Assembly: GCA_977017645.1 (NCBI GenBank)
Contig: OZ360232.1
Location: forward strand, 15,376,001-15,440,000
Length of the DNA stretch: 64,000 nt
Direction of reading: 5' to 3'
Source of the DNA: Torpedo marmorata
Taxonomy: Eukaryota
Positions 1-64,000 of this stretch are shown piece after piece; within the stretch, counting starts at the first letter, position 1, and each line of letters begins with the position of its first letter. The translations under genes and the position numbers were made by a program. The notes below the pieces were generated by a model. That model searched no databases. It was not told the DNA's origin and saw only the letters and a list, made by a program, of their open reading frames with translations.

Positions 1-410
1 AGCGCCACCACGAACACTCCTGTCTAGTGCCGCCACGAACACCCCGTCCAGCGCCGCCGCGAACACCCCCGTGCAGTGCCGCCGCGAACACCCCCGTGCA
101 GTGCCACTGCGAACACACCCGTCCAGCGCTGCCGCGAACACCCCGTCCAGCGCCGCCGCGAACACCCCCGTGCAGTGCTGCCGCGAACACTCCCGTCCAG
201 CGCCGCCGCGAACACCCCCGTGCAGTGCTGCCGCGAACACCCCCGTCCAGCGCCGCCGCGAACACCCCCGTGCAGTGCTGCCGCGAACACCCCCGTGCAG
301 TGCCACTGCGAACACACCCGTCCAGCGCTGCCGCGAACACCCCGTCCAGCGCCGCCGCAACCCCCCCATCCAGCGCCGCTGCAACCCCCCCACCATCCAA
401 CGCCGCCGTC
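1..410. repeat. GC/CpG-rich minisatellite, ~20-21 bp unit (ccagcgccgccgcgaacaccccgt / gcagtgctgccgcgaacacccccgt), truncated by window edge
   Basis: Many imperfect tandem copies visible; the four overlapping ORFs here are repeat artefacts. Confidence 0.9.
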
Positions 411-494
411 CAGAAACCCTTCTAGTTGGAGTGTGTCTTTGTTTTGCGCAAATCTGAAGCAACGCAATTATTTAAAGTACCGCCGTTAAAATAA

Positions 495-564
495 TTCTAT
501 AATCCGAAAAAAATCTGAATTCTGAAAAGTCCCAAGGATTTCGGATAAAAGGATAAGGACCTGT
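495..564. mobile_element. Right end of a Tc1/mariner (Tigger-like) non-autonomous element
   Basis: ...ttcggataaaaggataaggacctg followed by TA, resembling a Tigger-type terminal inverted repeat; left end not in window. Confidence 0.4.
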
Positions 565-1264
565 AGTTAGGTCTAAATGGAACCATGATTAATGCACAGA
601 ACTACATTCCCACTAGCTGTTTGTATAGTTCAAAATAATTTCAGCCAATGGATCACCTCATATCTAAACATAGCAAAACTATAATTTCAGTAATCAATAA
701 AAGGCTTCCTAATTTTCAACTCTTCTAATATTTGCAACTTACAAAAAGAATCTCACATTTTGACATGTGTCAATTTTATTCAGATTAAGTTAAAAAAAAG
801 TGATAATGCTGCTCACTCCCCTTAAAGTTTAATGATTTTTTAAAGTTGAATTCTACTTACATACCAAAAAAACCCAATAATTGTTTTACATTGGTCAATT
901 GGCATCACAAGGGAAGTCTGCATGCACTAAAAAAAAGTCCTTGGAAATTAATTAAAAATTAACAATCAAGGGTTATGGGAAAAAAAGGTGGGTAAGTGGA
1001 ACTGAGTCCATGGTCAGATGGCCTACTCCTGTTCCCATTTTTTATGTTCTTCTGCAAGTTCAATGCTCACATATTATTCAACATTTTAATTCTAGACTAT
1101 AAAGCAAGTTTTTACATATTAAGGACTGTGAGGTAGGTGGCTTGTAAAATGACCAAGTACTTTCTTCCATTTACCAGATGACAAACATGTTTTACAGTAA
1201 AAGATATTACATGAGGTTTTGAAAGATATTTTTAAAAATGTTTGATGATTCAATTTGTGTTTAC

Positions 1265-1422
1265 CTGCAGGATTTGTAAAATCAAGCATACTAGTAGCAG
1301 GTTGCAACAGGTCAGGGCTGCTCGAAGAAAGAGTTCCAGGGAATGGCATTATAGCAACACTATGCCTGAACTGCCTTGTTCCAACGATGCTATCATCCTG
1401 CGACTGGCTCACTCCAGCATCA
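1265..1422 (-). CDS. RAPGEF6: RAPGEF6 exon: (S)DAGVSQSQDDSIVGTRQFRHSVAIMPFPGTLSSSSPDLLQPATSMLDFTNPA
   Basis: cacag| acceptor, |gtaaac donor, 158 bp, phase 2 in / 1 out; VGTR..RHS.AIMP.PGTLSSSSPDLLQP..SMLDF is diagnostic of RAPGEF6 rather than RAPGEF2. Confidence 0.93.
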
Positions 1423-3099
1423 CTGTGAACCATTAAAGTCAGAATAAAACAAATTGGTGTTTGCAGTAAATTCTATGCAAGCAATAATAATGTCAGTATG
1501 TTCACAGTTCTTAAAAGGGATAAAACAGCAGTCATCATTGTCCTGCTTTCAAACTACATGTACTGTATTAGAAATTATCCATGAAATTTGTAGCACTGTT
1601 TCTCAATAAATAATGTTCACACTTTTAATGCATTCACACAAGCAATGAAGAACATTTATTGGTGGTAGACTATGCCATACACAGGAGAGTAGAGAAAAGC
1701 AGTCACGGGTCACCCTAGGCTATTCTTGGGCACATTCTGGTAGGTAGCTGATTGCAGATCAACACTGACCAGAGACCAGATCACTTGTCTGCTCTCTTTC
1801 AGCTCCTAGGGAATGACGTACATTATAGGGAGTTATGAAAACAGCAAACTGATGCTAAATGTTTAAAGAATGAAGGTTGAATGTGCACTAGCAGACATCA
1901 GTTAGTTGTTATTGAGGACTTCAAATAAGATGCATGGGAATAAGAATACAGCTTAATACAATTGACATACATTTCCTTCACAAGTAAATCCAATAGAAAT
2001 TGACATCTCAGAGCAGGGATCAAAATTTATAATACATTAGTAGAAATAGGCTAAACAAGGAAAGGAATGATGCTGCCAAAGTCCATATATCAGAAGTGCA
2101 ATGGATTATCTTTTTTTTTCAATGAAACAGCTAGAGATTTTGCATGTATGAATGTCACATATAGTACGTCAAAAAAGTACAAAAATGTGGCATGACAACC
2201 TCCAGCAGTTCTGCTGCTTGACTTCTTAAAAATAAAATAACTCAAGAAAACCAACTCAGAAAGAAAAAAAAAAATCAAAATTATTTTCCTAGATCTGACA
2301 GGATGATAGTACAACTTCTGGCAGTTGAGCCTTTAAATGACTTGTATGCAAAGCTTTTAATAAATTAAGTATCTTACCAAAATAGTCCCCTGTATGGGTT
2401 ATGCAATCACAGAAAGAAGACAACATTTAATATAATGAGATGAATTACATTACAATAGTTTACAAAAGACATGGATAAACACCTGTAACATTTCCCTAAT
2501 TTCACAAATGATTACATAAAACAATAAACTCGACAGTAAAACAAAGCTCTTGTATATCAATAAGGGAAGTGCTAATCAATTAAGATCATCAAGGAATGAG
2601 GAAAAGAATTTAGGTTCATACCTTAGAAATAAATTAAATAAAACAAAATAAAAGGTTTAATTCTGTCCTTGTTTGAGTAATCTTCACAATGATCACTTTA
2701 TAGACATTTTTCGTATCCAGATTCTTGAACAACCCTTTCTTTATCTAAAGGATTAATCATGCTATGATGAAATCATGCCAAATTATATTACTGATCAATT
2801 TTGTGCAAGTGAACATTGATCAAGAGGCTGGTGTAATGTTGCAATGCAGGATAATACCATTACACCATTAAGAGTGTAACAGTTATAGATGCCTGAGCGA
2901 AACTACGAGATAACATATTTCAGGAACATCAGGCTGTGACGCTGCACCTGTTTTATTGAGCTGACTAAAAAAATAATTATCTCAGTTCTATCAAAATGTG
3001 CCCCTTACTTGCTGCTGGATCAGCCTAGATAGCAATCATCGTATTCATTTGCCCTCTTGGACACAGCTTGCCCAGCATATTTAAAAGAAAATAGGAGGA

Positions 3100-4560
3100 T
3101 TTGAAGGAATTGTGGGGGGAGGAGTGGCTAATCGACATCTCAGATCGAAATCTTTCAATAACACTGATTATGGAAAGGGAAGATAACCACTACAAGGAAG
3201 GGGGCAGAGGGGAAGATTGGGGCCAGTAGAGGATTGGTGAACCAGTGAGAGGTGAAGGGTGACTGACAGAAAGAGGGTGAGGGTTGGAGTATGGAGACTG
3301 TGGCAGCTGATTGGCAAGTGGCAACCAGAGACAGAGTAGAGGAACAAATGGGGGTGGGTGGAGCAATATGTGCTCTGTGAATCAGTCACCAAATGCGGGC
3401 TTGACTCTTGATTTGAGAAGGCAACATTGGGAGAGGGTGCACATGACCCTTTGTCTCACCAGGAAGGGCTGTTTAGGTCCCTGGATGATGGTGATGCAGG
3501 AGGAGCAAGTGTTTCACCTCCTGCGGTTGCAGGGAAAAGTGCCCGAGGTGAAGGAGACGTGGGTAGGGAGAGATGACTATACAAGGGAGTCATGGACTGA
3601 GTGATCTCTGCAGAGGGCAGAAAAGGGTGGGGTGAGATAGATGTGGCTGCTGGTGGGATCTCTTTGCAGCTGGAAGAAATGTTGTAGGATGATGTGCTGG
3701 ATGCAGATGCTAGAGGGGTGAAAATTGATGTCCAGGGGAACTACCTCTCTTTTATCTGGAGGGAGGGAGCTGAGAGCAAAACTCAGATAAGGAGGAAATG
3801 TGGGAGGGGGCTCCATCAACCACAGTACAGGGGAATCTGCATTCCCTGAAAAAGTATAAAGATGGATATCTAGTGAAGATTAGGTGGTGGGACGAGGGAA
3901 TTGGATGTTATCAAAATGGTAGAGGGAATGCAAAGTGTCCTGGATGAACTTGGGAAGGGAGAGGACAAGGGGAGGCAAGATAAATCAACAGACAAGTTCA
4001 GTGGGCAAGAGCAGGCAGAAACAGTAGGTCTACTAGGACCATTCCATTTATGGATCTTGGGCAAGAAGAAAGAAGTGGGATTTGCAGGTAGATGTCCGGA
4101 GATGTGATGAGACCTATACAGTCAGGAGACAATAGCCTATTGTTCATGGTTCAGGTCTATAGTCCAGGGGTAGGTATCTGAGAGCTGGTGTCTGGCCACT
4201 GCAAGGTAGAGGTCAGTCTGCCAGACTACACAGCAGTGCCCTTGTCTGCAGGTTTGATGACAAGGTTGGGGTGCATATGGAGTGAGTGGAGTGCTGTGCA
4301 TACAGTAGAGAAGAGGTTGATATGGTTAAGCTGAGGCAATTGGTGTTGCAATAGCAATTGGCAATGAAAAAGTCAAGAGAGGATAAAGACCAGAAGTGGG
4401 TGCCCAAGAGGAAGGGGAGTGGTGAAAGAGTGGAGACTCCTTGCCAAAAAATAGACACAGGGACAGAGGAAGAATAATTCAGCATCATGATGGGCCCAAA
4501 GCTCATTAAGATGTGGGCACAGAGGTATAAACCCGAGACCTCTGCTGATGACTGACTACT
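3100..4560 (-). mobile_element. Degenerate Penelope-like retroelement fragment
   Basis: Minus-strand peptides PKIHK..GPSRPTVSACSCP and IILQHFFQLQRDPT are typical of vertebrate Penelope/Poseidon RT regions; many stops; boundaries approximate. Confidence 0.65.
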
Positions 4561-4569
4561 CAAGATATG

Positions 4570-4695
4570 TGTGAGAGAGAGAGAGAGAGAGAGAGAGTGT
4601 GACAGAGATGGACAGACAGAGAGAGACAGAGAGGGATAGACAGAGAAAGAAAGAGGGGGACAGAGAGAGAGAGAGAGGGGGACAGAGAGAGAGAG
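4570..4695. repeat. (GA)n / (GACA)n microsatellite abutting assembly gap
   Basis: Directly visible. Confidence 0.9.
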
Positions 4696-4947
4696 NNNNN
4701 NNNNNNNNNNNNNNNNNNNNNNNNNNNNNNNNNNNNNNNNNNNNNNNNNNNNNNNNNNNNNNNNNNNNNNNNNNNNNNNNNNNNNNNNNNNNNNNNNNNN
4801 NNNNNNNNNNNNNNNNNNNNNNNNNNNNNNNNNNNNNNNNNNNNNNNNNNNNNNNNNNNNNNNNNNNNNNNNNNNNNNNNNNNNNNNNNNNNNNNNNNNN
4901 NNNNNNNNNNNNNNNNNNNNNNNNNNNNNNNNNNNNNNNNNNNNNNN
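4696..4947. other. Assembly gap (N run)
   Basis: 252 Ns. Confidence 0.99.
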
Positions 4948-5599
4948 GATAGGGAAGGCCCAGAAGGGGTGGAACGGACTGTCCATGAGTGGAGTCAGAA
5001 GAGGGAGAAGGTGATGATCGAAGAGGGGCTCAGAAGAGGAGGGTGAGCTCAGGGGAAAGAGGGATAGAAGGGGGAAGAATATTTTATGGGCTTGGGGTGG
5101 AATGCAAAGTTAGGATTTGATTAAAGCATTGTTTAAAAAATACCCTGTTGCTTGTTATTGGTGACAAAGTTAAAGCTCTGAGATTGACTGAACCATATGA
5201 AAGAAAACCATGAAAATCCAGGAGATCGTGTTCAGGATGATACAATGAAACTAACCAATGCATGGTGGAGTGACTTAACAAGTATACACCTGTGTATGTT
5301 TTCAGTTCATGCATTTAAATTATGGTTCTTGCCATCAAAATGTACTTAAAAAATGTGCTTTTCATTTATACCATGATCTCATTTAAAATAATTGAAAAGC
5401 AGTGATCACATTTCAGAAATTAAGTTTTGCTATACCAGCAGTATTGCAACTGAACTGTAGAAAATTAAGGGGTGGCTTTTTGTTTCATTTATGGATTTCA
5501 GAAATATTTTTTGAATTTTAAAATTAATTTTACAAAAGCCATCAGATCAACAATATGAGAGAAGACATATGGGAGCATTTCATCAAATGCTTCAACTTG

Positions 5600-5815
5600 G
5601 GTTGTTTACTATGGAGGGTTGAAAGCTGAGGAGAGACCTGATACAAGTTTATTAAATTATGAGAGGCAAAAATAGGGTAGCCAGTCAGAAGCTTTTATTC
5701 AGAGCAAATATGTCAAGTACTAGAGGGGAGGCATTCATGGTGAGAGAGTGAAAGATTAAAGTAGATGAGCGGGGCAAGTTTGTCCATTTTTATAGAGAGA
5801 AATAGGTGCCTGGAT
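5600..5815 (+). mobile_element. Old CR1 LINE 3' fragment
   Basis: ggagggttgaaagctgaggagagacctgata...attatgagaggc matches the C-terminal part of the CR1 ORF2 at 14770-14960. Confidence 0.6.
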
Positions 5816-5825
5816 AAGGGTTAAA

Positions 5826-6325
5826 TCACAAAAATCTGTAGACACCGTGGTTAAAGTAAAAAACACAAATGCTGGAGAACCTCAGCAGGTCAAACAGTGT
5901 CTTTTATGTAGCAAAGGTAGAAATACATAACCGACGTTTCGGGCTTGAGCCCTTCATCAAAGTATGAGAAAAAGCCGGCAGGCGTCCGAACAAAAGAGTG
6001 AGGGGGAGAAGGGGGGGTAGCAAAGGCAGGAGATGATAGGTGGAGAAAGGAGGGAGGGGACAGCAGCAAAGAGGGGTAGGAGGGATGGCTTGGTGGGTGG
6101 AAAAAACTGGAAGGACAGGTAAGGGGGGAGGGGAACGAAAAGGCGAGCAGGTTTAGTGGAAAGCAGAAAAGTCAATGTTAATGCCATCTGGCTGGAGAGT
6201 GCCCAGGCGGAAAATAAGATGTTGTTCCTCCAATTTGCGGGTAGTCTGGGTGGGATAGTACATAAGGCCATGGACAGACATGTGAGTGTGTGTGGGAGTG
6301 TGACTCGGAATTGAAATGGTGCCAG
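5826..6325 (-). mobile_element. Penelope-like element 3' end (GIY-YIG C-terminus plus terminal repeat)
   Basis: TTRKLEEQHLIFRLGTLQPDGINIDFS in ORF 6153..6428(-); terminal sequence repeated at 26670-26815. Confidence 0.75.
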
Positions 6326-6339
6326 GGTTAGTGGTGGAA

Positions 6340-7055
6340 GCAAATTTAAAATCCTGGGAGTCACTATCTTGGAGGACCTTTCCTGGGCCCAACATACTAA
6401 TGTCACCGTGAAGAAAGCACGTCAACACTTCGACTTCCTCAAGAGTTTGCGCAGGTTCGGTATGACATTAGAAACCTTGGCAAACTTCTACAGATGTGTA
6501 ATGGAAAGTGTGCTGACCGGCTGCATCATGGCCTGGTATGGGGGCACCAATACCTCTGAGCGGAAAGCCCTGCAAAAGGTAGTGAACATAGCCCAGTACA
6601 TCACAGGCAAAACTCTCCCCATCATCGAGAAAATCTACATGGAACGCTGCCGTCGGAGAGCAGCAGCAATCACAAAGGATCCGCACTACCCAGGACATTC
6701 TCTGTTCTCGCTGCTGCCATCAGGAAAGAGGTATATATGCCTCAAGACTCATACCACTAGGTTCAGGAACCGTTGCTACCCCTCTACCATCAGACTATTA
6801 AATAACAGACTCAATCAGAGACCTATTTAAAGACTCTTACTTTGCACATTATTTTATTACTGAATATTTTTTTTCTGTATTTCACAATTTCCTTACATTT
6901 CTTTCTTTGTTTATATTTCCCTCTTTTTAATACAGATCTTTTTCTTGAGTGCCGTTTAGTTACCAATAAATATAAATTCCACCTGGCCCGGAGGAAAAAG
7001 AATCTCAGGGTTGCATGTGATGTCATGCATGAACTGTGACAATAATTTGAACTTT
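6340..7055 (+). mobile_element. Rex1/Babar-like LINE 3' fragment
   Basis: DLSWAQHTNVTVKKARQ..FLKSLRRFG..ESVLTGCIMAWYG motif; 3' tail shared with 23885-24190 and 61690-61790. Confidence 0.75.
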
Positions 7056-10000
7056 AGGCAATGTAATTTTAGATAAAAAATTATCAATTTTTGCAACATC
7101 TTGATTCATCTGCGAAGTGTATAAATTTTGATAGTACTCTCTAAATGAATTATTTATTTCTTGAGGTTTATAAGTTATTTCACCGGTACTTTTCTTTATA
7201 GCATTTATAGTTTTAGAAACTTGTTCTTTTTTTAATTGCCATGCTAAAACTTTATGTGCTCTTTCTCCCAATTCATAATATCTTTGCTTTGTTCTACCAA
7301 TTAATTTTTCTATTTTTCGAGTTTGTAATATATTATAATGTAATTTTTTCCCAATTAAACGTTGTCTCTTTCTCTGGAATTATACATGTCATTAATAAAG
7401 GTGAATGATCTGAGATTATTCTTGCTTTATAAGAAATTTGAGTTATTCTGTCTTGAATTTGTGAAGATATCAAAAACAAATCAATCCTTGAGAATGAATT
7501 GTGTCGAAAAGAATAGAATGAATAATCTTTTTCTCTAGGATTTAACTTCCTCCAAATATCTACCAAATTTAAATCATCCATTAAAGTATTAATTCTTTTA
7601 ACAGTTTTAATAGAGATTTGTTAGATTTACCAATTACAATGAGAGAAGTAGGTGAAGCTTTATCGTCATTGAAAAGTGGTAAATCTCCTGGTGATGATGG
7701 ATTTCCGATAGAGTTTTATAAGAAGTTTAAAGATTTATTGATACCTATATACATGGAAGTGTTGACTCAAATAAAGGAAACTCATTTATTACCGAAAACA
7801 TTTTTAAATGCTATTATTACAGTTATACCAAAGAAGGATAGAGATGTATTAAAAACTGAGTCGTATAGACCTATATCATTGTTGAATGTAGATTATAAAA
7901 TAATGGCAAAAATTTTGACAAATAGATTAGCTAAGTTCTTACCATTTTTAATACATCCAGACCAAGCAGGATTTATTAAAAATAGATATTCGAAGGATAA
8001 TATAGCAAGATTAATAAGTTTAATTAATTTACAAAAAAGGAAACAGGATTTGCCGTTAGTGATAGCATTAGATGCAGAAAAAGCATTTGATAGATTAGAA
8101 TGGAATTTTTTATTTAAGGTTTTAGAGAAATATGGATTTGGAAATACTTTTATAAATTGGATTAAGACTCTATATAAGGAACCTACAGCTAAAGTAATTA
8201 CAAATGGTCAAATATCATCTAAATTTTCTTTGACACGATCAACAAGACAAGGATGTCCTTTGTCACCTGCTTTATTTGTTTTGGTAATAGAACCGTTGGC
8301 TGAAATGATTAGGAAAGATATTAATATAAATGGGATTAAAGTAGGTGCAGAAGAGCATAAAATTAGTCTGTTTGCAGATGATGTATTAATATATATGACA
8401 AAATCTATTGAATCGCTTCAACAATTAGATAAGATATTGAGGGATTATGGTGAGATATCTGGATATAAAATAAATTCGGATAAGAGTGAGATAATGGCTT
8501 TATCTCAAGGAGACTATACTAAATGTAAAGAAGTTACAAAATTTAAATGGGCTAAAGAAGCAATTAAATATTTGGGAGTTAAAGTAGATACAAAATTGGA
8601 AAATTTATATAAATTAAATTATATACCTTTATTTCAGAAAATAAAGAAAGATTTGGATAACTGGAAAGATTTACCTATAACTCTAATGGGAAGAGTGAAT
8701 TGTATTAAAATGAATATTTTTCCAAGAGTTCAATATCTTTTTCAATCTATACCTTTTGGTATTCCTCAAAAATTCTTCAAAGATTTAAAAATTATTATTA
8801 GAAAGTTTTTATGGAAAGGAAAATTGGCAAGGGTAAGTATAGATAAATTAACTTGGGAACACGAAATGGGTGGATTACAGCTTCCCAATTTTCAATATTA
8901 TTACAAGGCAGCACAATTAAAATTTATTAATGAATTTTTTGATTTAACTAAAAATACGGCTTGGATTAATATTGAATTGAGTAATATAGGGGAAAGATAT
9001 AAGGAAGATATTATTTATAAATGGAATTCTAAACTATTATTAATTAAAAAGAAAAAGTCGCCGATTATTAAACATTTATTGGAAATTTGGACTCAGTTAG
9101 ATAATGAGATAGGACGAAAAGGATCAATATTTTTAAATATGCCATTATATCAGAATTTATTGTTACCTTTTTCTATTGATAACCAATTTTTAAAATTATG
9201 GTATCAAAAAGGAATTAAGAAGATTAAAGATTGCTTTGAGGCGGGAAGATTTGTTACTTTTTCTAGGTTGAAAGAAAAATTTGGAATAATGGATAATACA
9301 ATTTTGGCTTATTATCAGGTTAAAGGATTTTTAGTTGAGAAATTGGGGAATCAATTAATATCTCCTAGACAAGATGGATTAGAGTTACTAATTACTAATG
9401 GAAATGTTAATAAATTTATATCACAAATGTATAAATTACTTCAGAGAAAGATGCCTAAAGTAGGACTACATAAATCTAGATTAAATTGGGAGTCAGATTT
9501 AAATATTAGTATAGATGAACAACATTGGAAAGAATTATGTAAATTGAGTATGACTAAAATTATTAATGTTAGATATAGATTAGTACAATATAATTTTTTT
9601 CATCAATTATATATAACACCTAAAAAATTAAAGAAATTTAACCCGGCATTATCAGATATGTGTTTTAGGTGTAAAGATGAAATAGGTTCTTTTGTACACT
9701 GTACATGGTCATGTTTAAAAATTCAAAATTTTTGGTCTAAAGTTAAGGATTTTTTAGATAGAATTTTTAATATTACGATTCCAATGGATCCTATGATATT
9801 TTTATTTGGAGATATTAAAAAAATTAGTATTAGAAATAGATTGAATATGTATCAAATAGAATTTTTACGAATTGTGTTAGCGATTTCAAAAAAATGTATC
9901 GCTATTACTTGGAAATCAGATTTAGATTTGAATTTAGATAGATTACATGCAGAATTACGTTCTTGTATACCATTGGAAAAAATTACATATAATTTACGAG

Positions 10001-10377
10001 ATAAATATCATTTCTTTTTGAAAATTTGGAGCCCATATATGAGAATCATGGGTATGAATTAATTCTCTAAAAGTTAGTAACGCTGACAAAAGTAACCTCC
10101 AATATATAAGAAGAGTTAGCTTGTAATGGTTTTCTCCTCATACTAACTCTTAAAACTTTATTATTCATTCTATTCTTTTTTTTCTTTTAACTAATACTTT
10201 CTTTTTTTTCTCTTTCTTTTTCTTTTTCTTTTTATTAGAATAGTGTGGGAGGGTTGGGGAGGGGAGGGAGGGAGGGGGGGAGGTAATATATCACATGTAT
10301 TTTGAATGATATACTATTTTTGATTTATGTATTCTGTGATTTTAAAAGTTAAATAAAATTATAAAAAAAAAAATAAT
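7056..10377 (+). mobile_element. 5'-truncated, 5'-inverted L1-clade LINE (inverted 7056-~7600, forward ~7600-10377)
   Basis: 15-bp TSD aataatttgaacttt at 7041-7055 and 10378-10392; poly(A) tail; G-rich 3'UTR; near-identical to full-length L1 at 43906-49780. Confidence 0.92.
7618..10062 (+). CDS. L1 ORF2 C-terminal 814 aa (RT and Cys-rich domain), 5'-truncated
   Basis: YRPISLLN, LDAEKAFD, RQGCPLSP, LFADD, CFRC..HCTWSC motifs; open frame. Confidence 0.85.
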   Translation: MLDLPITMREVGEALSSLKSGKSPGDDGFPIEFYKKFKDLLIPIYMEVLTQIKETHLLPKTFLNAIITVIPKKDRDVLKTESYRPISLLNVDYKIMAKILTNRLAKFLPFLIHPDQAGFIKNRYSKDNIARLISLINLQKRKQDLPLVIALDAEKAFDRLEWNFLFKVLEKYGFGNTFINWIKTLYKEPTAKVITNGQISSKFSLTRSTRQGCPLSPALFVLVIEPLAEMIRKDININGIKVGAEEHKISLFADDVLIYMTKSIESLQQLDKILRDYGEISGYKINSDKSEIMALSQGDYTKCKEVTKFKWAKEAIKYLGVKVDTKLENLYKLNYIPLFQKIKKDLDNWKDLPITLMGRVNCIKMNIFPRVQYLFQSIPFGIPQKFFKDLKIIIRKFLWKGKLARVSIDKLTWEHEMGGLQLPNFQYYYKAAQLKFINEFFDLTKNTAWINIELSNIGERYKEDIIYKWNSKLLLIKKKKSPIIKHLLEIWTQLDNEIGRKGSIFLNMPLYQNLLLPFSIDNQFLKLWYQKGIKKIKDCFEAGRFVTFSRLKEKFGIMDNTILAYYQVKGFLVEKLGNQLISPRQDGLELLITNGNVNKFISQMYKLLQRKMPKVGLHKSRLNWESDLNISIDEQHWKELCKLSMTKIINVRYRLVQYNFFHQLYITPKKLKKFNPALSDMCFRCKDEIGSFVHCTWSCLKIQNFWSKVKDFLDRIFNITIPMDPMIFLFGDIKKISIRNRLNMYQIEFLRIVLAISKKCIAITWKSDLDLNLDRLHAELRSCIPLEKITYNLRDKYHFFLKIWSPYMRIMGMN

Positions 10378-10516
10378 AATAATTTGAACTTTGAAGCAGA
10401 TACAATAGAAATATCTAAGTGGTTTTTAAAGACAGTCACATGAAGATGCAGGGAATGGAGACATATGAATCAGAATGGATTTAATTTAATTTGGCATCAT
10501 ATTCTGTGCCGACATT

Positions 10517-13500
10517 TATTTATTTATTTAAAAGCCAGGTGTGTATCTATCTATTTATTTATTTATTTAAATTGTAAGGGGCAGTGTTTGTGTAAATCTA
10601 AAGTAGTTAATTTAATTTAATCTTAAAGTGGGGAGGGGGCTAGTGCGTAGGCGTGTGGTGCCGTAGGCAGGGAGGGAGATTTAAAAACAGTAAGGAAGCC
10701 TTACCACAGTCGAGGTCCAGTTAGCAAGGAGCCAAGAGGCGGGAAGGAGCTGAACCGACGTGAGTGAGTAGAGTGGTCATTTTAGTAGTTAATTAAGAGT
10801 TAACGATTTAAGTGGGGATTGCTGTTCAGTGCAGAGACAGTAATTGAATAGGGAGTGCAGGTGGGAGTAATAAAGGAAACTGGTTAGGATTAGACAGTGG
10901 TAGTGGTCACATAAAGTAGTGTAAGACTATTAAAGTGAAGGTGAGGTTTGGGAGCGGCAGCGAGTGAGCGGGGGAGTGGAATACTTCAGGCTTTGACTCG
11001 ACAGGAAGGAGTGGAGGAGTGGAACACTTCAGGCTTTGACTCGACAGGAAGGAGTGGAGGAGTGGAATACTTCAGGCTTTGACTCGACAGGGAGGAGTGG
11101 AACACTTCAGGCTTTGACTCGACAGGCTTCGACGAGCACAGGCTGAGGACGCATCACTGCACACTAAGGTAAGAGTCTTAAATTCTCTCATATTACGATT
11201 TCATTGGGGTAAAGGATGAGTGTTAGGGCTGTGTGTTGTTGGGAGTGCCAGATGTGGGTGGTCCTGGAGTCTTCCAGATTCCCTGATGTCCATATCTGCA
11301 CGAGGTGTGTAGAGCTGCAGATTCTTAGGGACCGTGTTAGGGAACTGGAACTGCAGCTCGATGACCTCAGGCTGGTTAGGGAAACAGAGGAAGTCATAGA
11401 CAGGAGTTACAGCCAGGTGGTCACGCCAGGGCCACGGGAGGAGGAAAGGTGGGTAACAGTTAGGAGAGGGACAGAAAAGCATAAGGTGCCAGAGAGGAGC
11501 CTGTGACTGTAACCCTCAGCAATAAGTACACCTCTTTGGGTACTGTTGAGGAGAACAGCATAGTTGGGGGGAGCAGCAGTGGCTGTGCCTCTGGCACGGG
11601 GTCAGCCCCTGTGGCTCAGAAGGGTAGGGAAAGGAAGAGGAGGGCAATAGTCGTAGGGGACTCCATAGTTAAGAGGACAGACAGGGGATTCTGTTGACGC
11701 AGCAAGGAGAACCAGATGGTGGTTTGCCTCCCTGGTGCCAGGGTCCGGGATGTTGCTGCTCGTGTCCCGGATATCCTAAAGGGGGAGGGACAGGAGCCAG
11801 AGGTCGTGGTACATGTAGGTACCAATGACATAGGGAGGAATAGAGAAGAGGTCCTAAAAAGTGAGTACAGGCAGTTAGGTAGGGAGTTAAAAAGAAGGAC
11901 CGCAAAGGGGGTAATCTCCGGATTACTCCCTGTGCCACGTGACAGTGAGAGTAGGAATAGAATGAGGTGGAGGATTAACACGTGGCTGAAGGGGTGGAGT
12001 AAGGGGCAGGGTTTCAAGTTTCTGGATCACTGGGACCTTTTTTGGGGGAGATATGACCTGTACAGTAAGGACGGGTTACACTTGAATCCCAGGGGGACCA
12101 GGATCCTGGCAGGGGTATTTGCTAGGGCTACTCAGGAGCCTTTAAACTAGAAAGGTTGGGGGTGGGAGCAAAATAGTACAGAGCAGTAAGGAGAAGGTTA
12201 GAACAGAGAAAGTTTGTAGTCAGTGTTTGAATATGGATGGGCAGGTGATAGAGGTTACTAAAGATGAGGGCAAACAGAGATTAAGAAGTGGGAAATCTCT
12301 GAAATTCATATATTTTAATGCCAGGAGTATTGTAAAAAAGGTGGATGAGCTGAAGGTGTGGATTGATACTTGGAAGTATGAGGTGGTAGCCATCAGTGAG
12401 ACATGGTTGCAGGAGGGATGTGATTGGCAGCTGAATATCCCTGGGTTTCGTTGCTTTAGGTGTGATAGAGTCGGAGGAGCAAGAGGAGGTGGTGTTGCAT
12501 TGCTTGTCAGGGAGAATATTACAGTGGTGCTTAGGCAGGATAGATTAGAGGGCTCGTCCACAGAGGCTATTTGGGTGGAACTGAGAAGTGGGAAAGGAGA
12601 AGTTACACTTGTAGGGGTGTATTATAGACCACCCGGAGGGGACTGAGACCTAGAGGAGCAAATCTGTAGGGAGATAGTGGATATTTGTGATAAGCACAGG
12701 GTTGTGATTATGGGAGATTTTAATTTTCCACATATAGATTGGGAAACACATTCTGTGAAAGGGCTGGATGGGTTGGAGTTTGTGAAATGTGTGCAGGATA
12801 GTTTTTTACAACAATATGTAGAGGTACCGACCAGAGAAGGAGCAGTGTTAGATCTACTGTTAGCAAATGAGATAGGTCAAGTGACGGAGGTTTGTGTTGG
12901 CGAGCACTTCAGGTCCAGTGATCATAATGCCATCAGCTTCAATGTCATTATGGAAAGAGATAAGTCAGGGCCAAGGGTTGAGGTTTTTGATTGGGGAAAA
13001 GCTAGATTTGAGGAGATGCGAAAGGACTTACAGGGTGTGCATTGGGACAATTTGTTTTATGGGCAGGATGTAGCAGAGAGATGGAAGTCTTTTAAAGATC
13101 AGATTTTGAGAGTGCAAAAGCTTTATGTTCCTGTTAGGTTAAAAGGAGGGGCAAAAGGTTTGAGAGAGCCATGGTTTTCGAGGAATATTGGAAACTGGGT
13201 TCGAAAAAAAGGGAGGCGTACATTAAGTATAAGAAGCATGGAAATAAGGAGATGTTTGAAAAATACATTGAATGTAAAAAGAATCTTAAGAGAGGAATTA
13301 GGAAAGCTAAAAGAAGGTATGAAGAGACTATAGCAAGCAGGGTGAAAATTAATCCAAAAGGTTTTTACAAATACGTTAATGGTAAAAGGAAAGCGAGGGA
13401 CAAAATTGGTCCCTTAGAGAATCAGAGCGGAAAACTGTGTGTGGAGCCTAGAGAAATGGGGGAGATATTGAACAGTTTCTTTTCTTCAGTATTCACCAAG

Positions 13501-15181
13501 GAGAAGGATATTGAGATATGCGAGATAAAAAAAAAGCAAATTGGGTAAATATGGAGAATATAGGGATTACGAAAGATGTAGTGTTAGGGCTTTTGAGGCA
13601 TATAAAGGTGGATAAGTCTCCGGGACCCGACGGGATCTTCCCCAGGACCTTGAGAAAAGTAAGTGAAGAAATAGCAGAGGCTCTGACGGTGATTTTCCAA
13701 ATGCCATTAGAGATGGGGATAGTGCCGGAGGATTGGCGTATTGCGCATGTGGTTCCGTTATTTAAAAAGGGTTCAAGGAGGAAGCCTGGCAATTATCGTC
13801 CTGTAAGTTTGACGTCTGTGGTAGGTAAATTAATGGAGAAAGTTCTCAGAGATAGTACTTATAAATATCTGGATAGACAGGGTCTGATCAGGAACTCTCA
13901 ACACGGATTTGTGAGCGGAAGGTCCTGTTTGACCAATCTGATTGAATTTTTTGAAGAGGTGACTAGGAATGTGGATGAGGGTAGCGCAGTGGATGTTGTC
14001 TATATGGACTTCAGTAAGGCCTTCGATAAGGTTCCGCATGGAAGGTTAGTTAGGAAGGTGCAGTCTTTAGGTATAAATTCTGAGATAGTCAAATGGATTG
14101 AACATTGGCTGGAAGGGAGAGGCCAGAGAGTGGTAGTGGATAATTGTCTGTCAGGTTGGAGGCCGGTGACCAGCGGTGTGCCTCAGGGATCTGTATTGGG
14201 CCCATTGTTGTTCGTTATATATATCAATGATCTAGATGATGAGGTGGTAAACTGGATTAGTAAATATGCAGATGATACTAAGATAGGTGGAATAGTGGAT
14301 AATGAAGAAGGTTTTCAAGGATTGCAGAGGGATTTGGGCTGCTTAGAAAAGTGGGCTGAAAAATGGCAGATGGAGTTTAATGCTGATAAGTGTGAGGTGC
14401 TTCATTTTGGTAAGAAGAATCAGAACAGGACATATGTAGTAAATGCGAGAGCATTGATGAATACAGAAGAGCAGAAAGATTTAGGAATAACGGTGCATCG
14501 TTCCCTGAAGGTGGAAACTCATGTGAATAGGGTGGTGAAGAAGGCTTTTAGTATGCTGGCCTTTATCAATCATTGCATAGAATATAGGAGTTGGGAAGTG
14601 ATGTTGAGATTATATAAGGCGTTGGTGCGGCCTAATTTGGAGTTCTGGTCGCCAAATTACAGGAAGGATATCAACAAAGTGGAGAGAGTGCAGAGAAGGT
14701 TTACCAGAATGTTACCTGGGTTTAAGAATCTAGAGTACAAGGAGAGATTGAGCATATTAGGTCTTTATTCTTTGGAGCGTAGAAGGTTGAGAGGGGATTT
14801 GATAGAGGTATTTAAAATTATGAAAGGGATAGACAGAGTGGATGTGGATAGACTATTTCCATTAAGAATAGGAGAGATTGAAACAAGAGGACATGAGCTA
14901 AGAGTTAAGGGGCAGAGGTTTAGAGGTAACATGAGGGGGAACTTCTTTACTCAGAGAGTGGTAGCGGTGTGGAATGAGCTTCCGGGAGAAGTAGTGGCGG
15001 CAGAGTCAATTTTATTATTTAAGAAAAAGTTGGACAAGTATATGGATGAGAAGGAAGTGGAGGGTTATGGGCAGGGTGCAGGTAGGTGGGACTAGATAGG
15101 AATGTTTGGTTCGGTGCGGACTGGAAGGGCCTAATGGCCTGTTTCCGTGCTGTAATTGTTATATGGTTATATGGTTTATAT
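10517..15181 (+). mobile_element. Near full-length CR1 LINE (ORF1 zinc finger/coiled coil/SGNH esterase ~11216-12150; ORF2 endonuclease-RT ~12227-15095), disrupted
   Basis: CWEC..CTRC, VVGDSIV, HVGTNDIG, DGLHLN in ORF1; NARSI, SETWL, GDFN, DFSKAFD, PQGSVLGP, YADD in ORF2; (atatggtt)n tail; gacatt duplicated at 10511-10516 and 15182-15187; several stops and frameshifts. Confidence 0.92.
10972..11125 (+). repeat. ~4 copies of a 35-43 bp unit (ggagtggaaYacttcaggctttgactcgacagg) in the CR1 5'UTR
   Basis: Directly visible tandem array without unique spacers. Confidence 0.88.
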
Positions 15182-15284
15182 GACATTGTGGGCTGTACAG
15201 TTCTTATGCAAATATGGTGAGAGCATAGGATATCTAAATCCACCATCCCATTTTCTTTTTGTTTAAACCAAATGCTTCCTTTAA

Positions 15285-15912
15285 GATTAGTGCAGCGCAC
15301 AAGTTTCTTGGAGTGCACTTGGCGGAGAGTTTCAGCTGGTCCCTAAACACCAGTTCCATAGTCAAGAAAGCCCAGCAGCGTCTTCCTGCGAAGCCTGAGG
15401 AAAGTTCATCTCCCACCCCCTATCCTTACTACATTCTACAGGGGATGTATTGAGAGTATTCTGAGCAATTGTATCACCGCTTGGTTTGGTAACTGTACCA
15501 CCTCGGACCGAAAGACCCTGCAGAGGATAGTGAGGTCAGCGGAGAAAATTATTGGAGTCTCTCTCCCCACCATGACAGACATCTACAACACACGAAGCAT
15601 GAGGAAGGCTAAAAACATTGTGAAGGACTTCTCACACCCCTTTGGTAAACTGTTTTCCCCTTTGCCATCTGGAAGGAGGTACCGAAACACTCAGGCTCGT
15701 ACGTCCAGACTGTGCAACAGTTTTTCCCCCCAAGCCATCAGGCTCCTCAATTCCTAGATATATATGTGTACTGGCATGCTATAGTTTTTTCTATTGTATT
15801 ATGATATTTATGTACATCTGCCCATGGTCCTGGAGAAACGCTATCTCGTCTTACTGTGTATATGGTAATGAACGACAAATAAAGGTGACTTGACTTGGTG
15901 ACTTGACTTGAC
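15285..15912 (+). mobile_element. Rex1-like LINE 3' fragment with (gactt)n tail
   Basis: KFLGVHL..SW..NTSSIVKKAQQRL and LPSGRRYR motifs; aataaaggtgacttgactt tail. Confidence 0.75.
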
Positions 15913-17059
15913 AAGAGCAGGAAAACACCTCCCTGAGAAGGAGATGCCTGGAAGAAGACCTACAGAGTAGGGGACCACAGCAGTGAACTAGCGTGGAGCC
16001 TGGCGGCTGAAAGACTCACACCATGCCACAGGCTGGTGATTACTGATTTGTGGGAACCAGGCATTGGGACAAATATTTCTGAGGGTTTTGATAGTGAGGA
16101 GGGCTCCTGCAGGCTTGGGCACTAACAGCTTCTTAATCACATTGGGGAAAGAGGGTGGCTTGTATGCCTTGAGCTCGGGTTAACCGCTTAAATGGACAGG
16201 CTTTGCAGGTTATGGGAGTGCAGGTGGTGGTGGCATTGTAGGAAGTGGCAGTATCCATGGAAACTCGAGGTCTCTGAAGGGCCTCTCTTTGGCTTCCTTT
16301 TCTTGCTAATGTCACTGGACTTGTGGTGCCTCAGAGTGCAAACAGAGGAAAACAAATTTTGTGTATTTTATGTACGTGAAAATAAAGGAATCTTGAATCG
16401 AAACTTATCCTATGGGGAAGTTTCTTGTCTCAGGACTCTTTAACACAGCATACAACTTCACAGAATATAAATGGATAAATATGCTGTGGCATTACGCAAC
16501 TGATCTAAATTAATCCAAAGGCAAAAGTGACCCTTCCACAATTAGTAGCCAATGCCAAATTCAACTACTGATCATAATTTAAATTCAGAATTCATTTATT
16601 AAAGAACAGACCAGAATTGAAAGGCAGGATTTTTCAATGGAAGGAAATACGAAAAGTTCCTGCTAACAAGATGCAAAACAAAGTTTCATCATGATATTAT
16701 TCAGAAATTGATCCCAAGTCAGTAGCGTTAAATGTCAGCATGTTGTCCTCTGGCTTTCATTCACCTACTTCATCAAACCAGGATTAGGACCACCCCTTTC
16801 CCTTATTCAATAATTCTGACCTGCCTAGCCCTCCTAATCTATTGCACAAGGCCTCCAGTGTTCCGTCTCTAATCACTCTAATTCAAACTCTGACCTTTCT
16901 TCTGGTTTCCAATATTCAACCCTGGTCTGAAACTTAAACTGCACCTGGCCACCATAAAATGAACCCCTGCTCCAACCTTTCTAATTTTGTTCTGCTCTCA
17001 AATTGAGAGTTGGTGCTTTAGACCTCCCAATCAACAGCTACCTTATCACATGGGTGCTA

Positions 17060-17820
17060 TAGAGTCACGGAGTCAGAGTTGTACAGCAAATAAACAGGCG
17101 CTTCGGCCCAACTCATCCATGCCGACCAAGTTGTCGACCTGAGCCAGTCCCATTTGACTGCACTTGGCCCATATGCCTCTAAACCTTTCCTATCCATATA
17201 CCTGTCTAAATATCTTTCAAATATTGTAATCATACCTGCTCTATAGCTTCCTTTAGCAGCTCATTCCATATATCTACCACAGTCTGCATGAAAAAATTAC
17301 CCAGATTACTTTTAAATCTTTCACCTTAAACTTTTGCCCTGTAGTTTTTGACTCGCCTGTACTGGAAAAAGACTGTCACCATTGTCATCCCTTGTCTATG
17401 CCCCTCATGATTTTGTATACCACTGAGGTCACCTCCCAGCCTCCTACACTCCAGGGAATATAGTCCCAGCCTATCCAACCTCTCCTCATAACTCAAGCCC
17501 TCCAGTCCTGATAACATTCTCATGAATCTTTTTCTGCATCCTTTCCAACGTAATGACATCCTTTCTGCAGCTGGGTGACCAGAACCACGTGTAATAAATA
17601 CTCCAAATATGATCTCACCATTGGCATAATCAAGCTGTAACCCAATGCTCCAAGTCCTGTACTCATTGACCTAACCAATAAGGGTAAGTGTGCCAAACAC
17701 CATCTTCACCACACTGGAAACTATGTACCTGTACTCCCAAGTCTTTTAGTTCTATAACACTGTCCAGAGCTCTGCAATTTACTGTGCAAGTCCTGTCCTA
17801 GTTTAACTTATCAAGCAAAT
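17060..17820 (-). mobile_element. Degenerate CR1 LINE 3' fragment
   Basis: RMLSGLEGLSYEERLDRLGLYSLECRRL on minus strand. Confidence 0.75.
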
Positions 17821-18694
17821 TGTTGTCAAAATGTTGATACACAAATCCTGCCATTAAATTTGGCATGATCTGTGGTTCACCAGGCACACCCAATCTGAAA
17901 TTGTCACTTGTCACTCATCGTCCGATGGACTTCAGGTTAATGTGCAGCCCAAGGTTTCAATTTGCCACTTCTATTAAACTGGACTCCTCGTCTTGACTGT
18001 GTTCCGCTTTTCAGCACATCAGAAACAAGGGTAAAGAGTAGGCTATTTTGTCCCAAGTGCTGTTCCTTTGGACTATAGTCAATCTTTTATTTTAGCTTTA
18101 GTTTCCTGTACTACGCCATCATATTCCTTGATTCTCTTAGCATCTAAATATCTCTATCTTGAATACATTATACAGTGCCTGAGACTCCAGAGCTAACCTG
18201 GGTGGTGAATTCTGATTTACATCCTCTTAGTGTAGAAATTTCTTCTCAATTATCCTGACTTATTTTAAGATGTAGAAAGCCCAATTATGGGAAACATCAC
18301 TTCCATTTGCACTGTCAAGCCCTTTGATAGTTTGCATGTTTCAATGAGATGTGTACATTTTTATGCCAAACAGATTCTCACATATCTTATATTGCCTCAA
18401 TTATCATCAACTTTCAATTTTAAATTTCCAGTGAAGCTTTTAAAAGGAAAATATTCCGAAAACTCTACTGCTGATTGTACTGGATTATAAAATATGACTC
18501 AAAGTTCCATGTTTTAAATATGATATTCAGTCTCTATGGCTTGAAAAAAAACTGGACTTCAAGTTGAAAGCCGCTAAATCTTCCAGTCCAACAGCCATTG
18601 TAATATTAAACATTAAATAATAAGTGTATACCACTTTTTGTTATTGAACAAAACCTTCAATTAAACTTAAACCTACCAGTCTAGGTAATAAAAA

Positions 18695-19930
18695 AACATT
18701 GCAGTACACTTCTCCTATGAACTTACCCTCCCGCCTCCCATCCTCTCCCCCCACCCCACCACTTTAAACACATGTCCTGTAGCATGTGACATTTTTACCC
18801 TAGGAAAAAGATTTTTGACTGCCTACCCTATCTACACCTCTGATAATTTAATTAACTCCTATCAGGTCTTCCTCAACCTCCAATACTCCACCACCTCCAA
18901 TACTCCAGAGAAAACAACCCAAGTTTGCCAACCTCTCTGCATAGCTCATGCGCTCTATTCCAAGTAGCATTCTGGTAAATCTTTTCCGTATCTTTTCCAA
19001 AGCTTTCACATCCTTCTTTTAATGGAGCGATCATAATTACACACACAATATTCGAAGTTCGACCTAACTGAAGTTTTATATAGCTGCAACATAACTTCCT
19101 TACTCTTATATTCAAAGCATGCCAGATGTTTTGCTATTGAGGGAGTGCAGCGTAGGTTCACAAGGTTGATTCCCGGGATGGCGGGACTGTCATATGTTGA
19201 AAGATCGGAGCGGTTGGGCTTGTATACACTGGAATTTAGAGGGATGAGAGGGGATCTGATTGAAACATATGATTATTAAGGGATCGGACACACTAGAGGC
19301 AGGAAATATGTTCCAGATGTTGGAAGAGTTGAGAACCAGAGGCCACAGTTTAAGAATAAGGGGTAGGCCATTTAGAACGGAGTTGAGAAAAAACTTTTTC
19401 ACCCAGAGAGTTGTGGATCTGTGGAATGCTCTGCCTCAGAAGGCAGTGGAGGCCAATTCTCTGGATGCTTTCAAGAAAGAGTTAGATAGAGCTCTTAAGG
19501 ATAGCGGAGTCAAGGGATATGGGGAGAAGGCAGGAACAGGGTACTGATAGTGGATGATCAGCCATGATCACAATGAATGGCGGTGCTGGTTCGAAGGGCC
19601 GAATGGCCTACTCCTGCACCTATTGTCTTTTTTACCACACCCTATCTACTTGTGTGGTCACTTTCAAATAGCTCTGGTCATGGACCTCCAGATCCCTCTA
19701 CACATCAATGCTTTTAAGAACACTGCCATTAACTGTAAACTCCCTTTACATTTGACCTTCCAAGGAGCAACACCTCACACTTGTCTATATTAAACTCCAT
19801 CTGCCATTTCTCTGCCTATATCTGTAACTGATCTATAATATATCCTGCTGTATTCTCTGATAGCCCTCTACATTGTTCACAACTCCACCAATCTTTGTGT
19901 CATCTGCAAACTCACGAAGTCACCAACCTA
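18695..19930 (-). mobile_element. Old CR1 fragment (minus) interrupted by a younger plus-strand CR1 3' end at ~19128-19628
   Basis: Minus-strand KLGLFSLE motif; plus-strand RTRGHSLRIRG..FFTQRVVDLWNALP and the cctactcctgcacctattgtc tail. Confidence 0.7.
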
Positions 19931-20351
19931 TTTTCTGACTCAATACTACTGTCTTCTACATCATAGTCATACAGCACGGAAACAGTCCCTTTGGCCCAGC
20001 TTGCTAACACTGACCAAAACGTCCCACCTACACTGTGCAAGCCAAATGTAAATCTAAACAATCAATTCACCATGTATCCCTTTTGTCTTTACCTTCTGGA
20101 TCAACAAAGGTCTCATTCTCTGGCTTTGCAAAGTCAAAAAAACTGCAACATCACTGATTGGCCCAGGCACTTTGGAAGAAAGGTAGACAATGAAATAACG
20201 TTGACACACAATTTCATTGGCTTTTAAACACAAACGGATATTTACATTTTATTTTATAGGTGCTTTGCTCTTCTTTCCAGTTTTCTCCACCTATGAAGAA
20301 AACTGGATGAAAGTCATTCAAGCATTCACCCCACTAAAATATTTCACTTAC

Positions 20352-20598
20352 CTGAATGGCTTTGGTGGCAAGATGCTGAAACGGGTCTTGTCAAGTATTT
20401 TTCTGATTTTGTTTCTGCCTCCTGACACTGTGTTTGCTTTCACCTTCTTGTTACCCTTTTCTGTAGGGAACATCTGTTCTACATCTCTGTGCAAATCTGG
20501 ATGTGAGTAACGATTACCCTTTTTCTCTGCGATTTTAGGAATGTGAGGAATGCCATTCTTTTTCTCCTGCATCAGCCTATTTAGAAGCTCCTTAAAAA
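20352..20598 (-). CDS. RAPGEF6: RAPGEF6 exon: (V)[26 protein letters not shown]...[31 protein letters not shown](S)
   Basis: ttccag| acceptor, |gtaagt donor, 247 bp, phase 1 in / 2 out; [10 protein letters not shown] and [29 protein letters not shown] match RAPGEF6. Confidence 0.95.
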
Positions 20599-20649
20599 CT
20601 GGAAAGGAAAGGAGGAAAAGTAGTTATGGTAGATTGAGATAAATAACTT

Positions 20650-20905
20650 TTAATCTGTTGTCTAAAAGATAAAAGCTGGTCAGAACATTGAGATATTTTG
20701 ATGAGTGTTGTGAGGGATATTTTACTTTTATTGCAAGTGGTCTCAGTTTAATATCTTTAACATCCACATGAAGCATCTCTTTCATTAGTGCTGTACTCTC
20801 ATTATTGTACTGAAGTACCAACTTCAATTTTAAGTTAAAGCTTCTGAAGTAAGGCTTGAATGCATAACTTTATGAATGTAAAGAGAGAACATTACTACTG
20901 AGCTA
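20650..20905 (-). mobile_element. Ancient Deu-domain SINE (SacSINE1-like), highly diverged
   Basis: Resemblance, from memory, to the tRNA head (cttgaa..ataac...actactgagcta) and Deu core (ggtctcagtttaata..gcatctct..agtgctgtactctc). Confidence 0.5.
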
Positions 20906-21039
20906 CAACAGTGATCATACTTCAAATATATTATTTTGACATCAAAGCCCTTTGAGACAGTGTTAAATGCAATTCAGGCTTAGGAAGGAAAATTAAGTAT
21001 CAGTAGGAAAATTCCAACTTGGTAACTAAATGTCTGATG

Positions 21040-21342
21040 TAGAAACACACAGAAATGCTGTAGGAACTCAGCTAGTCTCGCAGCATCCATAGGAGGTAAA
21101 GATATATTTAGAATCAGAATTTATTGTCACGAACAAGTCATGAAATTCGGTGTTTTGCGGCAGCATTTCGGGTCTGAGCCCTTCTTCAAAGGTGCTTCTT
21201 CATTAACTTGAAGAAGGGCTTAGGCCTGAACCGTCAGTAATATATCTTTACCTCCTCTGGACGCTGCAAGACCAGCTAAGTTCCTCCAGTATTTCGGTGT
21301 GTTTTTACTACAATCACAGCGCCTGCAGACTTCCGTGTTTCA
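21040..21342. mobile_element. Palindromic element made of two opposed Penelope-type termini, with a Rex1 tail inserted at ~21110-21165
   Basis: aaatgctgtaggaactcagc...ggaggtaaagatatatt is mirrored by aatatatctttacctcc...agttcctccagtattt; central gagcccttcttcaa/ttgaagaagggctt. Confidence 0.65.
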
Positions 21343-21406
21343 TTAAATGCCTGACGACTATGCACTATATAATTATTGAACACACTTTAAGTCAAAATAT
21401 ACTCAC

Positions 21407-21515
21407 CAAATATGTTGGTTTTTACTGTGATAGACAGGTGAGTGTTATTTCTCAGAATTTCTTGAGCTTTTGTATATTGGATATTCTCAAAGTTCTGACC
21501 ATTTACTTCCATGAT
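21407..21515 (-). CDS. RAPGEF6: RAPGEF6 exon (PDZ C-terminal half): [36 protein letters not shown]
   Basis: ttcag| and |gtgagt, 109 bp, phase 0 in / 1 out; not in the ORF track, read manually. Confidence 0.94.
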
Positions 21516-22117
21516 CTGAAATAATTACATCAGTTCTTTTAAAAATAGAGAATGAAAACTGATACAATTTCCCATTTCCATAGGTTTGCAATTTGTCTGT
21601 AATTTGACCATTGTTGTAATCAACAACTAACATCCAGTCGAATATATTTGCAGTAAGAAGGGAGACCCAGAAAACATTGAATGTCTTGTGCAATGATGGA
21701 CTTGAGGAAGATTCACAGAAATGCAAATTAATGTGCCATATCCAAAGTGATAAAAATCTTATGCAAAAAGCTTCGTTTGGGGCAAATATTGAAACAGAAT
21801 TTGTTCCTCGAATACAATTATCTTACTGTCAATTCATTGCACTGACATTCCTAAGAAATAGTAGTTCATCTTGAAACAAAAGGGAATCCAAAAAAACAAG
21901 TGTTTCAACAGCCACTTGGGACCTATGCGCAGTATATTTTTAGAACTGAACAAATGAAAAAGATCAACACACATTAGCACATTAAGCTTAAATCAGAAGG
22001 CATATACTTTTTGTTTGTCCAACATTTTAAATTATTTCTAACAAAAAAAGTGCATGGATCAAATGATTTTACAGTTACAAATAACAGTATTTTCACACAT
22101 GAATCTTTTTTTTTTAC

Positions 22118-22321
22118 CTGGTCACCTCGTTTAAGTCCAGCCTCGGCAGCTTTACTGCCAGGCTCTACACTTTCCATAAAAATGCCGAATCCTCTCTCGC
22201 TGCCACCAAGTAGACTAAAGTACAATGGGGACTCTCTGGAAGGTTTTAGCAAAGTTATCTGCCTCCATTTAGCTTTAGCAGCACAAGCAATATTCAACAA
22301 TCTGAGATGTCCTTTCATTTT
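22118..22321 (-). CDS. RAPGEF6: RAPGEF6 exon (PDZ N-terminal half): [21 protein letters not shown]...GFGIF...AGLKRGDQ
   Basis: ttcag| and |gtaaaa, 204 bp, phase 0/0; AKAKWRQ is RAPGEF6-type. Confidence 0.95.
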
Positions 22322-22559
22322 CTGAAAATTAAAATATCAAATCTTAAAATTAACTTCACATATGCAAACTTTACACATATTTTACAATGTTCTTGGGAAA
22401 ACAATTGGCACTTGTAAGTGACTACCTTTATGAGAAAAAAAACTTTAGTGTTTGTTATTGTGGTTAACTCGATTGTTATAAAAGTATGTCAATAAATGTA
22501 ACAAAGCTATATGTCAACCATGTTTACTAAATACAGGAACAAGAAGGCAGAAAAAAAAT

Positions 22560-22935
22560 ATCAGAGGCTCAGGGGTGACCTGGTAAGAGTTTGCAAAATG
22601 ATGAGACATTGATTGGGTAGACTGAGCCTTTTCAAAGGGTGGAGATGTAAAATTCTAGAGGGAATAGTTTTAAAGTGAGAGGAAGAAGGTTAAAAGGGAC
22701 AAGAGGCAAGTTTTTTTCCCCCATTGAGAGTGGTAGGTGCTTGGAATGTGCTGCTGGGGAAGTGGTGGAAGCAGATATGACAGCAATGTTTAAGAGGTAT
22801 TTAGACATGTACATAAACAGGCAGGGAATGGGGAGATATAGACATGTGCAGTTAGATGGGATTAGTTAAAATTGGCATGATTAGCAGAGACACCATGGGC
22901 CAAACGGGACTATTCCTTGCGTTGCAATGTTCTAT
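22560..22935 (+). mobile_element. Old CR1 3' fragment
   Basis: GEVVEAD..AMFKRYLD.Y motif and CR1-type 3' end. Confidence 0.65.
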
Positions 22936-23288
22936 GAACACAGGATGAATTTAATGGGAAATCTACATTACCTCATTCATCCAATTAAAAACAATCCATT
23001 ACTATTTGCATTTAGTCAATCTAAATTGAACAAACACACTTGATAGCAAGTAACCTTAAAAGCTAGCAATCTAGCTGAGGTTCAGGAAAATGATAACAAA
23101 AATTGCAAAAATGTATTAAAATGAAGCTTGAATGGTTTAGTTCAGCCACCAATGCATTGTAATTATCACAATTAAAGTCTTTATAAATAGGAAATAATAT
23201 TGTTGAAGAACTGTAAAAGGCTGCCAAGCAAAGAAGTTAATTTGAAACCATTCCTCTGTCTTAATTAGCTCATATATATTTTGCTTAC

Positions 23289-23396
23289 CGCGTTTTCTAA
23301 TTTATTTTCAAATTCCTCTAGAAAATTGGTCATGGCAGGATCTCCTTCAAAATCATTAAAATGATTATTCACCCATAAGAGCACAACTCGTGTCAC
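23289..23396 (-). CDS. RAPGEF6: RAPGEF6 exon (REM): [36 protein letters not shown]
   Basis: ctag| and |gtaagc, 108 bp, phase 0/0. Confidence 0.94.
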
Positions 23397-23625
23397 CTAG
23401 AGCAGAATCGTTTGGAGGTAAAAAATGCAGCAGAGTTAAGGGGTTCAAACATGCTGCTGAATTGAAATAAACTTCATTCAATTACTACAGTTCACTGTCG
23501 CATCATTTTCATTTCCAAGATTTAGAGGAAAGCAGCTTACATGTTCAGAGTAAAACAAATGATTAGTCTTTGAAGATTCATTTTATATTTACATTTAGTT
23601 CAGATGAGTAAGTCTTCAGACTGAC

Positions 23626-23790
23626 CTTATCCCTAAGGCTATCAATATTAAACCACTCCAGTAATCTCTCTCCAACTTCCATGGGACCCGACAGAAATGT
23701 TCTGCATGTTAACAGGAAATCCTCTATGTATGTGGGATCCACAATCGAATGTTCTTCAACTAAGTGTCTAATAAGTCTATCTGGCGTGCC
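23626..23790 (-). CDS. RAPGEF6: RAPGEF6 exon (REM): [55 protein letters not shown]
   Basis: ttcag| and |gtcagt, 165 bp, phase 0/0. Confidence 0.94.
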
Positions 23791-23884
23791 CTGAAAGAGT
23801 AATACAACATTAATAAAAAATTGTTTCAGTTATCATATCTTCTATTTCCTTCAACTTTAAACTTTTTCTCCCTTTTAGAGAATC

Positions 23885-24190
23885 TCAACTGCCTCAGGAC
23901 TCATATCACCGGGTTCAAGAATAGTTGTTACCCCTCAACTATCAGACTCTTGAACAATAGGGGACAACTATACTCACTTAGAGACTCATTTAAGGACTTG
24001 TATGCTAGTTATTTATTACTGTATATTTATATTTACATCTGCATTTGCACAATTTGCAGTTCCTGATGTTTGCAGTTTACAGTTTAATGGTAAAGATTTG
24101 CTAAGCCCAGCCCGCAGGAAAAAGAATCTCAGGGTTGTATGTGATGTCATGTATGTACTCTGACAATAAATTTTAACTTAAACTTTGAAA
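23885..24190 (+). mobile_element. Rex1-like LINE 3' end
   Basis: FKNSCYPSTIRLLN and a tail matching 6760-7055. Confidence 0.7.
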
Positions 24191-24549
24191 TCATGAGCTG
24201 TGTAAGTGATACAATGATATATTTAAATTCTGTTAAATGCATATTCTTTAAACCATAAGGCCATCACTTATGCCATACTGTAAAATTGCGAATTTAGTAC
24301 AAAAATGTGACCAGGATAATCATGCTTTGAGCTTTTATTCAGCAATATTTTGTTTTCATTGAAGAAGTCTGGGATAGGCCTTCATCCAACAGCTGCACTA
24401 TCTACATTGGTTTTGGGCTGTTTTGATTCAAATCATCCGAGCTGGGTTTTTGGCTTCCATTCAAAATTGGTGCAAGTACATAAATGGACACAAATACTGT
24501 GCTGTTCTGCTTACAGCATATGGCATGATTAAGGTTGTCCAAAAGCCTT

Positions 24550-25270
24550 TTTAAAAAAAAATATTTTATTTAAAATTTTTAAATCACACAATACACTGTA
24601 TAAAATGCAAAATTATCAAAATACATGTGATACATTTTCTCCCCCCACCCTCCCTCCCCTACTAATCTAGTAAAATAAAAATGAAAGAAAGAAAAAGATA
24701 GAATAAGGAGAATGTCAATCTAAAAAAAGAACAACTATAAACTAATTTTATTGTGGAGGATAGGTTTACCAGTCAGATCTGATATCCAGAGATCTTCAAA
24801 TCCTTAAACCAACCATTTTTATATATGGGCTCCATATTTTCAAAAAGAAATTATATTTATTACATAAATTATAAGTAATTTTTTCAAGTGGTATAGCTGA
24901 ATGAAGTTCTGCATGCCATCTATCTAACCCTAAATCTACATCAGATTTCCATGTAATAGCAATACATTTCTTAGAAATAGCTAAAGCAATTCACAAAAAA
25001 AATTATATTTGATACATATTTAATTTAATCTTGGTACTAATTCTTTTAATATCTCCAAATAAAAATATCATAGGATCCATTGGGAATGTAATTCTTAATA
25101 CTTCATCTAAAAACTTTTTAACTTTCAACCAAAAATCATATATCTTTGGACAAAGCCATGTAGAATGTACAAAAGAACCTTCCTCTCTATTACATCTAAA
25201 ACATAAACCAGATAATGTCGGATTAAATTTCTTTAATTTTTTGGGTGTTAAATATAATTGATGGAAAAAT
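24550..25270 (-). mobile_element. 5'-truncated L1 3' fragment (diverged subfamily)
   Basis: Homologous to 44000-44690; C-rich (antisense G-rich) 3'UTR and poly(A) signal. Confidence 0.8.
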
Positions 25271-26074
25271 ATTTCAAACTGCCATCAACAGCAAAATGAA
25301 CCAAAAGTCTCAACAAGGTTGGCTGACTACATGCCAACTATAAACTAAACTAAAGCAATACACCAAATTTAAAGCATACATTTAAAATAATTAGTGCATG
25401 AATTAGATGGGAGATGGAGGAATGTTCTCCCCAAAGTTTAGAAAAATAATGGATCTCAATGGCAGAAGGGGGTTAAATGCAGCCAGAAAGCAGAATAATT
25501 TTAAAGAAAAAAGTAACTTGGATGTGCACCTGAGTACTGTAACTGCACACTGCAGACCAAGAGGTAAAAAGTAAATGAAGCTGTTTTTTTCCCAATCTAT
25601 ACAGACATAGGTCTAGCTTCCCGTCTCTCATCTGTATTTGATGATGAAAGTTTATTGTCACATACATAAGTATAATGTACCAAATGCATGGAAATTCTTG
25701 TTGTAGCCAGACATGTACATGAGATACACCAAGTACAACAGTACAAATTAAATTATCACAACATGCCAAGACAGAAAAAGAGATGGAGTCATACAGCATA
25801 GAACAGGCCCTTTGCCCAACTAGTCCATGCTGACCAATTAAGCATTGTGAGCTAATCCCATTTGCCTGCATTTGGTCCATATTCCTCCATAATAAATAAA
25901 TATTTACAGTGCAGTTGCTGCAGAAAAATATGTTTTAATAGTGCATACAGATGGCCCTACAGTAGCTTATGGTTAGGGTGAGGGCAGTATAGGAGGTACA
26001 GCAGCCTGACAGCTATTGGAAAATACTTCAATAGTTCAAACATTGAATGCATAAACCTGAATCCATTACATCAC

Positions 26075-26440
26075 CCTCACTCACTTATGACTCGGAGGTT
26101 ACGATTTAAGTCCACACAAGAGGCTTTATTATGGTTAGTGTAGTGGTTAGCATAACACTATTATAGCACCAGCTACCTGGGTTCAAATCCGGCTCGTGGG
26201 CTGGAAGGGCCCGTTACCGCACTGTGTGTCTAAATTTAAAAAAAATTAACTTTAAATGTAAAAAACCTGGAAGTGGTTTTCATTAAAGAACTAAGGGGAT
26301 GCTGCACTGCTTGAGGTGCCATCTTTCAAATCAGAAATTCAAGTACTCAAGTCAAAAGGGACATAAAAGATCACAGGAACTATTCAAATTCAAAGAATTC
26401 AAAGACTATTCATGTCTTGGCTAATATTTGTCAGTCTTCT
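26075..26440 (+). mobile_element. SacSINE1-like Deu-SINE interrupted by a short tRNA-derived SINE (~26130-26240)
   Basis: gggatgctgcactgcttgaggtgccatctttc...ggacataaaagatc..ctatt..tgtcttggctaatattt Deu core; A-box tagtgtagtgg and B-box ggttcaaatcc in the insert. Confidence 0.55.
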
Positions 26441-26669
26441 GATGTCATTGGTGGCACATTAACAAACAAAGACCGGCTGTTAAATGTGCTGATGCTACAA
26501 TATTGATTACTCAACTTCATATTTTTCCATTAGCAGATTTTAAAAATGCAGTGTTTCAGAGATAAAATAATCTGACTCAGCAGTGAGGAAATTAGATTAT
26601 AATTGAAGCTTCAATTAAAGAGATTAGTTTTCAAACAGCTTCACAAAGAAAATGCATCTAATATAGTAG

Positions 26670-26815
26670 TAAACACGAAAATCTGTAGACACCGTGGTTA
26701 GAGTAAAAAACACAAAAGCTGGAGAACTCAGCAGGTCAAACAGTGTCTTTTATGTGGCAAAGGAAGAAATACATAACCGACGTTTCGGGCTTGAGCCCTT
26801 CTTCAAAGTATGAGA
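26670..26815 (-). mobile_element. Penelope-type terminal repeat fragment
   Basis: Near-identical to 5826-5968. Confidence 0.7.
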
Positions 26816-27469
26816 TATAGTAAAGCTTTATATACCAACACAAAATATTAGTATCAGACTGGCCATTTGTTAGTTTAAATTCGTTTGTGTGTCATGAAAT
26901 TGTACATCATGACTGAGTGTAATAGGTGGCTAACCTGATACCACTAGTCACGATGAACTTACTTTTATACTGTATATTTAGTGCAGTGTGTCAAACTATA
27001 GATTATTCCACATGGTTTAATTGCACCTAATTAGACCATGTGGACAAATTACTGCATTGTAGCCAAAGATTTGTCCAATAATTGTAATGATAAGGGACAA
27101 ATGTGAAATATCCTTTTCTTATTTCCTCCTCTCCCCATCCCAGCTCCGAGAAGTGGCCTAAACTTAATTCAGGAGGACCAACTCGTATCAATGATAGTGG
27201 GAAAAGTCTAAAAGAGAATTACTATCTATAAGTGTAACCTTACAAGTCATTTTGAAGTGCCTATTGCAGGCTAATAATTCACTGATTGATTTTGCAAACA
27301 ATGTTGTTTCCACAATCAAAGCTAAGCGTTTCAGTAATAGGTAACAAACGCAATGTTAAGTTTTGTCAATGATAGGAGATTAATATAATCAGAAAATAGA
27401 GGAAGAATACTTCAATATGAAAACATGCAAATACTACAATTGCAATTAATCAATGTCTCACTCATTTAC

Positions 27470-27622
27470 CTTTATAACAATGTGTCCTTTCCTTGTTCCA
27501 GTACGATCCAGCTCTCTATGCTCTTTGACCATTACAATCTCCCCTTCTTCCTCCACCTTGTGAGTATTCTTCTCTACTTGGTTCAGTATTCGGCAGTAAT
27601 CATGCTGAGCTATACTTACAAA
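27470..27622 (-). CDS. RAPGEF6: RAPGEF6 exon: [51 protein letters not shown]
   Basis: taacag| and |gtaaat, 153 bp, phase 0/0; read manually. Confidence 0.94.
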
Positions 27623-28824
27623 CTGTTACAAGAGAAGCATAGAAACACATAAGTCAGCAGGTTTATTACCCCCTTCAAAATAATAAATAGCTTTTTGATG
27701 TATAAAGCTTTAAACTTTACTCTGGCACAATCAGCAAAATATATCCACATGTTCAGCACATTTCATAAAATTTGGTATTTAATGATACTATTGAAAAATT
27801 GCACATTTCCCATATATTAAATGCTGCAACTGAGTACAGGTTGAATCATGATCACACTGTTCAACTCTAGTGATTGCTGAAACTTTCAGAATGGACCAAG
27901 ATACCAAGCGATTTCCTGTAAATTACTGTATAACTGACAACTCTCTCAGATCTCAAAATAAAACATAAATAAAACACTCAACGGCACAATATTAGATATA
28001 AAGAGCATTATAAAACTCCCACTGACATTGGAATATTCAAAATAAAATGTTATGAAAACGTACATTTTTATTAGAGTGCATTTTACCAAACTGATTATCA
28101 AAAATGAATGGAAAACAATCTATTTTAAGAAGGAGTACAATGTATTTTAATAAGATAGCAGTTTAACCATATACACAAATATATAAAAATCTATTTTTCT
28201 TTTCCTCTGATCAGGGCTGAACTATACAAGTGAACAGACTTGTGCAAGAAATGGGAAGCAGGGCATGTCAGATCATATCTTTCTAACACTGAAATACCAA
28301 AATCAGCAAGACCAATGCAACCTTTCTATGTAGTGAGAACAGTAATAAAATGCAAACAAATCTCTATGATACCAAGGATAAGGGCACATATTGCATTGAT
28401 ATTCTTCCTATTGTTTATCACATGTATTTCCTTTGTACATGGTGATCATAATATCTGGATTTGCCTTGCATTTTCTCTCAAGCTTCTTCCCAAGTTAACT
28501 TGTCTATACTTCAGAGAACTTCATCAACACTGATGAAATGTGTTGTCTTTGAGAGAGTTAATTGAGTTACAAGTTAGAATGTACACTATCATTCATTGGA
28601 TGCAGATTCTCAAATGTGAATCAGGTATCTGGCACTTAGTGTAGCTTTTGATTCACCAAATGCATAGATTACCATCGTGATGAGCCCAGCAACATTCAAA
28701 GAGTTGGTCTAATTATTTCACTTTGTTTATAGTTGTGTAGGAAATAATCACTAAAACCGACTGAGTGTGACTAAATAAAAAAATCTTGTTGAATTGCATT
28801 TAGCCTTGTGAATCATGTCTTTAC

Positions 28825-28983
28825 CTGACAATCATCTGCTTTGGTCCTAACAATTCCTTTCATATATTGTTTCTCCAAGGAAGGAGAAATACCAAAACTG
28901 TTTCCCATGCAAAGTGTTTCAGTTTTTCCATAGGAGTCGGTGATTTCCACTGAACCATTTAGAATAACATACCATGACTCCAG
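28825..28983 (-). CDS. RAPGEF6: RAPGEF6 exon (cNMP-binding domain): [53 protein letters not shown]
   Basis: ttacag| and |gtaaag, 159 bp, phase 0/0; SWYVILNG is RAPGEF6-type. Confidence 0.95.
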
Positions 28984-29520
28984 CTGTAAGTAAAGCAAAA
29001 CAGACTTTGAGCAAAATCAGCTATTTGAGAGGAATGCAAGTGACTCCGTTTTCAAATAATATCAAAGTTAAAAGCATTCGATGAATTATTCCTCAACTAT
29101 GATTCTCTAGCAAACAAGTGGGGAGGGCAAACGAAAGGTTCCTGTTCTCTGCTATTAATGGCAAAGTTAAAACATTCTTTTTTTGCCACATATTTAGTTT
29201 TGCTAATAAACAGAATCCTCCCTTCAAAAGTAATTGGAGGCTACCTGCATCATAAACCATGATGGTTCTGAAATGTATATATTTCTTGATATTATTATTA
29301 GAACAAAAACGTGTTCAAGCGTAAGGAAAACTTGATGTAAACACATCACATTTGTTAAAGTGGGAGTCTCAATAACAATATCTTTGTCAATAAAAAAAGC
29401 CAGAATTATAACACACCCAGACAGTGAATGTTGTCTATGAAACTCTGCCATATCTTTACCTGCTCCTTAATGCACCATTGGCTGCCGGCCTTGTACTTGG
29501 TGGATTAAGAAAATTAATTA

Positions 29521-31928
29521 GAGATAATATAACTTCAAATCATGAGGAATCATAAACTCTGATAATAGTCGATAAAGGAACCATATGGGAGGACTGCAAC
29601 TTCCTAATTTTCAGTATTACTATAAAGCAGCTCAACTAAAATTTATTAATGAATTTTTTGATTCAACTAAATCTTCTGCTTGGATTAATATAGAATTGAA
29701 TAATATAGGAGAAATACATAAAGAAGAGATTATTTATAAGTGGAACTCTAAATTATTATTAGCTAAAAAGAAAAATTCACCAATTATTAAACATTTGTTG
29801 GAAATTTGGTCACAGGTAGATAAAGAAATAGGTCGGAAAGGATCAATTTCTTTAAATACACCAATATACCAAAATTTGCTTATACCATTCTCTATTGATA
29901 ATCAGTTACTTAAATTATGGTTTCAAAAGGGAATTAAGACCTTGAAAGATTGTTTTGAAGCTGGTAGATTTGTTACTTTTCAAAGGTTAAAAGAAAAATT
30001 TAATATACTAGATAATACAATGTTAGTTTATTTTCAAGTTAAAGCCTTTTTGACTGAGATATTAGGGAATGAATTAGTAGCACCAAGACAAAATGAATTG
30101 GAATTGTTAATTACTAAAGTTAATATTAATAAGTTTATATCACAAATGTATAAATTATTTCAGAGAAAGATGTCTAAAGTAGGGTTACATAAATCTAGAT
30201 TAAAATGGGAACTAGACTTAAATGTTAATATAGATGAAAATCATTGGAAAGACTTATGTAAATTAAGTATGACTAAAGTTGTGAATGTTAGATATAGACT
30301 AGTACAATATAATTTCTTTCATCAATTATATTTAACACCTAAAAAATTGAAGAAATTTAATTCAGCATTATCCGATATGTGGTTTAGATGTAAGAGTGAA
30401 ATAGGCTCTTTTGTTCACTGTACATGGTTATGTTCAAAAATTCAAGACTTTTGGTTGAAAGTTAAGAGTTTTTTAGAGAGAATTTTTAATGTTGTGTTTA
30501 CGATGGATCCTATGTTATTTTTATTTGGAGATATTAGAAAATTTAGTATTAGAAATAGATTAAATATGTACCAAGTAGAATTTCTACGTATAGTATTAGT
30601 AGTTTCGAAAAAGTGTATAGCTATTACTTGGAAGTCAGATGTAGATTTAAATTTAGAAAGATGGCATGCAGAATTACGTTCATGTATACCATTAGAAAAA
30701 ATTACCTATAATTTGCGTAACAAATATCATTTTTTCTTGAAAATTTGGGGCCCATATATGAGAATTATGGGTTTAACAATTTAAACTCTCTGGATATCGG
30801 ATCCACTGGCGAAAATAACCTCTATGGTAGAATTAGTTTGAAGCTTGTTTTCTCCTCACTCTATTTTTCTATCTTTCTTTTTTCTTTTTCTCTTTTACTA
30901 TATATATATATTTTTTTTAGAGTAGTGGGGATGTAGGGGTTAGGGAGGGGAGGGTGGGAAGGGGGGGAGAAAATGTATATCACATGTATTTTCAAATATA
31001 TGCATTCTATTTTATGTATTTTGTGATTTGAAAATTTAAATAAAATTTTAAAAAAAAGATAAAGGAACCATAAATATTAGTAAATTTTAGGTTTAATTTA
31101 TTTGAACATTTAATCTTTTCTAATGTTAAATAGGACATTAAACTTGATAGCCAATCTTCATATATAGGAGGATTACCATCCTTCCATTTTAGCAAGATCT
31201 GTCGCCTTGCAACCAGAGAAGAAAAAGCAATCACATGTTTTTGATTATTAGTAAGATCATGATTACTAGGATAATTTATACCAAATATTGCTATAAATGG
31301 ATTTGGATCTAATTGAGTAGCTAAAACCAAAGAAAGAGTACAAAAAATTTTGTTCCAAAATCTAACTAACTTAGGGCACAACCAAAACATGTGAAATAAT
31401 GTACCTTCATGAACATTACATCTATCACACATAGATGATATATTTGATGAAAATTTAGCCAGTAAAGATTTCGAGTAATGAGCTCTGTGAACTACTTTGA
31501 ATTGAATTAAATGATGTCTTGCACATAATGAAGAGGTATGGATACGGTCCAAAATATTGGACCACACTGAATGTGAAAAAACTTCCTCATGATTTGAAGT
31601 TATATTATCTCTACAGGTCAGTGAAATTCTGGGGTGGGGGTAGGTGGTAGGCTAGTTTAGATTGCTTTAGCTTTTATTAAAAAATGTATTACGATGAAAT
31701 TACTATATTATCTTTTTTTTTGTGGCTTGGTTCTTTTTATACCTATTGGTATTATAATACTAAATTGTAAAGAAAAAATTGATATATATCTGTAATGTAT
31801 ACTCTGTTATGGATGGATTAATGGAACATGTGATAATGCTTTTTGCTTTTTCTCTGTAAACGTATATAGTGAATGAACTGTTATATCCATGATTTTATGG
31901 AATTAATAAAGAGATTTAAAAAAGAAAG
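29521..31928 (+). mobile_element. Older L1-clade copy with 5' inversion (inverted ORF2 3' end to ~31582; forward 3'UTR 31583-31928)
   Basis: TSD gaaaattaatta at 29509-29520 and 31929-31940; minus-strand QFKVVHR..CDRC..HMFWLCP; aataaa plus A-rich tail. Confidence 0.75.
29586..31057 (+). mobile_element. 5'-truncated L1 (ORF2 C-terminal 399 aa open) nested in the older L1
   Basis: 15-bp TSD gataaaggaaccata at 29571-29585 and 31058-31072; poly(A); related to but diverged from the ORF2 at 44218-48003. Confidence 0.9.
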
Positions 31929-32249
31929 GAAAATTAATTAAATGTAGGTAAAACCAAATGTGCCAAAAGATACGACAGTGGAGCTTTTCAGCAGGGTCAC
32001 TAACTTAAACTGTGAGGAGGCTAAACTAATTTACCTTGAAATACGATCAATGAAACACTTTAGACTGGCAGCATCTTAAGCTGTCCTGTCATCATGCAAC
32101 AATAATTCTTAGCCCAATACAATGATTTGAAAGAATGCTTTGAAACCAAAACAGTGAGGATAAAAGTTTACAGCTTTTATCTACGATTCTGTCAGAAAAT
32201 GTTTTTGCATCATATATGAATTTAGAAACGCCTGATTTGCAAAACTAGT

Positions 32250-35135
32250 ATCATACAGTCATACAGCACAGACAGGCCCCTTGGCCCAACTCATCCAAGC
32301 AAACCAAGTTGGCATTCTGGGCTTGACCCATTTGCCAGATGTCTTTTGAACATTGTAATTGTTCCTGCTTCTGCATCTTCCTCAGGCAGCTCATTCCACT
32401 CTCCATGCGAGAAAGATACCCTTCTGATCCCTTTTAAATCTTTCCCTTCTCACACACCCATGTCGCCTAGTTTTGGACCCCTTCTCTGGAAAAAAGATGG
32501 ACTGTTCACCTTATCTATGCCCCGCATGATTATATATACCTCAAAAAGGTCATTTGTCAGCCTCCTATGCGCCAGTGAAAAAAATCCCAGCCTACCTAAC
32601 CTCTCCTGGTCATTCAAATTCTCCAGTCTCAGTAACATCTCTGGATACATATTTTCTGCACCCTTTCCAACTTTCTTTAGCTGAGCAACCAGATCTGGCC
32701 ACGGTATTCCAGATGTGGCCTCATAAATGTCTTGCACAACTGCAACGCAGCATCACAGCTCCTCTACTCAATGCCTTGATGAAGGCAAGCATGCCAAACA
32801 CGTTTTACGTTGTCTATCTGCGCTGCCACTCAGGGAAATATGTACCTTGGTCTCGATGTTCCACAACTCTCTCCAGGGTCCTACCATTTACTGTGGTAGC
32901 CCTACCATGGTTTCACTTCCCAAAATGCAACATCTTCCACTGGTCTGAGTTAAATTTCATCTGCTATTTCTTGGCCCACTTCCCCAGTTGTTCCAGATCC
33001 TGTTCTAATTTTAGATAGTCTTTCTCAAAGTCACAATATCAGCAATTTCAACTAACTATGTTAATTGCATCAAAATTGTTACCATAGATGACAAACAACA
33101 GTGGACCCAGCACTGATTTCTGTGGCACATCACTGTTCACAAGCCTCCAATTTGAAAATGATCATCTGCTACCACCCTCTGACTCCTTCCACCAAACCAA
33201 TTTTGATTCTAATATGATCTAACATTCCAGACTAAACTATCATTCAGGACCTATTCAAAGGCTTGCTAAAATCCACACAAAGTCCCCTGCCCTGCCCTCA
33301 TCAATCATCTTTGTCACCTCTTTAAAAAGCTCAAATAAATTTATGACACGATTTCCCATGGTGACTAGCCCTAATCAGTCCTTGGCTCTCCTCTTGCTGG
33401 TAGATCCTGTCCCTCAGAATCCCCTCTAGTAAATTTCCCCACCATTTTCTGCTCACCTTCCCTGGCTTGTCCTTGTAGCCCTTCCTAAATAATGTAAAGG
33501 CACAATGTTAACCAACCTCCAAGTCTTCCAGTATCTCACCCATGGCTAAAGATGATGCAAGTATCTCTATCAGCACTCCAGCAATTTCTTCACTAGCTTC
33601 CTAAAATATCCTGGGATACACTTCGTCAATCCATGGGGATTTATCCACTTCAATATGCTTTAAGACCGTACCACCTCCTCTTCTATACTGTGGATATGTT
33701 CCAAAACATCACTACTCATTAGCCTTGATTCCTTGCCTACCATGATCTTTACACAGTAAACATAGATTTAAGATTCTGCACACTGACAACCATGTTTTGA
33801 TCCTTAAGGTGACCTACTCTCTCCCTAGTTCTTTTTTATCTTAATATATCAGTAGAATCTCTTGGGATTCTGCCTGTCAGAGCTATCACATGTCCTTATT
33901 TTGCCCTCCTTATTTCCGTAAGGGAACTACATCCCTTATATTCTCACGGGGTTTGCTTGATCCCAGCTGCATATACCACTCATAAGCCTTATTTTCCTGA
34001 CTATATTCATCATCAACCAGGTTCCCTAAACCTGCCAATCTTGTTGGTCTTCATTCTAATAAGGAACATTGTGTTCCCGAACACTCCCGATATCACTTAA
34101 TTGCTGCTCAAACCAGATGTCCCTTTACCTCCTCTCCTAATCAACCTTTGATAGTTTATGTCTAATGCCATTACAATCAGCCTTGCCTCAACTTCCGGGC
34201 CAGTCCTGTCTTTTTCCATAATAACTTTAAGACATAGAATTATGGTCATCGGTCCCCAAGTACTTCCCCACTGACACTTCAGTCTTCTGCCCTGCCTTGC
34301 TCCCAATAGGTTTGGAGTATAGGGCATTCTATGCTCTAATAGGGTATTCTATATACTGTTTAAGGAAACCAGAGAACATTACAGCACAGAAACTTTCTGG
34401 ACACATTTCATAATTTCCAATCCGACCAATCCCTTTGCAATATAGGAATCCCACTGTGAGGGATGTTGAAATCACCAACTATTATGACCCTGGACACACT
34501 TAACTAGTTCTGCCCCATCTACTCCTTTAGTACAATGGCAGTCCTAGTCACTATTAAGGAAGTTAAGATCACGTACAGTTACAACCCTATCTGTGATTTA
34601 CCTACATTTTTCTCCTCTAATCCCCACTGACTATTGGTCCAATCATGCAATCCCATCAAAGTAATTATCCCTTTCTTATTACTAAGATCTCCCCATATAG
34701 CATCACAGACGATCCCCCAAGAATATTCTCTGATGATCTCCGTAATCCAAAACGTTCCCTTCCTTGTCTCCTTGTTAAACACATTAGTAGCATTTGTGCT
34801 ACAGAACCCAGAGCTGAGAGACCTGCTCCTCTCTGAGCTGGGTTTCTATTATGACTACAATATCACAGTTCTGTGTACCAATGCCCGCCTTATTCATTGG
34901 GCATCTTGCATTAAAATAAATACAATTTTGTCCATCAGGCCTTTTTCATTTCCTGTCTTTCCATTTAATTTCATTTCCTTGCTGCTGAACCTGCTCACTT
35001 TAACACCTTTATTAGCCTCAGCTTTCACATCTGCCACACCACTGCTTTGGGTCCCAGATTCCTGCCAAACTAGTCTAAACTTTACTGAGTAGCACTAGAA
35101 AATGTCCCCACCAGGACACTGGTAGCCCTGTAGGT
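32250..35135 (-). mobile_element. Long degenerate CR1 LINE
   Basis: ERLGRLGFFSLAHRRL and endonuclease remnants (AIWGDL.NKKGIITLMG) on minus strand. Confidence 0.75.
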
Positions 35136-35527
35136 CAAGTATTTGTCTAACACCACAGTCAGCTTTTAAATACTTCTGACTCTTGTTCTTAATTTATTGT
35201 ATTATCAATTCAGCTGAAAGAAAAGAGAACCAGAATTTGAAAGCATCAGGTTAAGTGCAGGAAAAACTTTAAACAATACATAGGCAGGAATTCTCATAAC
35301 AATTAGGGAAAAGCACAAGATGTACTTTAGTGCAACCGTTGAAAAAAAAAAAGATATATTCTGGAGGAGACACTCGGGTGTATATTTTTGAAGCAGAAAG
35401 AAAATAGAAGGAATGCAATCCTACAAAGTGAAACAAAATTATTCTTTTACCCAAAATGGAAGTAATTTTAAATACAAAGCTTCCATGAACTACAAATACA
35501 AAAAAAACAATCGAACATGGTATTTAC

Positions 35528-35664
35528 CTCTTTTCCATCATCAGTTATTATTGCTCCAGTATGTTCTACTACTTCAAATATCATTACTGAGCAGAGCTCT
35601 CTTCTGACAAACATGGTCATGTTAGCAAAAGCAGGTAGCTGATGCATAAACTCCAGCAATTGTT
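35528..35664 (-). CDS. RAPGEF6: RAPGEF6 exon: (E)[45 protein letters not shown]
   Basis: ttcag| and |gtaaat, 137 bp, phase 1 in / 0 out; [10 protein letters not shown] is RAPGEF6-type. Confidence 0.95.
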
Positions 35665-36321
35665 CTGAAAAGTTACAAACACATATTTAGCTAGTTTCAA
35701 TTACACACTTTTTCAAATTATCAACACATATTTAATGTCAGGAACTCCAGTGCATATTGAACATTCAACTAGAATGCTAAAAAAATGGATATCTTCAAAT
35801 GTAAATTATCTATTGGAAAGTGAATACCATGCTTACCAGTGAGGTTGTCAAGCTATTAAAAAGTAATGATTAATTGTATTTTAATAGCACAATTAAACCA
35901 AAGTACAATACCACCAATTTACACATTGATTAATTGTTTGCTTAACAGTTATGAAATACTGGGTTTTTCTTTATTTATTATTAAAATTATTTTATTTTAT
36001 GGTTTCATTGATTTTTAGTTTGTAAATGATTCATAATGTTAAGAGATGTAAAATCACTGAACTTTTAAAGCATTGATAGGTAGCTATGCCAGGTATGCCT
36101 ATGTTACAAGCCAAAAAAAAATTAGCAGGTGTGCCTGCAGAGTTTGCTCTATCCACTCTCACCTTTGCCTGACATGTAATGGGAATGAAATCAACAGGAT
36201 TTCTTCATTTGCTATCTAAAGGTTCTTGCCGGCAAACCACACAAATTGTAAGACTGTGTGAGCAATGGGTGATAGTGAAATGTTAGACAGTAAAGGTAAA
36301 GATAACCTTCCTTAATCATAC

Positions 36322-36502
36322 CAATGTCATCATCAGTTCGGTCCACAGGATCCTTCTCCAGACACTCCCTAACAATATCCCTGCTCATCAATGGATCAGA
36401 TGCACGATCAATGTCCTCTTCATCTTCTTCCTCTTCTTCTGAATCTACTGCTGTTTCTGGAAGACCAGTAAGATCCATATCCCCCATTTCACTCTCTGTA
36501 GC
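36322..36502 (-). CDS. RAPGEF6: RAPGEF6 exon: [60 protein letters not shown]
   Basis: atacag| and |gtatga, 181 bp, phase 0 in / 1 out. Confidence 0.94.
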
Positions 36503-36609
36503 CTGTATAAAAATATTTGTGTATTAATCATGTGGCCATACTAAAACACCATTCAAAATAAACATTCAAAAATTTCCACCACAGAGAATTAAACAAGGTA
36601 TTTACAGTA

Positions 36610-37620
36610 ACAAGTTTATTGTCATATGCATTGTACAATGTACATATCCATTAAATTCTTACATGCTGCAGCCCAAACGATACTTCATAAAAAAGACTAT
36701 AAAATAGCATACATAATTGAATCAAAAAGAGACAATAAATACACAAGATAGTCAGAAATATTCGTACTAATCCTAGTGCAAGAAAAAAAAACAACTTTGC
36801 GATCAACAGCCTGATAGTTGATGGATAGAAACTGTTCTCAAACCTAGGTGCTGGTCTTCAGGCTTCTGTACCTTCTGCCCCTAGGTAGCGGTGAGAAGAA
36901 GTTGTGACCAGGGTGATGGGGTCCTTTACGATGTTGGTTGCCTTCTTAAGGCGGCACCTCACATAGAGGTCTTCAATGGATGGGAGTTCAGAGCTTGTGG
37001 TGGACCTGGTGATGTTTGCATCGCCAGGTCCATTGCCACCTTCTGCAGTATTCTGCATTCCTGGGCACTCAAATTACCAATCGAGGCTGTGATGCAACAA
37101 GTCAGTATACTTTCCACAGTGCATCTGTAGGTTTGATAGAGTATTCAATGACATGCAAATCTCCTTAGATTCCTGAGAAAGTCGAGGCATTGGTGTGCCT
37201 TCTTCGCGGTTACCTCTATGTGCTGGCTTGAGGAGAGATCTTCTGAAATATGGACTCCCAGGAAGTTGAAGGGTCTAACCCTCTCCACCTCTGTCACATC
37301 AATGCAGACAGGTGAGTGGTCCCTCAGCTTCTTCTTTCTAAAATCAACAGTAAGCTTCTTGTCTTGGTACGTTGAGAGCAACAGGTTAGGGACACAGCCA
37401 GGAACATCGCCTGGGCCAGATGCTTTTCAAGGACTCACTCTCCATAAGGTTCTCTTCACGTAAGTCTCAGGAACTGGGAAGAGAGAGTTATCGGGCACTG
37501 TGGCGGCTTGGCAGGGTTCTTCATTGCTTTCCCTTTCGAAGTGAGCATGGAAGGTATTGAGCTAGTCAAGAAGAGATGTACCACAGTTAATGACATTGCC
37601 TTGTTTTGCCTTATTGGTTA
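36610..37620 (-). mobile_element. Rex1-like LINE fragments
   Basis: TVDFRK..EVERV..FNFLGVHISEDLS motif; tttattgtcat tail. Confidence 0.7.
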
Positions 37621-37734
37621 GCTGCACACCATTACATCCTATCTACTGAAAGGTTTCATCATCTTTATCCATTTCCTTATTCATGCAAATGGAGAGACCA
37701 CATTTTCTACACTACAGGTGACAGATGTTGCAGT

Positions 37735-38190
37735 GTAGAAAAGTGCTAGAGACTCAGCAGTTCAAGCAACATCCATGGAAAGTAAAAGTCAGCTGACATT
37801 TCGAGCCTGAGCAATAAGAAAGTGGGGATGGGGAGGAACACAGACTTGCAGGTGATAGTTGGATGCAGATGGGAGGAGGAAGAAGAGAAAGGAACTGAGA
37901 GGCTGAGAAGTGATGGGGAAAGGACAGAGAGCTGATAAAGATAAAATGAATGGAAGGGGCTGGGCAGCTGCAGGAGGGGAGACAGAGGGATGAGGGATAG
38001 CAAGAGACCAGGGGAGGCAGTTAACAGAAATTGGAGAAGTTGATATTGATGCCATATGGTTGGAGACTGTTGTGACAGGATTGAAGGTGTTGTTCCTCCA
38101 ATTTATGAGTGGCCTCAACCTGGCAGTACATGAGGCCATGGACAGACATGTCAGTGTGGCAATGGGGTGTGGAACTGAAGAGGTTGTTAA
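37735..38190 (-). mobile_element. Penelope-like 3' fragment
   Basis: Homologous to 5870-6320. Confidence 0.65.
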
Positions 38191-39989
38191 TTGTTTAACA
38201 ATGATGCCTGTGGTATGGGTCCATCTTTCCCACACTTGCTATCCCACAGCCCCATTTCTGTCCCATCTGGTGCTCACCCTGCCATAAGGTTTACCAATTG
38301 TATCCGGATACTCCAGGGATCTCTAATGCAGCTCCAACTCCTTTAAAAAAAGCAACCTTTGACATTTCCATGAGAGGTACTTGGTGATCAAGAAGAGCTG
38401 AAGGATGTACACTGAAGATCCATGGTAGGTCTGGACCCCTTGTTATGCACCATGTCTCTAGGGGCCACTTGATACCAAACTCCAAGGCCAACTAGGCCTG
38501 TGATCTGGAACCAAAAACCACGTTGTTCTATGAGGCAGCCAATTTTAAATTCATTCCAGCACATTTTATCCAATACCATGGGCTTTTAATGTTTGCACCA
38601 GTCTCCTATGTGGCACCTAAGCAAATGCTTTCTGACATCTAAAGATTCCTCTTCATCAATGCTCACTGTTACAACCATATTTGTTAAACATAATTGTCTA
38701 TTTATGTCTTTAAACTCAACCAAAAATGTTAGACTTATGTCTATACTAAATGAAATGCTTTTCATGAGTATTTTGGGCTATAAATCTGACACTTCCAATA
38801 AAAAGCAGTTCATTGATGTTAAAAATAATTAATTTTCCACTCAACAGTAAGGGGCAGAGATATTCAAAATTTAAAAAATATAATAAAACTAATAACAACT
38901 AATCTACAATAAAATTCAACAAGATATATTTAAGTTTTAAGAAGTATGGTGAGACTTTGAATTCTGGATTTCAACTTGCAAATATTACTATTGCTTGCTG
39001 AAAAATGAAAGTGGAGAAGTCAGCTTCAATGTTTCAAATCATAAGTATATTTCAAAACACCTCTTTTCCCTATCCTATTCAAATAATTGTCACTTTGATG
39101 AATCTGCAGGATGAATCAGATTTGTGCAAAGTTTCAACTGCTGTAATCATTAAATCTGCGAATCAGTGAATATCAATTTCTAGAATACTTTGTTGATATC
39201 GCTCTTGCCTCATATGAAAAGTTACAAATCCTTGCATTTTCACTTGCCATATTAAAAAATTCTAATTTAAAAAGGATTGTGACTGAAAATTGTATAATTT
39301 TCAGTCACTATCCTTTTTATAATACAGATATACAAACCTGTATTCAGTGAAATTTATTTAATATTAAAAAAGTACTAATGAAGTCACAAGATATGAATTC
39401 CAGTTATTCAACAGTGTCAATAATAAAACCAGCACTGATCAAGTTTTTTTGCAGCAAGTATTCAGCATGACTTAATATTAATGATAAATTATCAATCTGA
39501 ATACAATCCAATTCTAATAGAGAAATATTTGTTCCAAAATTTGTATCAAATCACTTCTGCGATTTAACATGAAAATGTATTCTGAGATAGTGATTAAAAT
39601 AACATTTTTACATTTCATTTAGCTTTATCTATCTATCTATCTGTTTATCAATCTATCAGTTTTTATTTGGAATACCTGTATCGGATATCAAAGTAATGTG
39701 CTACATCATTTATATCAAATAGAAACAAGCAAATGTGTTTAATAAAAGATTTTAACACATTTTCAAAAATTTAAAAAAAGTACATGATGCAGGTCACATT
39801 TGCCAAAAAAAGTGTTTTTATTATCCTTTATCTTCAGAATCTGGGCATCAATGACATAATTAGCATTTACTGGTCATCTTTAATTGCTCATGAACTTAAA
39901 TGGTTTCAATAGAAGAAAGAAATGAACTCAATAAAAATATAAATGGCATATAAAAGTATAAAGCAGCAATTGCAAATTATATTATTTTC

Positions 39990-41455
39990 AAGTCGTCAAG
40001 TTTATTGTCATCTGTTTGTATAAGTACAACCCGACAAAACTGCATTCTCCGGTCCTCGGTGCAAAACATGCAGACATACAACCAGATATAACACACATAC
40101 AGACAAACAGTACATATGCAGGACACATATAAATAAATAAATATTGTTTTGTACATATGAGAGTCTCGGATGGTTAGTGTGAGCAGTTCCTTTGGTCGTT
40201 CAGCATTATCACTGCCTGTGGGAAGAAGCTGTTCCTCAGCCTGGTGGTGCTGGCTCTGATACTCCTGTATCTCGTTCCCGACGGGAGCAGCTGAAAGATG
40301 CTGTGTGCAGGGTCCAAGGAGTCCTCAAAGATTTTGCGCACCATCTTCAGATAACGATCCCGGTGGATCACGTCAATGGGGGAGGAGGGAGATTCCAGTG
40401 ATCCTCTCTGCCACTCTTACGGTCCTGTGGATTGACCAACGATCTATTTCTCTGCAGCAACCGTACCACACTGTGATGCAGCCAGCCAGGACGCTCTCGA
40501 TAGAGCTCCTATAGAAGGTTGACATAATGGTGGCCGGTAGCCTTGCCCACTTCAGTCTTCTCAGGAAGTGCAGTCTCTGTTGCGCCTTCCTGACAAGTGA
40601 GGAGACGTTGAGTGTCCACGATAGGTCACTAGTTAAGTGAACTCCAAGGAACTTGGTGCTCTCCACTACAGAGTTGTTGATGTGTAGTGGAAGGTGGTCG
40701 TTCCTGGTCCTCCTGAAGTCCACGAACATCTCCTTCGTCTTGTCTATGTTGAGACTCAGGTTTTTACTCTCGCACCATTTCACGAGATTTTCCACCTCTT
40801 CTCTGTAGTGCGACTCATTGTTGTTGCTGATGAGGCCAACTACTGTTGTGTCATCTGCAAACTTGATGACACTGTTGGAGCTGGATCTGGCGATGCAGTC
40901 GTGGGTCAGTAGCGTGAACAGGAGCGGGCTGAGCACACAGCCCTGAGGTGCACCAGTGCTCAGCATGACGGTGCTTGACATTCTGCTTCCAACCAGGACA
41001 GACTGTGGTCTTTCCGTTACGAAGTCCAGGATCCAGTTACAGAGAGGGGTGTTGAGTCCCAGCGAGGACAGCTTCTTCACCAGCCTCTGGGGAATGATCA
41101 TATTAAACACTGAGCTGAAGTCAATGACTAGCACCTGGCGTATGAGGCGTTGTTCTCCAGGACGCAGTGAAGCGACAAGGCTATTGCATTGTCTGTGGAA
41201 CGGTTTCGCCTGTAGGCGAATTGAAATGGGTCCAGCGTCTCTGGGAGGTGTGCTTTGATGCGTTCCATCACCAGACGCTCGAAGCATTTCATAATGGTGG
41301 AGGTCAGTGCCACAGGGCGGTAGTCATTGAGGCCTGTTATTGTCGCCCTCTTGGGTATCGGGATGATGGTGGCTGTCTTGCACCCTCGGGAATGATGGAC
41401 TGCTGCAGTGAGGTGTTGAAGATGTCCGTGAAGACCTCCGTCAATTGGTCTGCCC
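39990..41455 (-). mobile_element. Rex1/Babar-like LINE, 5'-truncated RT region
   Basis: [43 protein letters not shown] motifs; frameshifts. Confidence 0.85.
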
Positions 41456-42126
41456 ATATGAGTTAAAATTAACTTGTCCTGACACTACTGGTTTTAGGGA
41501 CAGATAAAGCTCATCAAAATTCAGCCTATTTTGTTCAATGCCTATAAAGAAGAAGATAAAAAAACTGGATTTTGACTTCATCTTTAAAATAAAGACTAAA
41601 TCAAATGACCATGTGATAATATCAAGAGCCATTTTAAAATGGACTGTCCAACTTCTGAAATTATTCCTTGGCACCTCACCATTAACAACACGTTTTAGAA
41701 TATGAACGTGGGCTTCGATCATAAACTTGTAGGCCATTGAAAATAATGTTTGTCAGCAGACGCCCTCATACCATTACAGTTATAATTAAACATAAATTTT
41801 CTGCATTTTAGTGGAATAACACTGATTTGCCATGTTCTTCTTATTCCCTCAGGTGCTGAATCTGCCTCTTCTCCTTAGCAATCAATAATTTGAAACAATA
41901 GCATTATTAAAATTTAATGATTACATAAAGGAATTGAAACCATCCATCTAGCTACAGGATTATCAAAATTATTCTCAGAGTAACCTGGAACTGGTAAAAG
42001 TAACTTGTTTCTGGTTCTCTGGAATGTTGTGGTAAGCAAAATGCCAAATATTAATTTATTGAACAGATCAAACAAGTATGATTTGTTTGATACACACAAT
42101 ATGTATTGATACGCACAATACATAGT

Positions 42127-42341
42127 TGTGTTATTATGCGTGTAAATAAGAACTACACTTCCCAGCATGCAATGCACACAATTGCCAGATACCGGAAGTG
42201 ACATGTGAGGCCATTGTCATTTATTGTCGGTTGAAGACAGTTGGAAGTCGTTGGAGGCGGTGGAAGCAACACAAGGAAAATAAAGTCGGTTAACTGTTAA
42301 ACCTACGTAAAGTCGTTCTTCTTGAAAGAACAAGCTTAACA
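42127..42341 (+). repeat. 5' LTR (215 bp)
   Basis: tgtgttattatg...caagcttaaca; aligns end to end with 50732-50947; aataaa at 42279-42284. Confidence 0.93.
42152..42200 (+). promoter_or_regulatory. ZNF143/THAP11-type site (ACTACAcTTCCCAGCATGCAATGC) plus ETS site (ACCGGAAGTG) in the LTR
   Basis: Match to the known ACTACAnnTCCCAG SBS consensus and the CCGGAAGT ETS consensus; binding untested. Confidence 0.6.
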
Positions 42342-42355
42342 TGGTGTAAGAAGTG
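42342..42355 (+). promoter_or_regulatory. Primer-binding site, tRNA-Leu type (tggtgtaagaagtg)
   Basis: Immediately follows the LTR terminal CA; one mismatch to TGGTGTCAGAAGTG. Confidence 0.75.
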
Positions 42356-42390
42356 TTTGAGTGAGTAAGAGAAGACAATAGTTCGTAAGC

Positions 42391-43449
42391 ATAGATAAGT
42401 TAAGTCCTCCCACACTGATGCAGTTTACCAGCAATCTCGCCGATAATTGGAAATGCTTCAAACAGCGATTCAACATTTATTTAGAGCAGGTGTTCCCAAA
42501 CATTTTAGACCATCGACCCCTTTATGGAATCCTTGATCCCTCATAGACCACCAGGCATGTACAAATAAATAAATAAATAAATAAATAATAATGATGATTA
42601 AGTAGACGTGCAGTTTCCATATGCATTAGTGAGGGAAACTGCATACCATATGCATGGTGTCCGGGCCTCCCAGCAACAACCCAAACTTTGTTACAACACC
42701 CCAATCGCCAAGTAACAAACCTGTAAATTAAGCAAGCAAGTGATTACAATAACACTAAAAAAAAACCTTTGTTTCTGGCCGGGAAGATGCCAAATGGAGC
42801 TTGGTCCAAGTCTTCAGCATCGGCGACGGCGACTCCATTCTCAACATCAGGTGCGGTGCAGTTCGCATCGAAGAAGTCGACTCGGGCTCCCGGGCAGGAG
42901 AGGGAACCTCAGGCTCTACAATTCTTTCGACATCAAAAGTTCAATCGACCCCCTTTCAACCCACTGGCATTTTTCGACTCCTTGGATAGTCCCATCGACT
43001 CCCAGGGGTCGATATCGACCATTTTGGAGAACCCTGATTTAGAGGCTAGTGGAGCGGGAGAGACCGATGGAAAACGGAAAGCGTCTATATTTTTGCACGT
43101 GATGGGTGAAGATGCCTTGGACATCTATAACAGTTTCCAAATTGATGAGGCAGCTTTCACGTTGGACACTCTGATGACAAGATTTGAGGAGTATTCTGTC
43201 CCAAGTAAAAACGTCACGTATGAGAGATTCAAGTTTTTCTCCTGTGACCAGAAACAAGGTATGAGCTTCGACCAATACTTAGCCGAGCTTCACACACTGA
43301 GTAAGTCCTGCGAATGTGGAGATTTGAAAAATTCACTCATTAAAGACAGAATAGTTTGCGGAATCCCAAATAATGGACTTAGAGAAAGACTGTTGCGTGA
43401 AAAAGATTTCACACTGGAAAAGGCTGCGAATATTTGTAGGGCAGCAGAG
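42391..43449 (+). pseudogene. Gypsy (Mag-like) gag N-terminal part, split by MITE
   Basis: DKLSPPT..NLADNWKCFKQRFNIYLE|ASG...[11 protein letters not shown]...YERFKFF...QKQG..FDQY..EL...IKDRIVCGI...[23 protein letters not shown]; frame continuous once the MITE and one TSD copy are removed. Confidence 0.85.
42487..43036. mobile_element. hAT (Charlie-like) MITE
   Basis: Termini caggtgttcccaaa / tttggagaaccctg; perfect 8-bp TSD atttagag at 42479-42486 and 43037-43044. Confidence 0.88.
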
Positions 43450-43473
43450 ATGGCTCGCCATTTGCAAGAACAT

Positions 43474-43905
43474 AAGGAGAAGGCCCTGGAAATGCTGGAG
43501 CAGGTGAAAATATCCAAAGAAGTGGGTAGAGAGACTCTTATCAATGTTACCAGGACATTGTTACGCACAAAGGTCCACAACGAATTGGCAGCTGTCTTGG
43601 CAGAGGCTGTGGTCGATGCTGTTCTGACAGTGAAGAAACCAAACGAGTCAATGGATCTCTTCATTGTTGAAATTATGGAGATGAAACACAAAATAAAAAC
43701 AGAGTGACACACCTTGTGAAGGGAATAGTACTGGATCATGGTGCTCGGCACCCGGACATGAAGAAAAGGGTGGAAGATGCTTACATTCTCACCTGCTGCA
43801 TTTCACTGGAGTATGAAAAGACGGAAGTAAATTCTGGATTCTTCTATAAAAGTGCTGATGAAAAAAATAAAATAAAAAATTGTGCAAGCGGAGAGATAGT
43901 TAATT
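43474..43905 (+). pseudogene. CCT6A: Captured intron-less CCT6A (TCP-1 zeta) mRNA fragment, part 1
   Basis: KEKAL..LEQVK.SKE..RETL...RTKVH.ELA.VL.EAVVD...MEMKHK / [43 protein letters not shown]; frameshifts in A-runs. Confidence 0.9.
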
Positions 43906-44217
43906 TTTTTTTTTTTTTAATAATTTTATTTAATTTTTTAAAATCACAAAATACATATATCAAAAAAATAGTGTATTATTGAAAATACATGTGATATATT
44001 ACCACCCCCCCTTCCCACCCTCCCCTCCCCAACCCTCCCACGCTATCTAATAAAAAAAAAGAAAAAAATAGAATATAAAAATGTTAATTAAAAGAAAAGA
44101 AAAAGATTGAATAATAAAGTTAAGAAAGTTAGTGTTAGTATGAGGAGAAAACTATTTCAAGCTAACTCTACTTGTATATTGGAGGTTACTTTGTCAGCGG
44201 TACTAACTTCTAGAGAA

Positions 44218-47200
44218 TTAATTCATACCCATAATTCTCATGTATGGGCTCCAGATTTTCAGAAAGAAATGATATTTGTCTCGTAAATTATACGTAATTT
44301 TTTCCAATGGTATACACGAGCGTAACTCTGCATGTAATCTATCCAAATTTAAATCTAAGTCTGATTTCCAAGTAATAGCAATACATTTTTTTGAAATTGC
44401 TAACACAATTCGTAAAAATTCTATTTGGTACATATTCAATCTATTTCTAATACTGATTTTTTTAATATCTCCAAACAGAAATATCATAGGGTCCATTGGA
44501 ATCGTAATATTAAGAATTCTATCTAAAAATTCCTTGACTTTAGACCAAAAATTTTTAATTTTCAAACACAACCATGTACAATGTACAAAAGAACCTATTT
44601 CATCTTTACATCTAAAACACATATCTGACAATGCCGAATTGAATTTCTTTAATTTTTTAGGTGTTATATATAATTGATGAAAAAAATTATATTGTACTAA
44701 TCTATATCTAACATTAATAATCTTAGTCATACTCAGTTTACATAGTTCTTTCCAGTGTTGTTCATCTATACTAGTGTTTAGATCTGATTCCCAATTTAAT
44801 CTAGATTTATGTAGTCCTACTTTAAACATTTTTTTCTGAAGTAATTTATACATTTGCGATATAAATTTGTTAACATTTCCATTAGTAATTAATAACTCTA
44901 ACCCATCTTGTCTAGGAGATATTAATTGATTCCCTAATTTCTCAACTAAAAATCCTTTAACTTGATAATAAGCCAAAACTGTATTATCCATTATTCCAAA
45001 TTTTTCTTTCAATCTAGAAAAAGTAACAAATCTTCCTGCCTCAAAACAATCTTTAATCTTCTTAATTCCTTTTTGATACCATAATTTTAAAAATTGATTA
45101 TCAATAGAAAATGGTAATAATAAATTCTGATATAATGGCATATTTAAAGAAATTGATCCTTTTCGTCCTATTTCATTATCTAATTGATTCCAAATTTCCA
45201 ATAGATGTTTAATAATCGGTGACTTTTTCTTTTTAATCAATAATAATTTAGAATTCCATTTATAAATAATATCTTCCTTATTTCTTTCTCCTATATTACT
45301 CAATTCTATATTAATCCAAGCCGTATTTTTAGTTAAATCAAATAGTTCATTTATAAATTTTAATTGTGCTGCCTTATAATAATATTGAAAATTAGGGAGT
45401 TGTAATCCACCCATTTCGTATTCCCAAGTTAATTTATCCATACTTACTCTTGCCAATTTTCCTTTCCATAAAAACTTTCTAATAATAATTTTTAAATCTT
45501 TAAAAAAATTTTGAGGAATACCAAAAGGTATAGATTGAAAAAGATATTGAACTTTTGGAAAAATATTCATTTTAATACAATTCACTCTTCCCATTAAAGT
45601 TATGGGTAAATCTTTCCAATTATCCAAATCCTTCTTTATTTTCTGAAATAAAGGTATGTAATTTAATTTATATAAATTTTCTAACTTTGTATCCACTTTA
45701 ACTCCCAAATATTTAATAGCTTCTTTAGCCCATTTAAATTTTGTAACTTCTTTACATTTAGTATAGTCTCCTTGAGATAAAGCCATTATCTCACTTTTAT
45801 CCGAATTAATTTTATATCCAGATATTTCACCATAATCCCTCAATATTTTATCTAATTGTTGAAGTGATTTAATAGACTTTGTCATATATATTAATACATC
45901 ATCTGCAAACAAACTAATTTTATGCTCTTCTACACCTACTTTTATCCCATTTATATTAATATCTTTCCTAATCATTTCCGCCAACGGTTCTATTGCCAAT
46001 ACAAATAAAGCAGGTGACAATGGACATCCTTGTCTTGTTGACCGCGTCAAAGAGAATTTAGATGATATTTGACCATTTGTAATTACTCTGGCTGTAGGTT
46101 CCTTATATATAGTCTTAATCCAGTTTATAAACGTATTTCCAAATCCATATTTCTCTAAAACCTTAAATAAAAACTTCCATTCTACTCTATCAAATGCTTT
46201 TTCTGCATCTAATGCTATCACTAACGGCAAATCCTGTTTCTTTTTTTGTAAATTAATCAAACTTATTAATCTTGCTATATTATCCTTTGAATATCTATTT
46301 TTGATAAATCCTGCTTGATCTGGATGTATTAAAAATGGTAAAAACTTAGCTAGTCTATTTGTCAAGATTTTTGCCATTAATTTATAATCTACATTTAACA
46401 ATGATATAGGCCTATACGATTCAGTTTTTAATACATCTCTATCTTTCTTTGGTATAACTGTAATAATAGCATTTAAAAATGTTTTCGGTAATGAATGAGT
46501 TTCCTTTATTTGAGTTAATACTTCCATATATATAGGTATCAATACATCTTTAAACTTCTTATAAAACTCTACCGGAAATCCATCATCACCGGGAGATTTA
46601 CCACTATTCAATGATAATAAAGCCTCGCCTACTTCTCTCATTGTAATTGGTAAATCTAACAAATCTCTGTTAAGACTATTTAATTTGGGCAATGTAATTT
46701 TGGCTAAAAAATCATCAATTTTTACAACATCTTGATTCATTTGCGAAGTATATAAATTTTGATAATACTCTTTAAATGAATTATTTATTTCTTGAGGTTT
46801 ATAAGTTATTTCTCCAGTACTTTTCTTTATAGCATTTATAGTTTTAGAAACTTGTTCTTTCTTTAATTGCCATGCTAAAACTTTATGTGCTCTTTCTCCC
46901 AATTCATAATATCTTTGCTTTGTTCTACCAATTAATTTTTCTATTTTTCGAGTTTGTAATATATTATAATGTAATTTTTTCCCAATTAAACGTTGTCTCT
47001 TAGAAATTGTTTTATTTCTTTGAAAATCTTTTTCCATAACTTCAATTTCTCCCTCCAGTTTTTCTTCTTCTTTCACATAATCTTTTCTGATTTTTGCCGA
47101 GAAGCTTATTATCAATCCTCTTAAATATGCTTTTAAAGATTCCCAAATTATAAACTTATCTTCAACTGAATTATTATTAATTCTTAAAAATTCCTGAATT

Positions 47201-48003
47201 TCTTTTCTTATATATTCACAAAAATCTTTTCTATTTAATAAAGAAGAGTCTAATCTCCAGTTATATACAGTTTTTTCTTTCTCTGGAATTATACATGTCA
47301 TTAATAAAGGTGAATGGTCCGAAATTATTCTTGCTTTATAAGAAATTTGAGTTATTCTATCTTGAATTTGTGAAGATATTAAGAATAAATCAATCCTTGA
47401 GAATGAATTATGTCGAAAGGAATAAAATGAATAATCTTTTTCTCTAGGGTTTAACTTTCTCCAAATATCTACTAAATTTAGATCATCCATTAAATTAATA
47501 ATTCTTTTAACTATCTTAGGTCTAACAGATGTTCTAGATGTTTTATCCATATTTGCATTAAGACAACAATTGAAATCTCCTCCAATTAAAATATTTTCCT
47601 TAGCCTCAGATAAATGTAAAAAAGTATCTTGAATAAATTGTTCGTCCTCTGGGTTTGTAATATATAAATTTAAAAGGGTCCATATTTCTGAATAAATTTG
47701 ACAATGCACTAAAACATATCTACCAGCTATATCCGTCACTACTGATTGTATTTTAAATGGTAATTTTTTATTGATTAAAATCGCTACTCCTCTCGCTTTA
47801 GAATTAAAAGATGAAGCTACTACATGTCCTACCCATTCTCTCTTTAACTTTTGATGTTCTTTATCAATCAAATGCGTTTCCTGTAAAAAAGCTATATCTA
47901 CTTTTAATTTTTTGATATGTGCTAAAGTTTTTTTCCTCTTAATTGGGTTATTAAGCCCATTAACATTAATACTTACAAAATTTATACTTCTAGAATCAAC
48001 CAT
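44218..48003 (-). CDS. L1 ORF2p: APE endonuclease, reverse transcriptase, CCHC domain (1261 aa)
   Basis: SINVNGLN, LQETHL, GGDFN, SRIDLFL, SDHSP; LDAEKAFD, RQGCPLSP, LFADD; CFRC..HCTWLC; uninterrupted. Confidence 0.95.
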   Translation of the reverse strand: MVDSRSINFVSINVNGLNNPIKRKKTLAHIKKLKVDIAFLQETHLIDKEHQKLKREWVGHVVASSFNSKARGVAILINKKLPFKIQSVVTDIAGRYVLVHCQIYSEIWTLLNLYITNPEDEQFIQDTFLHLSEAKENILIGGDFNCCLNANMDKTSRTSVRPKIVKRIINLMDDLNLVDIWRKLNPREKDYSFYSFRHNSFSRIDLFLISSQIQDRITQISYKARIISDHSPLLMTCIIPEKEKTVYNWRLDSSLLNRKDFCEYIRKEIQEFLRINNNSVEDKFIIWESLKAYLRGLIISFSAKIRKDYVKEEEKLEGEIEVMEKDFQRNKTISKRQRLIGKKLHYNILQTRKIEKLIGRTKQRYYELGERAHKVLAWQLKKEQVSKTINAIKKSTGEITYKPQEINNSFKEYYQNLYTSQMNQDVVKIDDFLAKITLPKLNSLNRDLLDLPITMREVGEALLSLNSGKSPGDDGFPVEFYKKFKDVLIPIYMEVLTQIKETHSLPKTFLNAIITVIPKKDRDVLKTESYRPISLLNVDYKLMAKILTNRLAKFLPFLIHPDQAGFIKNRYSKDNIARLISLINLQKKKQDLPLVIALDAEKAFDRVEWKFLFKVLEKYGFGNTFINWIKTIYKEPTARVITNGQISSKFSLTRSTRQGCPLSPALFVLAIEPLAEMIRKDININGIKVGVEEHKISLFADDVLIYMTKSIKSLQQLDKILRDYGEISGYKINSDKSEIMALSQGDYTKCKEVTKFKWAKEAIKYLGVKVDTKLENLYKLNYIPLFQKIKKDLDNWKDLPITLMGRVNCIKMNIFPKVQYLFQSIPFGIPQNFFKDLKIIIRKFLWKGKLARVSMDKLTWEYEMGGLQLPNFQYYYKAAQLKFINELFDLTKNTAWINIELSNIGERNKEDIIYKWNSKLLLIKKKKSPIIKHLLEIWNQLDNEIGRKGSISLNMPLYQNLLLPFSIDNQFLKLWYQKGIKKIKDCFEAGRFVTFSRLKEKFGIMDNTVLAYYQVKGFLVEKLGNQLISPRQDGLELLITNGNVNKFISQMYKLLQKKMFKVGLHKSRLNWESDLNTSIDEQHWKELCKLSMTKIINVRYRLVQYNFFHQLYITPKKLKKFNSALSDMCFRCKDEIGSFVHCTWLCLKIKNFWSKVKEFLDRILNITIPMDPMIFLFGDIKKISIRNRLNMYQIEFLRIVLAISKKCIAITWKSDLDLNLDRLHAELRSCIPLEKITYNLRDKYHFFLKIWSPYMRIMGMN

Positions 48004-48270
48004 AATTAAATTTTGAACATTCTCTATCTGTCAGATCCGCCGACGCATCCCTCCTATTCCATTGATTACATATTTTCTCCTCAAATAGAATGAAATAATA
48101 GAAAAGTAAGAAAAAAGAACATCCCATAATTAACACTGGACTATATATCCCAGTGTTACCCCCCTCCGTCGCTCGAGAAGCGGTTCTAACCGCTAAAGTG
48201 GTGGTGGTTTCGGAAAAAGTCCCAATGAGTCCACCTCCCCCAGACAGATAATTATTCATACATTTTATAT

Positions 48271-49650
48271 TCAGTTAACTCCTCTCAAATTTTCACTTTC
48301 TTCTTCGATTTGAACCAACGCAGCTTCTTCAGTTATCGAACCCGGCACTTCGTTCTCTCTTCTTGCTTGACCTTCTTGCACTTGCTGAATAGCACCCAAA
48401 GTGTAGACTCTTCTCAGATGTGGAAGATTATTTGCATGTAACAGGGCTTGTTGAGAATCCATAAATAAAATAGAACCATCACCATTTTGAACTCTCAGAG
48501 TCGCCGGATATTTAAACGAAAATTTGTAACCTTTCTCCCACAATTTTGCCTTCGCAGGATTAAATTCTTTACGTTGTTTGACCACCATAGGACTTAAATC
48601 AGGATAGAATAAAATTCTATTCTCTTGAATCATCATCGGGGCACCATGCTCTCGTGTATGTTGAATTGCTAATCTTAAAATTCTTTCTCTGTCTTGATAT
48701 CTTAAACACTTTATCAAAATTGGACGTGGTCTCCGATCTATCTGATTTCTCCTTCCAATCCTATGGGCACGCTCAAGCTCTATTGGTTGGTCAAATTTAA
48801 AAATCTCCTTCAACCAATCTTGAAAAAATTGAGTCGTATCTAAAGTTTCAAAATTTTCAGGTAGTCCCAATATTTTCACATTATTTCTGCGACTTTGATT
48901 TTCCATCTGATCTATTTTCTGCATCATTTCATCTCTCTGCTTTTGCCATCCAACAAAGGTATCTTCCATTTTATCCACTCTGTCTCTACAATTTTCCACC
49001 TCGTATTTATTAGATTCAGTTTCCTCTTCCATTCTTTTGACTCTTACATCCACTTTACCTACAACACTTTCCAATCTTCCCATTTTCTGTTTTATATCTG
49101 TAAATTCATTTTGCATTTTACTTATAGCTATATTAAGCTTAGCATCCATTCTTCCTTCTAATTTTGCAATAGCCTGTAAGATGTTTTCTTGACTATTTTG
49201 AATCAACCATAATTGTCTTTGCACATCACCTCCATATGCTTCAAAATCTTCAGCATCCTCTTCTTCCAGCTGGCTATCTTCTTTTTCCCCTTCAGATTCT
49301 GACGATGATTTGGGCTTCCCAGCCTGTAGTATAGTCTGGGAAGCCTCCGATGACGTCATCCTGGCCTCGTGTAATTGTAGTTGGAGATCGGCGATTCTGC
49401 GCATGCGTGCTTGTTCTTCTAATCTTTTTGTAGTCTTAGGTCGGGCGCCGGCGCCATCTTCCGCAGCTCCCTGCGGAGGTAGCGTCGGCGTTCCCGACTC
49501 AGCTGATCGTTTGCCAGGTCGCTTACCAGGCTTCATCTGTAGGACAGTCCCAGGCTCCATCTCCAAGGTAGGCCTTTTCTCTTCATGTAATAAAGTCGTC
49601 TGTAGCATAGGTTTTTTAGCTTTTTGTTCTCTCGTTTTTTTGCCAGCCAT
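48271..49650 (-). CDS. L1 ORF1p (coiled coil, RRM, CTD; 459 aa)
   Basis: MENQSRRNNVKILGLPE, ELERAHRIG, PRPILIK, FYPDLS, KYPATLRV motifs; position upstream of ORF2. Confidence 0.92.
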   Translation of the reverse strand: MAGKKTREQKAKKPMLQTTLLHEEKRPTLEMEPGTVLQMKPGKRPGKRSAESGTPTLPPQGAAEDGAGARPKTTKRLEEQARMRRIADLQLQLHEARMTSSEASQTILQAGKPKSSSESEGEKEDSQLEEEDAEDFEAYGGDVQRQLWLIQNSQENILQAIAKLEGRMDAKLNIAISKMQNEFTDIKQKMGRLESVVGKVDVRVKRMEEETESNKYEVENCRDRVDKMEDTFVGWQKQRDEMMQKIDQMENQSRRNNVKILGLPENFETLDTTQFFQDWLKEIFKFDQPIELERAHRIGRRNQIDRRPRPILIKCLRYQDRERILRLAIQHTREHGAPMMIQENRILFYPDLSPMVVKQRKEFNPAKAKLWEKGYKFSFKYPATLRVQNGDGSILFMDSQQALLHANNLPHLRRVYTLGAIQQVQEGQARRENEVPGSITEEAALVQIEEESENLRGVN

Positions 49651-49795
49651 TCTTTAAACAGTTATAGCACTTCTTATAATATTCTTAATTTTTTTGAGTT
49701 ATTTAAAAAGTCTTCTTAGTTTTATCTGCTGGGAGAGGTGTATCCCTGCGTCTTCTCCCTACGCCATCACGCCACGCCCCGAGAGATAGTTAATT

Positions 49796-49834
49796 GAAGA
49801 CAGAGTTAATAAAATTATAGCACTGAAAAAGAAA
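49796..49834 (+). pseudogene. CCT6A: CCT6A fragment part 2 (continuation after the L1)
   Basis: (VQAER*LI)[13 protein letters not shown] vs CCT6A VKAERKFIEDRVKKIIELKRK. Confidence 0.8.
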
Positions 49835-49859
49835 TTGGCAAAATGGAAATAAGAGAGAG

Positions 49860-50070
49860 GAACTGCTTATGGGCCCGACAGAGAGAGAAAATGAATGAAG
49901 AACACAATAAGCGACTGTCAGACACAGTGGACAGATTGTTGACAGAGTCTAATGAGCGACTTCAGCTGCATCTAAAAGAAAGAATTGCTACATTAGAGGA
50001 TAAGAATATATCGATACAAGAATCTTAACTCTTAAGAAAACAACTTGAAGAGTCTCTTCATGATAAGGAA
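49860..50070 (+). pseudogene. PPFIA2: Captured liprin-alpha (PPFIA2-like) coiled-coil mRNA fragment
   Basis: [37 protein letters not shown]...IQES*LLRKQLEESLHDKE; [12 protein letters not shown] and LEESLHDKE favour PPFIA2 among the paralogs. Confidence 0.85.
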
Positions 50071-50656
50071 TTGGAAAATGCAAACCATCTTCTTTCAACT
50101 ATAAAGCTTAAAGGAGCCGCCACACTATCAGAAGGGGAATTGGCAGCTACGTCGCCCACTGCAGTAGCTTCTGAAGTGCCACCGTGAAGAATATGAACGT
50201 GTGCAAAAATCTGTGGCAAATCTCTCAGCAAATTAGAAGATGCCATGAAGGAAATACGCTGTTTACAAAAATGCACTGATGAGGCGAAAAAGCATGATTC
50301 ATTATTCAACAGGAGAATCAGAGATAAAAAAGGCAAGTGTCAGATCTTTCACAGTAGAATAGGGTGCTTTTGATGGAACTAGAAGATATGCGAGGAAATC
50401 ATATTTTACGTAAAGATGAAGTTAGTTCTGCTGACATAAGAAGTTCCTTTGAAGTGATTTCTCAGCATCCGGTGACCTATCGTAATGTTGAGGAACTGCA
50501 ACAGCAAAATCAACAGCTACTGGTGACTGTTCGTGAACTTGCTGATAAACAGGAACCTCTTCACGGATTTCTGAACTTCAGCTGAATCTCGCGGATGCCC
50601 TGAATGAACTTGAACGACTTCGTGAAGCCAGAAGTCATCAGATGCAACTGGTGGAA
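50065..50656 (+). pseudogene. TPR: Captured TPR (nuclear basket protein) coiled-coil mRNA fragment with internal deletions
   Basis: KELENANHLLS...LSEGELAATSPTA / REEYERVQKSVANLS / [12 protein letters not shown]...[31 protein letters not shown] / SSRISELQL...HQMQLVE. Confidence 0.88.
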
Positions 50657-50718
50657 AGAGACTGTCCACGGAATGTAGATACTTTTGTTGTAGACATAGT
50701 ATTGTGTTTGTGTTTTTT

Positions 50719-50731
50719 AAAAGGGGAAAGA
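50719..50731 (+). promoter_or_regulatory. Polypurine tract (aaaaggggaaaga)
   Basis: Directly abuts the 3' LTR TG. Confidence 0.85.
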
Positions 50732-50947
50732 TGTGTTATTATGTGTGTAAATAAGAACTACATTTCCCAGCATGCAATGCGTGCGGTTGGGCTGAAACCA
50801 GAAGTGACATATGAGGGCATTTTCAGTTATTGTTGGTTGAAGACAGTTGGAAGTCGTTGGAGGCGGTGGAAGCAATACAAGGAAAATAAAGTCGGTTAAC
50901 TGTTAAACCTACGTAAAGTGTTTCTTCTTGACAGAACAAGCACAACA
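50732..50947 (+). repeat. 3' LTR (216 bp)
   Basis: tgtgttattatg...caagcacaaca followed by TSD atagt. Confidence 0.93.
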
Positions 50948-51214
50948 ATAGTGACCTCCATTATTGTATTGTGGATTACAAGAACAGGTTCTAATCATCA
51001 TTCTCTACCAATGCTATCATTTCATTTCATCTACTCTTAAATTCTCTCACCATATAAACTTTCCAATGGCTTATCCTTCAGTTTCACCACCATTGGTCAC
51101 TTTATTTCCATTGTTATGACCAAGGGCAAGGAATTCTCTGTCTGTTTTTACACCGCCTTCCTTTTCTTTCCTTTCCCATCTCCACTTTCTCTACATTAAC
51201 TCATAGAAGAGATT

Positions 51215-52210
51215 CATCATTTATTGTCATCTGATTGCACAAGTACAACCAGACAAAACAGCGTTCTCCAGTCCTCAGTGCAAAACACGCACACAACCAG
51301 ACATAACACACATACAGACAAATAATACATATGCAGGACAAGTATTCATGCATACAAATAAATAAATAGTTTCGTAAAATGAGAGTCTCGGATGGTTAGT
51401 GTGAGCAGTACCTTTGGTCGTTCAGCATTCTCACTGCCCCTGGGAAGAACCTGGTGGTGCTGGCTCTGATACTCCTGTATCGCTTTTCCGACGGGAGCAT
51501 CTGAAAAATGCTGTATGCGGGGTGGGGTGGAAGAGGTCCTCAATGATTTTGCGTGCCCTCTTCAGATAACAATCCCGTAGATCACGTCAATTTGGGGGAG
51601 GGTGGGGTGGTGGGGGGAGGAAGGGAGACTCCAGTGATCTTCTGCCACTCTTATGGTTCTGTGGATTGACCTCCGATCCATTTCTCTGTAGCAACCATAC
51701 CACACTGTGATGCAGCCAGCCAGGATGCTCTCGATAGAGCTCCTATAGAAGGTTGACATAATAGTGGCCTTTTAGCCTTGCCCACTTCAGTCTTCTCAGG
51801 AAGTGCAGTCTCTGTTGCGCCTTCCTGACAAGTGAGGAGATGTTGAGTGTCCACGATAGGTCACTAGTTAAGTGAACTCCAAGGAACTTGGTGCTCTCCA
51901 CTCTCTACTACAGAGTTGTTGATGTGTAGTGGATAGTGGTCGTTCCTGGTCCTCCTGAAGTCCACCAACATCTCCTTCGTCTTGTCCATGTTGAAACTTA
52001 GGTTGTTACTCTCGCACCATATCATGACATTTTCCACCTCTTCTCTGTAGTGCGACTCATCGTTGTTACTGATGAGGCCAACTACTGTTGTGTCATCTGC
52101 AAACTTGATGACTCTATCGGAGCTGGATGTGGCGAAGCAGTCGTGAGTCAGTAGCATGAACAGGAGCGGGCTGAGTACATAGCCCTGAGGAGCGCCAGTG
52201 CTCAGCGTGA
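51215..52210 (-). mobile_element. Rex1-like LINE fragment, same family as 39990-41455
   Basis: [26 protein letters not shown]; near-identical 3' tail. Confidence 0.85.
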
Positions 52211-53025
52211 TTCATTTGCAACCATACATTAACAGCTTAGGCTAAACATGCCCTCAATAAATGTGCCACTATTACTGGTAGTTTTGCTCACCTCAGCTTT
52301 AATGTATTTACATTCCTCTATTTAAGCAGAGTCCCATCATCAATCCCTCAAGTTTAAGGAGAATATGTTGAGGATGAAGGGTTAACCTTAGGAAGTTTGG
52401 ATTGATGGGCAAAGGAAAGAAACAGTTTAAACTATGGCAGAAATAATTGGAACACTGGTTATAATATTAAGGATAAAGAAGTCCATCAGCTCAATGGAAA
52501 TCATTTTTCTGAGATGATCCATGAAAAGGAAAACGTATTATTAAGGGGAACAAGTCTGAATATGTTTGATGTGATGCTGTCAGATCTGGCAATCATGAAC
52601 ATGATTTGACTTTCCAAGCTTCACTAAACTACCCGAAGGATATATGCAGAATGTTTGTTCCAAAACTTGGTTAGGAGGTTTTTAACAGTTCAATTTCCTT
52701 ACATGCTAGACACTTGGAAGGCCAAAAATCTCCATACTGGGATATCTAGAAACTCTAATACAGAAATAAATAAAAGATTTACCCAGACTCAAATATCTGC
52801 TATTGTAAGTAAACCAAGATCTTTTAAATGTCCATCTGTTATAGAGCAGGATGACTCTATTAGTAATTAAGAGTTTTGAATCAATACTGAAAGCATATTT
52901 AGTCCTTGACATTTACCTAACTGTAAGAAAAAGCTAAATAACTCTAAAATTACAGGAGAATTCAATGTACGATGACAATCATCAGCACCCTTAATCATAT
53001 AAAGGGCATTACATTCAGTATAGGA

Positions 53026-53859
53026 CATGGATGGCCAAACTTGCTTCACATAAGAGCCACATACGATAAATCTCAGATGTTTGAGAGCCGCAAGACATGA
53101 CAAAATACTGCATACACATTTTCACTCTTTCATGCACATTTTGTTACAAAATGTTTATGTAAATAAAGAAATACAGGAACATAATAATATTTATTCACGT
53201 ATGTAATTTTTAAACTGCTAATTTGTATTCGTTTCAATAATCAAAAAGTACACATACTGTATATACTCGTATTATAGTCGAATTTTGTGGATCAATTTTT
53301 AGGATAAATTTAGCGGGTTGACAATTACACGCATACTACTTTTGACTGCGGTAACTACCTGCGTCGTTCGGGGCGCCGGGAGCTTGGATGGGTGGGCGGG
53401 TGGCTGGGACCGGGTGTTAAGTTCATGGTCAGGGCGTCGTGGGCTTGGATGGGCGGGCAGCCGGGGCCTAGGCAGGAGTCTGCGGTCGGGGCGTCGGGAG
53501 CTCCGGTGGGCAGGTGGCCTTGGCCTAGGTGAGAATCCGCGGTCGGGGCGTCGGGAGCTCAGATAGGCAGGCGGCCGGCACCTAGGCGAGAGTCCGCGGT
53601 CGGGGCATGGAGAACTCGGATGGGCGGGCGGTCTGGACTACACTTACACTCCGCTAATTTCACTGCCCGCAACACAGCCAACTGCCTGCAACACAGCCAC
53701 ATGCGCCACAATCATGCGATCGCAAGCCACGCCCACTAACACTACCATTGTGATCACCGGTTCGTACAATTCCTGTCTCAGCCAACATATCTCTGTGAAC
53801 CACACATTAGATGCCAAAGAGCCGCACGTGGCTCGCAAGCCGCGTTTTGGCCACCCCTG
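53026..53859. mobile_element. hAT-type MITE with internal Tigger-like end (~53256) and GC-rich ~48-bp tandem repeat (53370-53630)
   Basis: Termini catggatggccaaa / tttggccacccctg; TSD gtatagga / gtatatga (7 of 8). Confidence 0.7.
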
Positions 53860-54854
53860 GTATATGAAATACAAGCCGACAATTCAAGTTATATGGATAT
53901 ACTTAGAAATATCAATGTTTATTGCAAACTTCATTTCCCAGTGCCCAGGAAACTACTTTCATTGTGCTGGATAAATATCTTGATTCAGGTCTCAACCCAA
54001 AGGTTCAACGTATTCCTTTTGCCTCCACAAATGCTGCTTGACCCACCGAGTTCTTCCAGTTTTTTGTTTTAATTCCAGCACCTGCAGTCTCTATGAGACT
54101 AAGATGAAGTTATCATAATGCATAATTAAGTATAAAACAATATGGTAGAGTTTATCAATGTTAACGAAGAGGTTCAAGGTTCCTTTTATTGTCACGTAAT
54201 AATACATAACAATGTAATATACATGACATACTTCAACTTTTATCTGCCATAGGACAAATAAAGAGTCGCCATAAGCATTGCCCGACACCCCTAACAATAA
54301 GAGAAAGATAAGCAATAGAGAGTCCCTTCAGAGATATTGAGTGTCCGTGCATTCACCTCCAGCGTTCTCACAGCCACTGCAGCTGTACAGACTCCTATTT
54401 AAACCATTGGCAGCCCAAGCTCCAGGTCCAAACCTCCGATACGATCAGGAAGCCTTCAGCACCAGAGGCTCTTCGGGAGCTCTTCATGTCCTCAGACCCT
54501 CTTGAATCCCAGATTTTGTTTCTTGATGATTGATGGGGTTATGGTGCAGTTATAATTTCTATGATTACTATCATAGTTTAAAGATCCAGTATTTCAGGAA
54601 GCATTTATTGTTTCTGACTACCCATGCACACTGATTATGAATTTATTTCTGCATTGATTCTCGGTCTTTGTTTCCATCCATCCACTTGTATTTCCTTCCA
54701 CAGATACTGGAAGGTCATCTACAGATACATGTCCTTTCTCCTCAGGACAGGAATTCTTCATTGGTGATGTTTACTCAACACACAATATGGAAGTGTAAAT
54801 ACTTGTATTTCACTTCTAAAAATTCAGTTGCATTGACAGCTAAATGACATACTT

Positions 54855-55115
54855 CGTGGAGTTACTGTCTCACAACTCCAGTGGTCTGGCTTCAACTCTG
54901 ACCTCTGGTGCTGTATGGAGTTTACATGTTCTCCCTGTGGCCCGATAGGCTTCTATGAGTGCTCCCATTTCCTCCCACATCCAAAGGCATGCGCTTTGGG
55001 AGGTTAATCAACCACTGTAAATTGCACCTCGTGCTTGGCAACTGTTGGAATTTGGCATGGGGAGGGGAATTAATCGGAATATGGGAAAAATGAAATAGGA
55101 TTAGTGTAGGATTAA
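54855..55115 (+). mobile_element. V-SINE (HE1-like)
   Basis: V-domain tggagtttacatgttctccctgtg...tttcctcccacatccaaag...ggttaat..cactgtaaattgc. Confidence 0.7.
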
Positions 55116-56528
55116 TGGAAAAGAAACATTGATTCCCTATTTCCTTCCACAGATGCTGCCTGACCTGCTGAGTTCCCAGATGGTGAAATTCTGTACTTTC
55201 CTATCCACCAAGACCTCCAAGGCAGCATTGAAATCTACGATGACTGTTCCCTCCCATCTGATATAAACATGTCTTCTGGTACATCACATTCACCTTCATA
55301 ATGTAAGATTACTAGCAACATCCACAGTGCAACTTTGCAAGAGGTACAGACTGACTTTAAGAAACTGTGATTCCTTGCAAAACTAAGCTCCCTATTCAGG
55401 GAATAAAGGAAGCAACAGCATGGTTAACAACAACTGGATGCTGAAACTACTATCAACATGCAACATAAATTTGCTGCATTGTTTACACTAGTTCAAACAG
55501 GTGAGGAATAATTAAGTATCAGAATTTTTCAGCAACTTGAGTGTCAGCTAATTCAGTTCCCTTTATTTGTTCCGTTTTGACTTCTGTCAATCAATATTAG
55601 CACACATTGTTCAAGATACACCAAAAAGACTCAAAAGCTCGTTTTAATTGTTGTCTGGCTAATATAACCAAATTATGCAACAAGGTACAAGAACCTAAAA
55701 GTGCATGATACCTCCAAAATTTATTATGAGAAATAAGAATCCTTTGCATTGTTTCAGCTGAGTCTTAATTTCCTCCAGCTCAATACTAGAAAAAACAAAA
55801 TCATTGCCATTAGTATCTGCCATAGACTGTTTCATACCAGTTTCCATCTCTCACTCTGGCCACTCACAGAAGATTGCAATGGAAACCCAGCCAAACCTCC
55901 TGGCAAATTCTGGACCTCACTTTTTCTATCACAAAGACTCCACACTCTCTATTCCCACACTAATTGTTTTAAATGTATCATAACACCTCCACAGTCAATC
56001 ATGATTCTATTACTTATAATTTTCATCCCTACGTGAAATACTAATTGACCCAAACTCTGCAGCACAAATTCTATCCCACATAAAATCCCATCCAAGTCCT
56101 CACAATTCTCATGTGGCTTCCTTTCAAACCTCTAAAGTTTGTTCTGACTACATCTTTCTACTCTTCGCCTTCCCAGCATTTATTCCTGCAAACTATTTTT
56201 TGTGCATCACCACCCCTCTGGACAACCAATTCGTACCCCCCCCCCCCCCACCCCTCAACTAAACTTCCTGACCTGCTCTTCAGAAGAGTCATCCGAAATG
56301 CTTCTGCAAACCTATACCTTTCTCTCTTTTTCTTTTAAAACCTCATCTCCTTGGTCAATTCTTTTAAGTTATCTTTTTGTGTCTTATTAAGCATTTTCAT
56401 AAACCTGTGAAGTACCTGGAGAATTATATGCCACAGGTGTTTTACAATACAAAATCATGCTTTGTGGAGTGCAAGTGTGAATAATTACTGAAAAACAATT
56501 ATATGGTTTCTCCTCATTGCAACTTTAC

Positions 56529-56660
56529 CTGATAAATATCTGACAGGCTGCTGCTCCCAGAATCACTGGCAATACTGCACCCAGACTGGCTGGAAGGGAC
56601 AAGTGTCACTTGTGGATGTGGATTATCTGTGAGGTGCATCTTGGAAAGATCTGCAGGAAG
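56529..56660 (-). CDS. RAPGEF6: RAPGEF6 exon: [44 protein letters not shown]
   Basis: ttacag| and |gtaaag, 132 bp, phase 0/0; not in the ORF track; [25 protein letters not shown] is RAPGEF6-type. Confidence 0.93.
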
Positions 56661-58194
56661 CTGTAAAAATTATGAGGAGGAAGGGAGAAAAAAATCATTA
56701 ATTTGACAAAATAAACTAAAAACATAAATTAAAGATCATTAGAAATGCTTGCTGACCTTTATTCTAAATGAGCTCATGTCTTGCAGGAGGGTGCATGATT
56801 TTTAGAAAAAAGAAAATTAGCCAATAGATCAGAGCTTAGATGTGCCATTATGTTGCATGCATGGAAATGATAGAGATGCTTAGGTACAAAAGTCCATTAA
56901 TATAGTTAAAAGTTTGTTTTCCAAAACAAATAGGTTTAAGCATTAGAATTTTTAAATATGGGCCAGTACCAATATATTTACTAATGGGACCTCAATAAAG
57001 CAGTATATTTTTGTAAGATTATAGGAACATTGGCCTTGGAATGATAGTCTCTCCATATCAGGATTGTCCAGATCATGGCAACAATGAGCACTTCCAGTTA
57101 TCTTCTGCTTTGATTGTACATGTTACGCTGTTTGTTTTAGCTTTTAGAATATCTTGGGTGAAGATGGAGGGATGCAATGGTGGTTGATCGGGGAGAAACT
57201 AGATAAGGCAACACAGTCATGGGGGATTTAGATTTGAAATCACCAATGAGGGACCACCCTCTCTCCACAATTAAATAGTGCCTTATCCAATTACGAGCCC
57301 TGGTAATTTTCAAGCATGACAATAAATATAATAAAGCGGGAGCAAATATGGAAACATACAAAAAGTAGATGGAAAGTGGATGGTGGATGTTACAGATCAG
57401 CAAGCTGAGAAACCAAATAGGGAGCAAAATATGAAAGCAAAGATTTTTTATGTGCTCTGTATCAGTAGAGAACAGTGAACAGTGGGTTTCCACACTTTCC
57501 TCCATTTTTTCCAATTTAAGTGAATTACAAATTTAAATATTTAACACTTTTCTCATGAATAGTTTTCATTTCAAAAATACAACAGTCACTATCACTTTTT
57601 ATTGAATCAAATTAAATGCTAATATTGAGCTGAGAATAGATTCACACAAACATTCCATGCTTCAGAATAGCTGAAATTATGTCTAATGATTTATTCCGAT
57701 TCCAGGAGATCCAATGATTATTTTTTCCATTTCTCAAACAGGTTTGGCAGAGGCACTACAGATCATGACATCATTGACTATTGTATACAGATCAGCCATT
57801 CTGAGCCAAAAGGGTGGACTCTATTCGTTTGGACTTTCATACACCTAAAATCACTCAAGTATTCAACTAAATTAGTAACATTTACACAATATATAAAAAT
57901 CAACCATGTACTTGTATGTGAATATATGAAATCTGTGTGCTGACAAAGGAGGACACTTAACAGCTGCACAAACAGCTGGTAGATTCTTCAAAATATAATG
58001 AGACTAATGATTCAAAAAAATCTATACCGATAATGTCCAAAAATGCAACAGAATTTGATGGGTTTATGTCATTCCTCATATTTTGTATCTTTTCTCTCTT
58101 TTGTTAAAATAATAATTCCTTTGCGATACAAGTATAAAATATAAATAAATTAGAAAATAAGCAGAGAAACCAACAGCAGAAATGAGACCAAGTG

Positions 58195-58625
58195 GATCAC
58201 AAGATATAGGAGCAGAAGTAGGCCCATTGGCCCATCGAGTCTGCTCTGCCATTCTAATCATGAGGTGATCCATCCTCCCACTCAGCCCCACTGCCCGGCT
58301 TTCTCCCCGTAACACTTGATGCCCTGACAAATCAAATACCTTTCAATCTCTGCCTGAAATACACCCAACAACCTCGCTTCCACAGCCACCTGTGGCAACA
58401 AGTTCCACAGACTTATGACAATCTTACTGAAGAAATGTTTCTGCATCTCTGTTTTATATTGAAGCACTTTTATCCTGAGGTAATGCCCTGTTGTCCGAGA
58501 ATCCCCTACCATGGGAAACATCCTTGCTACATCTACTCTGTCCAGACCTTTCAGCATTCGAAATGCCTCCATGAGATTCCCCCTCATCCTTCTGTACTCC
58601 GAGTACAGTCCAAGAGCCGACAATT
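58195..58625 (-). mobile_element. CR1 3' fragment
   Basis: LGLYS..RRMRGNLMEAFRMLKGLDRVD motif. Confidence 0.8.
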
Positions 58626-58769
58626 GTCCTGCTTCCTGCTTGTCCCCTTAGGTTTTCTCTTCTGCATATGGAAGGCATGCTCAATTGGAATTAAATCGGA
58701 TGACTGACTTGGCCATTCAATAATTTTCCAGTTTTTAGCTTTGAAAAACTCCTTTGTTGCTTTAGCAGT

Positions 58770-60250
58770 TGTTATGGACCACGACGGACCATTTGGACTG
58801 CGGACGGTCAGCAGGAAGGATGAAGTCTTTTTGAGTACACACTGGGACCAGGTACTGAAAGAGTTAACTTGCCCAGGACTGGCTGTGCTCAGAGAGAGAC
58901 ACACATGGAGAGAGAGAGAGAGAGACAGGCTGTGGAAGGATACTTTGTTTCACTTTTGCAAAAGCAAGTGCAAACCTCTGCAAAAAGCCATTCAGTTTGG
59001 AGTTGCAAAAAGCTGGAGCAACACAGCAAAACCAGAGGCTTATGCATTCCAGTGAAAAAGGCTGGGAGAATAGCACATGGCCTTCTGTATCAGCAAAATC
59101 CTGAGATAAAGCAACTTTCATGGAGAATAGGCGTGAGATCAGCGAGACAGGCTGTGAGATCCAAGTCCACGCTTCAATCAGTGGTATACTGATTTGGAAT
59201 CGCAATCCTCGTGCACCTACCAAAAGGGAAAGTCATCAGGGAAGAAAAGCAGGCCAAGCATTCATAAGCTTAAACAGTCATTGTCTCTCTCTCCAACGTT
59301 CATTAAGAAGTCCTTCATGCCAGCGCACAGAGCTTCAAATTCCTGGGTGTCAACATCTCCGAGGATCTGTCCTGGAGCCTCCACGTTGATGCAATCACAA
59401 AGAAGGCTCGCCAGCGGCTATACTTTGTGAGGTGACTGAGGAGATTCGATATGTCACCGAAGACTCTCGTAAACTTCTACAGGTCTACCGTGGAGAGCAT
59501 TCTGGCTGGTTGCATTACTGCCTGGTATGGAGGCGCCAACTCTCAGGACAAGAATAAACTCCAGAGGGTTGTTAACTCGGCCTGTGACATCACAGGCACC
59601 AGACTTCACTCCATCGAGGACATCTACATGAGGCGGTGTCTTAAAAAAGCAGCCTCTGTCCTCAAAGACCCCACCACCCAGGCCATGCCCTCTTCACTCT
59701 GCTACCATTGGGAAAAAGGTACAGGAGCCTAAAGACGAGCACTCAACGGCACAAGGACAGCTTCTTCCGCGCTGCCATCAGATTCCTGAATAATCAATGA
59801 ACCAAAGACACTGCCTTACTTTCGTGCACTATTATTTATATTTTCTTATAGTAATGTCGTAAGATGGTTATAATATGAATGTTTGCACTTTGATGCTGCC
59901 GCAAAAACACCGAATTTCATGACTTGTTCATGACAATAAATTCTGATTCTGAATTTGGACCCTGAACAGAGAGAGTGATTTTTGTGAACTGTATTTTTGG
60001 GACTGACTTATTTTTATGACTGACCTGGGGTTTTGGGGAAGGTTTTCCATTTTTACATGAGGGTTGGGCACAGACTGTTATGGTCTGGGCTTTACACACA
60101 CACTCTTTAGATAAGAATAGTGTTTATAGACATTTATAGTGGGGTTAATTGTTAAGAAATTATATGTTTAATTGTCTTTAATAAATACAAATTTCAATTT
60201 GACCCCTTTTGCATTGCGTCTTCTGTCGTTGCTGGTTTGAGTTTGTAAGA
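58770..60250 (+). mobile_element. Probable solo LTR inside the Tc1, itself carrying a Rex1-like 3' fragment (~59320-59955)
   Basis: Starts tgttatg, ends tgtaaga; cagt duplicated at 58766-58769 and 60251-60254; Tc1 sequence rejoins across it; orientation tentative. Confidence 0.6.
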
Positions 60251-60816
60251 CAGTATGTTTGGGATCATTGTCTTGCTGCAGGATGAAGCGCCGTCCAATG
60301 AGTTTGGAGGCATTTGCTCAAACTTGAGCAGATAAGATGTTTCTATACACATCAGAATTCAGTTTGCTACTGCCATCAGCAGTTGTATCATCAATGAAGA
60401 TACGTGTGCCAGTAACTGTAGCAGCCATACATGCCCAGGCCATAACATCCCACCACCATGTTTCACAGATGAGGTGGTATGCTTTTGATCTTGGGAAGTT
60501 CCTTTACACCTCCACACTTTGGTCTTGCCATCACTCTGATACAGGTTAATCTTAGTCTCATCTGTCCACAAGACCTTTTTCCAGAATTATGCAGGCTCTT
60601 TTAAATACTTCTTGGCAAACTTTAATCTGGCCATCCTTTCTGAGGCTAACTAGTGGCTTGCATCTTGCAGTGTAGTCTCTGTATTTCTGTTCATGAAGTC
60701 TTCTGTAGACTATAATCATTGACACATCCATACCTGCCCCTGAAGAGTGTTTCTGATCTGTCGGACAGGCGTTTGGGGATTTTTCTTCATTATGATGAGA
60801 ATTCTTCTGTCATCAG

Positions 60817-61150
60817 GCTTTTTCCACTGAGGGTAGGTGAGATACAAACCAGTGGATATGTGTTAAGAGTGAAAGGGGAAAAGTTTAGGGGGAACATGAG
60901 GGGGAACTTCTTCACACAGAGAGTGGTGGGTGTGTGGAACAAGCTGCAAGCTGAAGTGGTGAATACAGGCGCAATTTTAACATTTAAGAATATTTTGGAC
61001 AGGTACATGGATGGAAGAGGTATAAAGGGCTATGGACTGGGTGCAGGTCAGTGGGACTAGGTAAAAAAAAAAAAAAGGTTCAGTATAGACTAGAAGGGCC
61101 GAAGGGGCCTGTTTTTGTGCTGTAATGTTCTAAAGTTCTTCTGTGGTTCT
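60817..61150 (+). mobile_element. CR1 3' fragment inserted in the Tc1
   Basis: FPLRVGEIQT.G..LRVKGEKFRGNMRGNFFTQRVV; (gttct)n tail. Confidence 0.8.
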
Positions 61151-61693
61151 ATCAGCAATGGAGGTTTTCTTTGGCCTATCAGTCACTTTGTGATTACTGA
61201 GCTCACCAGTATGCTCTTTCTTCTTATTGATGCTCCAAACAGTTGATTTTGGTAATCCTAAGGTTTGGGCGATGTCTCTTACTGTTTTATTCTTGTTTTT
61301 CAGCCTCATAATGGCTTCTTTGACTTTCATTGGCACAACTCTGGTCCTCATGTTGAAAAATGGCAACTACAGACTCCAAAGGTGATCAAAAGTTTAGAAG
61401 CAAGCCTTGCTCTCTTATACCTGCACCAATGAAGCAATTAAACATACCTGAGTAATCACAAACATCTGTGAAGCCAAACATTATGGTGCCCTGAAATGGG
61501 GGAACTATGTATAAAAAGTTCTGTAATTTCTACATGGTCAAACCAAAATGTATACAAATAACCTTGAATAAAATTTGGAATGTGCACTTTAATCACATGT
61601 GAATTGCTTGATTACAAATTTAAAACTGTGGAGCACAGAGGCAAATAAAGGGAAAAAAATGTCTTTGTCCCAAACATTACGGAGAACACTGTA

Positions 61694-62600
61694 CATGACA
61701 TCACATACAACCCTAAGATTCTTTTTCCTGCGGGTCAAGCAGAATTTCTACTTATCAGTAATTGTAAACTCTACTCAAGGTAAAAAAGATAGATATACAA
61801 AAGAGATCTGCTCAGAGGTATTGGTGCCCCCATAATGCAGCCAGTCAGCACACTTTCCACTACACATTTGTAATATTTTGCAAAGGTTTTCGATGTCATA
61901 CCAAACCTCCACAAACTCCTGAGGATGCAGAGGCGCCGACATGCTTTCTTCACGATGACATTAGTATTGGGTCTAATGATCGTGCTAGTGACTCCCAGGA
62001 ATTTAAATTTGCTCACCCTCTCCACCTCTAATCCCCCAATGATCACACACCTCTGGGTTTCCCTCCCTACAGTCCACAATCAGCTCCTTGGTTTTGGTGA
62101 CATTGACTGTGAGGCTGTTGTTAGTACACGATTCAGCCAAGTTTTCAATCTCTCTCCAGTATGCTAACTTATCGCCCCTTTTTACACAACCCACTACTGT
62201 GGTATCGTCAACAAATTTGTAAATGGTGTTATCGTACTGAGCCACACAATCATAGGTGTAAAGCGAGTAGAGCAGGGGGCTAAGTACGCAGCCCTGCGGT
62301 GTTACGGTAACGATGGAGATTATGGAGATGTTCTTGTCAATCTTCACTGATTGGGGTCTGGAGGTGAGGAAATCCAGGATCCAATTATACCTGGGTATTA
62401 AGGGCCAGATCTTGGAGTTTGCTGATCAGCTCTGAGGGAATGATGGTGTTGAATACCGAACTATAGTCGCTAAAGATCATCCTGATAGATGTGTCTTTGC
62501 TGTCTAGATGTTCCAGGGCTTTGTGTAGAGCCAGTGAGATGGCATCTGCTGTCGACCTGTTGCTGTAGAAAGCAAATTAGAACGGATCCATGTTGTCGCT
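61694..62600 (-). mobile_element. Rex1-like LINE fragment
   Basis: [28 protein letters not shown]. Confidence 0.78.
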
Positions 62601-62619
62601 CAAACAGGACCAGATAATA

Positions 62620-63900
62620 GACCTGGTCAGGTGCTGAGGGACTGTGCCGGCCAGCTGACTGAGGTCCTTACAGACATCTTCAATATCTCACTCCAGCAGT
62701 CTATTTTCCCCGCAGGTTTCAAGGCAGCGACCATCACCCCAGTGCCCAATAGAGCAACGGTAGCTGGACTAGACAACTGTCCAGTGGCACTGACCTCTAT
62801 GATAATGAAGTGCTTCCAGCGAATGGTAATGGAGTGCATCAAAGCGCTCCTACCAGCGACAATGGACATTCCTGTTTGCCTATCGGCCAAACCAATGAAG
62901 CAATAGCCCTGACCCTTCACTCCGTCCTGACCCACCTACAGAACAATGCCTCATACGTCAGGATGTTGTACGTTGACTTCAGTTTGGCGTTCATCATACC
63001 TCAGAGCCTGGTAGATAAACTGTCCTCGCTGGGACTCAGTACCCCTCTCTGCAACTGGATCCTGGACTTCTTGACTGAAAGACCACAGTCTGTCTGGTTT
63101 GGCAGCAAAACCTCAAGCCCCATCACACTGAGCACTGGCGCACCTCAGGGCTGGGTACTCAGCCCACCTCTGTTCACACTGCTAACTCATGACTGTACTG
63201 CCAGGTTTGGCTCCAACAGAATCATCAAGTTTACAAATGACAACGGTAGTTGGCCTCATTGGCAACAGTGATGAGACGACTTACAGAGAGGAGATTGAAA
63301 GGCTTATACAGTTGTACAAGAACAACAAACTGAGTCTCAACGTGGACAAGACAAAGGAGATGATTGTGGACTTCAGGAGGATGAAGGACCACTCCCCACT
63401 ACATATCAATGGCGCCATCATAGAGAGAGTGGGGAGTACAAAGTCCCTTGGTGTCTACCCTTCCGAAGGAGGTTGAAGAGGGCAAGGCTACCGGCCACCA
63501 TCCTTACAACGTTCTATAGGAGCATAAAAGAGTCCTGGCTGGCTACATCATAGAGTCCTGGCAGTATGGTAGCTGCAAAGCATCACATCAGAGGTCAGTA
63601 CGAGAGTGATTAAAATTGCTGAGAAGATCACCGAGGTCTCTCTTTCCTCTAAAGACAACATCTGCAGGGAGCAGTGCTTAAAGAGGGCTCAGAGAATCAT
63701 TGAGGACCATTACCAACCAGCCCGCAGTATCTTGGAGACACTACCTTCAAAGAAGTGGTACAGGAGCATAAATCCCATGACTGCCAGGCTGGGAAACAGC
63801 TTCTTCTCGCAGGCAGTGAGACTGTTGAACAATTCTAGAAACCTATAAAATATTTTTATCTATATTTATTTTGGATCACTTTGTATATTTGTATATTATA
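62620..63900 (+). mobile_element. Rex1-like LINE fragment
   Basis: [35 protein letters not shown]; frameshifted. Confidence 0.8.
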
Positions 63901-64000
63901 TCTTATGTTGACCTAAAATAGTACCTATACAAGTCAAAAATCTAAACAAGAATCACTTGATGCAATGACTTTCCTATTTCCTTTCCCACTTATTCCTTCA

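Follow-up and report, generated by a model that had tools for sequence, protein, structure and literature searches.

Pieces of spliced host mRNA joined in frame with gag in a non-autonomous Gypsy family of the electric ray Torpedo marmorata

The window analyzed here, a 64,000-nucleotide stretch of Torpedo marmorata contig OZ360232.1 (assembly GCA_977017645.1, positions 15,376,001 to 15,440,000 of the forward strand), is occupied at window positions 42127-50947 by one LTR element, which displays the hallmarks of a Ty3/Gypsy element: TG...CA LTRs, here 89% identical to each other, and a 5-nt target-site duplication (42122-42126 and 50948-50952). All element features lie on the forward strand unless stated otherwise. 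The 5' LTR (42127-42341) is adjoined by a sequence at 42342-42354 that we take, from the usual anatomy of Gypsy elements, to be a candidate primer-binding site, and the 3' LTR (50732-50947) is preceded by the 3' UTR and polypurine tract of the element (50657-50731), which match those of a gag-pol helper. Between these ends lie the first 167 codons of gag (42391-43449), identified by the Pfam domain Retrotrans_gag and by paralogues, with the start codon lost, a MITE inside and the zinc-knuckle 3' part deleted; a remnant of a type III intermediate-filament mRNA encoding the end of coil 2B (43447-43479); a CCT6 mRNA piece of approximately residues 127-200 that continues in the Gag frame and ends at a stop characteristic of variant A of the family (43477-43707); and CCT6 sequence past this stop, recognized by sequence matches (43708-43905). 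The final CCT6 bases (within 49781-49857) are followed by a decayed piece of liprin-alpha-2 (PPFIA2) mRNA (49858-50070) and by a TPR mRNA piece (50065-50656), which is supported by host exons and Pfam, shares a 6-nt microhomology with PPFIA2 at 50065-50070, and returns to the element just past the pol stop; in this copy, the TPR piece carries a private out-of-frame deletion near 50168.

Two later insertions interrupt this arrangement. The MITE in gag is a hAT-type element of 550 nt with terminal inverted repeats (42487-43036, without assigned strand), flanked by an 8-nt duplication (42479-42486 and 43037-43044) and absent from the same site in 22/22 scorable variant A copies (spacing, 33-45 nt). 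Within CCT6, a full-length L1 on the reverse strand (43906-49780) is bounded by a 15-nt duplication (43891-43905 and 49781-49795), and both of its frames are open, spanning 460 and 1270 codons when counted between stops. This L1 is 94% alike to a second copy at window 7597-10090. Comparison with other copies shows that the element changes from variant A to B within 49781-49857: it is A up to approximately 49834 and B from 49858, within a single target-site duplication. The copy in the window is a recombinant of A and B that is now dead, having also acquired a private deletion, the MITE and the L1.

An earlier sequence-only reading proposed that, once the MITE and one copy of its duplication are removed, a single frame runs from 42391, probably a former ATG, through gag and into some 250 codons of CCT6 before ending at a frameshift in an A-run. 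The frame itself holds, because the removed 550 + 8 = 558 nt are a multiple of 3 and both sides are in register, and a start codon is present at the position of 42391 in 58/62 scorable paralogues and lost in the window. The open frame at 42727-43707 matches Retrotrans_gag (E 0.003) and then Cpn60_TCP1 (E 3e-9). Its composition had to be revised: the whole frame comprises 252 codons, only approximately 76 of which are CCT6, and the residues MARHLQEH, which separate Gag from CCT6, are the end of the filament coil 2B piece, identified by its match to vimentin in the PDB (residues 293-386, E 2e-26) and by host exons. Furthermore, the closing frameshift (43705-43707) is not a lesion of this copy, as 27/31 variant A copies have it.

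The apparent gag/CCT6 join, an 11-residue stretch in translation, is the product of a private in-frame deletion of 819 nt with a 4-nt microhomology at its breakpoint (43447-43450), which took out the zinc-knuckle part of Gag, the piece termed GOL below (presumably GOLGA4-like) and most of the filament piece. Paralogues in the same genome align to the window only from 43447 onward, with gag located approximately 810-820 nt upstream in 8 of the 9 copies fetched, and the spacing from gag to 43447 in a copy with an unbroken frame is 819 nt. The sole genomic match to the 25-mer spanning the window join, with up to 2 mismatches allowed, is the window itself. The paralogue layout, the filament remnant and the unique join 25-mer together rule out a direct capture of CCT6 by gag. 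Being a private accident, this join carries no information on the ancestor, and its being in frame is a chance-level event, since among private deletions at least 10 nt long, 26/79 are also in frame.

The window copy belongs to a non-autonomous Gypsy family in which pol has been replaced by pieces of spliced host mRNA, and six cargo variants sharing gag and LTRs were distinguished. Variant A consists of gag, a piece termed GOL, filament and CCT6 (at least 55 copies, by junction matches); B of gag, protease, PPFIA2 and TPR (at least 240 copies, by junction matches); C of gag, coiled-coil gene X and CCT6 (46 candidates); D of gag, a longer GOL piece, gene Z and gene W (13 copies); E of gag and TPR (3 copies); and F of gag, 6 GOL codons and TPR (2 matches, one with gag). 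These variants lack reverse transcriptase (RT) and integrase, while helpers with the same LTR and gag encode gag-PR-RT-RNase H-integrase, which marks the cargo variants as non-autonomous derivatives. Helpers were found in at least 324 places by a protease/RT 24-mer; the pol order protease-RT-RNase H-integrase was seen in one helper (L156) by Pfam, and gag, protease and LTR are common to helpers and variants. The divergence between LTRs of a pair has a median of 6.6-8.4% (38 copies scored). All element-to-host joins lie at or past the end of Gag, Gag is intact in all six variants, and the whole frame is interrupted somewhere in every sampled copy.

All of the cargo is in sense orientation and spliced. 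At least eight host genes have donated, and seven donor parents were located exon by exon; an intron-bearing CCT6 parent gene was not found in the own genome, despite dozens of intronless CCT6 pieces. CCT6 mRNA contigs occur in sequencing runs presumed to be RNA. Six of the eight characterized donors contribute coiled-coil or long-helix segments, and TPR is present in three variants. Pfam recognizes Filament, LIP-1 and TPR domains in the cargo, and helices are predicted at residues 2-73 and 140-295 in GOL/Z, with pLDDT >84 over most of their length. Searches of Pfam, the PDB and the atlas yielded no names for GOL, X, Z or W, which we tentatively take to be GOLGA4, CCDC150, CEP131 and C2CD2-like, respectively. 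In the 3' parts of A and C (e.g., L041 3020-3330, and L117), a further piece with its own stop and an apparent 3' UTR follows CCT6, and in one C copy the sequence returns, in frame, to the end of the integrase. Two near-identical D copies (L187 and L188), one of which is on a 93-kb contig, represent a possible haplotig or segmental duplicate.

The reading frame was evaluated in 31 A, 43 B, 20 C and 13 D natural copies, the window halves being counted in; 7 duplicate B loci, 3 further duplicates and copies without both anchors, which are not scorable, were dropped before counting. Cargo frames were set by the spliced host exons, in which a single frame is open, and in the case of CCT6 by a ray homologue. 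Tallies of indels at segment edges contain alignment spill-over and were used only within true cargo bounds. The gag/GOL join is in frame in 22/25 A copies, in which it includes one deletion, and in 9/12 D copies; a second GOL deletion taken together with the GOL/filament join is in frame in 28/30, and the filament/CCT6 join in all 30 scorable copies. The GOL skip is in frame in 11/12 copies and GOL/Z in 6/10, and Z/W is so in 5/9 when judged by anchors and in 9/9 when the join text itself is read, three copies sharing an upstream -2. The corresponding figures are 39/40 for protease/PPFIA2, 10/13 for gag/X and 17/20 for X/CCT6. At PPFIA2/TPR, which had been read as in frame in the window, 29/31 scorable B copies including the window copy agree. 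Thus, the commonest form of each of 12 independent joins is in frame, and the exceptions seen are small indels near the join. To these 12/12 joins from the four multi-copy variants, the two rare variants, whose loci were picked by gag DNA alone, add 2/2 (E gag/TPR, 3/3 copies; F gag-GOL/TPR, 1/1 scorable of 2), so that the family-wide frequency in the Gag frame is well above one third.

Microhomology of 2-8 nt was read at most joins, in part only at GOL/filament, and with GOL/Z as an exception. Splicing was considered as a general joining mechanism, with several joins near exon ends, and was rejected: spliced-mRNA microhomology explains those of them for which the next exon was fetched, and GOL/Z may be an exception. 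The share of exact microhomologies between donor pairs that are in frame is 0.36-0.63 per join, giving a product of 3e-5 for the 12 joins; this share climbs from 0.39 at 3 nt to 0.56-0.62 at 9-10 nt. Compared with private deletions, the 12/12 joins stand against 26/79 at 10 nt or more (Fisher p 9e-6) and 11/23 at 30 nt or more (Fisher p 0.002). Among B private deletions, 8/18 of those of 20 nt or more and 8/13 of those above 50 nt are in frame; the true null may therefore lie near 0.6, in which case 0.6^13 (calculated by hand) is about 0.001 for 13 multi-copy joins. The large deletions common to at least 3 B copies also keep the frame (-99 in 10 copies and -324 in 3 copies). Regarding ascertainment, a protein query led to C, and DNA queries led to the other five variants. 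When 50 loci were taken on the basis of gag DNA alone, no out-of-frame host piece was found at a gag or protease join, several of these loci being truncated by insertions and the B joins being scored in part.

The residues of the cargo present a different picture from its frame. In all of the variants, private changes are neutral, with nonsynonymous-to-synonymous (N/S) ratios of 2.4-3.4 and frequent stops. Changes shared between copies in the cargo amount to 34 N/14 S (N/S 2.4, against 3.0 for private changes; p 0.5), so that no purifying selection on cargo residues is seen, in a test with little power owing to the star-like shape of the families; a dN/dS near 1, which the sequence-only reading had named as counting against its inference, is thus what the cargo shows. 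In gag and protease, shared variants number 46 N/39 S versus 1114/329 for private ones (p 6e-6), and amino-acid changes are depleted; without CpG sites the shared figures become 24/11 (p 0.21), and the signal could stem from recombination with helpers. A low copy-versus-host pN/pS (0.6-1.0), or the 55 N/36 S among fixed cargo differences from the host, was rejected as proof of selection: change along the host lineage would by itself produce 41 synonymous differences and so explains the synonymous part. Similarly, 6/9 filament amino-acid differences are host-lineage changes when Narcine is used as the outgroup. The host filament gene (L097), the first exon of which is 99% identical to a Tetronarce protein, shows six host-lineage amino-acid changes in 87 codons versus at most 2 synonymous changes since capture, and this electric-ray filament is possibly evolving fast. 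A stop is never the majority state among the 1414 cargo codons. Altogether, the frame is conserved, and conservation of cargo residues is without support.

Frameshifts shared by many copies indicate how much of the frame matters. In A, the frameshift near CCT6 residue 200 (27/31 copies) leaves approximately 1.1 kb untranslated before the 3' LTR, and A nevertheless reached at least 55 copies; hence, a full-length frame is not required. Other shared frameshifts are a -19 nt near the TPR end in B (13 copies), a -1 near CCT6 residue 140 in C (11 copies) and a -2 at the end of Z in D (3 copies), and a -2 within gag is found in 4/31 A and 3/13 D copies. Two in-frame CCT6 deletions, which may have arisen before or after the A stop, sit past it, and B sub-lineages have lost 33-108 cargo codons. 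CCT6, which is frameshifted in two variants, is the most dispensable part of the cargo.

From the observed structure, host donors, intron loss, microhomologies, frames, helpers and copy counts, we infer, with about even confidence, that variants spread only where translation ran from Gag through in-frame host filler, the fusion acting in cis. In this scheme, host mRNA pieces would join element RNA by template switching at microhomology inside particles; such switching is the established model of capture in LTR-mediated retroposition (PMC5131818). Selection would then filter captures for an open Gag-led frame, and the fusion would carry the RNA that encodes it into particles assembled with Gag-Pol from helpers, much as the gag-pol fusion of the non-autonomous mouse IAP 1-delta-1 is reported to act in cis (PMC6466679). 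The host piece would serve mainly as frame-holding, largely helical filler replacing Pol, its exact residues being of small importance. A and B RNAs were probably co-packaged and recombined into the window copy, since this copy joins an A 5' end to a B 3' end inside one target-site duplication. The sequence-only reading had proposed an ancestral Gag-host fusion protein or a filter for translatability; the filter finds support in the other joins (14/14), whereas a working host part does not, the cargo residues showing no constraint.

The in-frame joins would also fit if the open frame were kept only for survival of the RNA, a stop right after gag producing a 2-kb 3' UTR and hence decay, with the protein irrelevant. 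Neutral cargo residues, the distal position of the tolerated frameshifts, and the ends of two variants (B a few codons from the usual pol stop, D at a host stop) also agree with this possibility; we consider it unlikely, because A was amplified with its stop far ahead of the 3' LTR, shared gag changes are skewed to synonymous ones, and Gag is whole in all six variants. Conversely, the host coiled coils on Gag may aid oligomerization or particle targeting, be it to the nuclear basket via TPR, to the centrosome or to the Golgi. The helical nature of six of the eight characterized donors (X by atlas leads), the recurrence of TPR and the position of variant-wide frameshifts after a coiled coil, twice in CCT6, would favor such a function. 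However, cargo residues are without constraint, donors are interchangeable, B sub-lineages shed codons, and coiled-coil codons yield more in-frame microhomology (0.63 for PPFIA2/TPR), which would produce enrichment without function; functional cargo appears distinctly unlikely to us. A broader version, in which coiled coils of host proteins (TPR, liprin, filament, golgin and centrosomal) were taken up time and again by a vertebrate Gypsy family as working Gag extensions that help parasitic RNAs to enter helper particles or to steer them, is a tentative idea that we likewise hold to be unlikely; if true, it would represent protein-domain shuffling selected at the transposon level.

It is also conceivable that no selection was involved, microhomology between coding RNAs favoring in-frame joins and the searches favoring readable variants. 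The rise of the in-frame share with microhomology length, the large private B deletions (8/13 in frame), the origin of variant C from a protein query and the neutral cargo N/S would all be expected, but 14/14 joins are in frame against a null of 3e-5 to approximately 1e-3, the other five variants came from DNA queries, and the gag-DNA-chosen loci, with B joins partly scored, contained no out-of-frame host piece at a gag or protease join; we regard this account as quite improbable. Finally, mimicry of host genes might camouflage the RNA, as has been proposed for captured plant genes (PMC13317346), or some copies might have been domesticated by the host, and chimeric contigs in presumed RNA runs would be compatible with either. 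Neither predicts a reading frame, the neutrality of private changes extends to all variants, and no sampled copy has an unbroken whole frame, which makes such accounts extremely improbable. Selection for translation of a Gag-led fusion in cis is the explanation that we favor.

Defective oncogene-transducing retroviruses are helper-dependent and carry gag in frame with spliced host coding sequence, like the ray family, and selection in these viruses acts on the activity of the host protein in tumors. In the ray family, by contrast, cargo residues are without constraint and no env was seen. The family conforms to LTR-mediated retroposition in its intronless exons (seven host genes), join microhomology and secondary retroposition (at least 55 and at least 240 junction matches). 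In the cases of Tan et al. 2016 (PMC5131818), internal ORFs are likewise replaced by partial intronless mRNA, with join microhomology, several parental genes, secondary retroposition and sense orientation; the retrocopies described there have few copies, and "in frame" refers to the parental protein, whereas the ray family has six variants, at least eight donor genes, the gag frame and tens to hundreds of copies. Maize Bs1, an LTR element with three host-gene pieces and a chimeric ORF, is similar as well, but is present in 1-5 copies and has a single set of switch points (PMC5131818, PMC13317346); in the ray, a vertebrate Gypsy family whose helper is present has arrived at this outcome independently more than once. 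Mouse IAP 1-delta-1 is also non-autonomous and helper-dependent, with a Gag-led fusion frame aiding its own transposition in cis (PMC6466679), but there Gag is fused to the element's truncated pol instead of host mRNA, and the element is an ERV rather than a Gypsy element. The bovine ERVK D-type, ETn and recKoRV elements resemble the ray family in having a central segment swapped while the flanks are kept, and in being trans-complemented and abundant, but their fillers lack an intact ORF (PMC10924933), whereas the ray filler keeps its frame. A literature search reaching few subscription journals and no repeat databases returned no report of this ray element. The ray family is a case of LTR-mediated retroposition resembling Bs1, from which its recurrence, copy number and gag-frame rule set it apart.

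Gene capture by LTR elements is usually viewed as a matter of rare, few-copy accidents, and here it is serial, drawing on at least eight genes within one family. That the spreading variants kept one Gag-led frame provides a natural replicated test of the need of non-autonomous LTR elements for their own translation, a need argued so far mainly from the mouse IAP, of which the 1-delta-1 study is reportedly that of Saito et al. 2008. The family also illustrates a route by which chimeric ORFs that join several genes in frame are produced in hundreds of copies in the germ line of a vertebrate. At the same time, annotations of CCT6, TPR and liprin in this genome are confounded by element copies.

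Expression data consist of runs guessed to be RNA, which contain contigs of spliced host mRNA. Low-depth contigs bridging gag/GOL are found in three of these presumed RNA runs, from one study and with a differing organism label, and low-depth contigs bridging PPFIA2/TPR in two of the same three runs; intronic copies or DNA could yield both. An exon-like frame on the reverse strand at window 36212-36523, which presumably resembles RAPGEF2/6, raises the point that the LTR element may lie antisense within an intron near this frame, and such a placement matters when RNA data are read. Fragments of LINE reverse transcriptase, 92-99% alike, lie on both sides of the element (window 40373-41323 and 51641-52211). 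The gag linker of the family contains a 30-nt unit (10 residues), which is present in 1-2 copies in most elements and has expanded in frame to 13 and more than 30 units in two of them (L124 and L189).
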